Positions 1-64,000 are shown, counted from the stretch's first letter. The stretch: DNA of 64,000 nt from Armatimonadota bacterium (GCA_039811685.1 JBDHZC010000003.1:224001-288000); one strand, 5' to 3'. Program-made: numbers and translations. Notes: generated from the sequence alone by a model not told the origin.

Positions 1-359
1 AGGAAATGCCACGCCGCGCACCGTCTTTGCTGAAGAACCGCTCATACGTGAGTGCGCCGGACCAGCGGCGTATCCCTTCGCTCGATGCAGTTCAAAACCA
101 CGCCTTCCGCCGTATCCGCAGCATCTGAGAGGTTCACTGCCTGACATCTTTTTGGCAACAGATGAATGATGTCTAAAACCAAATCTATGCGGGTAACTCT
201 CTAGTGAAGGCCGGTCTGGAACGAAGGCAACTCGAAATATCGCGATTATTTTGATTACTTTACGAGTCGCTTCACTGGTGTTCTTGAAGGCCGGCAGGCG
301 ACGTTTTTTGCGCTGATATAAATGGGCGCAAGAATCGAAATGACAGGGAGGTAAATACA

Positions 360-806
360 ATGACTCCAGATACTGTTCAAGGCGGAAACTCTCCGGCAAC
401 GGGGACAGAGGCGATGCATCCGTGGCAGCGCTGGCAAGACTGGGTGAACCTGTTCATAGGCATTTGGCTATTTGTCGCTACATGGGTGCTGAGCGCATCT
501 GTCGCGAAAGGCTCGGCGCAGAGCGCGGCGGCATGGAACTCGGGTGTCCTCGGGATTATCGTATTTGTCCTGGCGCTCTGGTCCCTTGCGGCGCCCCGAG
601 CTATGGTGGCTGAATGGATAAACGTGATAGCCGGAATCTGGCTGTTTATCGCGCCGTGGGCGCTGGCTTTTCACGCGATTGCGACAGCGGCTGCGTGGAA
701 CCAGTGGGTGTTCGGTATCATCACGTTCATTCTAGCGCTATCCGTAGCATTGACAACGCATTCTCTGAGCGGAACAGCGGGGACCCATGCGCCGCACGCA
801 ACCTGA
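360..806 (+). CDS. SPW-repeat integral membrane protein
   Basis: 148 aa; two repeats WQDWVNLFIGIWLFVATW and EWINVIAGIWLFIAPW, each followed by AAAWN; four hydrophobic helices; SD GGGAGG upstream. Confidence 0.85.
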   Translation: MTPDTVQGGNSPATGTEAMHPWQRWQDWVNLFIGIWLFVATWVLSASVAKGSAQSAAAWNSGVLGIIVFVLALWSLAAPRAMVAEWINVIAGIWLFIAPWALAFHAIATAAAWNQWVFGIITFILALSVALTTHSLSGTAGTHAPHAT

Positions 807-870
807 TGTCATCTGAAACGCAACGACTAAAGTCATACGTGAAAGGATGATTCGATTGCAGATTTGTCGC

Positions 871-908
871 AGCCGGATGGCCTCACAAAAAGGGCCTCCG
901 GCTTTTTT
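871..908 (+). terminator. Intrinsic terminator after the SPW gene
   Basis: AGCCGGA-TGGCCT...AGGGCC-TCCGGCT hairpin followed by a T run. Confidence 0.75.
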
Positions 909-1010
909 GCGTCTGCTGAGGTCCGGGACGCTCTGCAACCTCGGGTTGATGTGGCCATCCATGCAGTGGTTCCGTGCCTGACCACGGATATGTGTCATGT
1001 GGCCACAGCC

Positions 1011-1712
1011 TCAGGCAGGGCAGACGTAAATATCCCTGGCGATGTCTTTGTCAACGGCAACGTCGGTCTCACCGACGCGCAACACGTAGGACGGGCGCTT
1101 CTGATGCAGCCACATTTCAGTGTCAGGGGTAATGCCCAGCACCGCCAGGCGATCCAACCGGCCGTTGCGCCCGGATGTGATGAACGTAATGCGGTAGGAT
1201 TTGCCCACGACAGCGTCTGAGAGCGGGACCACAAGCGGGGAGATGTCGCGCGTCACTTTCTGACAGCAGCGGCCGCGTGGAATCGGTCTCCCGTGCGGAC
1301 ACGTTGGCGGGTGCCCGAGAAAAGCGCAGATGTGGTCCGCGACAGCCGGGCTCAACGCGTGCTCAAGCTGACAGATTGTGTCTTGCTCTGCCTCCACGTC
1401 AATATTCATAGCCTGGCTGAGCAAAGCTTCGGCAAGGCGATGGCTGCGGATGAGTTGCTCCGCTCTTTTTGACCCCTTGCCAGTAAGTACAACGTTTCCG
1501 TTGCGGCGCTCGGCGACACCAGCTTCCAGCAGATCGGGCAGACACTCACAGATAGTCTTGACGACACTGTGATCGGCCGCAGGTCTGTCCTGATGCCCTT
1601 CGCACGAGGCCGTGGGGATGGATTCGTTATCGTGGCTTTCCGCCAGTACGTCGAGTCCGTCTTCTTCAGCCATCCAGAGCTGTTCCAGCAAATGGTCTAT
1701 ATGTGTGTTCAT
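1011..1712 (-). CDS. DtxR/MntR/IdeR-family metal-dependent regulator with C-terminal FeoA (SH3-like) domain
   Basis: HRLAEALL, CQLEH and GHPPTCPHGRPIP metal/dimerisation motifs; C-terminal RLAVLGITPD FeoA-like segment; last gene of the feoB operon. Confidence 0.85.
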   Translation of the reverse strand: MNTHIDHLLEQLWMAEEDGLDVLAESHDNESIPTASCEGHQDRPAADHSVVKTICECLPDLLEAGVAERRNGNVVLTGKGSKRAEQLIRSHRLAEALLSQAMNIDVEAEQDTICQLEHALSPAVADHICAFLGHPPTCPHGRPIPRGRCCQKVTRDISPLVVPLSDAVVGKSYRITFITSGRNGRLDRLAVLGITPDTEMWLHQKRPSYVLRVGETDVAVDKDIARDIYVCPA

Positions 1713-1918
1713 CAGTGCTTGCCCGGCCTTATCCGCGCGGCCAGTCCGGAAAATATCTCCATGACTGTCGATTTCATTTTAATCTCTATGCCGCAATTTG
1801 GACAGCAGGATACCCCCAGTCCTGCATGATGCATCTTCATAGGACAACGGTCGCACTTACTGAGCAATTCCTCTTCAGAGTATTCGTATCCACAAAAGTG
1901 GCAGGTTGAGGTTTTCAT
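1712..1918 (-). CDS. Small Cys-rich protein (68 aa), probable Zn-ribbon or Fe-S protein
   Basis: MKTSTCHFCG...KCDRCP...SCCPNCG; ATG overlaps the feoB stop (ATGA) and its stop overlaps the next ATG. Confidence 0.75.
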   Translation of the reverse strand: MKTSTCHFCGYEYSEEELLSKCDRCPMKMHHAGLGVSCCPNCGIEIKMKSTVMEIFSGLAARIRPGKH

Positions 1919-3864
1919 ATCAGCCCCGAGTTCAACAGCAGGCGTACGATCCCGCCAACAATAAACGACAGTGGAACGATAAAGGCCGCCTGCGCAAACG
2001 CGGTCTTCCAGCCTCGCTCCTTGCCCATCACGATAAAGTTGGCGACACACGGGATAAACAGCGTAATCGTCACCAGTCCCACCAGAACGTCCGATTCGTT
2101 CAACAGATGGTGGCGATACATGTCCAGCAGCCCCGCTCCGCCGTAGTCGCGCCGCAAAAAGCCCATGATAAAGACTTTTGTCGCTGAAGCCGGCAGGCCA
2201 AGCATTCCGGTTACAAACGGGCGCCCCGCCATATCGAGAAATCTCAGAACGTGCAACTTGTCGAGCGTGAACAGAATCAGCGTTCCCAGGATGAACAGCG
2301 GGACGGCTTCCTTGAGATACCATTCCGTTCTTGCCAGAGTCTTGGACATGATGTTGCCGATTTTGGGAAGGCGGATGGGTGGCACTTCCAGGATGAAGTC
2401 CGACCCGCGGCCCGGCATCAGCTTGCCTGCGATAAAACCGACTGCGAGCATGACCAGCCCGACGACTGATCCCCAGATGAAAAATCCGCGCGTGTTGCCC
2501 TCCAAAAGAGCCGAGACAACCGCGAGCTGAGCCGAGCATGGCACACCAAGCGCCAGCAACAGAGTCACCAGCGTGCGTTCTCGCCGGGTTTCCAGAACTC
2601 GGGTGGTCAGCGTCGCCATCGTGTCACAACCGAGCCCCAGCACCATCGGTAACACGGCCTTGCCATTCAGCCCCATAGCCCTGAATATGTCGTTTACCAT
2701 TACCGCCAGCCGCGGCAGGTAGCCCGAATCTTCAAGCGCGCTGAAGGCGATGAAGAAGGTAAACACCACAGGCATCACGATGGCCACGCCGTACGTCACA
2801 GCCATGGTGATGATCCCGTACTCCCCGACAAACAAGTCCCTCACGATTGGGAACGGCACATGGGCGAAGGCCGATCGCGCCGCCGGGTTGATATATCCGT
2901 TGAAGAGCACCCCTTCAACCCAGTCCACAAGTGTTCCCGCACCCAGCACTCCGACAAATTTGTACGTCAGGAACAAAGTCATGGCCAGGAACGGAAGTCC
3001 CCAGATCGGGTGCATGGACACACGGCCCAGCCACGCCGCCACGGGGCCTTCCGAGCCTTCCGTGCGCTCCGTCACCTTGTTGTATATGCGGTTGACCTGG
3101 TGCATACGGTGACGCGTAATGATCTGGCTGAGTGGCAGGAGAAAAGCTCGCTCCGTCCCTGCGCGAATTTCCTCGATTGTCGCAAGGTCGTCCGCAGGGA
3201 TCTTCGCGCGCAACCAGTCTGCGATCGTCGGGTCTCCCGAGAGCGCCATCAGCGCGATCCCTCGTTGCGCCGAAGTCTGTGGGAGCAGCGGGCATATTTT
3301 CTCTACCGCCCGCTCTATCAACTCCGGAAATTCAGTTTCGGCCGTGAACGCTCTGGGACTTCCGAGAGCTTTGATCAGAGCCTCAACACCCGTCTTCTGA
3401 ATAGCCACTGTCGGAACTACAGGCGCTCCAAGCTCGACGGAAAGCTGATGGGCGTCTATGTGAATGCCGCGAGCGTAAGCCTCATCCGACATGTTGAGCG
3501 CAAGAACCGCGGGTACCCCCATCTCCGCAAGCTGCAGCGTCACAGCCAGCACGCGTTTGAGGTTCTTCGCGTCTCCCACCTGCAGCACGGCGCCGGGCGG
3601 ATGATCCAGCAGCAAATCTCGCGTTACGCGCTCGTCTTCCGACATAGGCGTCAGGCTGTTAGTGCCAGGGGTGTCAATGATTGTCTGGCGCGCTCCGTTG
3701 AGAGTGGCGGACCCTTTCAGTATTTCAACGGTTGTGCCAGGATAGTTTGAGACGGTGACGTAGGTACCGGTTAGAATACCGAAAAGTACACTCTTGCCTG
3801 TGTTGGGATTCCCAACCAGGCAGATCGACTTCTCAAGAGAGGATTGTGGGGCTTGGACGGCCAT
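1915..3864 (-). CDS. feoB: Ferrous iron transporter B
   Basis: G1 GNPNTGKS, NYPGTTVE, DTPG and NMSD GTPase motifs; membrane domain LEDSGYLPR, GLGC, PCSA; start placed at the ATG downstream of GGAG. Confidence 0.95.
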   Translation of the reverse strand: MAVQAPQSSLEKSICLVGNPNTGKSVLFGILTGTYVTVSNYPGTTVEILKGSATLNGARQTIIDTPGTNSLTPMSEDERVTRDLLLDHPPGAVLQVGDAKNLKRVLAVTLQLAEMGVPAVLALNMSDEAYARGIHIDAHQLSVELGAPVVPTVAIQKTGVEALIKALGSPRAFTAETEFPELIERAVEKICPLLPQTSAQRGIALMALSGDPTIADWLRAKIPADDLATIEEIRAGTERAFLLPLSQIITRHRMHQVNRIYNKVTERTEGSEGPVAAWLGRVSMHPIWGLPFLAMTLFLTYKFVGVLGAGTLVDWVEGVLFNGYINPAARSAFAHVPFPIVRDLFVGEYGIITMAVTYGVAIVMPVVFTFFIAFSALEDSGYLPRLAVMVNDIFRAMGLNGKAVLPMVLGLGCDTMATLTTRVLETRRERTLVTLLLALGVPCSAQLAVVSALLEGNTRGFFIWGSVVGLVMLAVGFIAGKLMPGRGSDFILEVPPIRLPKIGNIMSKTLARTEWYLKEAVPLFILGTLILFTLDKLHVLRFLDMAGRPFVTGMLGLPASATKVFIMGFLRRDYGGAGLLDMYRHHLLNESDVLVGLVTITLFIPCVANFIVMGKERGWKTAFAQAAFIVPLSFIVGGIVRLLLNSGLI

Positions 3865-3941
3865 TGAGTTTGCTCCAGTTGCCACCGAGTGGCGACTACT
3901 GCCCAAAAATAAATGGTTGCCGGAGCAACCATGCCTCTATC

Positions 3942-3971
3942 ATTCTATTCCTTCCTTTACAGCGCTGTCAA
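3942..3971 (-). promoter_or_regulatory. sigma70-type promoter of the feoB operon
   Basis: Minus strand TTGACA-N18-TAGAAT. Confidence 0.6.
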
Positions 3972-4089
3972 TGAGCGAAATCACGGCCTTACATAGTGCC
4001 GTCGCCGGATAGACATCGAAGGAGCAGGAATGGGACGACCTCACAGCCGAACATGCACACGACTACACCGTGGATGAATCCCCACTAAA

Positions 4090-4905
4090 ATGACGTCAAA
4101 AGACTTAGCACAGTTCCGCGCGGGCCAGGCGCAGTTCGGAAAGGTCGCCGCCATATACGACGACCTCATGTCTGGAATTTCTTACGATCTCTGGTTGCGT
4201 TATGTGAAGCAGTTGTGGCTGCGGCACGGGCAATCTCCTCACACTGTCCTGGACGTCGCTTGTGGCACAGGCAATATGAGCTATCTTCTCGCGCAGGACG
4301 GGTACGAAGTCGTGGGAATAGACTCCTCCGGCGGAATGATTGATCAGGCGTGGGCCAAAGCCCGGAACAAGACGCTTCCCGTTGACCAGAGCAATCCAGC
4401 CTTCTACTGCCAGAACGCTGCCGCCATTGATCTGGATCAGCGCTTTGACGCCGCTATTTCATTGTTTGACAGTCTCAATTACCTGCTGGAGTACGAGGAC
4501 TTGCGGCGATGTTTTGCTGGCGTTGCGCGCTGCCTGAGTCCCGGAAGCACGTTCATTTTTGATGTAAACACCCGCTATGCGCTTTCGCACCGCTTCTTTG
4601 ATCAGGACAATATGCAGATCGGGTGCTTCCCGTTGTACAAATGGAGAAGCCAGTGGGATGAGCAGACTGGCGTGTGCACAATAGACATGGAGTTCCACGC
4701 GCTTACGGATGCAGGTGTTGAAGTGTTTTGCGAGACCCATCGCCAGCGCGGCTACTCAGTAGAAGAGCTGAAGAGCGCTCTGCTTGAAGCGGGATTTCTG
4801 GAGACTGAGTTTCTGCAGGCCTTCACATTCAAAGCTCCGCGCGCAAAAACAGACCGTCTCTACGTTGTGGCCAAACTTCCTGGCAGCGAGCGGGGGAGGA
4901 TTTGA
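4090..4905 (+). CDS. Class I SAM-dependent methyltransferase
   Basis: VLDVACGTG motif I; FDSLNYL; PGSTFIFD. Confidence 0.9.
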   Translation: MTSKDLAQFRAGQAQFGKVAAIYDDLMSGISYDLWLRYVKQLWLRHGQSPHTVLDVACGTGNMSYLLAQDGYEVVGIDSSGGMIDQAWAKARNKTLPVDQSNPAFYCQNAAAIDLDQRFDAAISLFDSLNYLLEYEDLRRCFAGVARCLSPGSTFIFDVNTRYALSHRFFDQDNMQIGCFPLYKWRSQWDEQTGVCTIDMEFHALTDAGVEVFCETHRQRGYSVEELKSALLEAGFLETEFLQAFTFKAPRAKTDRLYVVAKLPGSERGRI

Positions 4906-4988
4906 GCGCTGTAGAGTGAAACTCTGCCGCAGCGAGATTGTGTCAGCACAGAACTGACCGCCTCTGCTGAGCAAGGAGACTTCATCTC

Positions 4989-6356
4989 ATGGCCCAAGGC
5001 CTCATCTCTCCGCCGAAGGAGACCTCGAACCTCCGCTGGTTCCAGGGAGTAAGCTCATACGCGTGGCTTGTACTGATTGTCTGCGCTCTGGGCTGGCTGT
5101 TCGACTGTATGGACGGCAACCTCTTCACCCTCGTACGCCAGAAATCTCTCAACGATCTGCTGCAGCCTCATTACGCCACAGAAGCAACTTTGAACGAAGC
5201 TGTCAATCGAATCGGTGGCATCATCACGTCTGTGTTCCTTCTTGGCTGGGCAGCAGGTGGATTTATCTTTGGCGTCCTCGGGGACAAACTCGGACGCACG
5301 CGCACTATGATGATCACAATTCTGGTGTATGCGGGCTTCACGGGTCTTAATGCGCTGGTTCACGAACCCTGGCAGTATGCCGCGTGCAGATTTCTGACCG
5401 CTCTGGGCATCGGTGGAGAATTTGCTGCGGGAGCGGCGCTCGTCGCTGAAGTCTGGCCGGCGCGCTCTCGTCCGATGGCGCTGGGGACGCTTCAGGCGCT
5501 TTCTGCGGTCGGCAATATCATGGCGGCTGTTATCACCTATGTGCTGGCAGGTATCACGTGGCGATGGGTATTTGTGATTGGGGCGCTGCCTGCTCTCATG
5601 GTGCTGATAGTGCGACTGTACATGAAGGAGCCAGAGGCGTGGACAAAGGCGGAGCAGCAGGCCAAAGCCTCCGGTACACCGCGCGAACTCGGCAACATGG
5701 CGGATCTCTTTCGTGATCCGGTCCTGCGGCGCAACACGATCGCCGGTATCCTCATTGGCATTGCGGGAGTGGGCGGTCTGTGGGGCGTAGTCTTCTTTAT
5801 GCCGGACTTTCTTGGCAGAGTTCTCGCGCCGGCGGCAGCTCATTTATCTGATAGCGCCGCAAAAAAACAGCTTCAGGAGTGGCGGAGTCAAGCTTTCTTT
5901 GTCCAACAGGTCGGAGCGTTGCTGGGCATGTTTGCTTACGCTGCGCTCAGCGAGCGAATGGGGCGCAGGCCTTCTCTCGCGCTGTTTTTTGGCGCCGTGA
6001 TCGTCGTCGTTCTCGGTTCATTCTGGAATATCCGGGATATCACGGGTGCAATGATCTGGTCTTTCTTTCTGGGCTTCTGCGCGCTTGCGCCCTTCAGTGC
6101 TTTCGCTGTGTATTTTCCGGAGCTGTTTCCGACCCGGCTGCGCGCGACAGGTGTGGGAATGTGTTACAACTCCGCGCGTGTCATCTCTGCGCTGGCGCCT
6201 TCGGCGCTGGGTTTTCTGGCGTCCTTGTGGAAAAGCCCGACTGACCCTGCGTTCGGGTTTAGAGTGGCAGCCAGCATTGTGGCATCCGTCTATCTGATTG
6301 GCTTCATCGGGCTGGCTATCGGTCCCGAGACACGCGGAAAACCTTTGCCTGAGTAG
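4989..6356 (+). CDS. MFS transporter (sugar or organic acid type)
   Basis: GVLGDKLGRTR motif A, GIGGEF, ELFPTRLRATG, PETRGKPL; about 12 TM segments. Confidence 0.92.
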   Translation: MAQGLISPPKETSNLRWFQGVSSYAWLVLIVCALGWLFDCMDGNLFTLVRQKSLNDLLQPHYATEATLNEAVNRIGGIITSVFLLGWAAGGFIFGVLGDKLGRTRTMMITILVYAGFTGLNALVHEPWQYAACRFLTALGIGGEFAAGAALVAEVWPARSRPMALGTLQALSAVGNIMAAVITYVLAGITWRWVFVIGALPALMVLIVRLYMKEPEAWTKAEQQAKASGTPRELGNMADLFRDPVLRRNTIAGILIGIAGVGGLWGVVFFMPDFLGRVLAPAAAHLSDSAAKKQLQEWRSQAFFVQQVGALLGMFAYAALSERMGRRPSLALFFGAVIVVVLGSFWNIRDITGAMIWSFFLGFCALAPFSAFAVYFPELFPTRLRATGVGMCYNSARVISALAPSALGFLASLWKSPTDPAFGFRVAASIVASVYLIGFIGLAIGPETRGKPLPE

Positions 6357-6406
6357 GTCCGAAAACATCCCGGTACTGTGGGTCTCCAATGGAAACAGGA
6401 GGGACC

Positions 6407-7303
6407 ATGACCGCAAAGACGCTCAACTTGTCACTCGCAACCTGCCGCTGGGCTACGCTCACAGCGCTTGCCGGCGCTGTTGCTCTCTCCACACTTGCGG
6501 CACGGCAGTCTGCCTGGGCGGCGCCCTCTGCCAGTGATGTCCCTGCCAGTCGCTCGATAATCGAACTGGACTCTTTTCTCAGGAACGCTCAGGACAATGC
6601 CGGTGACCAGACACACGCCGAGTTGTGGACGCTGCTGGACTCTTGTCAGCAGCGTCCGGACAGTATCACAGACAGCTATGACCGCGCTCGTCTGGGGTCG
6701 GCGATCAGCGCCTGCAACCGCAAGAGTGATTTTGACCGGCTCCTGAGACTCTACGACGCGGAACCTTCCGCCTACTCCAGGCTGACTGTGTTTCTGCGCC
6801 CGCTGTCAAGCTTCTGGATTTCGCGCACTCTGGCCTCGGCTCCCATCGCTCGCAGTAGCTGGCCGCCATTGGGTTCATCTCTGCCCGAAATGCCCTCGAG
6901 TGTCGGGCAGATGTCAGAATATATCCAGACTTGCTGGCCGGAATTTCAGGCTGTCAGGCTTGCGGCTCTGACTGTTGAGTTGCCTCCGGAAGTCACAGAG
7001 TGGAGCAATCCCGTTAGTGTGTCGCTGTGGCGCGACTATCATCCAGACAGGCTTCAGGGGAAGCTGGTATTCGGCCAGCAAGATTTCATGCTGGCCGATC
7101 CTGTAGAGTTGCGCTCCAGAGAGCCGAGATTTCCTCAGGTTGGACGGGGCGTCTACCGAGTTGAGGTGCATATCCCTGGCGGGCATATGTGGATGGCAAG
7201 GGGCGTAGTCATGGACGGGCGCGATCAGACAGTGACGTTGCGGGATACTGGTCGGGAGGCCACTGCGCCAATTGTTCGAGGAAAAAAGAATAGCGCCGGA
7301 TGA
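6407..7303 (+). CDS. Hypothetical exported protein
   Basis: N-terminal hydrophobic stretch ending AWA; SD AGGAGG; stop overlaps the next start; no family recognised. Confidence 0.55.
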   Translation: MTAKTLNLSLATCRWATLTALAGAVALSTLAARQSAWAAPSASDVPASRSIIELDSFLRNAQDNAGDQTHAELWTLLDSCQQRPDSITDSYDRARLGSAISACNRKSDFDRLLRLYDAEPSAYSRLTVFLRPLSSFWISRTLASAPIARSSWPPLGSSLPEMPSSVGQMSEYIQTCWPEFQAVRLAALTVELPPEVTEWSNPVSVSLWRDYHPDRLQGKLVFGQQDFMLADPVELRSREPRFPQVGRGVYRVEVHIPGGHMWMARGVVMDGRDQTVTLRDTGREATAPIVRGKKNSAG

Positions 7304-8226
7304 TGACCCGGCGTGATCTGGTTCGCGCGTCGTGTGCGTCGCTGGCAGCTCTGTTCCTGCGCGGCGCGTCCGCATCCGCCGCAACCTCTGCCACGCGGGA
7401 ACAGAACGGCCCGCAGAGAGATCTCCCTGCTATGAAACTGGGACTTGTTACGTACAATCTTGCGGCCGGTTGGGACCTCCCGATGGTGATCAACCGCTGC
7501 AGGCAGACTGGCTATCAGGGCGTCGAGCTTCGAACCACTCACGCCCACGGTGTAGAGCCGGATATTAGCGTGACCCGCCGGAAAGAAGTCCGCCAGATGT
7601 TTGCGGAGTCCGGCCTCACCCTCTGGGGCCTTGGCACAGCCTGTGAGTTCCATCGCGACAATCCCGCTCTCCTGCGAGAGAATATCGAGCTTACCAAGCG
7701 CTTCTGCGAACTTGCGAGAGATGTCGGAGCGCGCGGCGTGAAAGTCCGGCCGAATGGGCTTGTTGAGGGTGTTGCGGAAGACAGGACTCTGAAGCAGATT
7801 GCCAACGCCCTGAAGGAGTGCGGCGACGCTGGAGGCGACAACGGCGTGGAGATATGGGTGGAGATGCACGGCGCTCAGACTCAGGAACCGCGCAGGATGC
7901 GCAGAATAATGGATCTCACAGCCCATCCGAACGTCGGTGTGACCTGGAACTCAAACCCTGTGGATGTCACAGACGGCAGCGTCAGGGACAGCTTTTTGTT
8001 GATGAAAGACTTCATTCGCTCTGTCCACATCAACGAGTTGACCAGTGGCTACCCATGGCGCGAACTTTTTTCGCTGCTCAAAGGCGTTGGCTACAACCGC
8101 TTCACCCTGCAGGAGATTCAGGGCATCGAGTCCTGCTCCTCCGAGCAGGACATTCTGCGGTTTATGAGATATTACAGAAGTCTTTGGGAAGAGCTGAGCC
8201 GCTCATCCGCTTCGATAGAGAAATGA
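7300..8226 (+). CDS. Tat-exported sugar phosphate isomerase/epimerase (xylose-isomerase-like TIM barrel)
   Basis: TRRDLV Tat-like leader; GYQGVEL, VEMHG, SVHINE. Confidence 0.85.
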   Translation: MMTRRDLVRASCASLAALFLRGASASAATSATREQNGPQRDLPAMKLGLVTYNLAAGWDLPMVINRCRQTGYQGVELRTTHAHGVEPDISVTRRKEVRQMFAESGLTLWGLGTACEFHRDNPALLRENIELTKRFCELARDVGARGVKVRPNGLVEGVAEDRTLKQIANALKECGDAGGDNGVEIWVEMHGAQTQEPRRMRRIMDLTAHPNVGVTWNSNPVDVTDGSVRDSFLLMKDFIRSVHINELTSGYPWRELFSLLKGVGYNRFTLQEIQGIESCSSEQDILRFMRYYRSLWEELSRSSASIEK

Positions 8227-8236
8227 GAGTAGTAAC

Positions 8237-9151
8237 GTGAAATCTGAGAAAATCGGCCGCCGGACTTTGCTGAAAGGCGCGCTCGGAGCAGGCGCCGGTC
8301 TTGTTATGGGGTCCTCAGCGCATGCCATAGCGCCAATCAAGCGCCCTGACTCAGGTCCAGGGAGGCTGAGGCTCAGTTGTGCAGCATACAGCTTCCGGTA
8401 TCAGCTTCAGGGGCAGGACTCGGCCCATCCGATGACTATGCTGGAGTTCATCTCCAATTGCGCTAAATGGGGATGTGACGCAGTGGAGCTGACCTCATAC
8501 TACTTCGATGATCCGCCTACTGACGCTTATGTGCTCTCTTTGAAGAAGGCCGCTTTTCTGCACGGGCTGGACGTTTCCGGAATGCCGATAGGAACCAATT
8601 ACTGTAGCGCAGATCCGGCTGAGCGCGCTGCGCAGATTGCGCACACCAAGAAGTGGATTGATCGCGCCGCGCTTTTGGGGGCGCCCTGCATCCGCGTCTT
8701 TGCCGGTGGAGACGCCAAGGGCAACATCGAAGAGCAGCGAAAGTGGTGCGTGGATGCTCTCAACGAGTGTCTCGAGGCGGCAGGGAAGGTCGGTATCTAT
8801 CTTGCGATGGAGAACCATGGTGGCATTGTCGCCGGGCCGGATGAGCTTCTTACGCTCGTGAAGATGGTTGATTCTGAGTGGTTCGGGGTCAATCTGGACA
8901 CGGGAAACTTCCACACCGACGATCCGTACAGGGATGTCGCTAGGGTTGCACCGTATGCGGTTGTCGCTCAGGTGAAAACCGAAGTGGTGCAGGGTGGCAA
9001 GCGTCAGGATGCGGATTTGGGCAGGATGATGAAGATTTTGCGTGACTCTGGTTACCACGGTTATGTCGCACTCGAGTACGAAGCTGCTGCGCCCGCCCTC
9101 GAAGCGGTGCCGAAGCATCTGGCGGATCTTCGACGTCTGATTCAAGACTAG
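8237..9151 (+). CDS. Tat-exported sugar phosphate isomerase/epimerase (TIM barrel)
   Basis: GRRTLLKG Tat leader; AMENHGG, NLDTGNF, GYHGYVALEYE. Confidence 0.88.
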   Translation: MKSEKIGRRTLLKGALGAGAGLVMGSSAHAIAPIKRPDSGPGRLRLSCAAYSFRYQLQGQDSAHPMTMLEFISNCAKWGCDAVELTSYYFDDPPTDAYVLSLKKAAFLHGLDVSGMPIGTNYCSADPAERAAQIAHTKKWIDRAALLGAPCIRVFAGGDAKGNIEEQRKWCVDALNECLEAAGKVGIYLAMENHGGIVAGPDELLTLVKMVDSEWFGVNLDTGNFHTDDPYRDVARVAPYAVVAQVKTEVVQGGKRQDADLGRMMKILRDSGYHGYVALEYEAAAPALEAVPKHLADLRRLIQD

Positions 9152-9296
9152 CTGGAGTCCGGTCCTTTTCACTGCGCCGCGCGTCGTCCGGGCAGGGAAT
9201 CTATCATCTCGCGTCCAATGTATGCTCGGAACCTCTGGCCGGGTAGCCCACCCAACGCGCAAGGCTACGGCGGCCGAGCAGATAGGAACCTTTTGT

Positions 9297-10727
9297 ATGC
9301 ATTTTGCTGACCCAGCAAGCGGAGCGCCGGAGGGCATTTCGGCTTCCGCGCAGTCCTTCTCCCGTCGAGACTTTCTGCGCCTTGGAGCTGGAGTCGCAGG
9401 CGCTCTGGCTCTCTCCCAGGGGCAAGTTGTGACCGCCGCTCCCCGCAAGCCCAACCTGGTTCTCATCTTCTCCGACCAGCAGCACTTCCAGGCGTTCGGA
9501 CTGATGGACTCGTCATTTGACACCCCGGCGATGAACGCTGTGGCCTCAGAAGGGACGGTCTTCGAAAACACGTTTTGTACGACACCACAATGCTCACCCA
9601 GCCGCTCGTCCATGATGACCGGGTTGTACCCGCACAAAACGGGCGTTATCGGGAATATCGGGGCGGCGGGCTTCGGTGAAATCGCGCAACTTGGCCTCAA
9701 GACAGTCGGTGTAGATCTCAAACGGGCCGGCTATCGCACGGCGTACTTTGGCAAGTGGCACCTCGGGGACGTCCCGACAGCCCGTGAGGGCTGGGATGAG
9801 ATATGGACGGTCCCCGGTGGTGATATTGACCCGGAAGTCACGCGCCGTGGCACTGCTTTTCTGGATAGCGTGCGAGACTCGCAACCTTTTGCGCTGGTGC
9901 TCTCATACGTCAATCCACACGACATCTATCACTTCGATCCGAATGTAGACAGCGGGCCGCGCGCCGCCATGCCTTCCACTTTTTACACGGAAACCTTCGC
10001 CGGGAAACCTGCCGTGCAGAAGCAGTTTATGACGGAGGATCAGGGTGAGCCGATCTGGTCAAAGCCAGAAGAAACGTGGGAGCGCTACAGGGGACTCTAC
10101 CGCGAAAAGACGCGGATGTACGATGAGCAGCTGGGGCAGGTGGTTTCCCGGCTGAAGGCGCGCGGTTTGTGGGAGAGCACTGTTCTGTTTGTCACCTCAG
10201 ACCACGGGGACATGGACGGCAACCACCGGCTCATTTTCAAAGGGCCTTTTATGTACGAACACATGGTGCGCGTGCCGCTGATTGCGCGCGTTCCGTCGGC
10301 CTTTGGCGGCCAGACGCGCCGTATTCGGGATGACGTGGTTCTTACCGACCTGGCCCCCACGCTGGCTGACTTCGCGGGTGTAACACGAGCGCCCTGTGAT
10401 GGATTTTCACTGAAGCCCGCTCTAACCGGCGCCGGTCCAGTGAGAGCTCGAGACTTCGTCATCAGCCAGTATTACGGCAAGCAGCGCTGGACAAACCCCA
10501 TCCGCATGATTCGCACGCCGCACTACAAGTACAACTTGTATCTTGACAACGGGGAAGAGCTCTACAATCTAAAAGACGACCCGCAGGAGTTGGTCAATCT
10601 GGCATCGGACTCTGGGTATCGCAAGACCTGCAAAGAGATGCGCGCGCAGTTGGAGCGCTGGATGCGGGAGAACTCAGACCCATTCCACCTCTACGGACTT
10701 ACGGACAGGGAAGGGGCGCCTGTTTAG
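9297..10727 (+). CDS. Tat-exported formylglycine-dependent sulfatase
   Basis: SRRDFL Tat motif; CSPSR active-site motif, GKWHLG, TSDHG, ELYNLKDDPQE; start uncertain (9222 or 9297). Confidence 0.92.
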   Translation: MHFADPASGAPEGISASAQSFSRRDFLRLGAGVAGALALSQGQVVTAAPRKPNLVLIFSDQQHFQAFGLMDSSFDTPAMNAVASEGTVFENTFCTTPQCSPSRSSMMTGLYPHKTGVIGNIGAAGFGEIAQLGLKTVGVDLKRAGYRTAYFGKWHLGDVPTAREGWDEIWTVPGGDIDPEVTRRGTAFLDSVRDSQPFALVLSYVNPHDIYHFDPNVDSGPRAAMPSTFYTETFAGKPAVQKQFMTEDQGEPIWSKPEETWERYRGLYREKTRMYDEQLGQVVSRLKARGLWESTVLFVTSDHGDMDGNHRLIFKGPFMYEHMVRVPLIARVPSAFGGQTRRIRDDVVLTDLAPTLADFAGVTRAPCDGFSLKPALTGAGPVRARDFVISQYYGKQRWTNPIRMIRTPHYKYNLYLDNGEELYNLKDDPQELVNLASDSGYRKTCKEMRAQLERWMRENSDPFHLYGLTDREGAPV

Positions 10728-10757
10728 CCACTGTCTGCTGCCTGCTGCTTTCGAAGT

Positions 10758-10786
10758 TTGACGGCAGACGGCTGGAGCGCTATACT
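10758..10786 (+). promoter_or_regulatory. sigma70-type promoter of the haem-binding protein gene
   Basis: TTGACG-N17-TATACT. Confidence 0.65.
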
Positions 10787-10861
10787 TGGGCGCTTGAAGC
10801 AGACGGATCTTTTCGCGCGTCTGTCATCGGCGCTGGCTGGTATCGACAGGAGATTGAGACA

Positions 10862-11311
10862 ATGAATCAGAAATCAAAGGCCAAAGTCGGGGTGGTCGTG
10901 GCGATCATTCTGTTCGTGATCATCCAGTTGATTCCCGTCGAGCGCACTAACCCTCCTGTCAGTGCCGAGATGCCCGCGCCACCGCATGTCCGGGAGATTC
11001 TCAAGCGCTCCTGCTACGACTGCCACTCCAACGAGACTGTCTGGCCGTGGTACAGCCGGGTCGCGCCCGCATCGTGGCTGGTGTCCAGAGACGTCACGGA
11101 AGGCCGCAAGGAGCTCAATGTCTCTGAATGGGATCGCTACAATGAGCGGCGGCGGGCCAAGAAGATGCGCGAGATCTGGAAAGAAGTTGACAAGGGTGAC
11201 ATGCCTCTCCGGATTTATCTGCCAATGCACCCCAACGCAAAGCTCACTGAAAAGGACAAACAAGCGCTGCACGAATGGGTCGTCGCCTCAGGCGCACAAG
11301 AAAAGCCGTAG
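10862..11311 (+). CDS. Haem-binding domain (monohaem c-type) protein
   Basis: N-terminal TM; CYDCHS haem motif; WPWYSRVAP; distal MP. Confidence 0.88.
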   Translation: MNQKSKAKVGVVVAIILFVIIQLIPVERTNPPVSAEMPAPPHVREILKRSCYDCHSNETVWPWYSRVAPASWLVSRDVTEGRKELNVSEWDRYNERRRAKKMREIWKEVDKGDMPLRIYLPMHPNAKLTEKDKQALHEWVVASGAQEKP

Positions 11312-11383
11312 CTTCGCGTGTCAACCTCTCCGGTCTTCTCTGGTCTGCGCGCGCAGCAAGCTAATCTCGGACGCTGATCCGTT

Positions 11384-12754
11384 CTAGATACGACCTTCGC
11401 GCTTTATCTGAAGATACTTGTTGAGCGTCGCTACTGTAGCTTCCGCAGGCGCGACGTCCAGTGTCAGAATACCTCTGGCTTCAAACTCGGCCAGAGCTCG
11501 CCGCCTGTCCGCCATCACGGACGCCGCCACGGTCTGCCTGTAGAGTTCGCGCTCAGTCTCCGGCCGTTTCTGCAAGATGTCTTTCAGCTCATAGTCTGAA
11601 ATGGCGACTACCAGAATCAGGTGGCGGGCGGTCAGGTAGTGCAGGTCCTGTAACAGCGATTCCGAGGAGACCGGATCTATCAGATCTGTCATGACAATGA
11701 AAAGTGAGCGCCTGCGCACAGTGTAGGCCAGACGAAGAAACACCGCGCGGTAGTTTGGTTCTTCTGCGCCCGCTTCAAGAGGTGTGAGAGCCTGCATAAT
11801 TCTGTCAAAACAGCCCGGCCCTTTCCCCGGCGGGACAAGCGTCTGCATCTCCTGGCCGAAGGCCGCAAGACCTACCTGATCGCGCGCCTGAGTCGCCACC
11901 CACGCAAGCAACACACTGGTGTTGATGGCGTAATCCGCCTTGGTCATGGGAATCATCTTCGGACCTTCGATCACCTGTCGCGCCATCGTCCGTCCCAGGT
12001 CAAGCGTAAGGATAATATTCTGACTGCGCTCGAACTCATACTCGCGAGCAATCAACTTGCGTCTGCGGGCGGTGGCTTTCCACTCCACGTTGCGCATTCC
12101 ATCGCCGGGCATCCAGTCTCGCAGGGAATTGAACTCAAGTCCCGTTCCGCGCAATCGGCTGAGGTGGACGCCCATCAAGTTGAGCCGGTTCTCTCTCGCC
12201 AGCAAAGCGTGCTCGCGCGTTGTGGTGACGTTTGGCAGCACGCGCACTGACTGCGCTGCGGGTTGCGCCCATTGCCGGCAGATTAGCCCAATCTGGCTGG
12301 ACATCCGAATCGAGACAGGACCAAAAGTATATTCACCGCGCTTGGCTGGTCGTACATTGTAAACCAACTCTGCGCTGAGACCCGGGAGGGCGAGTGCGCT
12401 TCTTCCGGCATGGGACGCAAAAAGCTCTTCCGGCGGGCTGTCTTTCACGGCGGCAAAAAGTGGCGTCGCGTTGGGATTGTGCAGGCGAATGCAGATATCG
12501 GCAGGCTCTGCAAGAGACATAACCTCGGACGCATCCCGCTCAACATCCAGCCGCTCGCTCCGGTGCAACAGCGCCAGTTCGTAAGCAGCGAGCAGGACCA
12601 CGGCCGTCATCCACACAGCGTTTAGCAGAACCAGCGGCTTTCCAGCTACCGGAGCAAGTGCCAGAGTGCCGGCGCCAATCGCAATCGCAAGGGCAAGCCG
12701 GGGAGTGGGCAGATAGACAGATCGGCCGGCCTTTCTATCCGCTACTGCTTTCAC
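11384..12754 (-). CDS. DUF58 (vWA-like) protein
   Basis: GLEFNSLRDWMPGD..RNVEWKATARR, LDLGRTM; follows MoxR. Confidence 0.9.
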   Translation of the reverse strand: MKAVADRKAGRSVYLPTPRLALAIAIGAGTLALAPVAGKPLVLLNAVWMTAVVLLAAYELALLHRSERLDVERDASEVMSLAEPADICIRLHNPNATPLFAAVKDSPPEELFASHAGRSALALPGLSAELVYNVRPAKRGEYTFGPVSIRMSSQIGLICRQWAQPAAQSVRVLPNVTTTREHALLARENRLNLMGVHLSRLRGTGLEFNSLRDWMPGDGMRNVEWKATARRRKLIAREYEFERSQNIILTLDLGRTMARQVIEGPKMIPMTKADYAINTSVLLAWVATQARDQVGLAAFGQEMQTLVPPGKGPGCFDRIMQALTPLEAGAEEPNYRAVFLRLAYTVRRRSLFIVMTDLIDPVSSESLLQDLHYLTARHLILVVAISDYELKDILQKRPETERELYRQTVAASVMADRRRALAEFEARGILTLDVAPAEATVATLNKYLQIKREGRI

Positions 12755-13698
12755 CGGGGTACCGGCACGTCCGACAGTATCTGATCTACCACAGCATCCG
12801 TGTTCAGTCCCTCGATCATGGCGTCCGGGCGAAGGAGAAGGCGGTGACGGAGAACCGGATGCGCCACCTGTTGCACGTCGTCCGGAAGTAGATAGTCACG
12901 ACCTTCAAGCGCGGCACAGGTCTTGGCCGTCATCAGCGCCGCGACGCCAGCGCGCGGACTGGCGCCAAGAGAAAGAAGCGACGACTCACGGGTGGCGCGC
13001 ACGATATCTGCTACGTATTTCAGCAGTGACTCCTGCGCTGTCACCTTTCTGCACTCTTCGCGCACCGAATGTAAGAGCTCCGGCTGCGCGATCTGCTGGA
13101 TTCCGCTGGCCTGAAGCCGGTGTGGATCGAAGCCTTCATGGGCGCGCGTCAAGACGCCAATCTCTTCTGCCTCCGCCGGATAGCCGACCGCAATCTTCAT
13201 CATAAACCGGTCGAGTTGCGCTTCCGGAAGTGGGTACGTCCCTTCGTACTCAATTGGGTTTTGTGTCGCTGTGACGAAGAAATACTCGGGCAGGCTCTGA
13301 GTGTCGCCATCAATTGTGACTGTGCGCTCCTCCATCGCTTCCAGAAGCGCGGCCTGCGTCTTGGCTGGCGTGCGGTTGATCTCATCGGCCAGCAGCACGT
13401 CCGTAAAGATCGGCCCCTTGCGCAGCGAAAACTGCGACGTCGCCATATCGAAGACATTGGTCCCCGTTACGTCGCTGGGCATCAGGTCCGGCGTAAACTG
13501 TATGCGCTTGAAACGCAAGCCCAGGACAGTCGCCAGCGTCTTTGCCAGGAGCGTTTTTGCGACACCGGGGACTCCTTCAAGCAGCGCATGGCCTCCTGAG
13601 AAAAAACAGATGAGCAGCTCAGTTACCGCCTTATCCTGCCCAACCACCGCCTGCGCAATCTGCGCTCGAATCTGATCTGCCAACTCCGCGGGCTTCAT
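12751..13698 (-). CDS. moxR: MoxR-family AAA+ ATPase
   Basis: GVPGVAKT Walker A, RIQFTPDLMPSD, LADEINR, NPIEYEGTYPLPEAQLDRF. Confidence 0.95.
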   Translation of the reverse strand: MKPAELADQIRAQIAQAVVGQDKAVTELLICFFSGGHALLEGVPGVAKTLLAKTLATVLGLRFKRIQFTPDLMPSDVTGTNVFDMATSQFSLRKGPIFTDVLLADEINRTPAKTQAALLEAMEERTVTIDGDTQSLPEYFFVTATQNPIEYEGTYPLPEAQLDRFMMKIAVGYPAEAEEIGVLTRAHEGFDPHRLQASGIQQIAQPELLHSVREECRKVTAQESLLKYVADIVRATRESSLLSLGASPRAGVAALMTAKTCAALEGRDYLLPDDVQQVAHPVLRHRLLLRPDAMIEGLNTDAVVDQILSDVPVPR

Positions 13699-14915
13699 CG
13701 CTGTTGTTTCGCTCCTCTCAAATAGTCAACCGTGTCACGCCACTGCTGCGCCAGATGCAGAGTATCGCTGTTTTCATCTCCCGTGTCCGCTCGTCTGGCT
13801 GCTTCTACCAGCTCTCTGATCTGCCGGCCATCTGCGCCGCGCCGGGCTGCTCGCTCAGCCAGAGTCTGGGCACTGGCAGACGGCGCCAGACCGATCTCAT
13901 GCGCCAGATCCTGAACAAACCGATCCCCGAGCGTCCTACGGGCCAGGGCGTTGGCTCTTGCACGTTCCAGCAGTAGCGCAAGCGCCGTCACGTATTCTGT
14001 CCTTTCTCGTGGTTTTCGCTGCGGACGTCGAATCTGTCCGAAGCGCGTCGCCCGGAAGATCAACCACAGTCCGAGTGCCAGAGTCGCCTGCCAGACGCCC
14101 AGCCACGTAAACCTGTTAAACAGCGGCTCCTGGCTGACGTCGTGGTAGCCGTGGTGAAACTCATCAAAGATTATCGCCCTGTGAGTCTGGGGCGGACCGA
14201 TGATATTCAGCAGAAAACGGATGTTGTCTCCGGCCCCCAGCCATTTGTTGCCCATCACAGAGGGAACGGACAGAGTGTAGATAGTTCCTCGACCCATCCG
14301 CGACATTCCCACTGCCATTCCACTGCTGTCTCCCAAAAGCTGGACGATTGGCGTTTCTGTCTTCTTGTCTTTCACCCACTCGCGCCTTAGAACATTCCAC
14401 GTGCGCCCCACAATTCGTGACTCGCCCGGCGACGACAGTGTGCGGACGCCGAAAAGCCGCGGGGACGGCAGGGTAGGGTGGAGTGACAGACTCCGGTCTT
14501 GGAAGCCAGTAGCTCTGTCCATGTTCGCATCACTGGTGGGGGGACTTGCGGCTTCCTCGGAAGCAAAGACATCAGCAGCCAGCACAAGCGTGTTGCCGCT
14601 GGAAACCCATCGCCGCAAAGCTGTCAGCTCCTTCTGGCTCAATGCTTCGTCCGGCTGCACTATGAACAGCGTTCCGGCGTTTGATAGGTGGGTCAGAGGT
14701 TTGCGAAAGCGCTGCGTCCTGTACCCTGCCTGGGTCAATCCGCGGTACAGCGCCTTCAACCCGCGCGTCCGCGCGGAGTAACTTGAAGAGCTCATAGAGA
14801 GTAGAGTGTCGCGCTGCCTGGGAGAGGACGCCAGGCTGAGGAGAATGGCCAGCAACACCGTAACCGTCAGCATCACTCCTACGACGACGATGTCTTTGCG
14901 ATTCACCGCAGTCAC
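13695..14915 (-). CDS. DUF4350-domain membrane protein
   Basis: SYS...GLKAL, IFDEFHHG, TM then RFG; position in the MoxR operon. Confidence 0.8.
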   Translation of the reverse strand: MTAVNRKDIVVVGVMLTVTVLLAILLSLASSPRQRDTLLSMSSSSYSARTRGLKALYRGLTQAGYRTQRFRKPLTHLSNAGTLFIVQPDEALSQKELTALRRWVSSGNTLVLAADVFASEEAASPPTSDANMDRATGFQDRSLSLHPTLPSPRLFGVRTLSSPGESRIVGRTWNVLRREWVKDKKTETPIVQLLGDSSGMAVGMSRMGRGTIYTLSVPSVMGNKWLGAGDNIRFLLNIIGPPQTHRAIIFDEFHHGYHDVSQEPLFNRFTWLGVWQATLALGLWLIFRATRFGQIRRPQRKPRERTEYVTALALLLERARANALARRTLGDRFVQDLAHEIGLAPSASAQTLAERAARRGADGRQIRELVEAARRADTGDENSDTLHLAQQWRDTVDYLRGAKQQR

Positions 14916-15874
14916 AGGACTCGAAGCACCTGCTGGTAATGACCGAACATGCTGGCGCAGTCATCGGACGTGGCAGTCTCGATGTGGTAGAAACGGTCGT
15001 CAAAGAGATCAGTCGCCTCCCGCATGGCCTGCTTCAGATCTGGGCGCTGCAAGCGGCGGAGCACTTCGCGATTGGTCATCCCAGGCTCCATCCGGACAGC
15101 GCCAGCCTCGTGCAGACGAAGGAGCGTCGCCCGGTACAGAAGGCGCAGCGCCTGCAGGAACTCACCTCTCTTTTGCAGATCACGGGCCCTGTCCAGAGCG
15201 TCTTCGGGAATCTCAGGCTCATCAGACAGATGCTCACCAGGCTTTGCTGAAGCTCTCCGGCGCAATAGTCCATTTCGGAATATCGCGATCCACGCCAGCG
15301 CCATCAGAAGGACAGCCACCGCCGCAGTTACAACCCAGGACAATGCCTGTATCGCCGCGCCTGTGCCCGCGCCTCCCCGCCCAAGAAGACCGGAGAGCCA
15401 GCGCATCATCCCTTCCACTGCCTGCCGCAAGAACTCCAGAAACTCCGGCGAGCGGTACTCTGAACGTTCCAGTTCCTTGCGCAGAGCCTGATCCGCTCTC
15501 TGCTCGGAAGGGGCTGCCGGTTCATCAAGCGCATCCGCGGCGGTCTGCAGCCTTTCGGCAACATTCTTCAGAGTCTCAGAGTCCACGGAACCGGATTTGG
15601 GCTTCAGGAGACGCACATCTGTCTGGTCGAACAGTGGCGCGCTTTCAACGCCCCAAGATTCCATCTGCACGAAGTAAGGTCGGGTGAGTGGCTCCAGAGC
15701 GTTTGCCGCTGCGGAGAGATCATTGCCTGCGCGCGCGCTTGCCTGAAGGCGTGCCTGTGCCGTGTGGATAAGGCCGCGGTACTGCTCGAGTGTAATTGCC
15801 GGAGACTTCGCCTGGATAGTTGAGCCAAGCGCCAGTGCCAGACACGCCGTAGCTACCGCCGGAAAGGGTCTCAT
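14912..15874 (-). CDS. DUF4129-domain membrane protein
   Basis: Signal peptide, TM, ALRLLYRATL..L, TNREVL, FDDRFY. Confidence 0.8.
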   Translation of the reverse strand: MRPFPAVATACLALALGSTIQAKSPAITLEQYRGLIHTAQARLQASARAGNDLSAAANALEPLTRPYFVQMESWGVESAPLFDQTDVRLLKPKSGSVDSETLKNVAERLQTAADALDEPAAPSEQRADQALRKELERSEYRSPEFLEFLRQAVEGMMRWLSGLLGRGGAGTGAAIQALSWVVTAAVAVLLMALAWIAIFRNGLLRRRASAKPGEHLSDEPEIPEDALDRARDLQKRGEFLQALRLLYRATLLRLHEAGAVRMEPGMTNREVLRRLQRPDLKQAMREATDLFDDRFYHIETATSDDCASMFGHYQQVLRVL

Positions 15875-16815
15875 GTGGGAGGGACGGCTACGGCTTGTTG
15901 TTCGGAGCTCTGTGTTTGCCCCATCGCCTGCGCCAGAAGCTCCAGATCAAAGCCTTCGCTGCGCACACGCGCATCAAAATACAGCAGCACGGTCGGCACG
16001 CGGCCTATCGGCTCGGCAAAGCCGGCCAGGAGCCCGTAGGCCAGGCCGTAGATGCCGGCCAGCAGGAGGTTCGACGCCATGAGCTCGTTGGCCAGAGATA
16101 TGGGAGCTGTCAGGATAGACTGGATGATTCCAGCCAGAATAAGAACGACCAGAATTGTCCAGAAGCGCGTCCGCGCCAGTATCCACGCGCGTCGCGCTGC
16201 TTTGAAATACCAGACTTTCTCGATGATACATGTGGATGGGAGCATGGCAATCCACACCAGGCCTGCCAGCCACAGAACCGCCAGTACGACAAGGAATGGC
16301 GCCACGCCAATAACAAGAGCGACGATGGCGCCCGTGGATTGGGTGGCCAGCGCTACTGCAAGAACAGTAGCCAGCGCAGCCATCACCCCCAGATAAACAG
16401 CCATTGCCACCAACCCAATCGCCGCGAAGGTTCTTGCCAGTGGCCAGAACAGCTTGATCACAGCTTTGAATGCGCTGCTGATAGTAACATTGCGCGCGAG
16501 GTAGCGCTCTGCAACCGCATAGGTGAGCACAGCGCTGGAGAAAAGAGAGGCTGGAATCACAAACAGCAGGACTAACACGCTGGATACACCGCTCGAGATT
16601 GACGTCTGCATCTGGCCTTGCGCCTGTCCCATGTCCGGAAGTGGAATGAACGTGGCGATTATTGACCCCAGCAAATACGCCAGCATGCTCGCTGGCACGA
16701 CGAGAACCGAAGAAATTCCGAAGAAGAGCAGGAAGTTGCTGCGGTAAAGGTAGATGCTTTCGTCAACAAGACTGGTCGCATTGAGCGGTCGAAGAATGGG
16801 TCTGCCGGGTTGCAT
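15871..16815 (-). CDS. Multi-pass membrane protein heading the MoxR operon
   Basis: LRPL...LVDESIYLYR N-terminus and LLYFDARVRSEGFDL C-terminus; about 6 TM. Confidence 0.75.
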   Translation of the reverse strand: MQPGRPILRPLNATSLVDESIYLYRSNFLLFFGISSVLVVPASMLAYLLGSIIATFIPLPDMGQAQGQMQTSISSGVSSVLVLLFVIPASLFSSAVLTYAVAERYLARNVTISSAFKAVIKLFWPLARTFAAIGLVAMAVYLGVMAALATVLAVALATQSTGAIVALVIGVAPFLVVLAVLWLAGLVWIAMLPSTCIIEKVWYFKAARRAWILARTRFWTILVVLILAGIIQSILTAPISLANELMASNLLLAGIYGLAYGLLAGFAEPIGRVPTVLLYFDARVRSEGFDLELLAQAMGQTQSSEQQAVAVPPT

Positions 16816-16982
16816 ATGTTTTTCTCGTCGGGCAGAACTGAGCCCGGGCACATCCGCATGTCTCAGATCCCAGGACACGGTCATTCTACCACCCGCGCCA
16901 CACAAACTACAACTGAAGCTTTAGTTTCGCTCTACACGTAAAGACAATCCGCGCGAAACACGGCTTACGGCTTCTGTTCCTC

Positions 16983-17012
16983 TTGACATCACAGAGGTCG
17001 CTGCGCAATAAT
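16983..17012 (+). promoter_or_regulatory. sigma70-type promoter of the efflux operon
   Basis: TTGACA-N18-AATAAT. Confidence 0.5.
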
Positions 17013-17059
17013 CAAGCGGGTGACGCCATGTCATACTTTTCATACGAATAGGAGCAATC

Positions 17060-17312
17060 ATGCCTTCTTGTGATTCGCTCGAAGATCAGTTCTTCGGTAC
17101 CGTGACGGTTGGGGAGCGAGGGCAGGTTGTCATTCCAGCGGAGGCGCCTAGGTATCAACACTGGAGACAAGCTGCTCGTTATGGCGCATCCACCGTCCAA
17201 TGGCGTCATCCTCTGTGGCGTCGAAGCCATGCGCGACTTTCTCAGCAAGTTCATGAAAGGGCTTGAACGAATGAGTGACACGGAGGCATCGGACCACGCC
17301 AGTGAACGATAG
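17060..17312 (+). pseudogene. AbrB/MazE/SpoVT-family regulator, frameshifted at about 17138-17145
   Basis: FFGTVTVGERGQVVIPAEA in one frame continues as RRRLGINTGDKLLV in another; SD AGGAG before the ATG. Confidence 0.8.
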
Positions 17313-18711
17313 CGTTTGTAAATTTCTCTCGACTCTCGCAGTGGCCTTTCTACTCACGGTGAGTGTGCCTGCGCTCTCAGCGGTCAACAACACGGATCTT
17401 CCGCAGGTTCCCAAACCCAGCGCGGAGCCGTCCAGCCCGCCACAGACTCTGGAAACAACGGAAGCCAATCCTCTTACGCTCAATCAGGCTGTCAATTTGG
17501 CTTTGGCTCACAATCCGGGTCTGTCAATCGCCAAGGAAGCCTACCGGCGCGCTGGAGGTGTGCTTGTCCAGGCCCGTGGCGCACGGCTGCCGAATCTCAG
17601 CATTAATGCCAGCTATCAAAGGTTTGATAAGGTTGAGACGGCTACTTTTGGGACGCCTCCAAATACGCAGAAAGTTGAGTTGGGGCAGATTGACTCCAAG
17701 CGCGCTACCGCCACTCTCGCACAGCCTGTCGACGTCTCGGGAGCGCTCGGAGCAGGCGTGAGTGCAGCGCACTACCAACAGCGGGCTGCGCTGTACGATT
17801 TCGAAACCAATCGTCAGCAGCTTCTTCTCGTTGTTCGCCAGAATTATTACGCATTGCTGCAGGCGCTTGAGCAGGAGCGCGTTGCAGGGGAGTCCGTGGC
17901 GCTCTACAAAGAGCAGCTTCGCCTGGCAAACGTGCGTCTGGAAGCGGGTTCCGCTCCGAAGTTTGACGTGCTTCGCGCACAGACTGATCTGGCCAATGCC
18001 GAGCAGACCTTGATAAGCGCGCAAAATGGCGTGCGGATTGCGGAGATTGCCCTGGCAAATACACTGGGCGTGCGTCTGGTTTTTCCTGTGCGTCTCCAGT
18101 CTCCAGATATCCAGCCGCGTACGTTGCCAGAAGTTGACCAGCTTATCAAGGAAGGAGAGTCCAGCCGTCCGGAAGCTGAAGCGAATGAGGCTTCGATCGA
18201 GGCCGCAAAAAAAGGCATCCACATTGCGCGAGCAGGTCTCTCGCCCTCTCTTCAGTTGGCCTTTCACTACAACTACAACGGGAACACAACACTCTTTCAG
18301 CCGCGGCAGTTCACCTCTGACCTGCTCCTCAGCGTTAGTATCCCCATTTTTGATGGAGGCGTCACAAGAGGCAGGATTGAGCAGGCCAAGGCCAACCTGG
18401 AAACAGCAAAGGCAAGCTACGATCAGACAGACCTCAATATCCGGCTGGACGTAGAGCAGGCGTATGTCAGCATTCAAAACGCTGAGAAGCGTCTTGCGAC
18501 AGCGCAGACAACTCAAGCGCAGGCGCAGGAAGCGCTGCGCCTCGCTCAGGTGCGCTATGAAGCGGGTGTCGGGACACCTGTTGAAATCACCGATGCTGAG
18601 GTCGCCTACACTCAAGCGCAGACCAACGTTGTCAATGCGCGCTACGATGTGCTTCTTGCCTATGCGCGCCTTGCCCGGGCCACCGGGGAGCCGTCTTACG
18701 CACTCGATTGA
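17302..18711 (+). CDS. TolC-family outer-membrane efflux protein
   Basis: Signal peptide; LTLNQAVNLALAHNP, duplicated helical repeats, SIPIFDGG, RYEAGVGT. Confidence 0.92.
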   Translation: MNDSVCKFLSTLAVAFLLTVSVPALSAVNNTDLPQVPKPSAEPSSPPQTLETTEANPLTLNQAVNLALAHNPGLSIAKEAYRRAGGVLVQARGARLPNLSINASYQRFDKVETATFGTPPNTQKVELGQIDSKRATATLAQPVDVSGALGAGVSAAHYQQRAALYDFETNRQQLLLVVRQNYYALLQALEQERVAGESVALYKEQLRLANVRLEAGSAPKFDVLRAQTDLANAEQTLISAQNGVRIAEIALANTLGVRLVFPVRLQSPDIQPRTLPEVDQLIKEGESSRPEAEANEASIEAAKKGIHIARAGLSPSLQLAFHYNYNGNTTLFQPRQFTSDLLLSVSIPIFDGGVTRGRIEQAKANLETAKASYDQTDLNIRLDVEQAYVSIQNAEKRLATAQTTQAQAQEALRLAQVRYEAGVGTPVEITDAEVAYTQAQTNVVNARYDVLLAYARLARATGEPSYALD

Positions 18712-19667
18712 CCGCAGACCTCCAGACGACGGATGAACCTTGTCTTATCGCGGCAGGTCTATCGAAGAGGTTCGGCAGCTTTACTGCGGTCGATCGTCTG
18801 GACTTGAAGGTGGACAGGGGACAGACATTCGGATTTCTGGGCCCCAACGGCGCTGGAAAGTCCACCACGATCAGGATGATGCTTGGTCTGGTGAGTCCGA
18901 GTGCGGGAGTTGTGACTCTGCTTGGTCGCGACGTGGCCCTGGAGCGTACCAAGGCGCTGAAACGTGTCGGGGCCATGGTCGAGATTCCCGCCTTTTACTC
19001 GTATCTGACGGGGCGGCAAAACGTGCGACTCTTCGCCCGTCTGTCCGGCGGCGCATCAGAGGACGATGTCACTCAGGCGCTCAAACTCGTTGGGATTTTG
19101 CACCGGGCAGATTCCAAAGTCAGGACGTATTCACACGGGATGAAGCAAAGGCTTGGCATCGCCTCGGCGCTGGCTCCTCGGCCAGATCTGGTGATTCTGG
19201 ATGAGCCAACCAACGGACTTGATCCGGAGGGCGTACGCGAGGTGCGAGACCTGATTCGCGATCTCGGCACAAGGCACGGAATGACAGTGTTTCTGTCCAG
19301 CCATTTGCTTCACGAGGTTGAGCAGGTTTGTTCGCACGTTGCCGTTATTGCAAACGGCCGGCTTATGGTGCAGGGCGCCGTTTCACAACTTCTCGGCAAC
19401 CATTTTGGACCTGTTGAGTTTGAAGTCGATCGGCCAGAAGAAGCTGCGGCCCTGATCCAGGCTACCATGGGACTTGCTCCGCACTGGACGGACGACACGC
19501 GGGTGGCGATTCACATGGACCGAGCGCAAGCGGCAGAGGCAAATACTATTCTCGTTGGAAAGGGTTTCAAAGTCAGCGCGATTGAGCGCCGAAAACAGAC
19601 GCTGGAGGATGTGTATCTGCAGCTCGTACGGGACCAGGCGGAAGTGGAGGCTGCTGAGCTGCAGTGA
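18708..19667 (+). CDS. ABC transporter ATP-binding protein (BcrA/DrrA-like)
   Basis: GPNGAGKST, YSHGMKQRL, ILDEPTNGLDP. Confidence 0.95.
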   Translation: MTADLQTTDEPCLIAAGLSKRFGSFTAVDRLDLKVDRGQTFGFLGPNGAGKSTTIRMMLGLVSPSAGVVTLLGRDVALERTKALKRVGAMVEIPAFYSYLTGRQNVRLFARLSGGASEDDVTQALKLVGILHRADSKVRTYSHGMKQRLGIASALAPRPDLVILDEPTNGLDPEGVREVRDLIRDLGTRHGMTVFLSSHLLHEVEQVCSHVAVIANGRLMVQGAVSQLLGNHFGPVEFEVDRPEEAAALIQATMGLAPHWTDDTRVAIHMDRAQAAEANTILVGKGFKVSAIERRKQTLEDVYLQLVRDQAEVEAAELQ

Positions 19668-20503
19668 GCACTTTTGGGCTGTTTGGCATAGAGATATTCA
19701 AGCAGTTTCGTCGCCTGCGCACGCACATCGGAACATTTGGGCTGCTGGGCATTGTGCTGGCTGTGGCCATCGGGTTGAAGTACGGAGATGCTTCTCACTT
19801 TGTTGGGCGGCTCACCCGGCAGCCGAACTTTCAGATTTACGGCTCGCCCGTCAACGCGCTCTTTCTGGCCAGAGTCGTACTGCCGATGACAGTCTTTCTC
19901 TTTCTCCCTCTGTTCGTGAGTCTGGTGGCAGGTGATCAGATTTCCGGGGAGGCTGCAGACGGAACCCTGCGCACTGTGCTGACTCGCCCTGTAAATCGTT
20001 TCGCATTGTTGAGTGCAAAGTTCACTTTGGCCATTGTCTATGTGGGGGCATTGACGGCCTTTCTCGGGGTGGCGGCGCTGACTGTAGGCTGGGCCCTGTT
20101 TGGTGTCGGTGGGCTGGTGAGCTTCGGGTGGGATGGAGTCAGCTACTTTGGGATAGCAGAAGGGGTGCACCGGCTGACCCTCTCCTACGGACTGGCAGCA
20201 GTGTATGTGTTGGCGGTCGCAAGTGTAGCTTTTCTCGTTTCTACCCTGTCCAGCAACTCGCTCGTGCCCATCGGAGTCACAATGGCTTTGATGGTGATGT
20301 GTGGTGTGCTCGGGCAGATCCCATACTTTGAATCTGCTAAGCCTTACCTTTTTACGACATACTCGGAGCTGTTCTTGCGCGCCTTCGACGTCCCGGTAGA
20401 CTATCCCGCCTTGCGTCACGGAGTTTTTGCCCTTCTTGTGTACGTTGTCGCGTGCTTCTGCGTCTCAGCGCTGATATTCACACGAAAGGATATCCTCTCT
20501 TGA
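19664..20503 (+). CDS. ABC-2-type permease
   Basis: GEAADGTLRTVLTRPVNR..LLSAK; about 6 TM; C-terminal FTRKDI. Confidence 0.9.
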   Translation: MSTFGLFGIEIFKQFRRLRTHIGTFGLLGIVLAVAIGLKYGDASHFVGRLTRQPNFQIYGSPVNALFLARVVLPMTVFLFLPLFVSLVAGDQISGEAADGTLRTVLTRPVNRFALLSAKFTLAIVYVGALTAFLGVAALTVGWALFGVGGLVSFGWDGVSYFGIAEGVHRLTLSYGLAAVYVLAVASVAFLVSTLSSNSLVPIGVTMALMVMCGVLGQIPYFESAKPYLFTTYSELFLRAFDVPVDYPALRHGVFALLVYVVACFCVSALIFTRKDILS

Positions 20504-21219
20504 AGACTGTGCGCGTCACTGTGATCGGGCTGCTGCTTGTCACCGTGCTGGCGGCCAATGCCAGGACGGATGCGTTGATTGAGAAGCTTCGCGCGCAACT
20601 GGCGAGAGTGAAGGACTACCGGTGCGACGTCATCCTCAACGCCCGCCTGCCGTCCTTCACTGTCAGTAATATGCGCATGGCGTTGTACTACAAGCGCCCG
20701 AATAAGCTGCACGTTGAAGCTAAAGAAGGTTTTGCCATGCTGCCGGAAGAGGGGTTGTACCTGGGTGACCCTGTGGAAGAGACTCTGCGATCTTACAACC
20801 TCATCCGCCTGGGCGACGTGAAGTGGCAGGGTAGGGCGGCAGTCAAGTATGCTCTGCGGCCCAAAGTTGACAGCGCGGCTCCCCTGGCGTCGGCTCGCAT
20901 TTTTGTTGACAAGGCGCGCGCTGTTCCACTGGGATTCACGGGGGCATCTCCGCAGTTTGGGGATGTCACGACGGTGTTTTCTTACAGCCTGGTTGAAAAG
21001 AAGTTCTGGCTGCCGACTAAGACTGTATTCACTATGAAGTATGCGCCAAAACACTCCGCTGACGGCCGAGTGGTGGAATCCCGTTCTGGTAACGCAACAC
21101 TAACCTATTCCAACTACAAAATCAATACCAATCTGCCGGATTCACTGTTCAAACGTCCGGCGAAATCTGGCTCAAGCGCGGGGCCGCGCGCAGGGAGGCA
21201 AGGGAGAGGACGCAAATGA
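20500..21219 (+). CDS. LolA-like periplasmic carrier or lipoprotein-sorting-fold protein
   Basis: Signal peptide; YYKRPNKLHVE, WLPTK, YSNYKINTNLPDSLF; TTG start overlaps the permease stop. Confidence 0.75.
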   Translation: MKTVRVTVIGLLLVTVLAANARTDALIEKLRAQLARVKDYRCDVILNARLPSFTVSNMRMALYYKRPNKLHVEAKEGFAMLPEEGLYLGDPVEETLRSYNLIRLGDVKWQGRAAVKYALRPKVDSAAPLASARIFVDKARAVPLGFTGASPQFGDVTTVFSYSLVEKKFWLPTKTVFTMKYAPKHSADGRVVESRSGNATLTYSNYKINTNLPDSLFKRPAKSGSSAGPRAGRQGRGRK

Positions 21220-22760
21220 GCGTTTCAACCAACTATCCAGAGAGAACTCTGGTCTTCGTAGCTGTTGTACTGGCAGCAGTGTTGACGGCTGGTTGTGGAA
21301 AGAAGCCTCCGCAGAGCCAGTCACCGACAGCCACGGCGGTGGAGGTCGCTCAGGTGGAAAGGGGCGCCATCGAGGACGTCATCGAGGTTACTGGCACTGT
21401 TCGCGCGCTTGAGGACGTCACGCTCTCGGCAAAGCAGGGCGGAAAGGTTACGCTGGTGCCTTTTCGCGAGGGAGACAGAGTTACCAGTGGCGCGGTAGTC
21501 GTGCAGCAGCAGCGCGAAGATCTCCTCAACGCCCTTGAATCCAGCAAGGCCTCTGCGTCCTCGGCGCAGACGCATCTGACTCAGGCTCGCACGGCGTCTC
21601 AGGTCCAGGATGTCACCAGCGACACCACGCTGCGTCAGGCTCAGCAGGCTCTGTCAGTTGCTCAGCAGAGGCTTGCAGTCGTGAGGCAGGGCGCGCGAAC
21701 GCAGGAAGTTGCTCAGGCTCAGGCCGCTGTGGAAGCTGCCCGGGCGAACGCCTCCAACGCACAGACGTCTCTTGAGCGCACCCGCAAGCTCTACAACCAG
21801 GGCGCTGTCGCCCGCGCAAACCTGGATGCAGATGAACGGGCCTACGATGTCGCGCAGGCAAACTTGCGCTCGGCTCAGCAGGCGCTTTCACTGACCAGAG
21901 CTGGAGCAAGGCCCGAAGAGGTTCGCCAGGCCGAGCTTGCTGTGCAACAGGCGCGGGAGCAGGTGTTGCAGGCTCAGGCAAACCTCAAGCAAAAGGAGCT
22001 TCGGCAGCAGGATATTCGCTCAGCAGAGGCGGCGCTTCAGCAGGCCCGAGCCGGTGTGGCGATGGCGCAACAGGCGCTTGCGGACAGCAGTATCCGGTCG
22101 CCTATCCGTGGCGTTGTCGCTCAGCGAAGCGTCGAGCCCGGGCAGATGGTTGCGCCCGGATCTCCACTAATTCGCGTCTACAACCCGGTTACCGTGTACT
22201 TTGAGGCCACCATTCCAGAGGTTAGCGTGGCTGAGACCAAACCAGGTCAATTTGTTTCCGTGCGCACAGACGCCGTCCCGGGCCGCCGCTTCCATGGGAA
22301 GGTCGTCGAAATCTACCCGGCTGCTGACACCGCAAACAGGTCCTTCAAAGCCCGTGTGTCGGTGTCCGACGCGGGTACCGATCTCAAGCCCGGAATGTTC
22401 GCAAAAGGCGACATTGAAGTTGAGCGCCACCAGAACGCGCTGATTCTGCCGCGCGATGCTCTTGTCAGTACGTCTGACGGGCAGAAAGTTTTCCGGGTCG
22501 TCAAAGCGCCGGTCCAGCGGCCGAAAGCTGGAGCCAGGCCGGACGGTAAAGGCAAGGTCCCGATGGAGACTGTAGACGGGGCGGTTGTGCGTCTGCGCTC
22601 GGTGTCAACGGGATTGGCGAACGGAACGCGGATAGAAATCACAGAAGGTCTGTCAGACGGTGACAGAGTGGTTCGTACGGGCCAGGCTTACCTCAAAGAC
22701 GGACAGGAGGTCAACATCGTTGACTCCTCCGGTGAGGATACGGAGGCACAGGCCAGATAA
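21216..22760 (+). CDS. RND periplasmic adaptor (membrane fusion protein), lipoprotein, long coiled coil
   Basis: Lipobox-like TAGC; IRSPIRGVV, LKPGMF, GLSDGDRVV. Confidence 0.92.
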   Translation: MSVSTNYPERTLVFVAVVLAAVLTAGCGKKPPQSQSPTATAVEVAQVERGAIEDVIEVTGTVRALEDVTLSAKQGGKVTLVPFREGDRVTSGAVVVQQQREDLLNALESSKASASSAQTHLTQARTASQVQDVTSDTTLRQAQQALSVAQQRLAVVRQGARTQEVAQAQAAVEAARANASNAQTSLERTRKLYNQGAVARANLDADERAYDVAQANLRSAQQALSLTRAGARPEEVRQAELAVQQAREQVLQAQANLKQKELRQQDIRSAEAALQQARAGVAMAQQALADSSIRSPIRGVVAQRSVEPGQMVAPGSPLIRVYNPVTVYFEATIPEVSVAETKPGQFVSVRTDAVPGRRFHGKVVEIYPAADTANRSFKARVSVSDAGTDLKPGMFAKGDIEVERHQNALILPRDALVSTSDGQKVFRVVKAPVQRPKAGARPDGKGKVPMETVDGAVVRLRSVSTGLANGTRIEITEGLSDGDRVVRTGQAYLKDGQEVNIVDSSGEDTEAQAR

Positions 22761-25700
22761 ATGATCACAGCGGCTGCCATTCGCCGGCCGGTTTTCGTTA
22801 CGATGTTGTTCCTGGCCGTCGTCCTCATGGGTTGGATCGCTCGGGCGCGCATGCCTGCCGAGATGCGCCCGAAAGTGGACCTTCCCTTCATCACTATCGT
22901 CACCACCTATACTGGCGCCGGGCCCCAGGAGATCGAAACGCTCATCTCCAAGCCCATTGAGGACGCGGTCGGCTCAATCTCGCGACTGAAGAACATCACA
23001 TCAACTTCGCAGGACGGCATATCTGTTGTCAGCCTGGAGTTTGAGTTGGGGACAGACATTGACGCCGCAGCGGCGGATGTGCGCGAGAAAGTTGACAGCA
23101 TCCGCCGCCAGCTCCCTAACGAGATTGATCCCCCCAGCATCACAAAGGCGGATATCTCCGCCCAGCCTGTTATGTCCATTGGGATGGAGGGGCCGATCTC
23201 ACCCCGCGACATGCGCTACTTTGCGGACGAGGTCGTCAAAGACCGGCTGGCCCGCGTTCCAGGCGCGGCCGCCGTGGCGGTTTCGGGCGGCGATGTGCGC
23301 GAGATTCAGGTTCTTGTGGACAAGAGGCGATTGGACGCCTACAACCTCACGATCAACGACGTCGCTCTGGGCATTCAGCGAGAAAATATAAATGTCCCTG
23401 GTGGGAGCATCAAACAGGGACGCCAGGACTATGCGATCCGCGTTGTAGGAGAGTTTGACTCCGCACAGACGCTGGCGAACATGCGCCTGCACATCCCGGA
23501 TACACGCGGCGGTGGCCCTGGCTGGAACATTGCGCTGTCTGATGTTGCGACGGTCAAAGACACTATCGAAGACCCGGATCAGATTTCAAAGCTGAACGGC
23601 AAACCAGCCGTCATCCTGGCCGTTCAGAAACAGACCGATGCCAACACTGTTGATGTGGCCGATGGAGCAAAGAAAGAGCTGGCTGGCCTTCAGCCGATTC
23701 TTCCACCGGGGGTCAAGTTCATTATCGCTACTGACGAATCCGACTTTGTCAAAGAGCAGCTTCACGATACCAACCGCGAATTGTTGTTCGGAATTCTTCT
23801 TGTTGTCATTGTCGTCTTTGTCTTCCTGCACAGCGCCCGCGCAACACTGATTGTCTCTATAGCCATCCCCACCTCGATTATCGCCACGTTCCTGCCTATG
23901 TCATGGTTCGGCTTTACGCTGAACTTTATGACGATGCTTGCTCTGTCGCTTGCGGTGGGAATTCTCGTTGATGACGCGATCGTCGTCCTTGAAAACATCG
24001 ATCGTCACCTCGAAGAGGGAGAACCTCCGCGCGAAGCTGCCATTAACGGGCGCACCGAGATCGCTCTCGCCGCCGTCACGATCACCATGGTGGATGTGGT
24101 TGTCTTTATCCCCATCGCGTTTATGGGCGGCATTGTTGGAGAGTTCTTTCGGTCTTTCGGCATTACTGTCGCTACGGCCACCCTGTTTTCTCTACTCGTC
24201 AGCTTCACGCTGACGCCGATGATGGCTTCTCGCTTTTACAAGCGGGCGACCAAACAGACCAGGCGGAAGCACGAGCTGGAGCGCCACGGGTTTTGGGAGC
24301 GCTTGTTTGAGAGGTTTGAAGCTCGGTATCAGCGCCTTGAGAAGAACTACGAACGCCTTCTACACTGGTCGCTGGAGAATCGCTGGCTCACATTTGTCAT
24401 TGGCCTCGTCAGTCTGACAACCGTCTTCATCATGCTTTCTCCGCCGATATGGGCTGGAGGGCTGCCGCCGCGTCTGTTCAATCTGATCGTCTTTGTGCTT
24501 ATTCTTGGTTTGCTGGCAACTCGATTGTCACCCAGCAAGAGCGTCGGTCTTTTGTTCATGTTGATCGCGGGTCTGCTGAGCCTGTTTGTCCATCTTCCTA
24601 TTAAGGGTGAGTTTATTCCTGAAGTGGATCAGGGGCAGATTGGCATCAGTGTCGAAGCTCCTGCGGGTAGCAGCTTGAAGTACACAGAGCGGATCACTAA
24701 CCGCCTGGAGGGCATGCTCAAGACGCTGCCTGAGACCCGGTACTATCTGACCAGCCTCGGGTCTGCCAGTGCAGGCGCCTTCGCCGGAGCCGGCAATACC
24801 GGCCCCCAGTACGCGCGTATTTCGCTTCAGCTTGTGGACAAGACTGACCGGCGGCGCGGGATGGATGAAATTATGGTTCAGCTGCGCCAGGAGATTGCCC
24901 GCTCCATCGCAGGCGCAAAGATAACAGTAGCTTCCGCAGATAGCCAGGGCGGGGGTGGCACACCAATCGCAATGGAAGTCACTGGCGCCGATATGCAGGA
25001 GCTGAACCGGGTCGCCAACCGCGTCGCTGAGGTCATTCGCAGTGTCCCCGGCGCGCGCGATGTGGATACTTCGTGGAAAATCGGGCGTCCCGAACTCGAA
25101 ATCCACGTTGACCGGGACCGCGCTATGGACGTCGGCATTTCAACAGCCCAGATTGCCCAGGCCGTTCGCACATCTGTTGAGGGTGATACAACCAGCAAGT
25201 TCCGCGTTGAGGGGACAGAGTACAACATCCGCGTCCAGGTGCGCGAGCAAGATCGCGCGCAGCTCGAGAGTGTCAAACAGCTTATCGTCGGTACTGCTAA
25301 TGGCGCGCCGGTCTATCTGGATTCTGTGGCAGATGTCCGGCTTGCGGCAGCGCCCACTAAAATTGACCGCAAGAACCGCCAGCGCCTGGTAACAGTCAGT
25401 GCCTTTCTGCAGCCTGGCGCGCCACTGGCTAACGTCCAGCAGCAGATTAGTAATCGTCTCGCGAGTCTGCCCACCGGAAACACGACCATCAGAATTGGCG
25501 GCACTTCTCAGATGATGCAGGAGAGCTTTAGGTATATCATCAGCGCCCTTTTGCTCGCTATTGCTCTGGTTTATATGCTGCAGGCGGGGTTGTTCGAGTC
25601 TCTGTTCAATCCTCTGGTCATTATGATCAGCCTTCCACAGGCGCTTGTCGGAGCAATCCTTATGCTGGTTGCCCGTGGGCAGTCGCTGTCCATTACCTCG

Positions 25701-26096
25701 ATGATCGGCTTCATCATGTTGATGGGCATCGTCACCAAGAACGCCATCCTGCTTATAGACTACACCAATACCCTGCGCGCGAGAGGCTTGTCCCGGCGGG
25801 AGGCCATCCTGCAGGCGGGGCCAACCAGACTGCGGCCGATCCTGATGACCACTTTCTCACTGCTGGCTGCTCTGACACCTACTATGCTGTTTCCTTCGCG
25901 GGGCTCCGAGCAGCGAGCGCCTCTGGCCACCGCCGTGGTAGGTGGTCTAATCGTCTCCACCCTCCTGACTTTGCTCGTTGTGCCTGCAAGCTACAGTATT
26001 ATGGAGGATGTTCTCATTCGTTTAAGACGAGTATTTGGAGGGTTGCTTGAAAGAGTATCCCGCATTGTCGGTCTGAAGAAAGAGGGCGGCGAATGA
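22761..26096 (+). CDS. RND efflux permease (AcrB/AcrD/AcrF family)
   Basis: ILVDDAIVVLENI, VTKNAILL and RLRPILMTT proton-relay motifs; 1111 aa. Confidence 0.95.
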   Translation: MITAAAIRRPVFVTMLFLAVVLMGWIARARMPAEMRPKVDLPFITIVTTYTGAGPQEIETLISKPIEDAVGSISRLKNITSTSQDGISVVSLEFELGTDIDAAAADVREKVDSIRRQLPNEIDPPSITKADISAQPVMSIGMEGPISPRDMRYFADEVVKDRLARVPGAAAVAVSGGDVREIQVLVDKRRLDAYNLTINDVALGIQRENINVPGGSIKQGRQDYAIRVVGEFDSAQTLANMRLHIPDTRGGGPGWNIALSDVATVKDTIEDPDQISKLNGKPAVILAVQKQTDANTVDVADGAKKELAGLQPILPPGVKFIIATDESDFVKEQLHDTNRELLFGILLVVIVVFVFLHSARATLIVSIAIPTSIIATFLPMSWFGFTLNFMTMLALSLAVGILVDDAIVVLENIDRHLEEGEPPREAAINGRTEIALAAVTITMVDVVVFIPIAFMGGIVGEFFRSFGITVATATLFSLLVSFTLTPMMASRFYKRATKQTRRKHELERHGFWERLFERFEARYQRLEKNYERLLHWSLENRWLTFVIGLVSLTTVFIMLSPPIWAGGLPPRLFNLIVFVLILGLLATRLSPSKSVGLLFMLIAGLLSLFVHLPIKGEFIPEVDQGQIGISVEAPAGSSLKYTERITNRLEGMLKTLPETRYYLTSLGSASAGAFAGAGNTGPQYARISLQLVDKTDRRRGMDEIMVQLRQEIARSIAGAKITVASADSQGGGGTPIAMEVTGADMQELNRVANRVAEVIRSVPGARDVDTSWKIGRPELEIHVDRDRAMDVGISTAQIAQAVRTSVEGDTTSKFRVEGTEYNIRVQVREQDRAQLESVKQLIVGTANGAPVYLDSVADVRLAAAPTKIDRKNRQRLVTVSAFLQPGAPLANVQQQISNRLASLPTGNTTIRIGGTSQMMQESFRYIISALLLAIALVYMLQAGLFESLFNPLVIMISLPQALVGAILMLVARGQSLSITSMIGFIMLMGIVTKNAILLIDYTNTLRARGLSRREAILQAGPTRLRPILMTTFSLLAALTPTMLFPSRGSEQRAPLATAVVGGLIVSTLLTLLVVPASYSIMEDVLIRLRRVFGGLLERVSRIVGLKKEGGE

Positions 26097-26383
26097 AACT
26101 CGCCATCATCATTTATGACACTGGAGCGGAATCTCTGGTTGAGGAGGCTCTCGAGGAAGTTGGCGCCAGTGCGTGGACGCGAGTGACAGATGTAGTGGGC
26201 AAAGGGCGAACGGGACTGCGTATGGGAGATCCGGTCTTTCCCGGCGTCAACAACGTTATGCTGTGTGTGATCGAAGATGAACAGGTTGAGCCGTTGAGAC
26301 AGCGTCTGCTCAGCGTGCCGGATGAGTTTATCAAGCAGCTTGCTTTCCGCGTCTTCATCTCAGACTGCGAAGTCCTGGTCTAG
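26093..26383 (+). CDS. PII-like transporter-associated protein (PG0541 type)
   Basis: 96 aa; WT....VVGKGRTG.RMG..VFPG.N pattern; overlaps the RND stop. Confidence 0.75.
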   Translation: MKLAIIIYDTGAESLVEEALEEVGASAWTRVTDVVGKGRTGLRMGDPVFPGVNNVMLCVIEDEQVEPLRQRLLSVPDEFIKQLAFRVFISDCEVLV

Positions 26384-26467
26384 CCTTTCTGTGCCCTGGA
26401 AACGCCAGGGGCCGCCAGCCCTCATCGCCGCCGGCAGCCCCTGATACTCGGTCAGATTGGCAGCAGT

Positions 26468-27925
26468 CTATCCTTTGATATCGCCGGCTTCGATGCTGAG
26501 AGCCGCCGCCACTCCTTCTCCGTAAGCCTTATCAGCTTTCAGGCAGTTGCTGATATGACGCCCCTTGATCTCATCTGGAACACCCGCCATAGCCCGGGCC
26601 GTGTTTCCGAACAGGGCTTTTCGCTGCTCCTGGCTCATTAGGCGGAACAGCATTCCTGGCTGCGTGTAGTAGTCGTCATCGTCTTCCCGGAAGCTCCAGT
26701 GGTCCGCTGCGCCTTCAATCTTCAGCGGAGGCTCCGCGTACTCCGGCTGCTCCTGCCACTCCCCGTAGCTATTCGGCTCATAGCCAAGAGTCCCACCGAA
26801 GTTTCCGTCCACGCGCATAGCGCCATCTCTGTGGTAGCTGTGCGCATTGGGACAGCGCGACGCATTGACTGGAATGAGGTGGTGGTTAACCCCGAGACGG
26901 TACCGCTGAGCGTCTCCATAGGAGAAAAGACGCCCCTGCAGCATTTTGTCTGGAGAGAATCCGATTCCCGGCACAACATTAGCCGGATTGAAGGCTGACT
27001 GCTCAACCTCAGCGAAGTAGTTCTCCGGATTCCGGTTCAGCTCCATCACGCCCACCTCAATCAGTGGATAGTCCTTGTGAAGCCAGACTTTGCTGAGATC
27101 GAACGGATGGAATCGGTAATGCGCTGCGTCAGCCTCCGGCATGATCTGCACAAAAAGCTTCCACTTCGGGAAATTTCCGGCGTCGATGCTTTCCAGAAGG
27201 TCGCGCTGATGGCTTTCGCGGTCTTTAGCGACAATCGCTTCAGCTTCTTCGTCCGTCAAATTGCGAATGCCCTGTTGCGTCACGAAGTGAAACTTCACCC
27301 AGTTGCGCTCATTCTTCGCGTTGATGAAGCTGAATGTGTGACTGCCAAACCCATGCATGTGACGATAAGAGTAGGGGATTCCCCGATCGCTCATCGTGAT
27401 TGTCACCTGGTGCAACGCCTCAGGCAGCGATGACCAGAAGTCCCAGTTGTTACGCGCGCTGCGCATATTCGTGCGTGGATCGCGTTTGACGGCGTGATTC
27501 AGATCCGGGAATTTTAGCGGATCCCGCAGGAAGAACACCGGCGTGTTGTTGCCCGCCAGGTCCCAGTTGCCTTCTTCGGTGTAGAACTTGATCGCAAAGC
27601 CGCGAATGTCGCGCTCCGCATCCGCCGCACCCCGCTCTCCAGCTACGGTCGAAAACCGGACAAACAGGTCAGTTTTCTTTCCAATTTCGGAGAATATCTT
27701 CGCTCTGGTATAGCGGGTGATGTCGTGGGTGACCGTGAATGTCCCGTAGGCCCCGGAACCTTTGGCATGCATGCGTCTTTCTGGAATGACCTCGCGGTCA
27801 AAGTGCGCCAGCTTTTCCAGAAACCAGACATCCTGCAGAAGCATTGGCCCTCGTGGGCCGGCGGTCATCGCATTCTGATTGTCAACAATCGGCGACCCCG
27901 CGTTGTTCGTCAGTTTCTTTTTCAT
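26468..27925 (-). CDS. katA: Monofunctional haem catalase (small subunit)
   Basis: [35 protein letters not shown]. Confidence 0.97.
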
Positions 27926-28193
27926 GCGAACCTCCAGTCTGCGTTTTCACGTATTTGTCGTATTCGTTGATCCGATAAAAGACGTTCCGTGCGCCTACAA
28001 AGACCAGTTAACCGCTTCTCCCGCCCAAACCTCTGTCGGACCGCGGGATTTGTACGCTTCTGCTCAGGATTCAACAGACAATGTCGTGACACGATATGGA
28101 CACATTTTGAGGTTCATCCGCACAGACAGCGACCATTGTGTATCCAGCGCCAGGCGTGTGCCGGCCGGATAGCCTCGCCCGAGGGGGAGACCT

Positions 28194-29162
28194 TCAGCCA
28201 GCCTGTCTGAGGGCCACGGCCTTCTGACGCTTCTGCAGTACCTCTTCGATTTGCTGCAACTCTTCTGGCGTCAGGACAACGTCGCTGGCGGCTGCGTTCT
28301 CTTCGATCTGGGCGGGTGATGTTGCCCCAACGATGGGCGCAGTGATCTCAGGGTGTGTCAGTATCCACGCCAGCGCCAGTTGATTCAACTTCGCGTTGCG
28401 GCTGTGAGCAATGTCCGCGAGAGCACTGAGGGCGCTGATATTTTCCGAGGTTAGAAGAGACTCCTGAGCCTTATCGTCAAGACGAGACCCGACCGGCGCT
28501 TTGCCGCCCAGATATTTCTCTGTCAGAAGGCCCTGCTCCAGAGGACTGTACACGATCATCCCTATCCCCTCAGCTCCACAGCGCTTCATCAGAGTCGTTT
28601 CGATGTGCGTGTCGAACATGCTGTATCGCGGCTGGATGGACACAATCCGTGGCAGACCCTTGCGCTCCGAAGCCAGCAGCGCGTCCCGAAGAAGCTCTGT
28701 GTCATAGTTCGAGCAGCCTGCGTAGAGCACCTTACCCTGTCGCATGAGCAAATCCATCGCTTCAAGCGACTCCTCGATCGGCGTCTCGGCATCAGGCCAA
28801 TGAAACTGATAGATGTCCACGTAATCCAGATCGAGTCGTTTGAGGCTGTGGTTTGCCGCCTCAATGAGATGTTTCTTACTCAGGCCCTGGCCATTGGGCC
28901 CGTCCCACATCTGCACCCGGCCTTTGGTCGCCACAACGACCTGTTCGCGCGGTTTCGTCTTCAGCCAGGCGCCCAGTATCTTTTCCGCTTCACCATGCGC
29001 ATAAGCATCAGCGGTGTCGTAGAGATTGACGCCCAGGTCCCACGCTCGGTCCAGCACCTGGTGCGAAGCCTTTTCATCCAGTTTCGCTCCCATCGTCAGC
29101 CAGTTCCCAAGCGCTATCTCTGAGACCTTAAGTCCCGTTGCGCCCAGTCTTCGATACTTCAT
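28194..29162 (-). CDS. Aldo/keto reductase
   Basis: LGATGLKVSEIALG, DTADAY, ATK, SLKRLDLDYVD, YSPL. Confidence 0.95.
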   Translation of the reverse strand: MKYRRLGATGLKVSEIALGNWLTMGAKLDEKASHQVLDRAWDLGVNLYDTADAYAHGEAEKILGAWLKTKPREQVVVATKGRVQMWDGPNGQGLSKKHLIEAANHSLKRLDLDYVDIYQFHWPDAETPIEESLEAMDLLMRQGKVLYAGCSNYDTELLRDALLASERKGLPRIVSIQPRYSMFDTHIETTLMKRCGAEGIGMIVYSPLEQGLLTEKYLGGKAPVGSRLDDKAQESLLTSENISALSALADIAHSRNAKLNQLALAWILTHPEITAPIVGATSPAQIEENAAASDVVLTPEELQQIEEVLQKRQKAVALRQAG

Positions 29163-29268
29163 TGCTTGTCTCCCCTATACTTCGAATGTCGCTGCTCCAT
29201 TCGGTGGCGACCTCCAAAACTACGTCTAAACACTATCTCTACTTGCCGCTTCTCCCGACTCAACTCTG

Positions 29269-30297
29269 TCAGTCACGATACTTCAAAGCGACAGCCAGCG
29301 TCTCCCCGGGATGCTCCATCACCTGCTCATAGGCTTCAGGCGCTTCATCCACACTGAACTCATGCGTAATCAGGCTCTCAACTTCGACCTGGCGAATGTG
29401 CAACAGCCGGATAAACTCCGCCAGATTCCGGCCCTCACTCCAGCGAACGTAAGGGTAGGGCAGGTCCTCTCCGTCTCTTTCGTAGGAAGGATCGTAGCGT
29501 CCAGGGCCTGCTGCGCGGGAGATCAGCACCTGCGCTTCCTTGCCAAAGAACAGCGATCGATCCAGTTCAATCTGCGCCACTCCCACGACCACGATCCTCC
29601 CGCCAAATCTCAGCATCTTCAACGCCTGGGCTATCGGCTCTGCTGAGTCTGTAGCGACACAAATGACGACTGCATCAGCGCCGTGGCCATCCGTTGAGGC
29701 CAACAACTCATCCACAGATACCTCACCTGGCCGGATTATGCACACCCCTGCTTCGGCCGCTGTGTCAGCGCGCATCTGAAGGAAGTCACACCCAAAAACC
29801 TGCTGCCCGCCCGCCAGAAATATGCGAGCCACTATCTGTCCGAGCACGCCAAGCCCGAGGACAACAACGGTCTCTCCGAGGCGCAGGTCAGCCCTGCGTA
29901 CAGCCTGCATAGCGATACCGCCGAGACCGAGAAACGCCCCGGATCGCAGCGACACATTGTCTGGTAGCTTTACGCATAGATGCTTGCTGATTTTGCTCTT
30001 TGAGGCGTGACCTGCCTGAGCGAAGCTGCTTCCATAAGCTCCTACGCGATCCCCAGTTGATACTGTATCCACACCGGAACCCACAGCTGTTACACAACCG
30101 GAGTTTGTATAGCCCAGCGGCGTCAATCCGGGCTGGTTCGCTGAAGACTTTCGCGCCGCACGAATGCCCATAGTCTCCGTTCCGGTGCTGATGATGGAGA
30201 AAGTCGTGTCGGTCACTATGAACTGGTTTCCAACTTTCGGGTCTTCGGTTTGCCGGACGACTATCTCGCCCCTCTCATTCAAACAAACTTGTTTCAT
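29269..30297 (-). CDS. Medium-chain (Zn-ADH-like) dehydrogenase
   Basis: ISTGTE, PLGY, GLGVLG Rossmann motif, GPGRYDPSYE. Confidence 0.85.
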   Translation of the reverse strand: MKQVCLNERGEIVVRQTEDPKVGNQFIVTDTTFSIISTGTETMGIRAARKSSANQPGLTPLGYTNSGCVTAVGSGVDTVSTGDRVGAYGSSFAQAGHASKSKISKHLCVKLPDNVSLRSGAFLGLGGIAMQAVRRADLRLGETVVVLGLGVLGQIVARIFLAGGQQVFGCDFLQMRADTAAEAGVCIIRPGEVSVDELLASTDGHGADAVVICVATDSAEPIAQALKMLRFGGRIVVVGVAQIELDRSLFFGKEAQVLISRAAGPGRYDPSYERDGEDLPYPYVRWSEGRNLAEFIRLLHIRQVEVESLITHEFSVDEAPEAYEQVMEHPGETLAVALKYRD

Positions 30298-30336
30298 ACG
30301 TCCTGTCCTGTCCGTTGCCTGGTAGCTTTAGAGGAA

Positions 30337-30348
30337 TGAAACGCTTCA
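30337..30348. promoter_or_regulatory. Putative LacI-family operator (copy 1)
   Basis: Near-palindrome TGAAACGCTTCA in a divergent promoter region; 11/12 identical copy at 33743. Confidence 0.5.
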
Positions 30349-30397
30349 CCGCATAACGCCACTTCAGACGCACTCGGGTCACAGGAGAGTTGTTACA

Positions 30398-31069
30398 ATG
30401 CGGGAGTTGATTCCTCTATTGCGGGCCATTGATACGCCGACGCTGGCCAACGCTATCGAACTGCTCGATTTGCGCCATCCCACCACCGGCTTCTCCAGCG
30501 CTGAGCTCAGACATCTCACGCCAGAGCTTGGAGTCATGTGCGGGTTCGCACTCACCGCCGAAGTCGAGACTATGTCCGCAGACCGGGTGCCTCCGAGCCC
30601 TGAAAAATTCCTTGAGCTTTACCGTGCTCTGGAGAGCGCGCCGAAGCCCGCAGTTGTTGTTCTTCGTGAGGTGACAGGATTGCCTCTGTATTCGGCGCAT
30701 GCAGGCGAAGTAATGAGTACGGTCTTCAAACGCCTCGGAGCCGACGGTCTCGTGAGTGACTCCGCAGTGAGAGACCTGCCGGAGGTGCGGGCGTTGGGTT
30801 TTCACTACTTTGCCCGCGGGACCGTAGCAAGCCACGGCAACTTCCGAATTGTGCGCATTGGGTCTCCCGTCACTGTCTGCGGTCTGCAGATTTCTCCAGG
30901 GGATCTGCTGCACGGAGATGTAAACGGTCTGATACAGGTGCCACAGAACGGTAGAGAGCGCCTGCCTGGCCTGGCAAGAGAAGTGCGCGAGCGTGAGCAG
31001 CGGCTTCTCAACTGGGTGCGTAGTGAGGATTTTCAGATGACTAAGCTGCTGGACCGGATGACGCACTAA
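30398..31069 (+). CDS. RraA-family protein (HMG/CHA aldolase-like)
   Basis: DTPTLANAIE, GEVMS, DSAVRDLPEV, PGDLLHGDVNG. Confidence 0.88.
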   Translation: MRELIPLLRAIDTPTLANAIELLDLRHPTTGFSSAELRHLTPELGVMCGFALTAEVETMSADRVPPSPEKFLELYRALESAPKPAVVVLREVTGLPLYSAHAGEVMSTVFKRLGADGLVSDSAVRDLPEVRALGFHYFARGTVASHGNFRIVRIGSPVTVCGLQISPGDLLHGDVNGLIQVPQNGRERLPGLAREVREREQRLLNWVRSEDFQMTKLLDRMTH

Positions 31070-31133
31070 CCGTCCCGAATCCTGATTTCCGGACTATTTT
31101 TGTTCGCTGTTGCTTTCTCCGGAAGATGTCACT

Positions 31134-33467
31134 CTACTGCGCTCCCGCTATGAGCGCCAGGCGGCCTTGAAGTCCGGCGGCCGTCTGCGCTGGCGCCAAG
31201 CCCGTGTGAATCCTCACTGCGATCTCGTTCTCGCCTTGCTTCAGCAAGTCTGTCACATCAAGGCGCATCTCTGCGGGGCGTTCGTAGGCGTCTTTGTACG
31301 GGCGGTGTCCCGCGTATTGGCCGTTTACCCACACCCATCCCTCTGTCTCAAGCACCGGTGCGTACAGGTAAACCCGGCGTCCTGCTGGCAGCTCCGGGAC
31401 TGTGACCTTCGTGCGATACCACAGCGCGCCTGTATACGGAAAGCCTCGTGAATCCAGATAGCCCTGAAGATAGAATGGTGACGTTGTAGAAACAGGCCGC
31501 CAGCCGCGCTCAGAGATTTCGGATTTGTACCACTCCTGAATCAGCCCGTCGTCGCGCTCATCTGTGCGCAATAGCGCTTTCTCGGGCAAATAAGCGACGA
31601 CTGGTCCTGCTTTTCCGGACATAGCATCTGCCATGTCCTCGTAGTATTTCAGGCGATCCGGCAGTCCCCAGTAGGCGTACGGACTTTCTTGTTCCGGCAT
31701 GAGCAGTCCGTTGATTGCGTTCAATTCTTTGCGCAGTGCCAGCATCCTGCGCGCACCGTCGGCTGCCTTTCGAAAATCACACAGAGCTTCAGATCTGCAC
31801 ATTGTCATGTAGGCTTTGAGATGCTCGTAAATCAGTCTGTCCACCCTCACGTGCAACTGGTCACGCTCAGTGTCAGCGAGCCGCTCAGCGCGTCCGAGGC
31901 TTACAGCCAACGCGCGCATCAATGACGGAGTATAGACTTCAGGGAGCACTCTGTCTTCGTGGCCGTGCACGTCCGTCTTTTCCAGAGCAGCCTCCAGCGT
32001 ATCGTAGAAACTGCGCCCTGCTGGGGCCGCCTTGCCGTACCAGTTCTCATAAAAATCGTCGCATACAGCGTCCACGTCTGCGCTGGCGTTCCATTCCAGT
32101 TTTGCACGCACGTAGCGGCTGAGTACTCCCGGCTCAGCCCAGACACTCCTTGCTTCGTCGTGGAATCCGATGAGGCCGGCTTTCTTGAGAAAAGGAATAT
32201 CGCGTTTGAGTTTGCGAACCTCGGGAACCGGAGTGAGAGCAGATGCCAGCATGTTGTCGATGTAGCCGTACAGCCACACATTGTCGCTGAGTGCGCACCA
32301 CTGCCGGATCATCTCTCCCATTCGTTCCTTCTGCCAGCAGTGAGGGTCATCGAAGGCGTGGATCGTGCAGCTCCAGATAGCCGCAAACATGATGACTTCG
32401 TGATCGTTCAGTTTGACTCCGCGGGGCGGGAGAGTTCTGTTTGCATAGCCGTTGGTAGCGATGTAGACGTCTGGGAACTCTGAGCGAACCTCTTCTATCA
32501 CTCTGTTTACGAACTGAAACCACTCTTCGCTGATGCTGACTTCGGAAGGCACGCCTGGCCGTCCGATCGGGTCTGTAAATCCTTGATTCAGTTTGCGTGC
32601 CTGCGGACCCCAGTCACGTGGCATTCCGTCATCCGGAGCAAAAGCGAAGGATGTCCGCCCCGGATGCTGTCTGAAATAGTCTTTGATCTTCTCCGCCACA
32701 GCTCTTGCCGCATCGGGGTTGGTGAGGCTTGGCATGTGGAAGTTCAGAGAGCCGTCCTGATTCTCAGCAAACAGCTCCGGGTGCGCTTTTGCTTCATCGC
32801 CTTCAGGCAGCAGGTCCCTTATGCTGGAGTCGGTGGGAATCTTGAAGATGTCGTCGGGATTCATCTTGTTGCGGATTTTCCATCGCTTTTCCTGCTCTGT
32901 GTATTTGGGCGGCGTGTGGCACCACCAGTTGCGCATGACAAAGTCCGGCCGTTCAACAATTGCCGTCGGTTCGAAAGAGACGCTGCGGTGTCTGGGTATG
33001 TACTCTCCAAACTCTCCAGGTGCGTACCAGCGCACGCCCAGCCTGTTCAGAAACTCATAAACCGCGTACTCCGTGCCGTGATAGGGGTCCGCGTCATTTC
33101 CCGCCAACACGAGGCGCTCGGGCGTGCAGAAGATGACAAAGCCCTCCTCGCGCCTGGCCGAAGTGACTCCGGATGGAATCCGGCTATCCCATGCCAGTGT
33201 AGCCTTGCTCCTGCCAACCAGAATTGCGCTTCCAGACAATGGCTGGTTGTCCTCCACAATCGGAAGCTTCGCTCCTGACATGGCTTCGATACAACGCTGC
33301 AGATCGGCGGCGGCCTCTCCGGTTTTCTCGCTCCTGACATCTGCGACGACGATAGTTGTCGCCGGGCTTCCATCTCGCACAACAACAAAGGGCTGAGCTG
33401 CAGCGCGTGCGCCCAGGCCGGCAGACAGAACGATGAGAATAGTTCGCAGAGTCTTGTAATATCGCAT
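31134..33467 (-). CDS. Exported DUF4838-like protein (GH-like N-domain, C-terminal sugar-binding domain)
   Basis: Signal peptide; ISGAKLPI-like segment, GTEYAVYEFLNRLGVRWY, HPELFA; C-terminal YTGALWYR..VWVNGQ..GENEIAVRI. Confidence 0.75.
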   Translation of the reverse strand: MRYYKTLRTILIVLSAGLGARAAAQPFVVVRDGSPATTIVVADVRSEKTGEAAADLQRCIEAMSGAKLPIVEDNQPLSGSAILVGRSKATLAWDSRIPSGVTSARREEGFVIFCTPERLVLAGNDADPYHGTEYAVYEFLNRLGVRWYAPGEFGEYIPRHRSVSFEPTAIVERPDFVMRNWWCHTPPKYTEQEKRWKIRNKMNPDDIFKIPTDSSIRDLLPEGDEAKAHPELFAENQDGSLNFHMPSLTNPDAARAVAEKIKDYFRQHPGRTSFAFAPDDGMPRDWGPQARKLNQGFTDPIGRPGVPSEVSISEEWFQFVNRVIEEVRSEFPDVYIATNGYANRTLPPRGVKLNDHEVIMFAAIWSCTIHAFDDPHCWQKERMGEMIRQWCALSDNVWLYGYIDNMLASALTPVPEVRKLKRDIPFLKKAGLIGFHDEARSVWAEPGVLSRYVRAKLEWNASADVDAVCDDFYENWYGKAAPAGRSFYDTLEAALEKTDVHGHEDRVLPEVYTPSLMRALAVSLGRAERLADTERDQLHVRVDRLIYEHLKAYMTMCRSEALCDFRKAADGARRMLALRKELNAINGLLMPEQESPYAYWGLPDRLKYYEDMADAMSGKAGPVVAYLPEKALLRTDERDDGLIQEWYKSEISERGWRPVSTTSPFYLQGYLDSRGFPYTGALWYRTKVTVPELPAGRRVYLYAPVLETEGWVWVNGQYAGHRPYKDAYERPAEMRLDVTDLLKQGENEIAVRIHTGLAPAQTAAGLQGRLALIAGAQ

Positions 33468-33742
33468 GTGGTTTCCTGTTGTCGTCGATTGCCAGAGGAA
33501 GTGTTGGTGACAATCCCATGTGCGTCCTCTCTTTGTCATACTTCTCTCAAATGCCGGTAGAAATGCTGTTTTTTCGCAGGCTGCCTGGCCTTTGACCTTG
33601 ACACACGAGTGTATTTGATAGACCATGACAGAGCAGTACGTATGGGCAGCGTCACGAACAACCGAGCGCTCCATCGCGCTGCGCCGCGCCAGCGTTGAGC
33701 CAGAACCAGTCTCTCTATTGCAGAGCTTGCTCAGCCATTTGG

Positions 33743-33754
33743 TGAAACGCTTCG
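33743..33754. promoter_or_regulatory. Putative LacI-family operator (copy 2)
   Basis: TGAAACGCTTCG between the divergent DUF4838-like and PEP-CTERM genes. Confidence 0.45.
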
Positions 33755-33830
33755 CTACAACTCAACTTGGGCATTATAGCCTGAAATTCTGAGATAACCG
33801 GCCATCGTCGGCCAAATGACGAAGGAGAAG

Positions 33831-34700
33831 ATGAGAATGAACAGAGCAGTTTATGCCTGCATCGCAGCCTGTGCGCTGGCTGTTGTGCCGGTGCTGTCTC
33901 ATGCCGCGCCGGTATTTGGCACGATCAATAGTTCCAGCTCTCTGCCACCTGCAGGGTGGAGTGAGTACGGCGCGAGTGGAAATCCGAGCCCGGGCGTTAT
34001 TGCCAATCCTGACTATACGAAGCCCGGAGAAAGCAGCTCCAGTGAGGGCGCGATGTCCTATCTGGGCGAGGATGTTCTGAGCATCGAGCGCGCCAAAACA
34101 AAGGGTCCACACGGGTATCAGCAGTCGCTCTATGACCCTGATACCAACACCAACTATACTCACGTGACCCTTGAGTCAGAGTTTCGCGTCCGCTTCACCA
34201 ACAACACGGTGGGGAACCGGGGCGATGCCATTCTGGAGCTCGGTGTGCTTGGCGGCCCGACACTTGCCATTACCGCCAATGACAAAGACTATCCGTCCAT
34301 TGCCGACCATTACTGGTTCCGCCTGATTCAATACAGCACCAGTGCCGGTGTTGTCTCGACTCAGGAGATTATGCCTTTCCCACTCGTACCCGGAAGCACT
34401 CCGACTTCTGGCGAAAGCTACCAGGAGTCCAACTTTCATAGTGCAAAAATTGAGCTGAATGGCCCCCATGCGCTCGTATGGTGGGATGGCACGCTCATTC
34501 TGGACAGGGTTTTCACCGAGGGTCTGAACACTGCCGGTGGAAACGTCGCCTTTGGCGTAGGAACGCCCGTCAACAACGTGGGTGGCGCCAACGGCACAAA
34601 CTACTTCCGCAGTGTCACTCTGGTTCCTGAGCCGGGCAGTATGCTCACGCTGGGTGCAGGGGTGCTGGGCCTTTTGAGCGCACTGCGACGCAGACGCTGA
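33831..34700 (+). CDS. PEP-CTERM sorted surface protein with beta-rich domain
   Basis: Signal peptide; C-terminal VPEPGS, TM and RRRR; SD AAGGAG. Confidence 0.93.
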   Translation: MRMNRAVYACIAACALAVVPVLSHAAPVFGTINSSSSLPPAGWSEYGASGNPSPGVIANPDYTKPGESSSSEGAMSYLGEDVLSIERAKTKGPHGYQQSLYDPDTNTNYTHVTLESEFRVRFTNNTVGNRGDAILELGVLGGPTLAITANDKDYPSIADHYWFRLIQYSTSAGVVSTQEIMPFPLVPGSTPTSGESYQESNFHSAKIELNGPHALVWWDGTLILDRVFTEGLNTAGGNVAFGVGTPVNNVGGANGTNYFRSVTLVPEPGSMLTLGAGVLGLLSALRRRR

Positions 34701-34726
34701 CTCAAGAGAACAATGTTCAACAATGC

Positions 34727-34768
34727 AGGAGGGAGCGCTGGGCAAATGCTGCCTCCCTCCCGCTTTCT
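34727..34768 (+). terminator. Hairpin or terminator after the PEP-CTERM gene
   Basis: GGAGGGAG...CTCCCTCC inverted repeat followed by GCTTTCT. Confidence 0.5.
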
Positions 34769-34838
34769 GATCTTTTTATCTCACGCGTCCGCAGCGGATC
34801 TGAGCGCTGAGTCGACCGTTGAACTCGGAGAAGATTGA

Positions 34839-36266
34839 ATGAATAAGCTGTTTGTGGCTGTTGGCTGTACGGTTCTGATTTGCGCTGGGCCACGTCTCGG
34901 TTTTGCTGCGTGCGACCCGTGCCCTGACCCACAGATCCCCTACGGATTGACGGACGGCTCGACACTACCTGGCTGTCCGCTATGGAATCACTTGATCAAC
35001 TGCTATGGGCCCACGATCAACTTTGTCCGGATTGACGACCTCGGTGACGGCAACAAAGGCATCTTTATGCACAAGGACGACGACAACCGTCATCCGGGTC
35101 ACAGTCCTGTCAATGAGTATCGAGGTGAGCTTCTAGACGCAACAGAGTTGACGGCTTCCGCGCGATTCAGGGTGGACTACTGCAACAACCAGGCTATCTA
35201 CAAGGCCGGTGGAACCGGTGACGGCATGTTTCTTCTGCAGGTGAAATCCGGACTCTTTATTGACCTCGCAGACAAGGACTACTACAAAGGCCGGCCGGAT
35301 CACTACTGGTTCCGCCTCTATACTGTCACAGGGGCTGACAAGGACCACGTTGCTGACATTCAAGAGATTGATTTCAACGCGCAGCAGAAGTCGGGCTGGC
35401 ACACGATTCACGTCTACGTCAACTCTGGTACGTACATGGGACAAGTATTCTGGGATGGACTGGAGATATTCAACGGGCCGCTTCCCAGATCGGCCAGCGA
35501 GCTCAAGAGCCTTGAGTTCGGCCCGGCGCTGGTAGGTTTCAATGTCGGTGGCGCCATCAACGATACGACATGGGACTGGGTGAAGCTGGAGCAGGGCAAC
35601 ACTCTTGCTTTTGTGCCAGAAGCTGCGAGTATCGCATCAGCCAAGACCAGGCCAGACTTTACCTATCTGGCTTTGAACAATGTCGTTGTCAGCCGCGTCG
35701 GGTTTGACGGTTTCTGGGTTCAGCAGCAAGATCGCGCAGCAGGCATTCACGTGGTGACCAATCTCGAACACACAATGCCTGGAATCAGTGCCTCTGAAAA
35801 TCAGGTGGTCAATTTGGTCGGCACAGTACGTACACAGGGGTTGGAGCGCGTTTTTGTCGCCGACAGCATAGCGACCGTTGGGTCCGAGACTCCGGTTCCA
35901 CTCGGCACAAAGAATATCTCGGTTGGTGGTGAGAAAGTCGGCGGTGGAAACGGGCTTCCCGACGATGGCTTGCTTGTCAAGGTCTGGGGACGAATTACAG
36001 GGTATGACTTTATCTATTCCGGACCAGACGGCAATCCGGCCCCGTTTATCTACATTGATGACGGCTCTGGGGCAACCAACGATAGCCCGCTTGGGCTGGT
36101 GACTTCTCAGGTGCCGGGTCTGAAAGTCCTGACAGATCAGTTCCCATCCGGCCAACCGCAGTTCGCAACGGTCACGGGAATTGTTCGGCTTATGCCAGGT
36201 CCAAATAACACTGTGATGAGAGTCATTGATCTTTCCACAGTTGACTTCACAGATATCCCGCAATAG
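34839..36266 (+). CDS. Exported protein: paralogue of the PEP-CTERM cargo domain plus a C-terminal GLLVxVWG/YIDDG domain
   Basis: Signal peptide; shares DKDY..DHYWFRL, WDG and FG...NVGGA with 33831; C-terminus similar to the 38428-39195 protein. Confidence 0.8.
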   Translation: MNKLFVAVGCTVLICAGPRLGFAACDPCPDPQIPYGLTDGSTLPGCPLWNHLINCYGPTINFVRIDDLGDGNKGIFMHKDDDNRHPGHSPVNEYRGELLDATELTASARFRVDYCNNQAIYKAGGTGDGMFLLQVKSGLFIDLADKDYYKGRPDHYWFRLYTVTGADKDHVADIQEIDFNAQQKSGWHTIHVYVNSGTYMGQVFWDGLEIFNGPLPRSASELKSLEFGPALVGFNVGGAINDTTWDWVKLEQGNTLAFVPEAASIASAKTRPDFTYLALNNVVVSRVGFDGFWVQQQDRAAGIHVVTNLEHTMPGISASENQVVNLVGTVRTQGLERVFVADSIATVGSETPVPLGTKNISVGGEKVGGGNGLPDDGLLVKVWGRITGYDFIYSGPDGNPAPFIYIDDGSGATNDSPLGLVTSQVPGLKVLTDQFPSGQPQFATVTGIVRLMPGPNNTVMRVIDLSTVDFTDIPQ

Positions 36267-36333
36267 CGCTATCTCAAAATGAGGCAGCCAGAACGAACCC
36301 TGGCTGCCTCTCACTCTTCGGGATGCCTAGCCG

Positions 36334-37131
36334 ATGAAGAACTGGATTTCTGGAGATTCTGCAAACAAGGGGACTTGCAGGCGCGGCTCCGTGCGGGACA
36401 GGCGTGTTCCTTCGGTAGCCGACGACTTTCGGGGTCCTTATCTGCGCCGCTGCGGATTCACCTTGATTGAGCTTCTTGTGGTCATCGCGATCATCGCTAT
36501 TCTCGCGGCTATTCTCTTTCCGGTCTTTGCTCAGGCGCGTGCCCGCGCCAAGACTGCGAAATGCCAGTCACATCAAAAACAGCTTGTCGCAGCTCTGCTG
36601 ATGTACACAGATGACTACAATGGCCGCCTGCCGTGGATGAAGTTTCTCACCTACACCAACTACCGGATGCCGGACGGCTCAACTGTCCTGCTGCATCTCT
36701 ATGACCCGTACGTGAAGAATGACAACATCATCCTGTGTCCGTCGAAGATGGCCTACGCCTACAACGAATGCCTCATCAGCCCGCTCAGCAACAGTACGTA
36801 CGCCGGTACCGAGGCCTTCCGCTGGTCGTCGTTTCCCGGAACTGGCCGGGCTATGGGCGATATCGTTTCTCCTGCCGCCACTCCTGCGTTTATGGACGGT
36901 TTTCGCTACGAGAAAGACCCTTCCGGTCATCCGAATGGCTGGGGTTGGGAACCAGTGGACGGACTGAACAAAGACCGGATGATTAACCTGCACAACGACG
37001 GCGCCAACTATGCTTTTCTGGACGGGCATGTACGCTGGTTGAAGCCCGCAGGCAACGGCGTTTATGTTGCGGTGGAGGGAATTGATTATGACGGCAACGG
37101 TTCTACAGGCAGCGGACTCATTCTGCGCTAG
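36334..37131 (+). CDS. Prepilin-type N-methylation domain protein with C-terminal H-X9-DG motif (DUF1559-like)
   Basis: [47 protein letters not shown]; start codon uncertain. Confidence 0.92.
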
Positions 37132-37159
37132 TCCGGGCAGATTCCAAACCCGTACATGC

Positions 37160-37295
37160 GAAGAGCCTTCCCTGTTTACCAGAGAAGGCTCTCACAGTCC
37201 GCAGATTTAACGGCTGCGGATGCCCGTCAGAAAGGAGAAGGATGAAACGTCATTGCTCTTCGCTGTGCTGCAGTGGTGTGCCCTCACCCCTACAT
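37160..37295 (-). ncRNA. Candidate small RNA B (anti-SD seed); alternatively a plus-strand 20-aa peptide at 37242-37304
   Basis: Minus strand: GGAAC-N17-CGTCAA promoter, seed TTTCATCCTTCTCCTTTCTG, then hairpins 37198-37220 and 37162-37192. Confidence 0.4.
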
Positions 37296-37300
37296 ATATC

Positions 37301-37328
37301 TTGACGCCTCACCGCCCCAAATCGTTCC
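37301..37328 (-). promoter_or_regulatory. ECF sigma-type promoter
   Basis: GGAAC-N17-CGTCAA on the minus strand. Confidence 0.45.
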
Positions 37329-37458
37329 TTCAATCTGACAATAAATAATTTCCGACGCCAGCGCAGACTCTTTCCGCTCCAAAATTCCTGCTCAGAGAAC
37401 GCCAATCTCTATCCTCGGCGGGTATCATCTGCATGCTCAAAGCTAAGGAGGCCCTCAG

Positions 37459-38418
37459 ATGAAAGCCATACGTGTCACCCAGTTCGGGGATCCGGAAGTT
37501 CTTCAACTCACGGAGGTCCCGGACCCTGTCCCCGGTTCCGGCCAGGTTGTAGTCCAGATCAAAGCTGCCGGTATCAACCCAGTTGACACCTACATCCGCT
37601 CAGGAGCCTACGGAGAGCGCCCGTTGCCGTACACTCCCGGATCAGATGGAGCGGGGACTGTAGAGTCGGTAGGCGAAGGCGTGAGTGGCATTCAGCCAGG
37701 AGACCGGGTTTACACCGCAGGATCTCTGAGTGGGACTTATGCTGAGAAAGCCCTCTGCGATGCCTCACAGATTCATCCTCTTCCTTCAAACATAAGCTTC
37801 TCTCAGGGAGCGGGCGTTTTTGTGCCTTTCGCTACCGCCCATTACGCACTCTACCACCGGGCAAAGGGTCTGCCTGGTGAATCCGTACTGGTGCATGGCG
37901 CAACAGGTGGCGTGGGGACAGCCGCTGTCCAGATTGCGCATGCCGGCGGTTTTGTTGTTTTTGGCACCGGCGGCACTGAGAGGGGGCGTGAACTGGTCGC
38001 GGAACAGGGCGCGGACTTTGTTCTGGACCATCACGCAGATGGTTATCTGGATGAAGCTGTCGCTTTGAACGGTGGTAAAGGTTTCGATGTCATCCTTGAG
38101 ATGTTGGCCAACGTCAACCTCGAGCGCGATCTCGAGCACCTGGCTGACAACGGGCGCGTCGCCGTAATCGGTAACCGGGGGACTGTTGAGATTGACCCGC
38201 GTCAGGCAATGCGCCGGGATGCTTCTATTCTGGGCGTTCTTCTTATGAACGCTGACGAAAAAACGGCTGCAGGCATCCACGCAGCGCTTTTCGCCGGATT
38301 GTCAAATGGCGCTCTGAAGCCCATTGTCGGCAGAGAGCTTCCGCTTTCTGCGGCCGCCCAGGGGCATGCGGACGTCATGGCTGCCGGGGCCTACGGGAAA
38401 ATCGTGCTGATTCCCTGA
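37459..38418 (+). CDS. NADPH:quinone reductase (zeta-crystallin-like MDR)
   Basis: GINPVDTYIRSG, PYTPGSDGAG, HGATGGVG, GKIVL. Confidence 0.93.
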   Translation: MKAIRVTQFGDPEVLQLTEVPDPVPGSGQVVVQIKAAGINPVDTYIRSGAYGERPLPYTPGSDGAGTVESVGEGVSGIQPGDRVYTAGSLSGTYAEKALCDASQIHPLPSNISFSQGAGVFVPFATAHYALYHRAKGLPGESVLVHGATGGVGTAAVQIAHAGGFVVFGTGGTERGRELVAEQGADFVLDHHADGYLDEAVALNGGKGFDVILEMLANVNLERDLEHLADNGRVAVIGNRGTVEIDPRQAMRRDASILGVLLMNADEKTAAGIHAALFAGLSNGALKPIVGRELPLSAAAQGHADVMAAGAYGKIVLIP

Positions 38419-38427
38419 ATCCATCAC

Positions 38428-39195
38428 TCAGCGCGCCAGCGCCGAGGTCGTCTTTGAGTTGCTCCCAGAGGACTGAATTGCGAGGTCATTCTGTTGTCGC
38501 AGTTTCACGACCCGGATAGTGTGGCCCTCCCACACCTCACTGGCGCTGATTCCGGTCACACTTACAGTGTCGTAAAGCGCAGGAGGTTGGATCGGTTCGT
38601 TGCCGCTGCCGGTTTCCTGGTAGTCGTAGCTGATTCGCACACCATACGGCCCGTACCCATCCAGCAATCGCTCCCCGTCGTCAATGTAGAAAAACCGATT
38701 GAAGTAGTTGATGTGCGTGACGACTCCCCATGTCGCCACGAGTAACCCTTTGTTGTATGGGCCTGTTGGCTTTGGAAGGTTCACGCCAGGCATTTCAAGA
38801 CTCTGTAGCGTTCTGGCATTTCCACCGAGGCTGCTGGCCCGCATGGTGAGGGGGCGCGGCAGGTCAGATGCAGGCGCTGGCGTGACCGGCGAGTTATAGA
38901 GTTGCAGATACGTCTCATCGGTGGCAGGGTCAACGCTCAGCAGCCCCTCGAGTTGGACGCGATCTCCGCGCCTGACACCGGCCGGATAGGAGTCTGCAGA
39001 GCGAACCTGAAGACCGAGTGTCCGCTCTGTGTTCTGAGCATAGAACACACCGTAGCGAAAATCCTGAAGCTCTGAATTGCTATCCGACGTGACTGTCATA
39101 TCGCCCAGCCTCACGAACACCTGGGGCGCAGCTTCGGCGAAGCCGCTGGGCGCCAACCAAAGAGTCAGAATGAGGGTGTAACACAGGTAACGCAT
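38428..39195 (-). CDS. Exported protein made only of the GLLVxxWG/FYIDDG domain
   Basis: Signal peptide; GLLVATWGVVT, FFYIDDG, VSVTGIS; similar to the C-terminus of 34839-36266. Confidence 0.75.
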   Translation of the reverse strand: MRYLCYTLILTLWLAPSGFAEAAPQVFVRLGDMTVTSDSNSELQDFRYGVFYAQNTERTLGLQVRSADSYPAGVRRGDRVQLEGLLSVDPATDETYLQLYNSPVTPAPASDLPRPLTMRASSLGGNARTLQSLEMPGVNLPKPTGPYNKGLLVATWGVVTHINYFNRFFYIDDGERLLDGYGPYGVRISYDYQETGSGNEPIQPPALYDTVSVTGISASEVWEGHTIRVVKLRQQNDLAIQSSGSNSKTTSALAR

Positions 39196-39235
39196 CTGCA
39201 ATCTCAGCGTACTGTCAACCTGCTACCCTGTCAAG

Positions 39236-39267
39236 AAAAAAGAGGGACTGCGCGAGCAGCCCCTCTT
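39236..39267 (-). terminator. Intrinsic terminator of the RCC1-repeat gene
   Basis: AAGAGGGGCTGC-TCGC-GCAGTCCCTCTT plus T run on the minus strand. Confidence 0.8.
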
Positions 39268-39297
39268 CAGTATCACAAAAGCTAAGTTGCCTTTCGC

Positions 39298-41253
39298 TTA
39301 GGAGTGAATGCGGATGTTTCCGAGTTTGAGCTGAGTCGTGCTGTCCGGAGTTGAAGAGTCCGGCTGTCCCATCTGGTTGTCATAAACGACATCTCCAGAA
39401 GCGTTCATGATTTTAATCCGCAGCTTGTCTTTGCCGCCGGCTATGGAGCCGTCAATGCCCGTCAGGAGATAGCTGTACCCCGCGTTACCGTTGAGTTTTC
39501 CACTGCCTTTGATCTGAACGCGCCCGCCCGAGATCACCAGCCATTCCATGTCCGTACTGTTGAAAACAACGCCCAGAGTGACATAGTTGAACGTGCGGTC
39601 ACCACTCGGTGTGGCATTATCGCCGCGGTAGCGCGACGCAAAGACAAACAGCCCCGGGCCGTGCAACCCCGGGCTGGCGACGTAAGCGCCGGCAGGAGAC
39701 GTAATCCACCCGGAACCTGTCACGTAACCTGCTGCAGGGTCGTAGACCACAACATACGCATTGGCAGGCCCGTTTGGAGTCTGCACAGTATCAGTTACGA
39801 TCTGGTTGTTTCCGGAGTCTGAGGCTATGAGTTTGACATCGTAAACGCCGGCCTGCGTAAAGGCATACGTGCCGCTAATATCTCCGGTGTTCTGATCAAC
39901 AGTCGCAGTTGCGCTTGATGATGCGGATGGGCTCTGGAATGACCACAGCGCGGAGACGATGCTCTGGCAACCGCCAGTGGACGTCCCACTCAGGGTCACA
40001 GGGGTGTTGACCTTATACACGGATTCCGGCTGCGGACCTGTGATAGCCACGGTTGGGGCTGCGCCGCCTATCGGGCCTGTCGGCAGGCCGACACCACTCA
40101 GATCCTGCACCTGGGCTGGTACTGGCTCACCGCCGATATACAGATTGTTCAGCGGCGTTACGGTTCCACGCCCAAGCTGGCCGTAGTCGTTGCGTCCCCA
40201 GCCCCAGACAGTGCCATCGTCTTCAACCGCAAGGCTGTGTCCCTGGCCTGCGGCTATGGCAACAACATTAGAGACTCCCGATACGAGAGTGGGAGAACTC
40301 AGTCCATAGGGACCATTTATGTCATAAAATCCGCACTGACCAAAGGCTGTGTGTCCCCACGCATAGACGTTGCCATCCGCCGTGAGAGCCAGGCTGTGCG
40401 CGTTGCCTGCTGCAATCGCAACGACGTTGGAAAGTCCGGGCACTTCAGTTGGCACATTGGAAATGCCGCCCTCAAATCCGCGTCCAAGCTGCCCGCGGTC
40501 GTTCTTGCCCCAGGCTAGCACCTTTCCGTCCGCTGCCAGCGCCAGGCAGTGATCGCCGCCCGCCGCAATGGCAGTAATGTTCGTTGGGCCATTGACGAGC
40601 GTAGGGGATGCTGCGTAGTTGCTGGGCGCCGTTGAGTACCCAAGCTGCCCATATTCATTCAGCCCCCATGTGAAAATCGTCCCGTCGCTGGCAAGCGCGA
40701 TGCTGTGGGAGTTTCCACCACTCACCGAGATAAACGTCGGTTGCGGAATTGTGACCGGATTGGCGGCGTTCGTTGTGCTGCCGTCACCAAGCTGGCCGTA
40801 ATCGTTCAGGCCCCAGCTTTCCAGATTCCCACCAGAGAGCGCAAGCCCAAAGGAGTTTGCGGCGCTCAGCGAGCCCGCGCCCGTGATTCCTATCGCCGTT
40901 GGCAACGAGAGGTTTCCGGAAACCGCTCCATTGCCCAGCGCTCCGTAGGTCTGCGATCCCCACGTTAGCACCTCGCCATTGGACTGGCGCACGCCGGCGC
41001 TGATGCCGTTGCCAGCGGATACGCCGGTCATACCGCATAGCCCCTGCACCTGAGCCGGGACAAGACTGTCAATCAGCGACCCGTTTCCGAGCTGCCCAAA
41101 GTTGTTCTGGCCCCACGCCCAGACAGAACCGTCTGTTTTTAGCGCCAGAGAGTGTGTCGTTCCGGCGCCAATGGGTTTGTAGTCAGTAGCAAATGCCCCG
41201 GGCGCCACTGTTGACAACAGCGCAACGCCCAGGATAGCTGAAATTAGACGCAT
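39298..41253 (-). CDS. Exported RCC1-repeat beta-propeller protein with PKD/Ig-like domain and a conserved C-terminal domain
   Basis: Seven HSLAL..DG.VWAWG.N..GQLG-type repeats; YAFTQAGVYDVKL; C-terminal VYDP..GYVTGSGWI...VYDN...GNIRIH. Confidence 0.9.
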   Translation of the reverse strand: MRLISAILGVALLSTVAPGAFATDYKPIGAGTTHSLALKTDGSVWAWGQNNFGQLGNGSLIDSLVPAQVQGLCGMTGVSAGNGISAGVRQSNGEVLTWGSQTYGALGNGAVSGNLSLPTAIGITGAGSLSAANSFGLALSGGNLESWGLNDYGQLGDGSTTNAANPVTIPQPTFISVSGGNSHSIALASDGTIFTWGLNEYGQLGYSTAPSNYAASPTLVNGPTNITAIAAGGDHCLALAADGKVLAWGKNDRGQLGRGFEGGISNVPTEVPGLSNVVAIAAGNAHSLALTADGNVYAWGHTAFGQCGFYDINGPYGLSSPTLVSGVSNVVAIAAGQGHSLAVEDDGTVWGWGRNDYGQLGRGTVTPLNNLYIGGEPVPAQVQDLSGVGLPTGPIGGAAPTVAITGPQPESVYKVNTPVTLSGTSTGGCQSIVSALWSFQSPSASSSATATVDQNTGDISGTYAFTQAGVYDVKLIASDSGNNQIVTDTVQTPNGPANAYVVVYDPAAGYVTGSGWITSPAGAYVASPGLHGPGLFVFASRYRGDNATPSGDRTFNYVTLGVVFNSTDMEWLVISGGRVQIKGSGKLNGNAGYSYLLTGIDGSIAGGKDKLRIKIMNASGDVVYDNQMGQPDSSTPDSTTQLKLGNIRIHS

Positions 41254-41453
41254 CACCAATCTCCTCTCGAACATACAGTTGCGGGCGAATATGAGGTTGC
41301 TCTCGTTTTTGACAGGCCTCTGCTGGACCTTTTGGCGCTGTTATTCTAACGGTCAGTCAGCCGTTTGTAAAGAGCAGACCGTGAAAACTGAAGCGGCCAC
41401 TCGATCTATAAGCGCAAGAAGAGACGCCTGGACTTCTTACAGATTACACTTCG

Positions 41454-42785
41454 CTAGATGCGGTCATAAGGGCGACGCATCGGACGCGAAAGCATAGCGT
41501 TGGCTTCTTTGTCGCCTTTGAAGACTTCTCTCTTCGGGTCCCATTCCAGCTTTCGTCCACCCAGTCTCAGCGAGATATTCCCAAGGTGGCAGACACTCAC
41601 GCTGCGATGTCCGATCTCTGCGTCACAGATGGGCTGGCGGTCACGTTTGCGGATGCAGTCCAGCCAGTTGCCGGTGTGGTCATCAGAGAAGTAAAGCCGT
41701 TCGGCATTTTCTGGTAGGGGTTCGTCCAGGAGTTTCTGATCACTGGCCTTCAGCACACCGCGGCTGACAAATATCCAGCCGTCTTCTCCCTGAAAGTGCA
41801 CACCGTTCTGGCCTTTGTTGGTCGTGCGCAGGGTGATACCGTCCTCATAGGTGTGCAATACGTCGAACTCTGGAAAAGTGCTGTAGCACTCACTGCAGAT
41901 AGTCGGACCTTTGCCCATTGCTTGCGTGCTGACCGGACCAGATCTGTCCCGTCCAAGCCCCCACTGCGCGATGTCATTGTGGTGAGCTCCCCAGTCCGTC
42001 ATCATGCCCCCTGAGTATTCCAGCCACCAGCGAAAGCTTCCATGTGTGCGCTCTTTGACGTACTGCGTTTCAGGCGCAGGCCCCAGCCACATATCCCAGT
42101 CCAGATCACTCGGAATGGGCGTGGGCTCAAAGGGTCCTCCTTCCGGCCCGGTTGGAAGATGAGCCTCTGCATACTGGATCTTGCCGATCCGTCCATTGCG
42201 TACAAGCTCGCACGCCAGCCTGAACTTCGCGTCCGAGCGCTGCTGGCTACCGGTCTGAAAAATCGCTCCAGTCTCTTTCCACACTCTGACAATCTTCTTT
42301 CCTTCGTCGATTGTCAGCGTCAGAGGCTTTTCGCAGTAAACGTCCTTTCCGGCTTTCATTGCGGCGATGGCTATGTTGGTGTGCCAGTGGTCTGGCGTGC
42401 CGATAACGACAGCGTCCAGATCCTCGCGCGCCAGCAGATCGCGGTAGTCTTTATAGGATTTGCAGTCTTTTCCGAAGGCAGCGAGCGCCTCCGCCAGATG
42501 GGTCGCATCAACGTCGCAGGCTCCGATCACCTTTACGCCTGGATGTCCGGCGGCGGCCTGCGTGTCGTGCAATCCCTGTTTGAAGCCACCTTTGCTTCCC
42601 CCTGCGCCAATGACTGCGATGTTGATCTGGTCGTTCGGGCCGAATTTCCGGCTGGTAGTGCGCGACACCGCGCTTTTTGCGGCTGCCTCTTCCACAAACC
42701 ATTTTGGCAATCCGGTAGCGGCAATGGCGGCTGCTGATCCCATCACGAAACTGCGTCGAGAGATAGTTGTTTTCTTATCCTTCAA
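41454..42785 (-). CDS. Tat-exported Gfo/Idh/MocA oxidoreductase
   Basis: SRRSFV; GTPDHWH, DVYCEKP, DWDMWLGPAP, DWGAHH; TTG start after GGGAGG. Confidence 0.93.
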   Translation of the reverse strand: MKDKKTTISRRSFVMGSAAAIAATGLPKWFVEEAAAKSAVSRTTSRKFGPNDQINIAVIGAGGSKGGFKQGLHDTQAAAGHPGVKVIGACDVDATHLAEALAAFGKDCKSYKDYRDLLAREDLDAVVIGTPDHWHTNIAIAAMKAGKDVYCEKPLTLTIDEGKKIVRVWKETGAIFQTGSQQRSDAKFRLACELVRNGRIGKIQYAEAHLPTGPEGGPFEPTPIPSDLDWDMWLGPAPETQYVKERTHGSFRWWLEYSGGMMTDWGAHHNDIAQWGLGRDRSGPVSTQAMGKGPTICSECYSTFPEFDVLHTYEDGITLRTTNKGQNGVHFQGEDGWIFVSRGVLKASDQKLLDEPLPENAERLYFSDDHTGNWLDCIRKRDRQPICDAEIGHRSVSVCHLGNISLRLGGRKLEWDPKREVFKGDKEANAMLSRPMRRPYDRI

Positions 42786-42999
42786 TGGAGCCTCCCAAGA
42801 GTGGACTACGCAGGCTTGTTCTGCGGCTGGAGCCGCTTGTCCTGCGGTTCGCGTGTCGATTGCCCTGCGCGTAGTGAGCTTTTGCCTGTAGAAGCAGATA
42901 CGCCGGCAAGAGAGCTTGATAGAAGTCTTTGTAAGTTCGCGTGCGTCTCTGTATATAGGCATACCTGCTCACTGTGATGTACAATACGCGCTGACGAGC

Positions 43000-44811
43000 A
43001 TGCCAAACGCCCATTCTCAAGATCACATCCGCAATTTCTGCATCATCGCGCACATTGACCACGGCAAGTCCACTCTGGCTGATCGTATCCTGGAACTCAC
43101 CCAGTCAGTAAACGAACGCGAAAAGCGCGATCAGATGCTGGATACGATGGACCTTGAACGTGAGCGCGGAATTACTATCAAGATGACAGCCGTCCGGCTG
43201 GCTTACACGGCGGATGACGGAGAGACGTATCGACTCAATCTCATAGACACTCCAGGGCATGTGGACTTCAGCTACGAAGTATCCCGCAGTCTCACGGCGT
43301 GCGAAGGTGCGCTGCTTGTCGTGGACGCGGCACAGGGAGTGGAAGCCCAGACGCTGGCGAACGTCAATCTGGCCATGTCTGCGGGACTGGAGATTATCCC
43401 TGTCATCAACAAGATTGACATGCCCGCAGCAGATCCAGAGCGTGTGAAAGAGGAGTTGGAGAACGTGCTTGCGATTGATTCCTCAGACGCGGTTTTGGCT
43501 AGCGCGCGGGAAGGGATAGGAGTTCACGACATTCTTGAGCACATCGTGCATCTTATTCCACCGCCTTCCGGCAACTCCGAAGCGCCCTTGCGTGCTCTGA
43601 TTTTTGATTCCCACTTCGATCAATATCTTGGCGTTGTGGCTTACGTCCGTATTGTCGATGGGCGTTTGGAGCCTGGCGAGCGCATTCGCATGATGTCCAG
43701 TGGCCGGGTCTTTGAGGTCAACGGGGTGGGGGTTTTCCGTCCCGCTATGCAACAGACGGACTCGCTGGCCTCCGGCGAGGTTGGTTATATTATCGCCTCT
43801 ATGAAGCAGGTGGACGATGCGCGCGTTGGAGACACTATTACCACCGCTTCGGGAGGCGCATCTGAACCTCTCCCTGGCTACAAGCGCGCCAAACCGATGG
43901 TCTCCTGTGGCCTGTACCCGTTGGACTCTGAGGACTACCCTGACTTCCGGGAAGCGCTGGAGAAGCTGCAGCTCAATGACGCGTCGCTAAGCTGGGAGCC
44001 GGAGACCTCCGCTGCTCTCGGATTCGGCTTCCGCTGCGGGTTTCTGGGGCTGCTCCACATGGATATTGTTCAGGAGCGGCTGGAGCGGGAGTTTGGCCTG
44101 GGCATCATCGCCACTGCGCCCGGCGTTGTGTACCGTGTGTACAAGACTGACGGGCAGATGGTGGAAGTGGACAACCCGTCCAAACTGCCCGCAGTGACAC
44201 AGATTGAACACATAGAAGAACCTGTTGTGGACGCGACGGTAATTGTTCCTTCAGATTATCTCGGAGGGGTGCTGGACCTGTGCCAGGACCGGCGCGGTGA
44301 GTTCCAGCATATGGAGTACTCCGGAACAACGCGCGTCATCGTGAGGTACAAGCTTCCGCTTGCAGAAATCCTTATGGATTTCTACGATCAGCTCAAAAGC
44401 CGCACGAAGGGCTATGCGTCGTTTGACTACGAGGTCGCCGGTTATCAGGAGTCCCAGGTTGTCAAACTGGATATTCTCCTGAACGGCTCACCTGTCGATG
44501 CGCTGTCCTTCATCACGCACCGCGATCGAGCCTACCAGCGAGGCAAACTGATGGTAGAGCGCCTCAAGGATATCCTGCCTCGCCAGCTTTTTGAGATACG
44601 CATTCAGGCGGCTATCGGGCACAAGGTCATCGCTGCTGAATCCGTGCGCGCTCTGCGCAAAAACGTCACGGCCAAGTGCTATGGTGGAGATATCACGCGC
44701 AAGCGCAAGCTCCTGGAAAAACAGCGTGAAGGCAAGAAGCGTATGAAGTCGATTGGGTCGGTCGAAGTTCCGCAGGAAGCGTTTCTCAGCGTTCTGAAGC
44801 TCGGAGACTGA
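43000..44811 (+). CDS. lepA: Elongation factor 4
   Basis: [45 protein letters not shown]. Confidence 0.98.
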
Positions 44812-44950
44812 TCATTCACTGATCGAGCTTTTCGTCTGCTGGCTCGCTAATCACTGTTTTTCAGAACGAACTCTGTCGATCAACGTCGTCTACAGATCGG
44901 ACGTTGCACTCTCGCAGAGAGCGTGGAATGACGAAGGACTCCCACATACA

Positions 44951-45442
44951 TCACGCCGCTTCCTGTGCTTGAGAGCTGTTGATGAGAGAAACAGCGTGTT
45001 TGAGCGCTGGCAGGATGACCTGCATAGCCTCACGCGCAAAGCGCGGATTTCCCTGAACACTGACGACAAGTGTCTGGTTTCGAATACCTGCGACTCCTCT
45101 GCTTAGCATGGCTCGCGGACTATTCTGAAGCGCCGCCAGACGAATGGCTTCCGGAATTCCCGGAATCAGAGTATCGAGAAGCGGGGTCACAGCTTCCGGG
45201 GTGACGTCGATTGGAGCCACGCCTGTTCCTCCCGTCGTCACGACAAGCTGGATATTCGAGTCCGGCTTGCACCACTTCTCCAGGATCGTCTGGATCAGCG
45301 CCTTGTCCTCCTCAAGCACCATGTGTTCCTGTACGGCAAAAGTGTCCTTGGGCAGACAGTCGCGGATGGCCGATCCGCTCACATCCAGAGCTTTGCCGGT
45401 AGCAGCGGCGGAGTTGACTGCCAGTATTGCGACGTTAATCAT
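44951..45442 (-). CDS. mog: MogA/MoaB-family molybdenum cofactor biosynthesis protein
   Basis: TTGGTGVAPIDVTPEA, AMLSRGVAGIR. Confidence 0.85.
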   Translation of the reverse strand: MINVAILAVNSAAATGKALDVSGSAIRDCLPKDTFAVQEHMVLEEDKALIQTILEKWCKPDSNIQLVVTTGGTGVAPIDVTPEAVTPLLDTLIPGIPEAIRLAALQNSPRAMLSRGVAGIRNQTLVVSVQGNPRFAREAMQVILPALKHAVSLINSSQAQEAA

Positions 45443-45532
45443 GTTACAGACTCCCGGGCAGTGAAAACGCTCATCACTCTGCTGTTTTTCCACGAATGCA
45501 GGCAGTTACCTCAGCCATTCTGACCTCAATAG

Positions 45533-45564
45533 AAAAAGCCCCCGGACTCAGCGAATCCGGGGGC
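45533..45564 (-). terminator. Intrinsic terminator of hppA
   Basis: GCCCCCGGA..TCCGGGGGC plus TTTTT on the minus strand. Confidence 0.85.
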
Positions 45565-45591
45565 AGATATCAGACGAAACCTGCGATGTTC

Positions 45592-48027
45592 TCAGGTTGT
45601 GGATGTTACTTCTTCCATCTCAGGAGTTGTGCTGGCCGTTGTATCCACGTCCAGACTTCCGCGCTTGCTCCAGAGCGTCGCTCCTGTCAGAGCGCCAATG
45701 GCTATGATAGCGATGATCGCCCGCGTAGCTGCGGACATATCTGACAGGACGATAGGCGCCAGCAGTAGAGCGACAAGGTTCATAACCTTGATCAACGGGT
45801 TCAGAGCCGGACCGGCCGTATCTTTGAACGGGTCGCCGACTGTATCTCCGACCACCGTCGCCTTGTGCTCTTCCGTGCCCTTTCCGCCGAACATGCCGTC
45901 TTCAACTTTCTTCTTGGCGTTGTCCCAAAGACCGCCCGTGTTGGACAGCATCACTGCCATAAGCTGGCCTGAGAGAATGGCGCCGGCAAGGAAGCCACCA
46001 AGAGCTTCAAAACCGCCCTGGGGATCTGCGGAGATGAGGCTCAGGCCGAACGCAACCAGAATGGGTGCGCTAACGGCCAGAACAGCCGGACTCAACAACT
46101 CTTTCTGAGCTGCAGCGGTTGAAATAGCCACACATCTCTGGTAGTCTGGCTTGCCAACGTCAGACCCGCTCCGGGGATCGTAATCCATAATCCCTTTGAT
46201 CTCCCGGAACTGCCTTCGCACCTCTTCAACAAGCATGAACGCTGCGCGGCTGACCGCGTTGATAGCAAATGAGCTGAACAGGAACGGAACACTGCCACCG
46301 ATAAGCAACCCGATAAAGACGTTAGGCTTGTTGACTTCAATCGCACTCAGGCCAGTGTCCGCCATGAAGCTGCTGAACAACGCCGTCGCGGCAATGACCG
46401 CTGTGGCAATCGCCAGCCCCTTGGTCAGAGCCTTCGTCGTATTGCCCACAGCGTCCAGTTTGGCGACAATTTTGTGCGCGTCTGGATTGGTCCCCGGGTC
46501 CTTCAAGACGCCGGACATCTCAAAGATGCCGTTTGCATTGTCTGAAATGGGACCGTACGTATCCATCGCGAGCATAAAGCCCGTAGTCGCCAGCAGGCCC
46601 AGGCCCGACAGAGCCACGCCGTAAAACGCCAGTTCTGTGCTTCCGGCAAACAGCAGGAACGACGAACCGATGGCGCCGCAGATAGCAACGACAGACCAGA
46701 CTGAAGACTCCATTCCTGCGCCGAAGCCGCTGAGAATAACGGTCGCAGGCCCACTCTTGGCGGACTTCGCGCACTCAGTCACAGGCTTCTTGTCAGTCGC
46801 TGTGAAGTACTCAGTCAGCTTCTCAATCACCAGAGCCAGCACGACTCCAGTGAGGTTGGCAACCGCGAACTTCCACCATTCGACCGGAGTCCCATTGACA
46901 CTGATCGGGTGCAACTCTTCAAAGACGTACCACGAGACTGCGAAGAAGCCCAGGATGGCCAGTATTCCGGAAATCCAGAATCCGACGTTGATTGGCTTCA
47001 TCGGGTCCATACTCAGGTCGTCTTTGCCCACGACGCTGTAGATGCCAATAATTGACGCAAACACGCCGACAGCTCTAATGAGCAGCGGGTACATAACCAG
47101 CGCAAGCACCGCCTGGCCCCCGCCGACCGCCGCCGAGGCTGCTGCGCCGAGAATAATAGCGGCAACCAGAGTCACTTCATAAGACTCAAAAACGTCAGCA
47201 GCCATACCTGCGCAGTCACCGACGTTGTCACCTACGTTGTCCGCGATAGTTGCGGCGTTGCGTGGATCGTCCTCAGGGATATTCTTCTCTACCTTGCCGA
47301 CGAGATCTGCGCCTACGTCTGCAGCCTTAGTGTAGATTCCGCCGCCAATCCTCATAAACAGAGCCGCCAGACAACCTCCGAAGCCGAAGCCTACCAGCAC
47401 CTTCATAGACTGGTTGCCGAACAGGAAGAATACAATGCAGGCGCCCATCAGTCCGAGTCCAACTGTCGCCATCCCCGACACCGAACCGGAGCGAAACGCG
47501 ACGTACAGCGCTTTCTTGTAGCTTGTGAGTGCAGCGTTGGCGACCCGGCAGTTGGCCTGGACTGCCATCATCATCCCGACTAACCCTGCAATGTAAGACG
47601 CCGCAACTCCCATCACAAACGCAATGGCGACACCTATATACAGCGGTATAGCCGTGCCTTCTATGTTGTAGGCAGGATTGTCTTTGTACAGAAATATCAG
47701 GCCAAGAGCGATGATGATCACAAACCAGATCATCGTCGCCATCTGCTTCTTCAGGTAGGCCCATGCGCCTTCCTGAACTGCCTTCGAAACCTCCACCATG
47801 CCTTTACTGCCCGGATCCTCACGAAGGATCGCGAGGTACCACACGCCTCCGAAGATCAGGCCGATGATAGCGCTGATAAAGACGACCCAGATAGCCGTCA
47901 TCATTATCGGAAGCTCTGAAAAGGCAGGAAGCTCGATCGCTTCAGCCGCATGGGCGGGCGAAGCTAAAGCAAGCCCCAGGGTTGCCAAAGGGGCCGCTGC
48001 CAACCACGTTCTAGAACGTCTCAGCAA
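45592..48027 (-). CDS. hppA: Membrane-bound ion-translocating pyrophosphatase, K+-independent signature
   Basis: GGGIYTKAADVGADLVGKVE, DNVGDNVGD, GNTTKALTKG, GDTVGDPFKDTAGP. Confidence 0.96.
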   Translation of the reverse strand: MLRRSRTWLAAAPLATLGLALASPAHAAEAIELPAFSELPIMMTAIWVVFISAIIGLIFGGVWYLAILREDPGSKGMVEVSKAVQEGAWAYLKKQMATMIWFVIIIALGLIFLYKDNPAYNIEGTAIPLYIGVAIAFVMGVAASYIAGLVGMMMAVQANCRVANAALTSYKKALYVAFRSGSVSGMATVGLGLMGACIVFFLFGNQSMKVLVGFGFGGCLAALFMRIGGGIYTKAADVGADLVGKVEKNIPEDDPRNAATIADNVGDNVGDCAGMAADVFESYEVTLVAAIILGAAASAAVGGGQAVLALVMYPLLIRAVGVFASIIGIYSVVGKDDLSMDPMKPINVGFWISGILAILGFFAVSWYVFEELHPISVNGTPVEWWKFAVANLTGVVLALVIEKLTEYFTATDKKPVTECAKSAKSGPATVILSGFGAGMESSVWSVVAICGAIGSSFLLFAGSTELAFYGVALSGLGLLATTGFMLAMDTYGPISDNANGIFEMSGVLKDPGTNPDAHKIVAKLDAVGNTTKALTKGLAIATAVIAATALFSSFMADTGLSAIEVNKPNVFIGLLIGGSVPFLFSSFAINAVSRAAFMLVEEVRRQFREIKGIMDYDPRSGSDVGKPDYQRCVAISTAAAQKELLSPAVLAVSAPILVAFGLSLISADPQGGFEALGGFLAGAILSGQLMAVMLSNTGGLWDNAKKKVEDGMFGGKGTEEHKATVVGDTVGDPFKDTAGPALNPLIKVMNLVALLLAPIVLSDMSAATRAIIAIIAIGALTGATLWSKRGSLDVDTTASTTPEMEEVTSTT

Positions 48028-48237
48028 TGCTTGAGTCCTCTCATTGATAGCCCGTCAGCGTACAAGCTCGTCCTCGACTGCGCAGTTCGTCTTTGAGAGA
48101 ATAGCTGAAGGGGCCTGTCATTTAGATTAGGCGGGTTGCGTCGGCGCACGTCCGCCAGACGCGCACGGTATCCGGATACGACGCGCCGGCAACGGCTGCG
48201 CGCGTCCGAAGCACCGGCGCTGGCAATAAGCCGCCGT

Positions 48238-48267
48238 ATTATAAGGATTTTGGCGGCCTCGAGTCAA
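48238..48267 (-). promoter_or_regulatory. sigma70-type promoter of hppA
   Basis: TTGACT-N18-TATAAT on the minus strand. Confidence 0.7.
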
Positions 48268-48495
48268 GACGATTTGCAGGCTTCTTATCGTGATTCTGCG
48301 CTCTGGAATTGGCCAGGAACTGCCAATTGAGCGTGCGCGCGTCACAATAGCGGCTTTTGGTGTCAGTTGCGCAGTACGAATAATCTGACGCGGTGGTTCA
48401 AAAGTACTGCGACACTTGTCCTTTGTCTCAGGCGTCTTACAGGACGGTAGAACCTATACCCCCCAGTCGCCACCGGTCTGAATGACACAAGCGCG

Positions 48496-48525
48496 AAAAG
48501 GCCCGAAAGCAAACGCTTCCGGGCC
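48496..48525 (-). terminator. Terminator of the minor-pilin operon
   Basis: GGCCCGGAAGC-GTTT-GCTTTCGGGCC plus TTTT. Confidence 0.75.
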
Positions 48526-48556
48526 CGGCAACATTTCCTGCTGTAGTCGCTGCGTA

Positions 48557-49072
48557 TCAGTCTATGATGTACTGATTGTGATCGCCTCCATAGCTGCGGA
48601 CACTCTCGTCCGCCTCAGCCGTTCTTGCGTCTTGCTCGTCGTGCTCAGCCTGTGTCCGGGCCAGCATCTTGGTCACTGCCCGTCCGCCGCCTAACGTGAC
48701 GATCCCCGTAACTCCTGCGATCATCAGAATCACTCCTCGTGTTCGTTTTCCAGTGTCCTGAATGGGCGTTTGCTGACGTCCGGCGGTCTCGCCACGCTCG
48801 TGTGCCGCGAAGGCGTTGGCGAAGCTCTGTGCCGTGCCTGTTGCTGCCGGAGCAGGTTTGTTGTAGGCAGCCTGATCAGTTGTAGCGGGAGCGTTTGCCC
48901 CATAGACTTGCGGGGCGTCTGCCTGCTCTGCTTCTCGGCGCTGTTCCTTCTCCTGTGGAGTCTGCTGATGGAACTCGGGATCCACCGGAAGCGGCAAATT
49001 GATAGCCGCTCGGACGGCAGTGGCGCTTAGCAGGACGCCCACTGCAATGGCAGGTGCAAGAAACTTGGTCAT
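48557..49072 (-). CDS. Hypothetical protein with signal peptide, low-complexity linker and single TM
   Basis: ATGA overlap with the upstream pilX-like stop; SD GGAGG; hydropathy pattern. Confidence 0.7.
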   Translation of the reverse strand: MTKFLAPAIAVGVLLSATAVRAAINLPLPVDPEFHQQTPQEKEQRREAEQADAPQVYGANAPATTDQAAYNKPAPAATGTAQSFANAFAAHERGETAGRQQTPIQDTGKRTRGVILMIAGVTGIVTLGGGRAVTKMLARTQAEHDEQDARTAEADESVRSYGGDHNQYIID

Positions 49073-50886
49073 ATCTCCCTCCACGACAGCGAAGTAAGCG
49101 TTGGAGACATTGGAAGGTTGATATTGATGAGAGAGTCTCCCATGTCAGCCCGCCAGCGCAGGCGGTTGTCGTAGTTCATAACAAGTGGCAGGCTCTGCAA
49201 CACCATGGCCTCATCACGAGAAATGATGGAACCGTTGAACGTGACGCCGCCTGAGTTCTCACCAAGCCGCCCGCCTCCGAGGAAGTTGGTGTAGAGCACG
49301 GCGTTTATCTGGTGAATTGATTCGCTGACGCTGTCGATGTAGTTGTCGCCCAGGATAGACTGATAGCGCATTTTCCCTGTGTAGTCCGTGGCCTTTGCAT
49401 TGAAAGCCGGAATCAGATTGCCGTTGTCGTCATAGCGGGCTTTGGTGAACGGGGGGGTCATATACTGCAGTTCAGTGTTGCTGAACTTCTTGGTGTTGCC
49501 CATGATCACGCTTCCGCGAGCCGCCAGGCCAAGCAGGTCTTTCTTTTCGTTTGCCTTGTCCACGGTCGCAATGTCGCTACCGACGAAGTTTGGCGACTGA
49601 CTGTAGGTGATATCTCCTACAATGTGCACATTGCGGCCGGTATAGATGCAGCCTTGTCCGGAAATGACGCCCTTGATGACCGCATCTCCCGTGATCGTGA
49701 CCGGGCCGTGTATTTTCACGGGTTTGCTGCTGGTTCCGATGACTCCCAGGCTTCCATCGTACACGCCATTTGTGGTCACGCGTTCGTACCTGTTTGTGAG
49801 TGAGTTGAACATTTCGATGTAGGCGCCCTGGCCGTAGTAGGGGTTGTTGGAGTTATCCTGATACTTCTCCTTAGCATCGACATAGTTCTGACTGAGCTGC
49901 TTGTAGTAGTCAATATCGGAGAGATCCGGCATTAGAACTTCTTCAGTTGGTTTCGGGCTGAGAAGCTGGTTGGAGTAGGTGCGGATGCCGTTGTTGTCTC
50001 CGATGACCGCGCCGCTTGGTTGTCCGCGCACCATACTGCCTTGTTGATCGTAGATAATATCTCGCCACTTTTCGTACTCATCGGTGCCTTTGACCCCCAT
50101 CTTGCTTGCGGAGTAAGCCATACGCGCCATCGTGGGCGCTTTCGTGGTGTAGGTGGTGTTGCTCCACTGTGTAGGATTGATGTTGACGATACCTGGAGCG
50201 GCCGGGATTAGCTTGTTATTCTTGGCGGCGTAAACACTCCCGTTAATAGTCGGGGTTCCGCCACTGAAGTCGAAATTGCCGTTGGCCCGCATGTCTCCGT
50301 TCACAATCAGGTCGTTGGCGCCAAAGCCGTTCATCCAGCCATAGTTGTTCACAAAGTACGCGTAGTCAAAGACCTTGGAGCGATCCAGCGCCAGCTCTAT
50401 CTGAGACTCGATGGCGCGGCTTTCCTCACCGTTATCCAGGGCTCCGTTGCGGTTCTGATCAACCCACCCAATGGACCTGACGATCACCTGTCTTCTGTAT
50501 GTCCCCTGGATGATATAGTTAACAACTCCGACAGAGTACCGCACGTCGTACGTAGCGGCGCCCTGCACAAGGCCGGCCATAACGAGGCGGGGCGCCCCTG
50601 TTGTAGCCCCGGCGCACTGAGTATCCAGGCTGTCGAAGCGCTGCGTGGCTTTGAATGGCTGCCAGAGGTTAGCCATTTCCTGCTGAAGGCCTGCATCAGC
50701 GGCGTTCAGGGCAATCGCTGCGTTCTCATCGCGGGAGACCCGCGCAGTTCCTGCGGTTGTGAATGACAGCAGTCCGGTGCCAGTGACCATTATCATTCCC
50801 AGCCAGAGCAGCGAAGACGCGAGCGCAGCCCCGCGAGGTGATACGAGGCATTTGATTCGCCGTGAGATAATGCGCTCAAATTTCAT
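49069..50886 (-). CDS. PilX/GspK-like minor pilin with large beta-rich C-terminal domain
   Basis: RG|AALASSLL prepilin site lacking Glu5; ALNAADAGL; IVRSIG; FDYAYF; 605 aa. Confidence 0.8.
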   Translation of the reverse strand: MKFERIISRRIKCLVSPRGAALASSLLWLGMIMVTGTGLLSFTTAGTARVSRDENAAIALNAADAGLQQEMANLWQPFKATQRFDSLDTQCAGATTGAPRLVMAGLVQGAATYDVRYSVGVVNYIIQGTYRRQVIVRSIGWVDQNRNGALDNGEESRAIESQIELALDRSKVFDYAYFVNNYGWMNGFGANDLIVNGDMRANGNFDFSGGTPTINGSVYAAKNNKLIPAAPGIVNINPTQWSNTTYTTKAPTMARMAYSASKMGVKGTDEYEKWRDIIYDQQGSMVRGQPSGAVIGDNNGIRTYSNQLLSPKPTEEVLMPDLSDIDYYKQLSQNYVDAKEKYQDNSNNPYYGQGAYIEMFNSLTNRYERVTTNGVYDGSLGVIGTSSKPVKIHGPVTITGDAVIKGVISGQGCIYTGRNVHIVGDITYSQSPNFVGSDIATVDKANEKKDLLGLAARGSVIMGNTKKFSNTELQYMTPPFTKARYDDNGNLIPAFNAKATDYTGKMRYQSILGDNYIDSVSESIHQINAVLYTNFLGGGRLGENSGGVTFNGSIISRDEAMVLQSLPLVMNYDNRLRWRADMGDSLININLPMSPTLTSLSWREI

Positions 50887-51425
50887 TGGACATTCCTCAG
50901 TTGAATGACACCTGTCTTGGTGCTGGCAAAGGTCTCCCGCCCAGTGGAAGTGGACGCGGAAAGCGACACCAGCAGCGCATGACCGGATGGCTGGAGAGTG
51001 AAAATTCTGGCTCCACCGCTTGTCTGCATATTCGTCAGGAGTGGACGGCTGTTGAGAGACCAGATCAGCCGATTCCCGCTCTTATAGAGCCTTCGGGCGA
51101 TCCCGTCCGAAACCAGAGGAGCCGTGTAGTGCTTGCCTGTCGCATCCACATAGGTCTGCGGATAGTAGAACGTCAGCCCCATACCGTCGGCGTCGACCTG
51201 TACCGAGTAGGCCTCTCTCAGCCCTTCGTCAATTCTTCTGATAGCCTGCGCCGTGTCCGTCTCGACTACCGCGCGGCCAAAATCCCGGCTGTAAGTGTTG
51301 ACCGCAGCCACGACAAGCGACAGCCCGCCAAAAGCAAGCATTGTGAAGACAGTCATCGCGGTCATTGTCTCGATCAGCGTGAATCCGCACCGGGAGCGCC
51401 AGTGCGACAAAAGCTGCTTTGTCAT
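50883..51425 (-). CDS. Minor pilin (PilW-like)
   Basis: G|FTLIETMTAM; GLREA; position in the operon. Confidence 0.85.
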   Translation of the reverse strand: MTKQLLSHWRSRCGFTLIETMTAMTVFTMLAFGGLSLVVAAVNTYSRDFGRAVVETDTAQAIRRIDEGLREAYSVQVDADGMGLTFYYPQTYVDATGKHYTAPLVSDGIARRLYKSGNRLIWSLNSRPLLTNMQTSGGARIFTLQPSGHALLVSLSASTSTGRETFASTKTGVIQLRNVQ

Positions 51426-51439
51426 AGTCAGGTTCCCCT

Positions 51440-51913
51440 TCACTGGACATTGGCAAGGTAAGATGACAGTGAAATGGAGCGCGTCGCGGATTTCTCTACC
51501 CAACTCACCACTACTGTGACGCGCAGTACTCCTGTCCCTTGTGGCACAACTGTCAGCGTTCCCGTCCCGGAGGGCAGCGTGTTCGCGATTGTCTGAGACG
51601 AGCCGTGTGTCACGTTCGAAATACTGTATGGCGATGAGGCGGGAGTTGAGTTGATGAGGTTTGCGCTCTGGAGTCCGCCGTAGCTATTTGCGATACTGTA
51701 GCCCGCGTCTCGAAGCGCCTCCATCTCTCGATCGGCCAAAGTCAGCGCCACTGCGTGGTTGTCCGTCTTTTGACGGTTGGTGGTGGATGTCGGAAATGCG
51801 GCAGCATACACTAGCGCACATGCGAGAATTACGGACATCGCAAACACGATTTCCAGCATGGTCATCCCGCGGCGAGATCTCAGATATTGGCTGACTCTTA
51901 AGGATAGTGGCAT
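51440..51913 (-). CDS. Minor pilin (PilV-like)
   Basis: RRG|MTMLEIVFAM; ALTLADREMEALR; RVTVVVSW. Confidence 0.85.
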   Translation of the reverse strand: MPLSLRVSQYLRSRRGMTMLEIVFAMSVILACALVYAAAFPTSTTNRQKTDNHAVALTLADREMEALRDAGYSIANSYGGLQSANLINSTPASSPYSISNVTHGSSQTIANTLPSGTGTLTVVPQGTGVLRVTVVVSWVEKSATRSISLSSYLANVQ

Positions 51914-51924
51914 GGACTGATCTC

Positions 51925-52275
51925 TCACTGAATGGTGTGTTCTCCGCCCCTGGAGCATGTGGGGTCGGTGCCGAGATCTCCGATGCTGTAAGTCCCGTTC
52001 TCGGGACATACAGGCTTCTGCCCCTTGAGATATGTCGGCACAATGTCGCTCCAAACTGGAGTCGAGCCTGCGGGTTTGTTGTTTTCCATAGCCCACCGCT
52101 CTTTGGCGTGGGCGACGGTGCGCAGATTTTCACGGCAGACTCGGGCAGCGCTGTTTGAGCGGGCCTTGAGCATATTGGGGACGGCGATGGCCATCATGAT
52201 TCCGAGAATCAGAATCACGATCATAATCTCGATGAGTGTAAAGCCGTGGCCGTTGCGTGTGCGTCTTGTTTTCAC
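51925..52275 (-). CDS. Type IV pilin, divergent paralogue D
   Basis: G|FTLIEIMIVILILGIMMAIAVPN; GTG start; Cys36, Cys79, Cys96, His102 (mature numbering). Confidence 0.92.
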   Translation of the reverse strand: MKTRRTRNGHGFTLIEIMIVILILGIMMAIAVPNMLKARSNSAARVCRENLRTVAHAKERWAMENNKPAGSTPVWSDIVPTYLKGQKPVCPENGTYSIGDLGTDPTCSRGGEHTIQ

Positions 52276-52421
52276 CAGTTCGTCCCTGCGCTGGTCGTGT
52301 GTTTGTGTTGTGGTTGGTTGTGACTGGGTCCGTTGTCCGCAGTCTCCACACTGGAGTTCAGCTTACAGAAAGTTGGATTTCAGCGCGCAAAGCTAGTGAG
52401 GGCTCAAGGTCCGAAACGCCG

Positions 52422-52460
52422 AAAGGGTGGCAGCGCGACACGTGTCAGCGCTTGCCACCC
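52422..52460 (-). terminator. Terminator after pilin C
   Basis: GGGTGGCA-AGCGC..GCGC-TGCCACCC plus TTT. Confidence 0.7.
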
Positions 52461-52477
52461 GGAAAGCTCAGATCAGT

Positions 52478-52837
52478 TTATGGCAGGGTGTGCCCTGTCA
52501 CTGTGCACGTTGGGTCGGTATCAACCGTTCCGATGGTGTAGGTGCCGCCGGCCGGGCAGGCTGGCATAGCAGAGCCTTTGATGTAGGTGCCCAGCAGGTT
52601 GGCGGATGTCACGCTGGCAGTGCCTGCCAGGCGGTTGTCCATTGCGTACTGCTGCTTGGCAGAATCAATCTGCTTCAAGTTGGCGATACAGCTCTTGGTG
52701 CGAGAGGAATCCCTCGCTTGAATGAAGTTCGGGACCGCGATGGCCAGAAGGATGCCGATAATCAGCACCACGATCATGATTTCGATAAGGGTGAACCCCT
52801 CTCGAGACTTGCGAAGCCGCTTAGCGAATGAAGTCAT
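52478..52837 (-). CDS. Type IV major pilin, copy C
   Basis: G|FTLIEIMIVVLIIGILLAIAVPNF; 105-aa mature chain. Confidence 0.95.
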   Translation of the reverse strand: MTSFAKRLRKSREGFTLIEIMIVVLIIGILLAIAVPNFIQARDSSRTKSCIANLKQIDSAKQQYAMDNRLAGTASVTSANLLGTYIKGSAMPACPAGGTYTIGTVDTDPTCTVTGHTLP

Positions 52838-53021
52838 CTACTAGTCCTTTGTGATGATTCCCGTCCCTCTTGACAAGGTGGTGGAGAAACGGGTGTTGCG
52901 ACCGCCACAACCAGGGCATGGCGGTCTGGTCTCATTACCAGTTGTTCCATGCGAATATCTGTTGATGGCACAGCTTTTTTGCCTGCTTTGCATCTGTGCC
53001 GCTGTCCTCATGCGTGGCGCC

Positions 53022-53054
53022 AAAAAAAAGCGGCCCGCGCGTAGCGAGCCGCTT
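53022..53054 (-). terminator. Terminator after pilin B
   Basis: AAGCGGCTCGC..GCGGGCCGCTT plus T run. Confidence 0.85.
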
Positions 53055-53085
53055 CCTCCAAAAAAAGGAACAGATCGAGAACCGC

Positions 53086-53442
53086 TTACGGCAGGGCGTG
53101 CCCTGTCACTGTGCAGGTGGGATCGGTATCGACAGTTCCGATAGTGTAGGTGCCGCCACCCGGGCAGGCGGGCATAGCAGTGCCTTTGATGTAGGTGCCC
53201 AGCAGGTTGGCGGATGTGACGCTGGCAGTGCCTGCCAGGCGGTTGTCCATTGCGTACTGTTGCTTCGCCGAGTCAATCTGCTTCAAGTTGGCGATGCAGC
53301 TCTTTGTGCGAGAGGAGTCCCTGGCCTGAATGAAGTTCGGGACGGCGATAGCCAGAAGGATGCCGATAATCAGCACCACAATCATGATTTCGATCAGCGT
53401 AAAGCCTTTGCGGGACTTCCTGATACGGTTGAGACTCAACAT
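53086..53442 (-). CDS. Type IV major pilin, copy B
   Basis: Mature chain differs from copy C at 3 of 105 residues; SD AGGAG; alternative start 53451. Confidence 0.95.
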   Translation of the reverse strand: MLSLNRIRKSRKGFTLIEIMIVVLIIGILLAIAVPNFIQARDSSRTKSCIANLKQIDSAKQQYAMDNRLAGTASVTSANLLGTYIKGTAMPACPGGGTYTIGTVDTDPTCTVTGHALP

Positions 53443-53677
53443 CTTTTCCATTCTCCTGATAGGGTTTGACCACGCCTTCAGATAGGGCAAGCCCGCAGGA
53501 CAGGGAAGAACGATAACCAGCTTTGAGTGCAGGTGAAGATTGTCCGTTGCGGTCTTGGCGGTGTCTGTTGTGGTCGAGAGCCTGGCGCTAACTGGCCCAG
53601 GCGAAGTACAGTCAAGGGATTTGTTCCGCTCAGAAGCACATCCGACGACTGTGATAAATGCGGGCTTTTCGGGACAC

Positions 53678-53706
53678 AAAAAACCAGCGCGCCAAAGGCG
53701 CGCTGG
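53678..53706 (-). terminator. Terminator after pilin A
   Basis: CCAGCGCGCC-TTT-GGCGCGCTGG plus TTTTTT. Confidence 0.9.
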
Positions 53707-53741
53707 CAAAGACAAGTATTCTAAGGTGGACGCCTCTACCG

Positions 53742-54113
53742 CTACGGCAGGGTGTGCCCGGTGATTGTACAGGTCGGGTCAGTGTCCACGGTGCCTATGG
53801 TATAGGTGCCGCCGGCCGGGCACGCAGGCATCGCACTGCCCTTAATATAGGTGCCCAGCAAGTTCGCGCCGGTTACGGAAGCCGTTCCTGAAAGGTTGTT
53901 GTCCATCGCGTACTGGTGCTTTGCGCCGTCAATCTGCTTGAGGTTAGCGATGCAGCTCTTGGTGCGCGAAGAGTCTCTTGCCTGGATGAAGTTCGGGACC
54001 GCAATGGCTAGAAGGATGCCGATAATCAGCACCACAATCATAATCTCGATGAGCGTAAAGCCTTTTCGAGATTGCGTAATCCTCTGACGGAATCTGTTCT
54101 GAAGGAAAAGCAT
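53742..54113 (-). CDS. Type IV major pilin, copy A
   Basis: Mature chain differs from copy C at 6 of 105 residues; SD GGGAG. Confidence 0.95.
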   Translation of the reverse strand: MLFLQNRFRQRITQSRKGFTLIEIMIVVLIIGILLAIAVPNFIQARDSSRTKSCIANLKQIDGAKHQYAMDNNLSGTASVTGANLLGTYIKGSAMPACPAGGTYTIGTVDTDPTCTITGHTLP

Positions 54114-54400
54114 AGATAAGGTCTCCCGGTGCGTGGTGGGTGGAGGAGAAGCCGCCGTACCACTGTGACAGCTGTAGCTGTCCGGTGAGAGCGCAGGCAT
54201 CTCCGCCAGGCGATTTTGTCAGGCTGTCAGGTCTACTAGTGCCGGACCGGCCCAAGTGTGTTGTATCTACTACTTTCCGTGTCAGAATGTTCATCGATCC
54301 CCGTAGTTGTGCGGGAAGATTGGCCAGACTTCACAATCCTGGTGTAGGCAGCCTCCTTACAAATCCGGCTCCAACCTGATCTGGATGGCCCTTTGGGGTC

Positions 54401-55507
54401 TCAGATTACTTCCAGATCATCGCGGGACGGCAACTCGGGAAACGGCGCGGTCGGCAGCGTCTGATACCACAAAGCGCAGGAGGATATGTCATCCTGCAGA
54501 GGGAGGTAGCGCCCTCTGCTGCGCCATCCGAGCGCCTGCATGGTTACGCGCAGATCCCGCTCAAACCGGACTGGATCCATAATGTGCCAGCGGTACAGAC
54601 CGAAGCCGGTCTGTGACTGGTACGTTCCGTCCGGGCGTATCACCTGTGGAAGCCCGGCGTACGCTGTTGAGAACTCTGTGTACTGCCCTTCTCTGTCAAA
54701 GTTGTAACTTCCACAGAAGTAGTCTTCAGTGCCGGTGCCTGCTATTGTGGGAAACTCCTTATCCCCATCCATATAGAACTTGATCTCGCCTTCTCCCCAC
54801 CAGCCCGTGTTGTTTACCTGCCAGGCCATGTATGTCCCCACGTACTGACCCTGTCCTTTGACACCGTCGAGAATCGTGTAAGGCTCCTTGTAAGGAAGGG
54901 GATTAGTGCGTCGGAACTGGGCGTGGAAATAGGCTGCATCCTCCGGGACGTCAGTCAGCGTGTAGTTGATCTGGTAGAAGAGGGTCATTGGCTCCTCACC
55001 GATATTACTGAACGTGATTTTGCAGGACTTGCGAAATGGCATCTCCCAGTAGCAGTTAAAAGCGCTGCCCGGGTTGACACACACGGGAAGGGAGTTCACG
55101 TGCGCGTATCTGCTCCATCCGCAGGCGAAGAAATCGCCAACCGGGCACTCTACGGACGGCTGATCTTGGCCGTCCCAGTAGATTCGCAGGATTGAGAAAC
55201 GCCAGTGACCCGTGGGTGTCATCCATATCTGCTGAATAGCGCCAGACTCATTGATATCAGCGATCGTGCGTGTCTCACCCGGTTCAATGCGAATGCTTGG
55301 AGAGACTTTCCACCCCTGACCCAGATCGCGAGCGCAGCCCGCACCTGTGCCGCCCGTCCAGTTCCCGTCGGAGTCCTGTTTCGGGACAGCCATTGCCGCT
55401 TTGCCCTTCTCGCCTGTGAAGTTCTCAGGGCTGATAGAGCGGGTGCGCGCATTGGAGAGCCTGGCCAGGTTTCCCAGATGCAGTCCGAGACCGTTGAATC
55501 CTGTCAT
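54401..55507 (-). CDS. Glycoside hydrolase family 172 (DUF2961)
   Basis: RSISPENFTGEKG, PSVECPVGDFF, WWGEGEIKFYMDGD, GTGTEDYF. Confidence 0.9.
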   Translation of the reverse strand: MTGFNGLGLHLGNLARLSNARTRSISPENFTGEKGKAAMAVPKQDSDGNWTGGTGAGCARDLGQGWKVSPSIRIEPGETRTIADINESGAIQQIWMTPTGHWRFSILRIYWDGQDQPSVECPVGDFFACGWSRYAHVNSLPVCVNPGSAFNCYWEMPFRKSCKITFSNIGEEPMTLFYQINYTLTDVPEDAAYFHAQFRRTNPLPYKEPYTILDGVKGQGQYVGTYMAWQVNNTGWWGEGEIKFYMDGDKEFPTIAGTGTEDYFCGSYNFDREGQYTEFSTAYAGLPQVIRPDGTYQSQTGFGLYRWHIMDPVRFERDLRVTMQALGWRSRGRYLPLQDDISSCALWYQTLPTAPFPELPSRDDLEVI

Positions 55508-55749
55508 AGCAAAACCTCTTTTACTGGTAGTGTGGTATCTGACAAAACGTGCTCATTCTACTGCATACCTGTTTGCTTGACTAGGTAATCACGGCAAGAG
55601 ATCGTTGGCGCCCGCAACATGACTACACCCCTCGGAGTCAGCACGTAATCCCGTGCGCGCAGCCACAGACGCCCCTGGGCGCGGCTGCAATCTCTCTGCG
55701 TGCAGCCTGTCACGATGCGTCGTAGCCGCTATAATACTCTGGAGCTTTG

Positions 55750-57663
55750 ATGGACAAGAACACGCCAATCCCTCATTCAGATGTCATTGTTGTCGGTGCG
55801 GGCCACGCTGGCTGTGAAGCGGCGCTTGCCTCTGCGCGCCTTGGCCTGCAAACCACGGTTCTCACTTTGTCCATCGAAAAAGTTGCCCTGATGCCGTGTA
55901 ACTGCTCGATCGGCGGTCCGGCCAAGGGGCAGGTTGTGCGGGAAATTGATGCTCTCGGTGGTCAGATGGCGCTCAATGCCGACGCCACCACAACTCATGT
56001 GAGGATGCTTAACACCGGAAAGGGCCCGGCTGTTCAGGCTCTGCGCGCCCAATGTGACAAGCTGCTCTATCAACAGACCATGGGCAGCGTCCTGCTTTCA
56101 GAGCCTAATCTCGCGCTTGTGGAAGGCAAGGTGGTTGGGGTACTGGTAGAAGATGGCCGGGCACGCGGAGTGCTCACCTCGGATGGCCGGGAAATCCAGG
56201 CGTCTGCTGTCATCATCACAACGGGGACATTTCTGAATGGCCTGTGTCACTACGGAGAGCAGCAGATAAGCGCGGGTCGGCGAGGAGAGGCTCCTGCGAC
56301 TGAGCTGTCACAGTCTCTGAAAGAGCTTGGCTTCCCGCTTGGACGCCTGAAGACCGGCACTACTCCCCGGGTCAACAAACAAAGTCTCAATTTCGAGAGA
56401 CTGGAAGTCCAGCCGTCAGACATTCAACCGCTGGCGTTTTCGTATATGGCGGAGCCTGTCGCGGCCACTGACCATCGGCACGATCTGTTGCCCTGCTGGG
56501 TGACATCCACAACTCTTGAAACCCGGCGCATTATTGAGGCGAATCTTCACCGTTCAGCTATGTACAGCGGGCGCATCGAGGGTATCGGGCCACGCTATTG
56601 TCCAAGTATTGAAGATAAAGTTGTAAATTTCCCACATCGCCAAACCCATCAGATCTTCCTGGAACAGGAAGGCTGGAACACTGACTCCATCTACGTTCAG
56701 GGCATGTCTTCAAGCTTACCTGCTGAAGTTCAACTGGAATTCTTACACAGTGTGCCAGGACTGGAAGACGCAGAAATGCTCGTCCCGGGCTATGCGGTCG
56801 AGTATGACTTCGTGCCACCGACGGAGCTCTACCCAACTCTTGAGACAAAGGCGATCAGCGGTCTTTACTTCGCCGGCCAGCTCAACGGCACTTCCGGCTA
56901 TGAAGAAGCAGCGGGGCAGGGCCTTGTCGCCGGAGCAAACGCGGCTCTAAAGCTCCAGGGGCGGGCGCCCTTTGTGATGGACAGGACCCAAAGCTACATT
57001 GGAGTCATGATTGATGATCTTGTCACCAAAGGTGTCAACGATCCTTATCGGCTGCTTACGTCCCGTGCTGAACACCGCCTGCTGTTGCGTCATGACAATG
57101 CCGACACTCGACTGACTGCGCTTGGGCGAGAGATTGGGCTCGTGGATGACGCTCGCTGGGAGCGCTTCTGCGCGAGGCAGGAACAGATCAGGCTGGAGCG
57201 CAGGATTCTCGAGGATACCCGTGTTCCCGCCGAGCTGGCCCGAGATCTGAATCTTTCTCGATCAGATGGGCTCTCACTGGCCACTCTGCTAAAGAGGCCG
57301 GAGATCCGCTACGAAGACATCGCGCGCCATAACGGGTGCGCCAGCCTGAGCCCGGATGTCGCCAGACAGGTAGAGATTGAAATCAAGTACGAGGGCTATA
57401 TCAAGATGCAAAGCGCGCAGGCAGAGCGTCAGCGCAATCTGGACGACTGGGCTGTGCCTGCACACTTTGACTATCAGTCTTACCAGGCCCTGTCACGAGA
57501 AGGCCGTGACAAACTTTCGCGCATCCGGCCGTTGACTCTCGGACAGGCGTCGCGGATTCCCGGTATTACGCCCGCGGATATCTCGATCCTGATGGTTCAC
57601 CTGTCCCGCCTGAGGCAGGAAAATGCGACGCGTATCCCAGCGTCAGATTCTCTGGCTGGATAA
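55750..57663 (+). CDS. mnmG: tRNA uridine-5-carboxymethylaminomethyl modification enzyme
   Basis: [59 protein letters not shown] at 55730. Confidence 0.97.
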
Positions 57664-57757
57664 GACTGATTTCCGCATTCTCCTCGGACAGTCCCGGTGA
57701 GCGCGACGCTTCCGGGATTGTTGCGCCAGCACACTGTCCTGCGGCTGTACGGGTAAC

Positions 57758-60514
57758 CTATCCGGCGTGCTTCCGCAAGAGTTGTCTGAGCACGTACTGC
57801 AGGATGCCGCCATGCCGGTAGTACTCTATCTCCTGGGGAGTATCAATTCGCACCGTCGCTGCAAAGGTGGTCTCCACATCCAGCAGTTTCGCCCGTACGT
57901 TCACGGTACGCCCGCCCTCAAAGCCGCTTTTCAGCTTGTCTGAGAGACCTTCTATCGAGAACTCCTCGTGGCCGGTCAACTTCAGAGACTCGGCGCTCTC
58001 TCCAGGAAGAAACTGCAGAGGCAGGACTCCCATTCCGACAAGATTTGAGCGGTGAATGCGCTCGTAGCTTTCAGCAATGACAGCTTTCACGCCCTGCAGA
58101 TAGGGGCCCTTTGCCGCCCAGTCCCGGCTTGATCCAGACCCGTACTCCTTGCCTGCCAGCACCACCAGAGGCGTTCCACTGGCCTGATATTTCACGGCAG
58201 CGTCGAAGATTGACATAACTTCGCCCGTGGGGAGATATGTTGTAAAGCCGCCTTCGGTACCGGGCGCTATCCGGTTGCGAATCCGTATGTTGGCAAACGT
58301 CCCGCGCACCATAACCTCGTGGTTTCCGCGCCTCGATCCGTACGAGTTGAACCGCGCCGGGGAGACACCGTGCTCACGAAGGTATTTTCCGGCGGGAGAG
58401 TCAGCCTTGATACTGCCGGCCGGAGAGATGTGATCTGTCGTGACGCTGTCACCAAGCCACGCCAGCACTCTGGCGCCTGCGATGTCCGGCACACTTTCCG
58501 GAGCTTCCGGACTCATATTCTCAAAGTAAGGCGGGTGCTTGATGTAGGTCGAGTCCGGATTCCAGGCGAACAGCGCGCCCTCCGGAGCGTCTATAGCGTT
58601 CCAGTGCTCATCCCCTTCAAAGACCTCTGCGTAGTTCTGTCTGAACATATCGACCTTCAAAGCCTGCTCTATCGCTTCGCTGACTTCAGCTTGCGTGGGC
58701 CAGATATGGCGCAGATACACGGGCTCTCCGTCTGAACCGGTTCCCAGAGGCTCGTTGTACAGATCTACGTCCATCCGCCCGGTCAGCGCGTAGGCCACCA
58801 CCAGCGGCGGAGACATCAGGTAATTGGCGCGCACTTCAGGGTTTATCCGGCCTTCAAAGTTGCGGTTGCCGGACAGCACGCTGACCGCCACGAGCCTGCC
58901 TTCTTCGATTCCTTCGACAACGGGTTCGGGAAGAGGACCGGAATTGCCAATACACGTTGTGCATCCGTATCCGACTGTGTTAAATCTCAGCTTGTTGAGA
59001 TAAGGCGTCAACCCGGCCTGGTCGAGATAGCGTGTCACAACTCGAGACCCTGGCGCCAGAGAGGTCTTAACCCAAGGCTTGGTGTCCAGACCACGCTCTA
59101 CGGCCTTCTTCGCCAGAAGGCCAGCAGCCACCATGACCGATGGATTTGATGTGTTGGTGCAGCTTGTTATTGCCGCAATCACAATACTCCCGTGGTGTAG
59201 CGGGAAAGACTCACCGTTCATCGTCACCGTGACAGTCTCGGGTTTCGCTGTGGCAGCGACGGCCGGACCGGGTTGAGCCGCAGTGCCGGGCAGGGGTTCC
59301 AGGGACTCCGCAGGCCCAAGCAGCCCGGGCAGAGCCTCGTGAAACGCTGTGGCGGCGTTAGAGAGGCTGATGCGGTCCTGTGGCCGGCGCGGTCCGGCGA
59401 TGCTTGGCTCAACGGTGTTGAGATCGAGCTCCAGAGTGTCTGAGTAATCTGCCTTGGGAGAGTCCGGCTCGTGGAAGAGACCTTGCTCCTTCATATAGGT
59501 CTCCACGAGCGTGACCTGCTCTTCTGACCTTCCGGAGAAGCGAAGATAGCGCAGGCTCTCCTTGTCAATTGGGAAAATGCCACACGTGGCCCCGTACTCC
59601 GGCGCCATGTTTGCAATGGTCGCCCGATCCGCCAACGGCAGATGCATTAAACCCGGGCCGTAGAACTCCACAAACTTTCCGACAACCCCCTTCTTGCGCA
59701 GCATCTCGGTCACAGTCAGTACCAGATCTGTAGCTGTTGCGCCTTCAGGCAGCGCGTTCACCAGCCGGAATCCCACGACCTGAGGAATCAGCATTGAGAG
59801 AGGTTGTCCGAGCATGGCGGCCTCAGCCTCAATACCTCCGACACCCCACCCGAGTACACCCAGACCGTTCACCATCGTCGTGTGTGAGTCTGTTCCAAGC
59901 AATGTGTCTGGGTAGGCCAGCCTCTCCTCACCGTCTGAAGTGAAGACGACCCGCGCAAGGTATTCCAGATTGACCTGATGGACAATTCCCGTGCTTGGCG
60001 GCACGGCTCTGAAGTTCTTGAACGTGCCCTGACCCCACTTGAGAAACGCATACCGCTCCACGTTGCGTTCAAACTCAAGCTCCACGTTCAAAGCCAGAGC
60101 AGCATCCGAGCCGTACGCATCCACCTGGACGGAGTGATCAATGACAAGTTCGACCGGCTGGAGAGGGTTGATTTTGCTCGGGTCGCCTCCGAGGCGGGCC
60201 ATGGCGTCGCGCATAGCGGCCAGGTCCACCACGCACGGCACACCCGTAAAATCCTGAAGGAGCACACGCGCGGGAGTGAAGGCGATTTCCCCGTGAGGCA
60301 TCTGCGATGCGTCCCACGTAGCCAGCGCGCGGATGTCTTCAGGAGTCACGCTGAGGCCGTTTTCAGTTCTGAGCAGATTCTCAAGAAGAATGCGCAGGGA
60401 GTAGGGCAGTCTCGAAAGTGAGCCGGCCTCGTTCTCCAGCGCCTGAAGTCGGTAAATCGTGTAGTCCACGCCGCTGGATCGCAGTGTGCTTTTGGCTCCG
60501 AAGCTGTTATTCAA
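57758..60514 (-). CDS. acnA: Aconitate hydratase A
   Basis: [56 protein letters not shown] start after GGGAGGAG. Confidence 0.97.
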
Positions 60515-60806
60515 TAGTTTCTCCTCCCAGGCCAAGGGACCGGCAAGTAGTCCTCTGGTCAGTCGCTGTGTCTTCGATTATGGCATGTCTGGCTACGCCC
60601 GGCGCAAGCGCTGGCGCTGCGCTGCACCTGTGCAGATATTCTGCCCGGCGCCGCAGATACGCACTCTTCATTTAACCTTATCGCCCACCGTGATCTGCGA
60701 GCTGCGCTCAGATACAAAACGGTTATGCTCAAAGAGGACGAGACCATTCAGCCTGATGTTTCACGCGAGCCGGCCAGGCGCGGCTGTGTCGCTCTGGAGA
60801 TGGCGG

Positions 60807-60833
60807 GGAACCGTTTTCGTTCTGTCGCAGTTG
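60807..60833 (+). promoter_or_regulatory. Possible SigH/SigR-like ECF promoter of msrA
   Basis: GGAAC-N18-GTTG. Confidence 0.4.
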
Positions 60834-60910
60834 GTTTCAATGCGGCGGCGCATGAAGTTATTTGCAGTGTTTGACAGCGCGTGACGCAAGTCGCGCAGGA
60901 GGAATTCTCA

Positions 60911-61381
60911 TTGGAAACAGCGATCTTCGCGGCAGGTTGCTTCTGGGGTGTCGAGGAGGCTTTTCGATCGGTGCGCGGGGTGGAAAACGTAACGGTCGGC
61001 TACTGCGGCGGTCACACCTCCAGTCCCACCTATAAACAAGTGTGCTCGGGAGAGACCGGCCATGCCGAGGTGGCGCGGGTCGAGTTTGATCCCTCAGTCG
61101 TCAGCTATGGTGAGCTGCTGGAGGTGTTCTGGAAAATCCATGATCCCACTCAGTTGAACCGGCAGGGCCCGGACTTCGGGACGCAGTACAGATCAGCAGT
61201 TTTCTATACTGAGCCAGAGCAGCGCGACATTGCCGAAGAGTCCAAGCGTCAACTCCAGGCCAGCGGAAAATTCGCAAGGCCCGTCGTGACGGAAATCACA
61301 CCGGCTTCAACCTTCTGGCCGGCGGAAGACTATCATCAGCAGTATTTGTCCAAAAGAGGCGTCTCAGGCTGCCATCTCTGA
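60911..61381 (+). CDS. msrA: Peptide-methionine (S)-S-oxide reductase
   Basis: GCFWG, TGHAE, RQGPDFGTQYRS, AEDYHQQY; TTG start after AGGAGG. Confidence 0.97.
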   Translation: METAIFAAGCFWGVEEAFRSVRGVENVTVGYCGGHTSSPTYKQVCSGETGHAEVARVEFDPSVVSYGELLEVFWKIHDPTQLNRQGPDFGTQYRSAVFYTEPEQRDIAEESKRQLQASGKFARPVVTEITPASTFWPAEDYHQQYLSKRGVSGCHL

Positions 61382-61424
61382 ATTGCGGCGAGAAAAATTC
61401 GCGCTTTTGGATTGGGCCCGCTGT

Positions 61425-61441
61425 TTGGCACGCTTTGTGCA
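61425..61441 (+). promoter_or_regulatory. sigma54-type -24/-12 promoter
   Basis: TTGGCACGCTTTGTGCA with GG (61427-8) and GC (61439-40) exactly 10 nt apart. Confidence 0.55.
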
Positions 61442-61451
61442 CTTAATATCT

Positions 61452-61531
61452 GCGGAAACCAAAACATCTTTTTCTCCTTCTGTCAGACTTATTTACAGTC
61501 GGCCCGCCGCAAGGCGGGCTTTTTCTTTTTT
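61452..61531 (+). ncRNA. Candidate small RNA A (anti-SD seed)
   Basis: sigma54-like promoter, seed AACATCTTTTTCTCCTTCT, GACT/AGTC mini-hairpin and a strong terminator; no credible plus-strand ORF. Confidence 0.5.
61501..61531 (+). terminator. Strong intrinsic terminator
   Basis: GGCCCGCC-GCAA-GGCGGGCT followed by TTTTCTTTTTT. Confidence 0.9.
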
Positions 61532-61673
61532 CCTGAGCCCATACTCTGACAGAAAGGTGCGCTCTTCCCCGGCCGTCGCATCCTCAACATTCGTATTCTA
61601 AGCAGCAAAAGCGCACGGGGCTTTCTGCATCATAGTTCTTGCTGAATGTAGTGTGCTCATTCAGCCGCACGTC

Positions 61674-61707
61674 GCCCAGGCCTCTCAATCCGAGAGCTGG
61701 GCTTTTT
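61674..61707 (+). terminator. Second plus-strand terminator in an ORF-free interval
   Basis: GCCCAG-GC-CTCTC..GAGAG-CTGGGC plus TTTTT. Confidence 0.7.
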
Positions 61708-61967
61708 CAGAACACTGTTGGCTGACCCAGAGGAGGTATCTGGATTTGGGCGGTGTTCTTGAAGTGCTCGTGTGGTGCGCTTGACGGTTGTTTGCAGATT
61801 GCCTGGCCTGCGGCCGGCAGAATAACTCAGCAGAGGGCCTGAGTCCTGGCCAAAAGCGCGCCAAGAGCTCAGGTTTGAGTGTCGCACAGGACGGAGGCGT
61901 AGAACTGTGACGTCTCATGCACCTGCAGCGCGGCACGTTAGTGGGAAAAGCGGAGTTTGAAAAAGAA

Positions 61968-62041
61968 TCGGGGCGACAGGATTCGAACCTGCGACCACCG
62001 GTACCCCATACCGGTACGCTACCAAGCTGCGCCACGCCCCG
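61968..62041 (-). tRNA. tRNA-Pro(GGG), CCA not encoded
   Basis: Cloverleaf CGGGGCG/CGCCCCG, D-loop AGCTTGGTA, anticodon arm CCGGT-AT GGG GT-ACCGG, T-arm GCAGG-TTCGAAT-CCTGT. Confidence 0.97.
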
Positions 62042-62141
62042 ACGGACCTTTCGCCTCAGGAATCTGCTCTCCATTTTGCCAGCCTGAGCTTTGCACGAGG
62101 CTGGCCTTGAAGGCAAGAACTACTGAGTGCGAAGCGCCCTT

Positions 62142-62171
62142 ATTATACAGCACCAGCCAGAGAGTTGTCAG
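62142..62171 (-). promoter_or_regulatory. sigma70-type promoter of tRNA-Pro
   Basis: CTGACA-N18-TATAAT on the minus strand. Confidence 0.6.
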
Positions 62172-62489
62172 CAGCCTGGGGAAACATTGGTGGAAGGCTC
62201 TTGCAGAGAGGAACCCGTACACACTTTCGGGCGAAAAGCCACAAACTATAGCTGAGCCGCTCCTGCGCTACGTCCATGACCTTCGCCCGAAACCAGCGTT
62301 GCACGCCTTCTAGCCAGGCGCGCAACAAAAACTCGACTGTCACTTGGAACAACCGTATAAGAGACTGATTGGTTCCCGTTTCTGGCTCCAGGTTTTTGCT
62401 GATTTGCGGGCGTGTCACCTACAGGAATCTTTCAGGACGGAGGTACTGTTCCGATATAATGGATTGTGCGCTAAGCACGCGAGTTCGCT

Positions 62490-64000
62490 ATGGATCAACA
62501 CGCACTACAAGTTCTGGAGTTCGGAAAAGTCTTGCAACAACTCGCAGATCATACTGCGACAGAAGTCGGAGCTGCGCTTGCGCTTGTCCTTGCGCCAGCC
62601 GGCAATCTTGGGGAAGTACAGCTTCGTCAGACGCAGACCGCTGAGGCCCGGCAACTTCTGGATGACTTCGGTGGAATGCCACTGGGCGGCGCTCACAATA
62701 TCCTCCCGCATCTCGAAAAGGCTGTGCGTGCGGGATGCCTGGATGGGCGGGAGTTGCTTGACATCGCCGAGACTCTCACGGCTTCAGAGCGGCTCAGTGC
62801 CTTTCTGCGCAAACACTCACTCCTCACTCCCGAGCTCTCAACGCTTGCGAGCAGCCTCGCCAGCCTGCCAGATGTCTCCAAATCCATTGCGGAAGCCATT
62901 GATCAGGCGGCTGAAGTGCGCGACTCAGCAAGCTCTAAGCTTGCGTCCGTGCGGCGGGAGATGCGCACTGTCGCTGGTCGTGTGCAGGAGAAGCTCAATG
63001 GTATCCTGCAGGGCACGGCGACCCGCGAAGCTTTGCAGGACCCCGTCATCGTTTCCCGCCACGGGCGCTGGTGCGTACCTGTTCGCTCTTCCCACAAATC
63101 TGTGGTCCCCGGTGTCGTGCATGACGCCAGCGCCAGCGGCGCTACCCTTTTTGTTGAGCCTCAGTCCGTCGTGGAGCTTGGCAATCGCCTTCGCCAGCTC
63201 GAAGCCGAGGAACAGGACGAAATCGAGCGCATCCTGCGCGCGCTAACGGCAAAGGTCGCCCAAAGCGCGGACGATCTGCGAGTCAATGTAAACGTCATCG
63301 CCAGTCTCGACCTCGCTAACGCCAGCGCGCTGCTCGCTGAAGCGCACAGAGCCGTTCGTCCGTCTATCCACCCGGGAGCGTTTCTCAATTTCCGCCAGGC
63401 GAGGCATCCACTTTTGAAGGGCGACGTCGTTCCCATCGATGTCCGCGTCGGCTCGGATTTTCAAGGCCTGCTCATTACAGGCCCTAACACTGGCGGAAAG
63501 ACCGTAACGCTCAAAACAGTGGGTTTGCTGACCCTCATGGCGCAGGCTGGACTGCAGATTCCCGCCGCTGAGGGAAGTCAGTGCGGAGTCTTTGCCGATA
63601 TTTTTGCGGATATCGGCGATGAACAGAGCATTGAGCAGTCCCTTTCCACCTTTTCCGGACACGTCCGCAACATCATCCGCACACTGCAGCGGATTGAGCC
63701 AGGCAGTCTGGTTTTGTTTGATGAGCTTGGCTCGGGTACGGATCCGGCCGAAGGCGCTGCCCTGGCCTCTGCCGTGCTTCGCTGGCTCGCTGACAAAGAT
63801 GTGTGCATTGTGGCGACAAGTCATTACGGAGAGCTGAAAAGCTTTGCCTACGCAACGCCTGGTTTCGAGAATGCCTCCGTTGAGTTTGACAAAGAGAGTC
63901 TGCGCCCGACCTACCGTCTGTTGACAGGCGTTCCCGGGGCAAGCCACGCCCTGCATATCGCCGGCAAACTGGGTATGCCCGCCGAGGTTCTGGAAGATGC
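62490..64000 (+). CDS. mutS2: MutS2 family protein, 5' part (runs off the window, so absent from the ORF track)
   Basis: MDQHALQVLEFGKV start; HDASASGATLFVEP; ITGPNTGGKTVTLK, DIGDEQSIEQSLSTFSGH, DELGSGTDPAEGAALA. Confidence 0.95.
   Translation, partial: MDQHALQVLEFGKVLQQLADHTATEVGAALALVLAPAGNLGEVQLRQTQTAEARQLLDDFGGMPLGGAHNILPHLEKAVRAGCLDGRELLDIAETLTASERLSAFLRKHSLLTPELSTLASSLASLPDVSKSIAEAIDQAAEVRDSASSKLASVRREMRTVAGRVQEKLNGILQGTATREALQDPVIVSRHGRWCVPVRSSHKSVVPGVVHDASASGATLFVEPQSVVELGNRLRQLEAEEQDEIERILRALTAKVAQSADDLRVNVNVIASLDLANASALLAEAHRAVRPSIHPGAFLNFRQARHPLLKGDVVPIDVRVGSDFQGLLITGPNTGGKTVTLKTVGLLTLMAQAGLQIPAAEGSQCGVFADIFADIGDEQSIEQSLSTFSGHVRNIIRTLQRIEPGSLVLFDELGSGTDPAEGAALASAVLRWLADKDVCIVATSHYGELKSFAYATPGFENASVEFDKESLRPTYRLLTGVPGASHALHIAGKLGMPAEVLED

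Follow-up and report, generated by a model that had tools for sequence, protein, structure and literature searches.

A short element downstream of msrA in the genome of an Armatimonadota bacterium (GCA_039811685.1, JBDHZC010000003.1:224001-288000; this stretch of 64,000 nt is referred to as the window) raises the question of whether it is a gene for a regulatory RNA and, if so, which mRNAs that RNA would act on. A first-pass annotation had proposed a candidate sigma-54-dependent small RNA (sRNA) with a stretch complementary to a Shine-Dalgarno (SD) sequence and start codon, had named the mRNA of a pilin in the window as one possible target, and had noted that the terminator of the element could equally just close msrA. 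Soils, sludge, and biofilms commonly contain Armatimonadota, and we know of no described regulatory RNA from this phylum. Based on comparisons within the source genome and among its relatives, we suggest that positions 61426–61531 are probably a sigma-54-dependent, multi-copy, base-pairing sRNA gene whose product represses some of the PEP-CTERM mRNAs.

Organization of the Candidate sRNA Locus

The element is preceded by msrA (60881–61381, plus strand; PF01625, 228.6 bits), which lies outside it, and the next gene downstream is a tRNA-Pro(GGG) on the opposite strand (61967–62042). At 61426–61441 on the plus strand, TGGCACGCTTTGTGCA passes a test for sigma-54 type promoters (GG and GC 10 nt apart; model TGGCACG-N4-TTGCW). 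It comprises TGGCACG, 4 nt (CTTT), and GTGCA, with the −24 GG at 61427–61428 and the −12 GC at 61439–61440; the −12 box of this copy is GTGCA, not TTGCA. The element is thus present as first described, and spacing alone, counted from C61440 at −12, places the predicted start at G61452. In the window, the motif TGGCAC-N5-KTGCW was matched once against 0.25 expected and at least once in 20 of 100 shuffles, which is within chance. The significance of the promoter derives from its conservation in paralogs and relatives and not from its count in the window.

The predicted sRNA, of ~75–80 nt, would extend on the plus strand from G61452 to the T-run of a terminator (61452–61531). These 80 nt contain no ATG, GTG, or TTG, in agreement with the earlier description of about 75 nt that lack an ATG-initiated ORF. 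The sequence AACATCTTTTTCTCCTTCT is located at 61463–61481, and alignments and the predicted fold delimit a single-stranded seed, CATCTTTTTCTCCTTCTGTCA, at 61465–61485 (plus strand). The core of the seed, ATCTTTTTCTCCTTC (61466–61480), is near-invariant class-wide and its complement is GAAGGAGAAAAAGATG, which comprises an SD sequence, a spacer, and AUG. The 20-nt pattern of the seed occurs once in the window, where 0.01 occurrences are expected. Folding places a small 4-bp hairpin, GACT...AGTC, at 61486–61500 (plus strand), a position that is occupied by GTCA-N7-TGAC in most paralogs and orthologs of family f1, to which the window copy belongs. A Rho-independent terminator follows at 61501–61531 (plus strand) and consists of the stem-loop GGCCCGCC-GCAA-GGCGGGCT and then TTTTTCTTTTTT; a terminator scan identified an 8-pair stem (seven G-C) with a 4-nt loop at 61501–61520, followed by TTTTTCTTTTT. 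The fold of the whole RNA has a predicted energy of −22.4 kcal/mol (z = −3.0), which was equalled by 2 of 200 shuffles. In this fold the seed occupies an open 20-nt loop with the small hairpin and the terminator downstream, and it is also unpaired in the folds of other family-f1 members. The GCAA-loop hairpin with its T run and the single-stranded stretch complementary to SD and AUG were therefore both recovered where they had been reported.

With a promoter and an intrinsic terminator of its own, an intergenic site, and no coding potential, the element has the features of a trans-acting sRNA gene, to which the analyses below add a conserved, accessible seed and an enrichment of complementary sites at the start regions of target genes. 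A scan of the window with Rfam 15 returned only tRNA-Pro above the gathering score and no family for the sRNA. Four metatranscriptome contig sets examined over 60500–62500, which are of low depth and come from a type of library in which small RNAs are usually lost, covered parts of msrA and positions 61679–62042 and left 61304–61638 uncovered; 13 runs recorded as RNA contain 5–20% of the sampled words.

Paralogs and Distribution of the Family

A search of the source genome with nhmmer and an eight-member alignment identified five copies of the element on four contigs, of which four are full (E-values from 1e-22 to 3e-26) and one, arranged in tandem, is weaker. The full copies comprise the window copy (61426–61531 of the window), which is on contig C3, and those at C5:99003-99112, C2:618417-618528, and C1:768625-768732. 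The fifth copy (C1:768492-768594, E-value of 5e-7) is directly downstream of the full copy on C1 and is degenerate, its −24/−12 spacing being one base short. All four full copies share TGGCAC-N5-TTGCA (GTGCA in the window copy), a spacer of ~12 nt, GGAAACCAAA..ATCTTTTTCTCCTTCTGTCA, a short hairpin, a G+C-rich hairpin, and a T-run, and the paralogous RNAs have a common architecture with predicted lengths of 76–85 nt. Their terminator hairpins are mutually unrelated in sequence. The anti-AUG (CAU) is missing from two of the four copies, which have UAU instead.

None of the four copies is followed by a co-directional gene, and neither msrA nor a tRNA gene was found within ~1.5 kb of 21 other loci of the family. 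Because of this lack of both a downstream gene and a linkage to msrA elsewhere, the hairpin is best regarded as the terminator of the RNA itself, whatever its use for msrA, and the suggestion that it could equally just close msrA is not sustained. A reading of the element as a leader or attenuator was rejected since no copy in the genome has a co-directional gene after its terminator.

When positions 61380–61560 were compared with the genome and 40 relatives by BLAST, the promoter-to-seed part recurred in the genome and in most of the relatives. A promoter-plus-seed pattern applied to 185,579 species genomes yielded 21 stretches; the titles of 12 name Armatimonadota or Armatimonadetes, and those of the other nine say only ‘bacterium’. 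Of 30 distinct members that a pattern search had gathered, 29 have a terminator-like hairpin and T-run, unrelated in sequence among members, 32–81 nt past the seed, with the one exception running into masked N. An alignment of 32 members has two conserved blocks, TTGGCACG-N4-TTGCA and (A)CATCTTTTTCTCCTTC, separated by a variable spacer. In all 32 members, the distance between the seed and the promoter element, in most cases TTGGCACG-N4-TTGCA, is constant; the pattern used to choose these rows requires both blocks, and the pattern-free BLAST gave the same picture. CAT is found ahead of the CU tract in 29 of the 32 distinct members. Members fall into three size classes of ~60–65 nt, ~75–85 nt (family f1, including the window copy), and ~110–125 nt, the last of which has a second conserved motif, AAAGTGTTGTGGC.

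To describe the distribution of the family, we used a sequence-only covariance model of promoter plus seed (R1) with a threshold of E ≤ 1e-6. At this threshold, 40 of the 53 class genomes carry at least one match (28 of the 38 that are of high quality), for a total of 86 and one to five per genome, and copies across the 53 genomes are often in tandem, in twos or threes, 150–350 nt apart. Promoter, seed, and terminator are thus kept in the four copies of the source genome and in 40 of the 53 class genomes, the outcome of a conservation check that had been proposed along with the candidate. Of 151 genomes sampled across the phylum, 11 have full-length matches, all of them from the same class, and the 137 genomes of the phylum outside the class had no full-length copy, with promoter-only partial matches in eight. 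An E-value scan of six family loci against Rfam returned only sub-threshold matches to RF00519 and one chance match to Thr_leader. Collectively, these observations suggest that the sRNA family is uncatalogued and, as far as sampled, confined to one class of Armatimonadota.

Two readings would dispense with the sRNA altogether. If a sigma-54-like motif had arisen by chance in the 3′ region of msrA and the hairpin were the msrA terminator, one would expect a motif that is by itself within chance in the window, as observed, and a hairpin placed to end msrA transcripts, which the present one, 120 nt past the msrA stop codon, could also do. However, the unit of promoter, seed, and terminator is present at three further unlinked loci of the genome and in most genomes of the class, and msrA is near none of the 21 other loci, such that we regard a chance origin as extremely unlikely. 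The complementary strand offers the other reading, in which the element is the ribosome binding site (RBS) and start of a minus-strand ORF (61336–61467, 43 aa, AGGAGAAAAAGATG) with a perfect SD, a spacer, and an ATG that leads into an open frame. Yet the ATG is absent from the two copies that have UAU in place of CAU, conservation stops ~14 codons into the frame and coincides with the plus-strand −24/−12 boxes, the terminators fit a plus-strand reading, and the frame in the window copy runs into msrA. This ORF, which is not conserved, was rejected on these grounds and the probability that it accounts for the element is practically nil.

Association With Sigma-54 and Exosortase

Confirmation of rpoN in the genome had been proposed as a check on the sRNA, and the gene is present in the source genome (126.7 bits). 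Among the 53 class genomes, rpoN scored over cut-off in 46, including all 40 carriers of the sRNA. The sRNA was detected in none of the seven class genomes without rpoN, which fall in ~5 genera and therefore do not represent seven independent events; likewise, such co-occurrence counts overstate their support because related genomes are not independent. Exosortase is encoded in all 40 carriers, and the five class genomes that lack exosortase also lack both rpoN and the RNA. In six genomes, rpoN and exosortase are both present and the sRNA is absent. The paralogs, the distribution among class genomes, and the occurrence only alongside rpoN support the original interpretation of the element as an sRNA, and we consider it highly probable that it belongs to a real family of sigma-54-driven sRNAs.

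The genome has a single true enhancer-binding protein (PF00158, 235 bits; the next match scored 33 bits). This putative activator, encoded at C1:498022-499221, is a response regulator of 399 aa with receiver, AAA+, and lid domains, and its gene follows that of an AtoS-like histidine kinase. The protein ends where AtoC/NtrC-type profiles begin their helix-turn-helix (HTH), and no DNA-binding domain was detected in it by Pfam. It is not PrsR, as its score against TIGR02915 was below cut-off (386.9 versus 502.6 bits) and the Fis-type HTH is missing, with matches stopping at about profile position 374 of 445; its scores against NCBIfam equivalog models were likewise below every cut-off. The genome also contains an hfq gene.

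Complementarity to Translation Start Regions

Predicted targets were evaluated in a crude set of 2714 ORFs of at least 100 aa that were called greedily, with starts picked by SD score. Of these, 55 were classified as PEP-CTERM genes by regular expression, three of which were checked by HMM, the other 52 being classified by the regular expression only. The genome has three exosortase genes. For each ORF, we recorded the longest contiguous match of positions −35 to +6 around the start to the seed complement, TGACAGAAGGAGAAAAAGAT.

Matches of at least 9 nt were found in 18 of the 55 PEP-CTERM genes versus 14 of the 2659 other genes (Fisher, 6e-24), and matches of at least 12 nt in five PEP-CTERM genes versus no others. 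The sequence GAAGGAGAA is present at the start regions of 12 PEP-CTERM genes versus three other genes. When only genes with an AAGGAG SD were considered, matches of at least 10 nt were found in 12 of 26 PEP-CTERM genes versus 4 of 148 others (p of 1e-8), and 4 of 408 non-PEP-CTERM genes with a signal-peptide-like N-terminus had a match of at least 9 nt. With GGAG fixed and both flanks of the seed complement shuffled, a mean of 3.0 PEP-CTERM genes matched and a count of 18 was reached in none of 300 shuffles. The SDs of PEP-CTERM genes average −8.3 kcal/mol versus −6.4 kcal/mol for the others, and because they are stronger on average, part of the enrichment in seed matches reflects a style of RBS.

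When start sites were ranked genome-wide by duplex energy, PEP-CTERM genes took four places among the first 10 and 19 among the first 100 (MWU, 1e-9), in agreement with the match counts. This ranking, computed over the whole 32-nt 5′ part of the RNA, is noisy, with many internal purine-rich starts scoring well, and the length of the contiguous match is the cleaner measure. The 9-mers of the seed complement occur at 300 sites in the genome, and the best of these after the sRNA genes themselves are start regions, e.g., GAGAAGGAGAAAAAGATG at C1:180138 (−32.9 kcal/mol). The PEP-CTERM leaders that stand highest as predicted targets are those at C1:180138, C12:2231, C9:29747, and C6:177621. From the best 60 of the 300 sites, 22 were picked by hand; 18 of them have an ORF, and 17 of those 18 encode PEP-CTERM proteins (VPEP...RRRK tail). 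Since these 22 sites were chosen by eye, the unbiased counts given above replace them. A PEP-CTERM domain scored over cut-off (TIGR02595 and PF07589) in three of three targets tested.

Within the window, the best target candidate is a PEP-CTERM gene at 33816–34700 (plus strand), with the start region GACGAAGGAGAAGATGAGAATG, a 9-nt seed match, and a duplex energy of −21.8 kcal/mol; its product scored 18.8 bits against TIGR02595 and 23.8 bits against PF07589, both over cut-off. The target proposed in the first-pass annotation, pilin B, is a prepilin-type N-terminal methylation protein (53086–53442, minus strand; PF07963, 37.2 bits) and one of three tandem prepilin paralogs. Its site, AGGAGA-ATGG-AAAAGATGTT, lies on the minus strand near 53440–53460 and pairs over 6 + 10 nt around a 4-nt bulge, so that both site and pairing are as proposed. 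However, the duplex energy of −22.5 kcal/mol is at the level of about the 45th-ranked start and lower genome-wide, which resembles background and makes pilin B a weak candidate. The predicted pairings thus identify PEP-CTERM genes as far better target candidates than pilin B, which is possible but not favored.

Not all PEP-CTERM genes match the seed, and some instead have promoters that resemble that of the sRNA. The genome contains 14 sites that match the strict motif TGGCAC-N5-TTGCW, three of them sRNA copies. A relaxed sigma-54-like motif was found at most 400 nt upstream of 4 of the 55 PEP-CTERM genes versus 5 of the 2659 others; the latter include one promoter of an sRNA and one site in front of a gene for a response regulator. 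Two more strict sites before PEP-CTERM genes, at C5:128195 and C7:141698, were found by eye. The seed matches of the four PEP-CTERM genes fronted by the relaxed motif are all 6 nt or less, and the directly promoted and the seed-matched sets therefore do not overlap.

Sites were also identified in relatives. In five other family-f1 genomes, RGAAGGAGAAAA had 26 matches, 10 in sRNA genes and 16 elsewhere. Eight of the latter precede an ORF of at least 100 aa, and five of these eight are PEP-CTERM genes, four by regular expression and one (L086) by a VPEP tail that was recognized by eye and had failed the regular expression. The other three comprise a probable ortholog without the tail, a prepilin gene (genome G005), and an ORF running off the locus. 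A PEP-CTERM protein of ~490 aa, encoded at C6:177621 in the source genome, has homologs in the other two genera (30–50% identity), all with a seed-matching RBS. Both sRNA copies of genus g2 carry four U at a position where the source genome has five, and the gene for the ~490-aa target there has four A; this match in length is a small hint of co-variation.

Outside of f1, a perfect 15-nt site, AGGAGAAAAAGATGA, occurs six times in relatives. Four of these sites are in sRNA-bearing genomes, where three precede PEP-CTERM genes, two of which are orthologs within one genus and the third of which is frameshifted in the assembly. The other perfect sites lie before the gene for a secreted protein of 91 aa and, in a genome without the sRNA, before genes for an SLH-type and a membrane protein. 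In G007, the longest match is 9 nt and is reached by 3 of 33 analyzed PEP-CTERM genes, and in G018, whose RNA has a variant seed that was not the one used in scoring, none of 11 PEP-CTERM genes reaches 9 nt; 6 of 50 regions fetched for these two genomes gave no ORF and were dropped. A 12-nt search of five genomes of other families gave seven matches, five in sRNA genes and two in other places. On these counts, the PEP-CTERM link is solid in f1, partial in f3, and unshown in f4. A short terminator-ended stretch that carries the seed complement AGAAGGAGAAAAGGAGAAAC is conserved in G001, G003, and G005.

How far these patterns identify the targets depends on two further readings, both of which retain the RNA. 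The sRNA could be real and sigma-54-driven and have its main targets elsewhere, among prepilins, SLH- or porin-like mRNAs, or any mRNA with a GAAGGAG-type SD, with the enrichment at PEP-CTERM genes a habit of RBS usage in f1. This would fit the short matches in G007 and G018, the perfect sites before genes for the secreted, SLH-type, and membrane proteins, the pairing energy of the pilin B site, and the prepilin-type genes that provide both the best non-PEP-CTERM match in the source genome (11 nt) and one match in G005. Set against it are the persistence of the enrichment among AAGGAG genes and relative to the signal-peptide controls, the retention of the site by an orthologous PEP-CTERM gene in three genera, the finding that, in another family whose genomes bear the sRNA, three of the four perfect sites belong to PEP-CTERM genes, and the fact that the RNA never occurs without exosortase. 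We judge this reading to be unlikely, and on balance we lean toward PEP-CTERM mRNAs as the main targets of the family. It is also conceivable that the RNA works by sequestration, whether as a decoy for the anti-SD tail of 16S rRNA, as a sponge, or as a binder of a translational regulator, in that the seed resembles an anti-SD and the conserved AGAAGGAGAAAAGGAGAAAC stretch could be a partner RNA. Nevertheless, the RNA has no repeated protein-binding motif, its single contiguous unpaired stretch reaches beyond the SD into the spacer and AUG, as expected for pairing with mRNA, and many start sites match it. Sequestration therefore appears very unlikely.

Proposed Model for Control of PEP-CTERM Genes

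The reading that we favor, an sRNA that represses PEP-CTERM mRNAs, can be put as a model. The window copy would be a stand-alone, trans-acting sRNA gene with a product of ~75–80 nt, one of four functional paralogs accompanied by one decaying tandem copy. Sigma-54 RNA polymerase would transcribe it from the canonical −24/−12 promoter, with activation by the sole enhancer-binding protein, which is without a DNA-binding domain and encoded beside a histidine kinase. The RNA would have an unstructured 5′ part that carries the seed (C)AUCUUUUUCUCCUUC, which is near-invariant, and would continue through at least one hairpin to the intrinsic terminator. The seed would block ribosome binding to target mRNAs by pairing with their GAAGGAGAAAAAGAUG region, which spans SD, spacer, and AUG, probably with the assistance of Hfq. 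The best predicted targets in the genome and its family are about a third of the genes for PEP-CTERM exosortase substrates, and other PEP-CTERM genes would be served by sigma-54-like promoters of their own and have no seed match. The terminator-ended stretches that carry the seed complement might act as decoy partners of the RNA.

Because the sigma-54-promoted and the seed-matched sets are separate, one signal would activate one surface set and silence another. We tentatively propose that a single two-component system could flip the exosortase-sorted coat, such that one set of PEP-CTERM genes is transcribed while ~18 genes are silenced via four to five redundant sRNAs, although we hold this switch to be somewhat doubtful. 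If the model is true, the RNA would give the PEP-CTERM/exosortase system its first regulator at the RNA level and would define the first sRNA regulon in the phylum. It suggests that PEP-CTERM/exosortase surface proteins are also under post-transcriptional control, and it yields a testable regulon with one sigma factor, one activator, four to five sRNAs, and defined start sites.

Comparison With Known Systems

The closest parallels in organization are found among sRNAs of other phyla. Qrr1-5 of Vibrio are transcribed from sigma-54 promoters under an NtrC-type regulator, are present in redundant copies, occur in genomes with Hfq, and have a seed that pairs at the translation start of their targets. 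The family described here resembles Qrr in its combination of sigma-54 with an NtrC-type regulator, its several copies, single-stranded seed, and intrinsic terminator, its occurrence in a genome with hfq, and its predicted pairing at start sites. It is not Qrr, since the Qrr model had no match at E ≤ 1 among six family loci, and it differs from Qrr in its phylum, in having a putative activator without a DNA-binding domain, and in having predicted targets that are mRNAs for surface proteins and not the mRNA of a master regulator. MmgR/suhB is an NtrC-dependent alpha-proteobacterial sRNA. Its short length, CU-rich anti-SD, and terminator are shared with the present family, and it (RF00519) is the sole Rfam family with sub-threshold similarity. 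Membership in RF00519 was rejected given scores of 22.3–26.9 bits versus a gathering score of 41, obtained on the copies of three relatives and not on the window copy. The streptococcal csRNAs (ccn) are controlled by CiaR from sigma-70 promoters with a CiaR site, are multi-copy, and have a conserved stretch complementary to SD and AUG. They share the multiple copies and the anti-SD plus anti-AUG stretch with the present family and differ from it in their sigma-70/CiaR drive, their occurrence in Firmicutes, and the lack of any relation in sequence.

A search of full-text literature, with subscription journals outside of its scope, found no sRNA for Armatimonadetes or tied to PEP-CTERM genes. 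Transcriptional control of PEP-CTERM genes has precedents. In the portion of Haft et al. (2006; PMC1569441) consulted, sigma-54 and PrsK/PrsR/PrsT are tied to PEP-CTERM genes, the motifs are reported only in Proteobacteria, and no RNA regulator is described. A study in Aquincola reports an RpoN-dependent pepA and implicates proteobacterial PEP-CTERM proteins in floc and biofilm formation (PMC9850573), and PEP-CTERM genes of Desulfovibrio are reported to be bound by a plasmid-borne regulator. Both in the PrsR system and in the one proposed here, PEP-CTERM/exosortase genes are linked to sigma-54 and to an activator of the response-regulator type, and in the present genome, too, sigma-54-like promoters precede some PEP-CTERM genes. 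Unlike the PrsR system, the putative regulon of the present genome includes four to five sRNA genes complementary to the starts of other PEP-CTERM genes, and its activator lacks a Fis-type HTH. What is new is thus the family and its candidate regulon, whereas the mechanism, a sigma-54-driven, multi-copy sRNA with an anti-SD seed, is already familiar.

Predicted Sigma-54 Promoters and the Sigma-54 Activator

The genome that contains the window (G000) codes for only one true sigma-54 activator, a protein comprising a receiver and an AAA+ domain, which is encoded outside of the window on contig C1 (C1:498022-499221; locus L046:1057-2256) and adjoined by a gene for an AtoS-like kinase. No DNA-binding domain was identified in this activator and therefore the entire sigma-54 regulon of G000 would be activated without enhancer binding. 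A single rpoN was detected in G000 and the other genomes of its family (f1), and two rpoN paralogs were detected in the majority of f2 and f4 genomes and in several f3 genomes within the class.

Elsewhere in G000, a single PEP-CTERM gene (start at 5104) is preceded by two sigma-54-like promoters that are separated by 164 nt (C9:4674 and C9:4838, plus strand). The leaders of sigma-54-linked PEP-CTERM genes are long, at about 100-500 nt. A strict sigma-54 motif was also identified outside of the window on the plus strand at C1:547704; the start of a response-regulator gene (547848) lies 144 nt downstream, and this placement suggests a regulatory cascade.

Variation in the sRNA and Its Seed

Outside of the window, a degenerate fifth copy of the sRNA follows the C1 copy directly in tandem (C1:768492-768594, minus strand); the seed of this copy is changed to ATCTTTTCTCCTTTTGTCA and the spacing between its -24 and -12 elements is reduced by one base, with the terminator retained. 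Outside of the window on C7, a seed-like stretch, CTCTTTTTCTCCTTCATC (C7:141095-141120, plus strand), is preceded by a hairpin, with no sigma-54 promoter ahead of it. About 80 nt downstream of this stretch is a sigma-54-like promoter directed toward a PEP-CTERM gene at a distance of 500 nt.

The longer sRNA members from f2 and f4 (~110-125 nt; L008-L015 and L031-L042) share a second conserved motif, AAAGTGTTGTGGC, directly 3' of the seed, as well as an additional hairpin. This may constitute a second interaction site.

Neighborhood of the sRNA and the Prepilin Genes

Within the window, a weak hairpin, GCGAGAAAAATTCGC, followed by GCTTTTGG (61388-61402), lies directly 3' of the msrA stop codon and could be the terminator of msrA itself, insulating the sRNA promoter. 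Metatranscriptome contigs from two studies (61679-62031 and 61756-61970, within 61679-62042) cover tRNA-Pro and extend ~290 nt past it. No convincing open reading frame was identified in the covered stretch beyond the tRNA, which may represent either a transcript linked to the tRNA or a different non-coding RNA.

Three prepilin-type paralogs of about 118-125 amino acids are arranged in tandem (52478-54200, minus strand), with pilin B in the middle, and are near-identical from the N-methylation motif onward.

A Candidate Partner of the sRNA

In three relatives, a conserved stretch contains the complement of the seed of the genus's own sRNA (AGAAGGAGAAAAGGAGAAAC; L089, G001 C1:about 3042137; L070, G003; L071, G005). 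At these loci the stretch is followed by a G+C hairpin and then a T-run, with no open reading frame 3' of it. The stretch could act on the sRNA as a partner of the decoy or sponge type.
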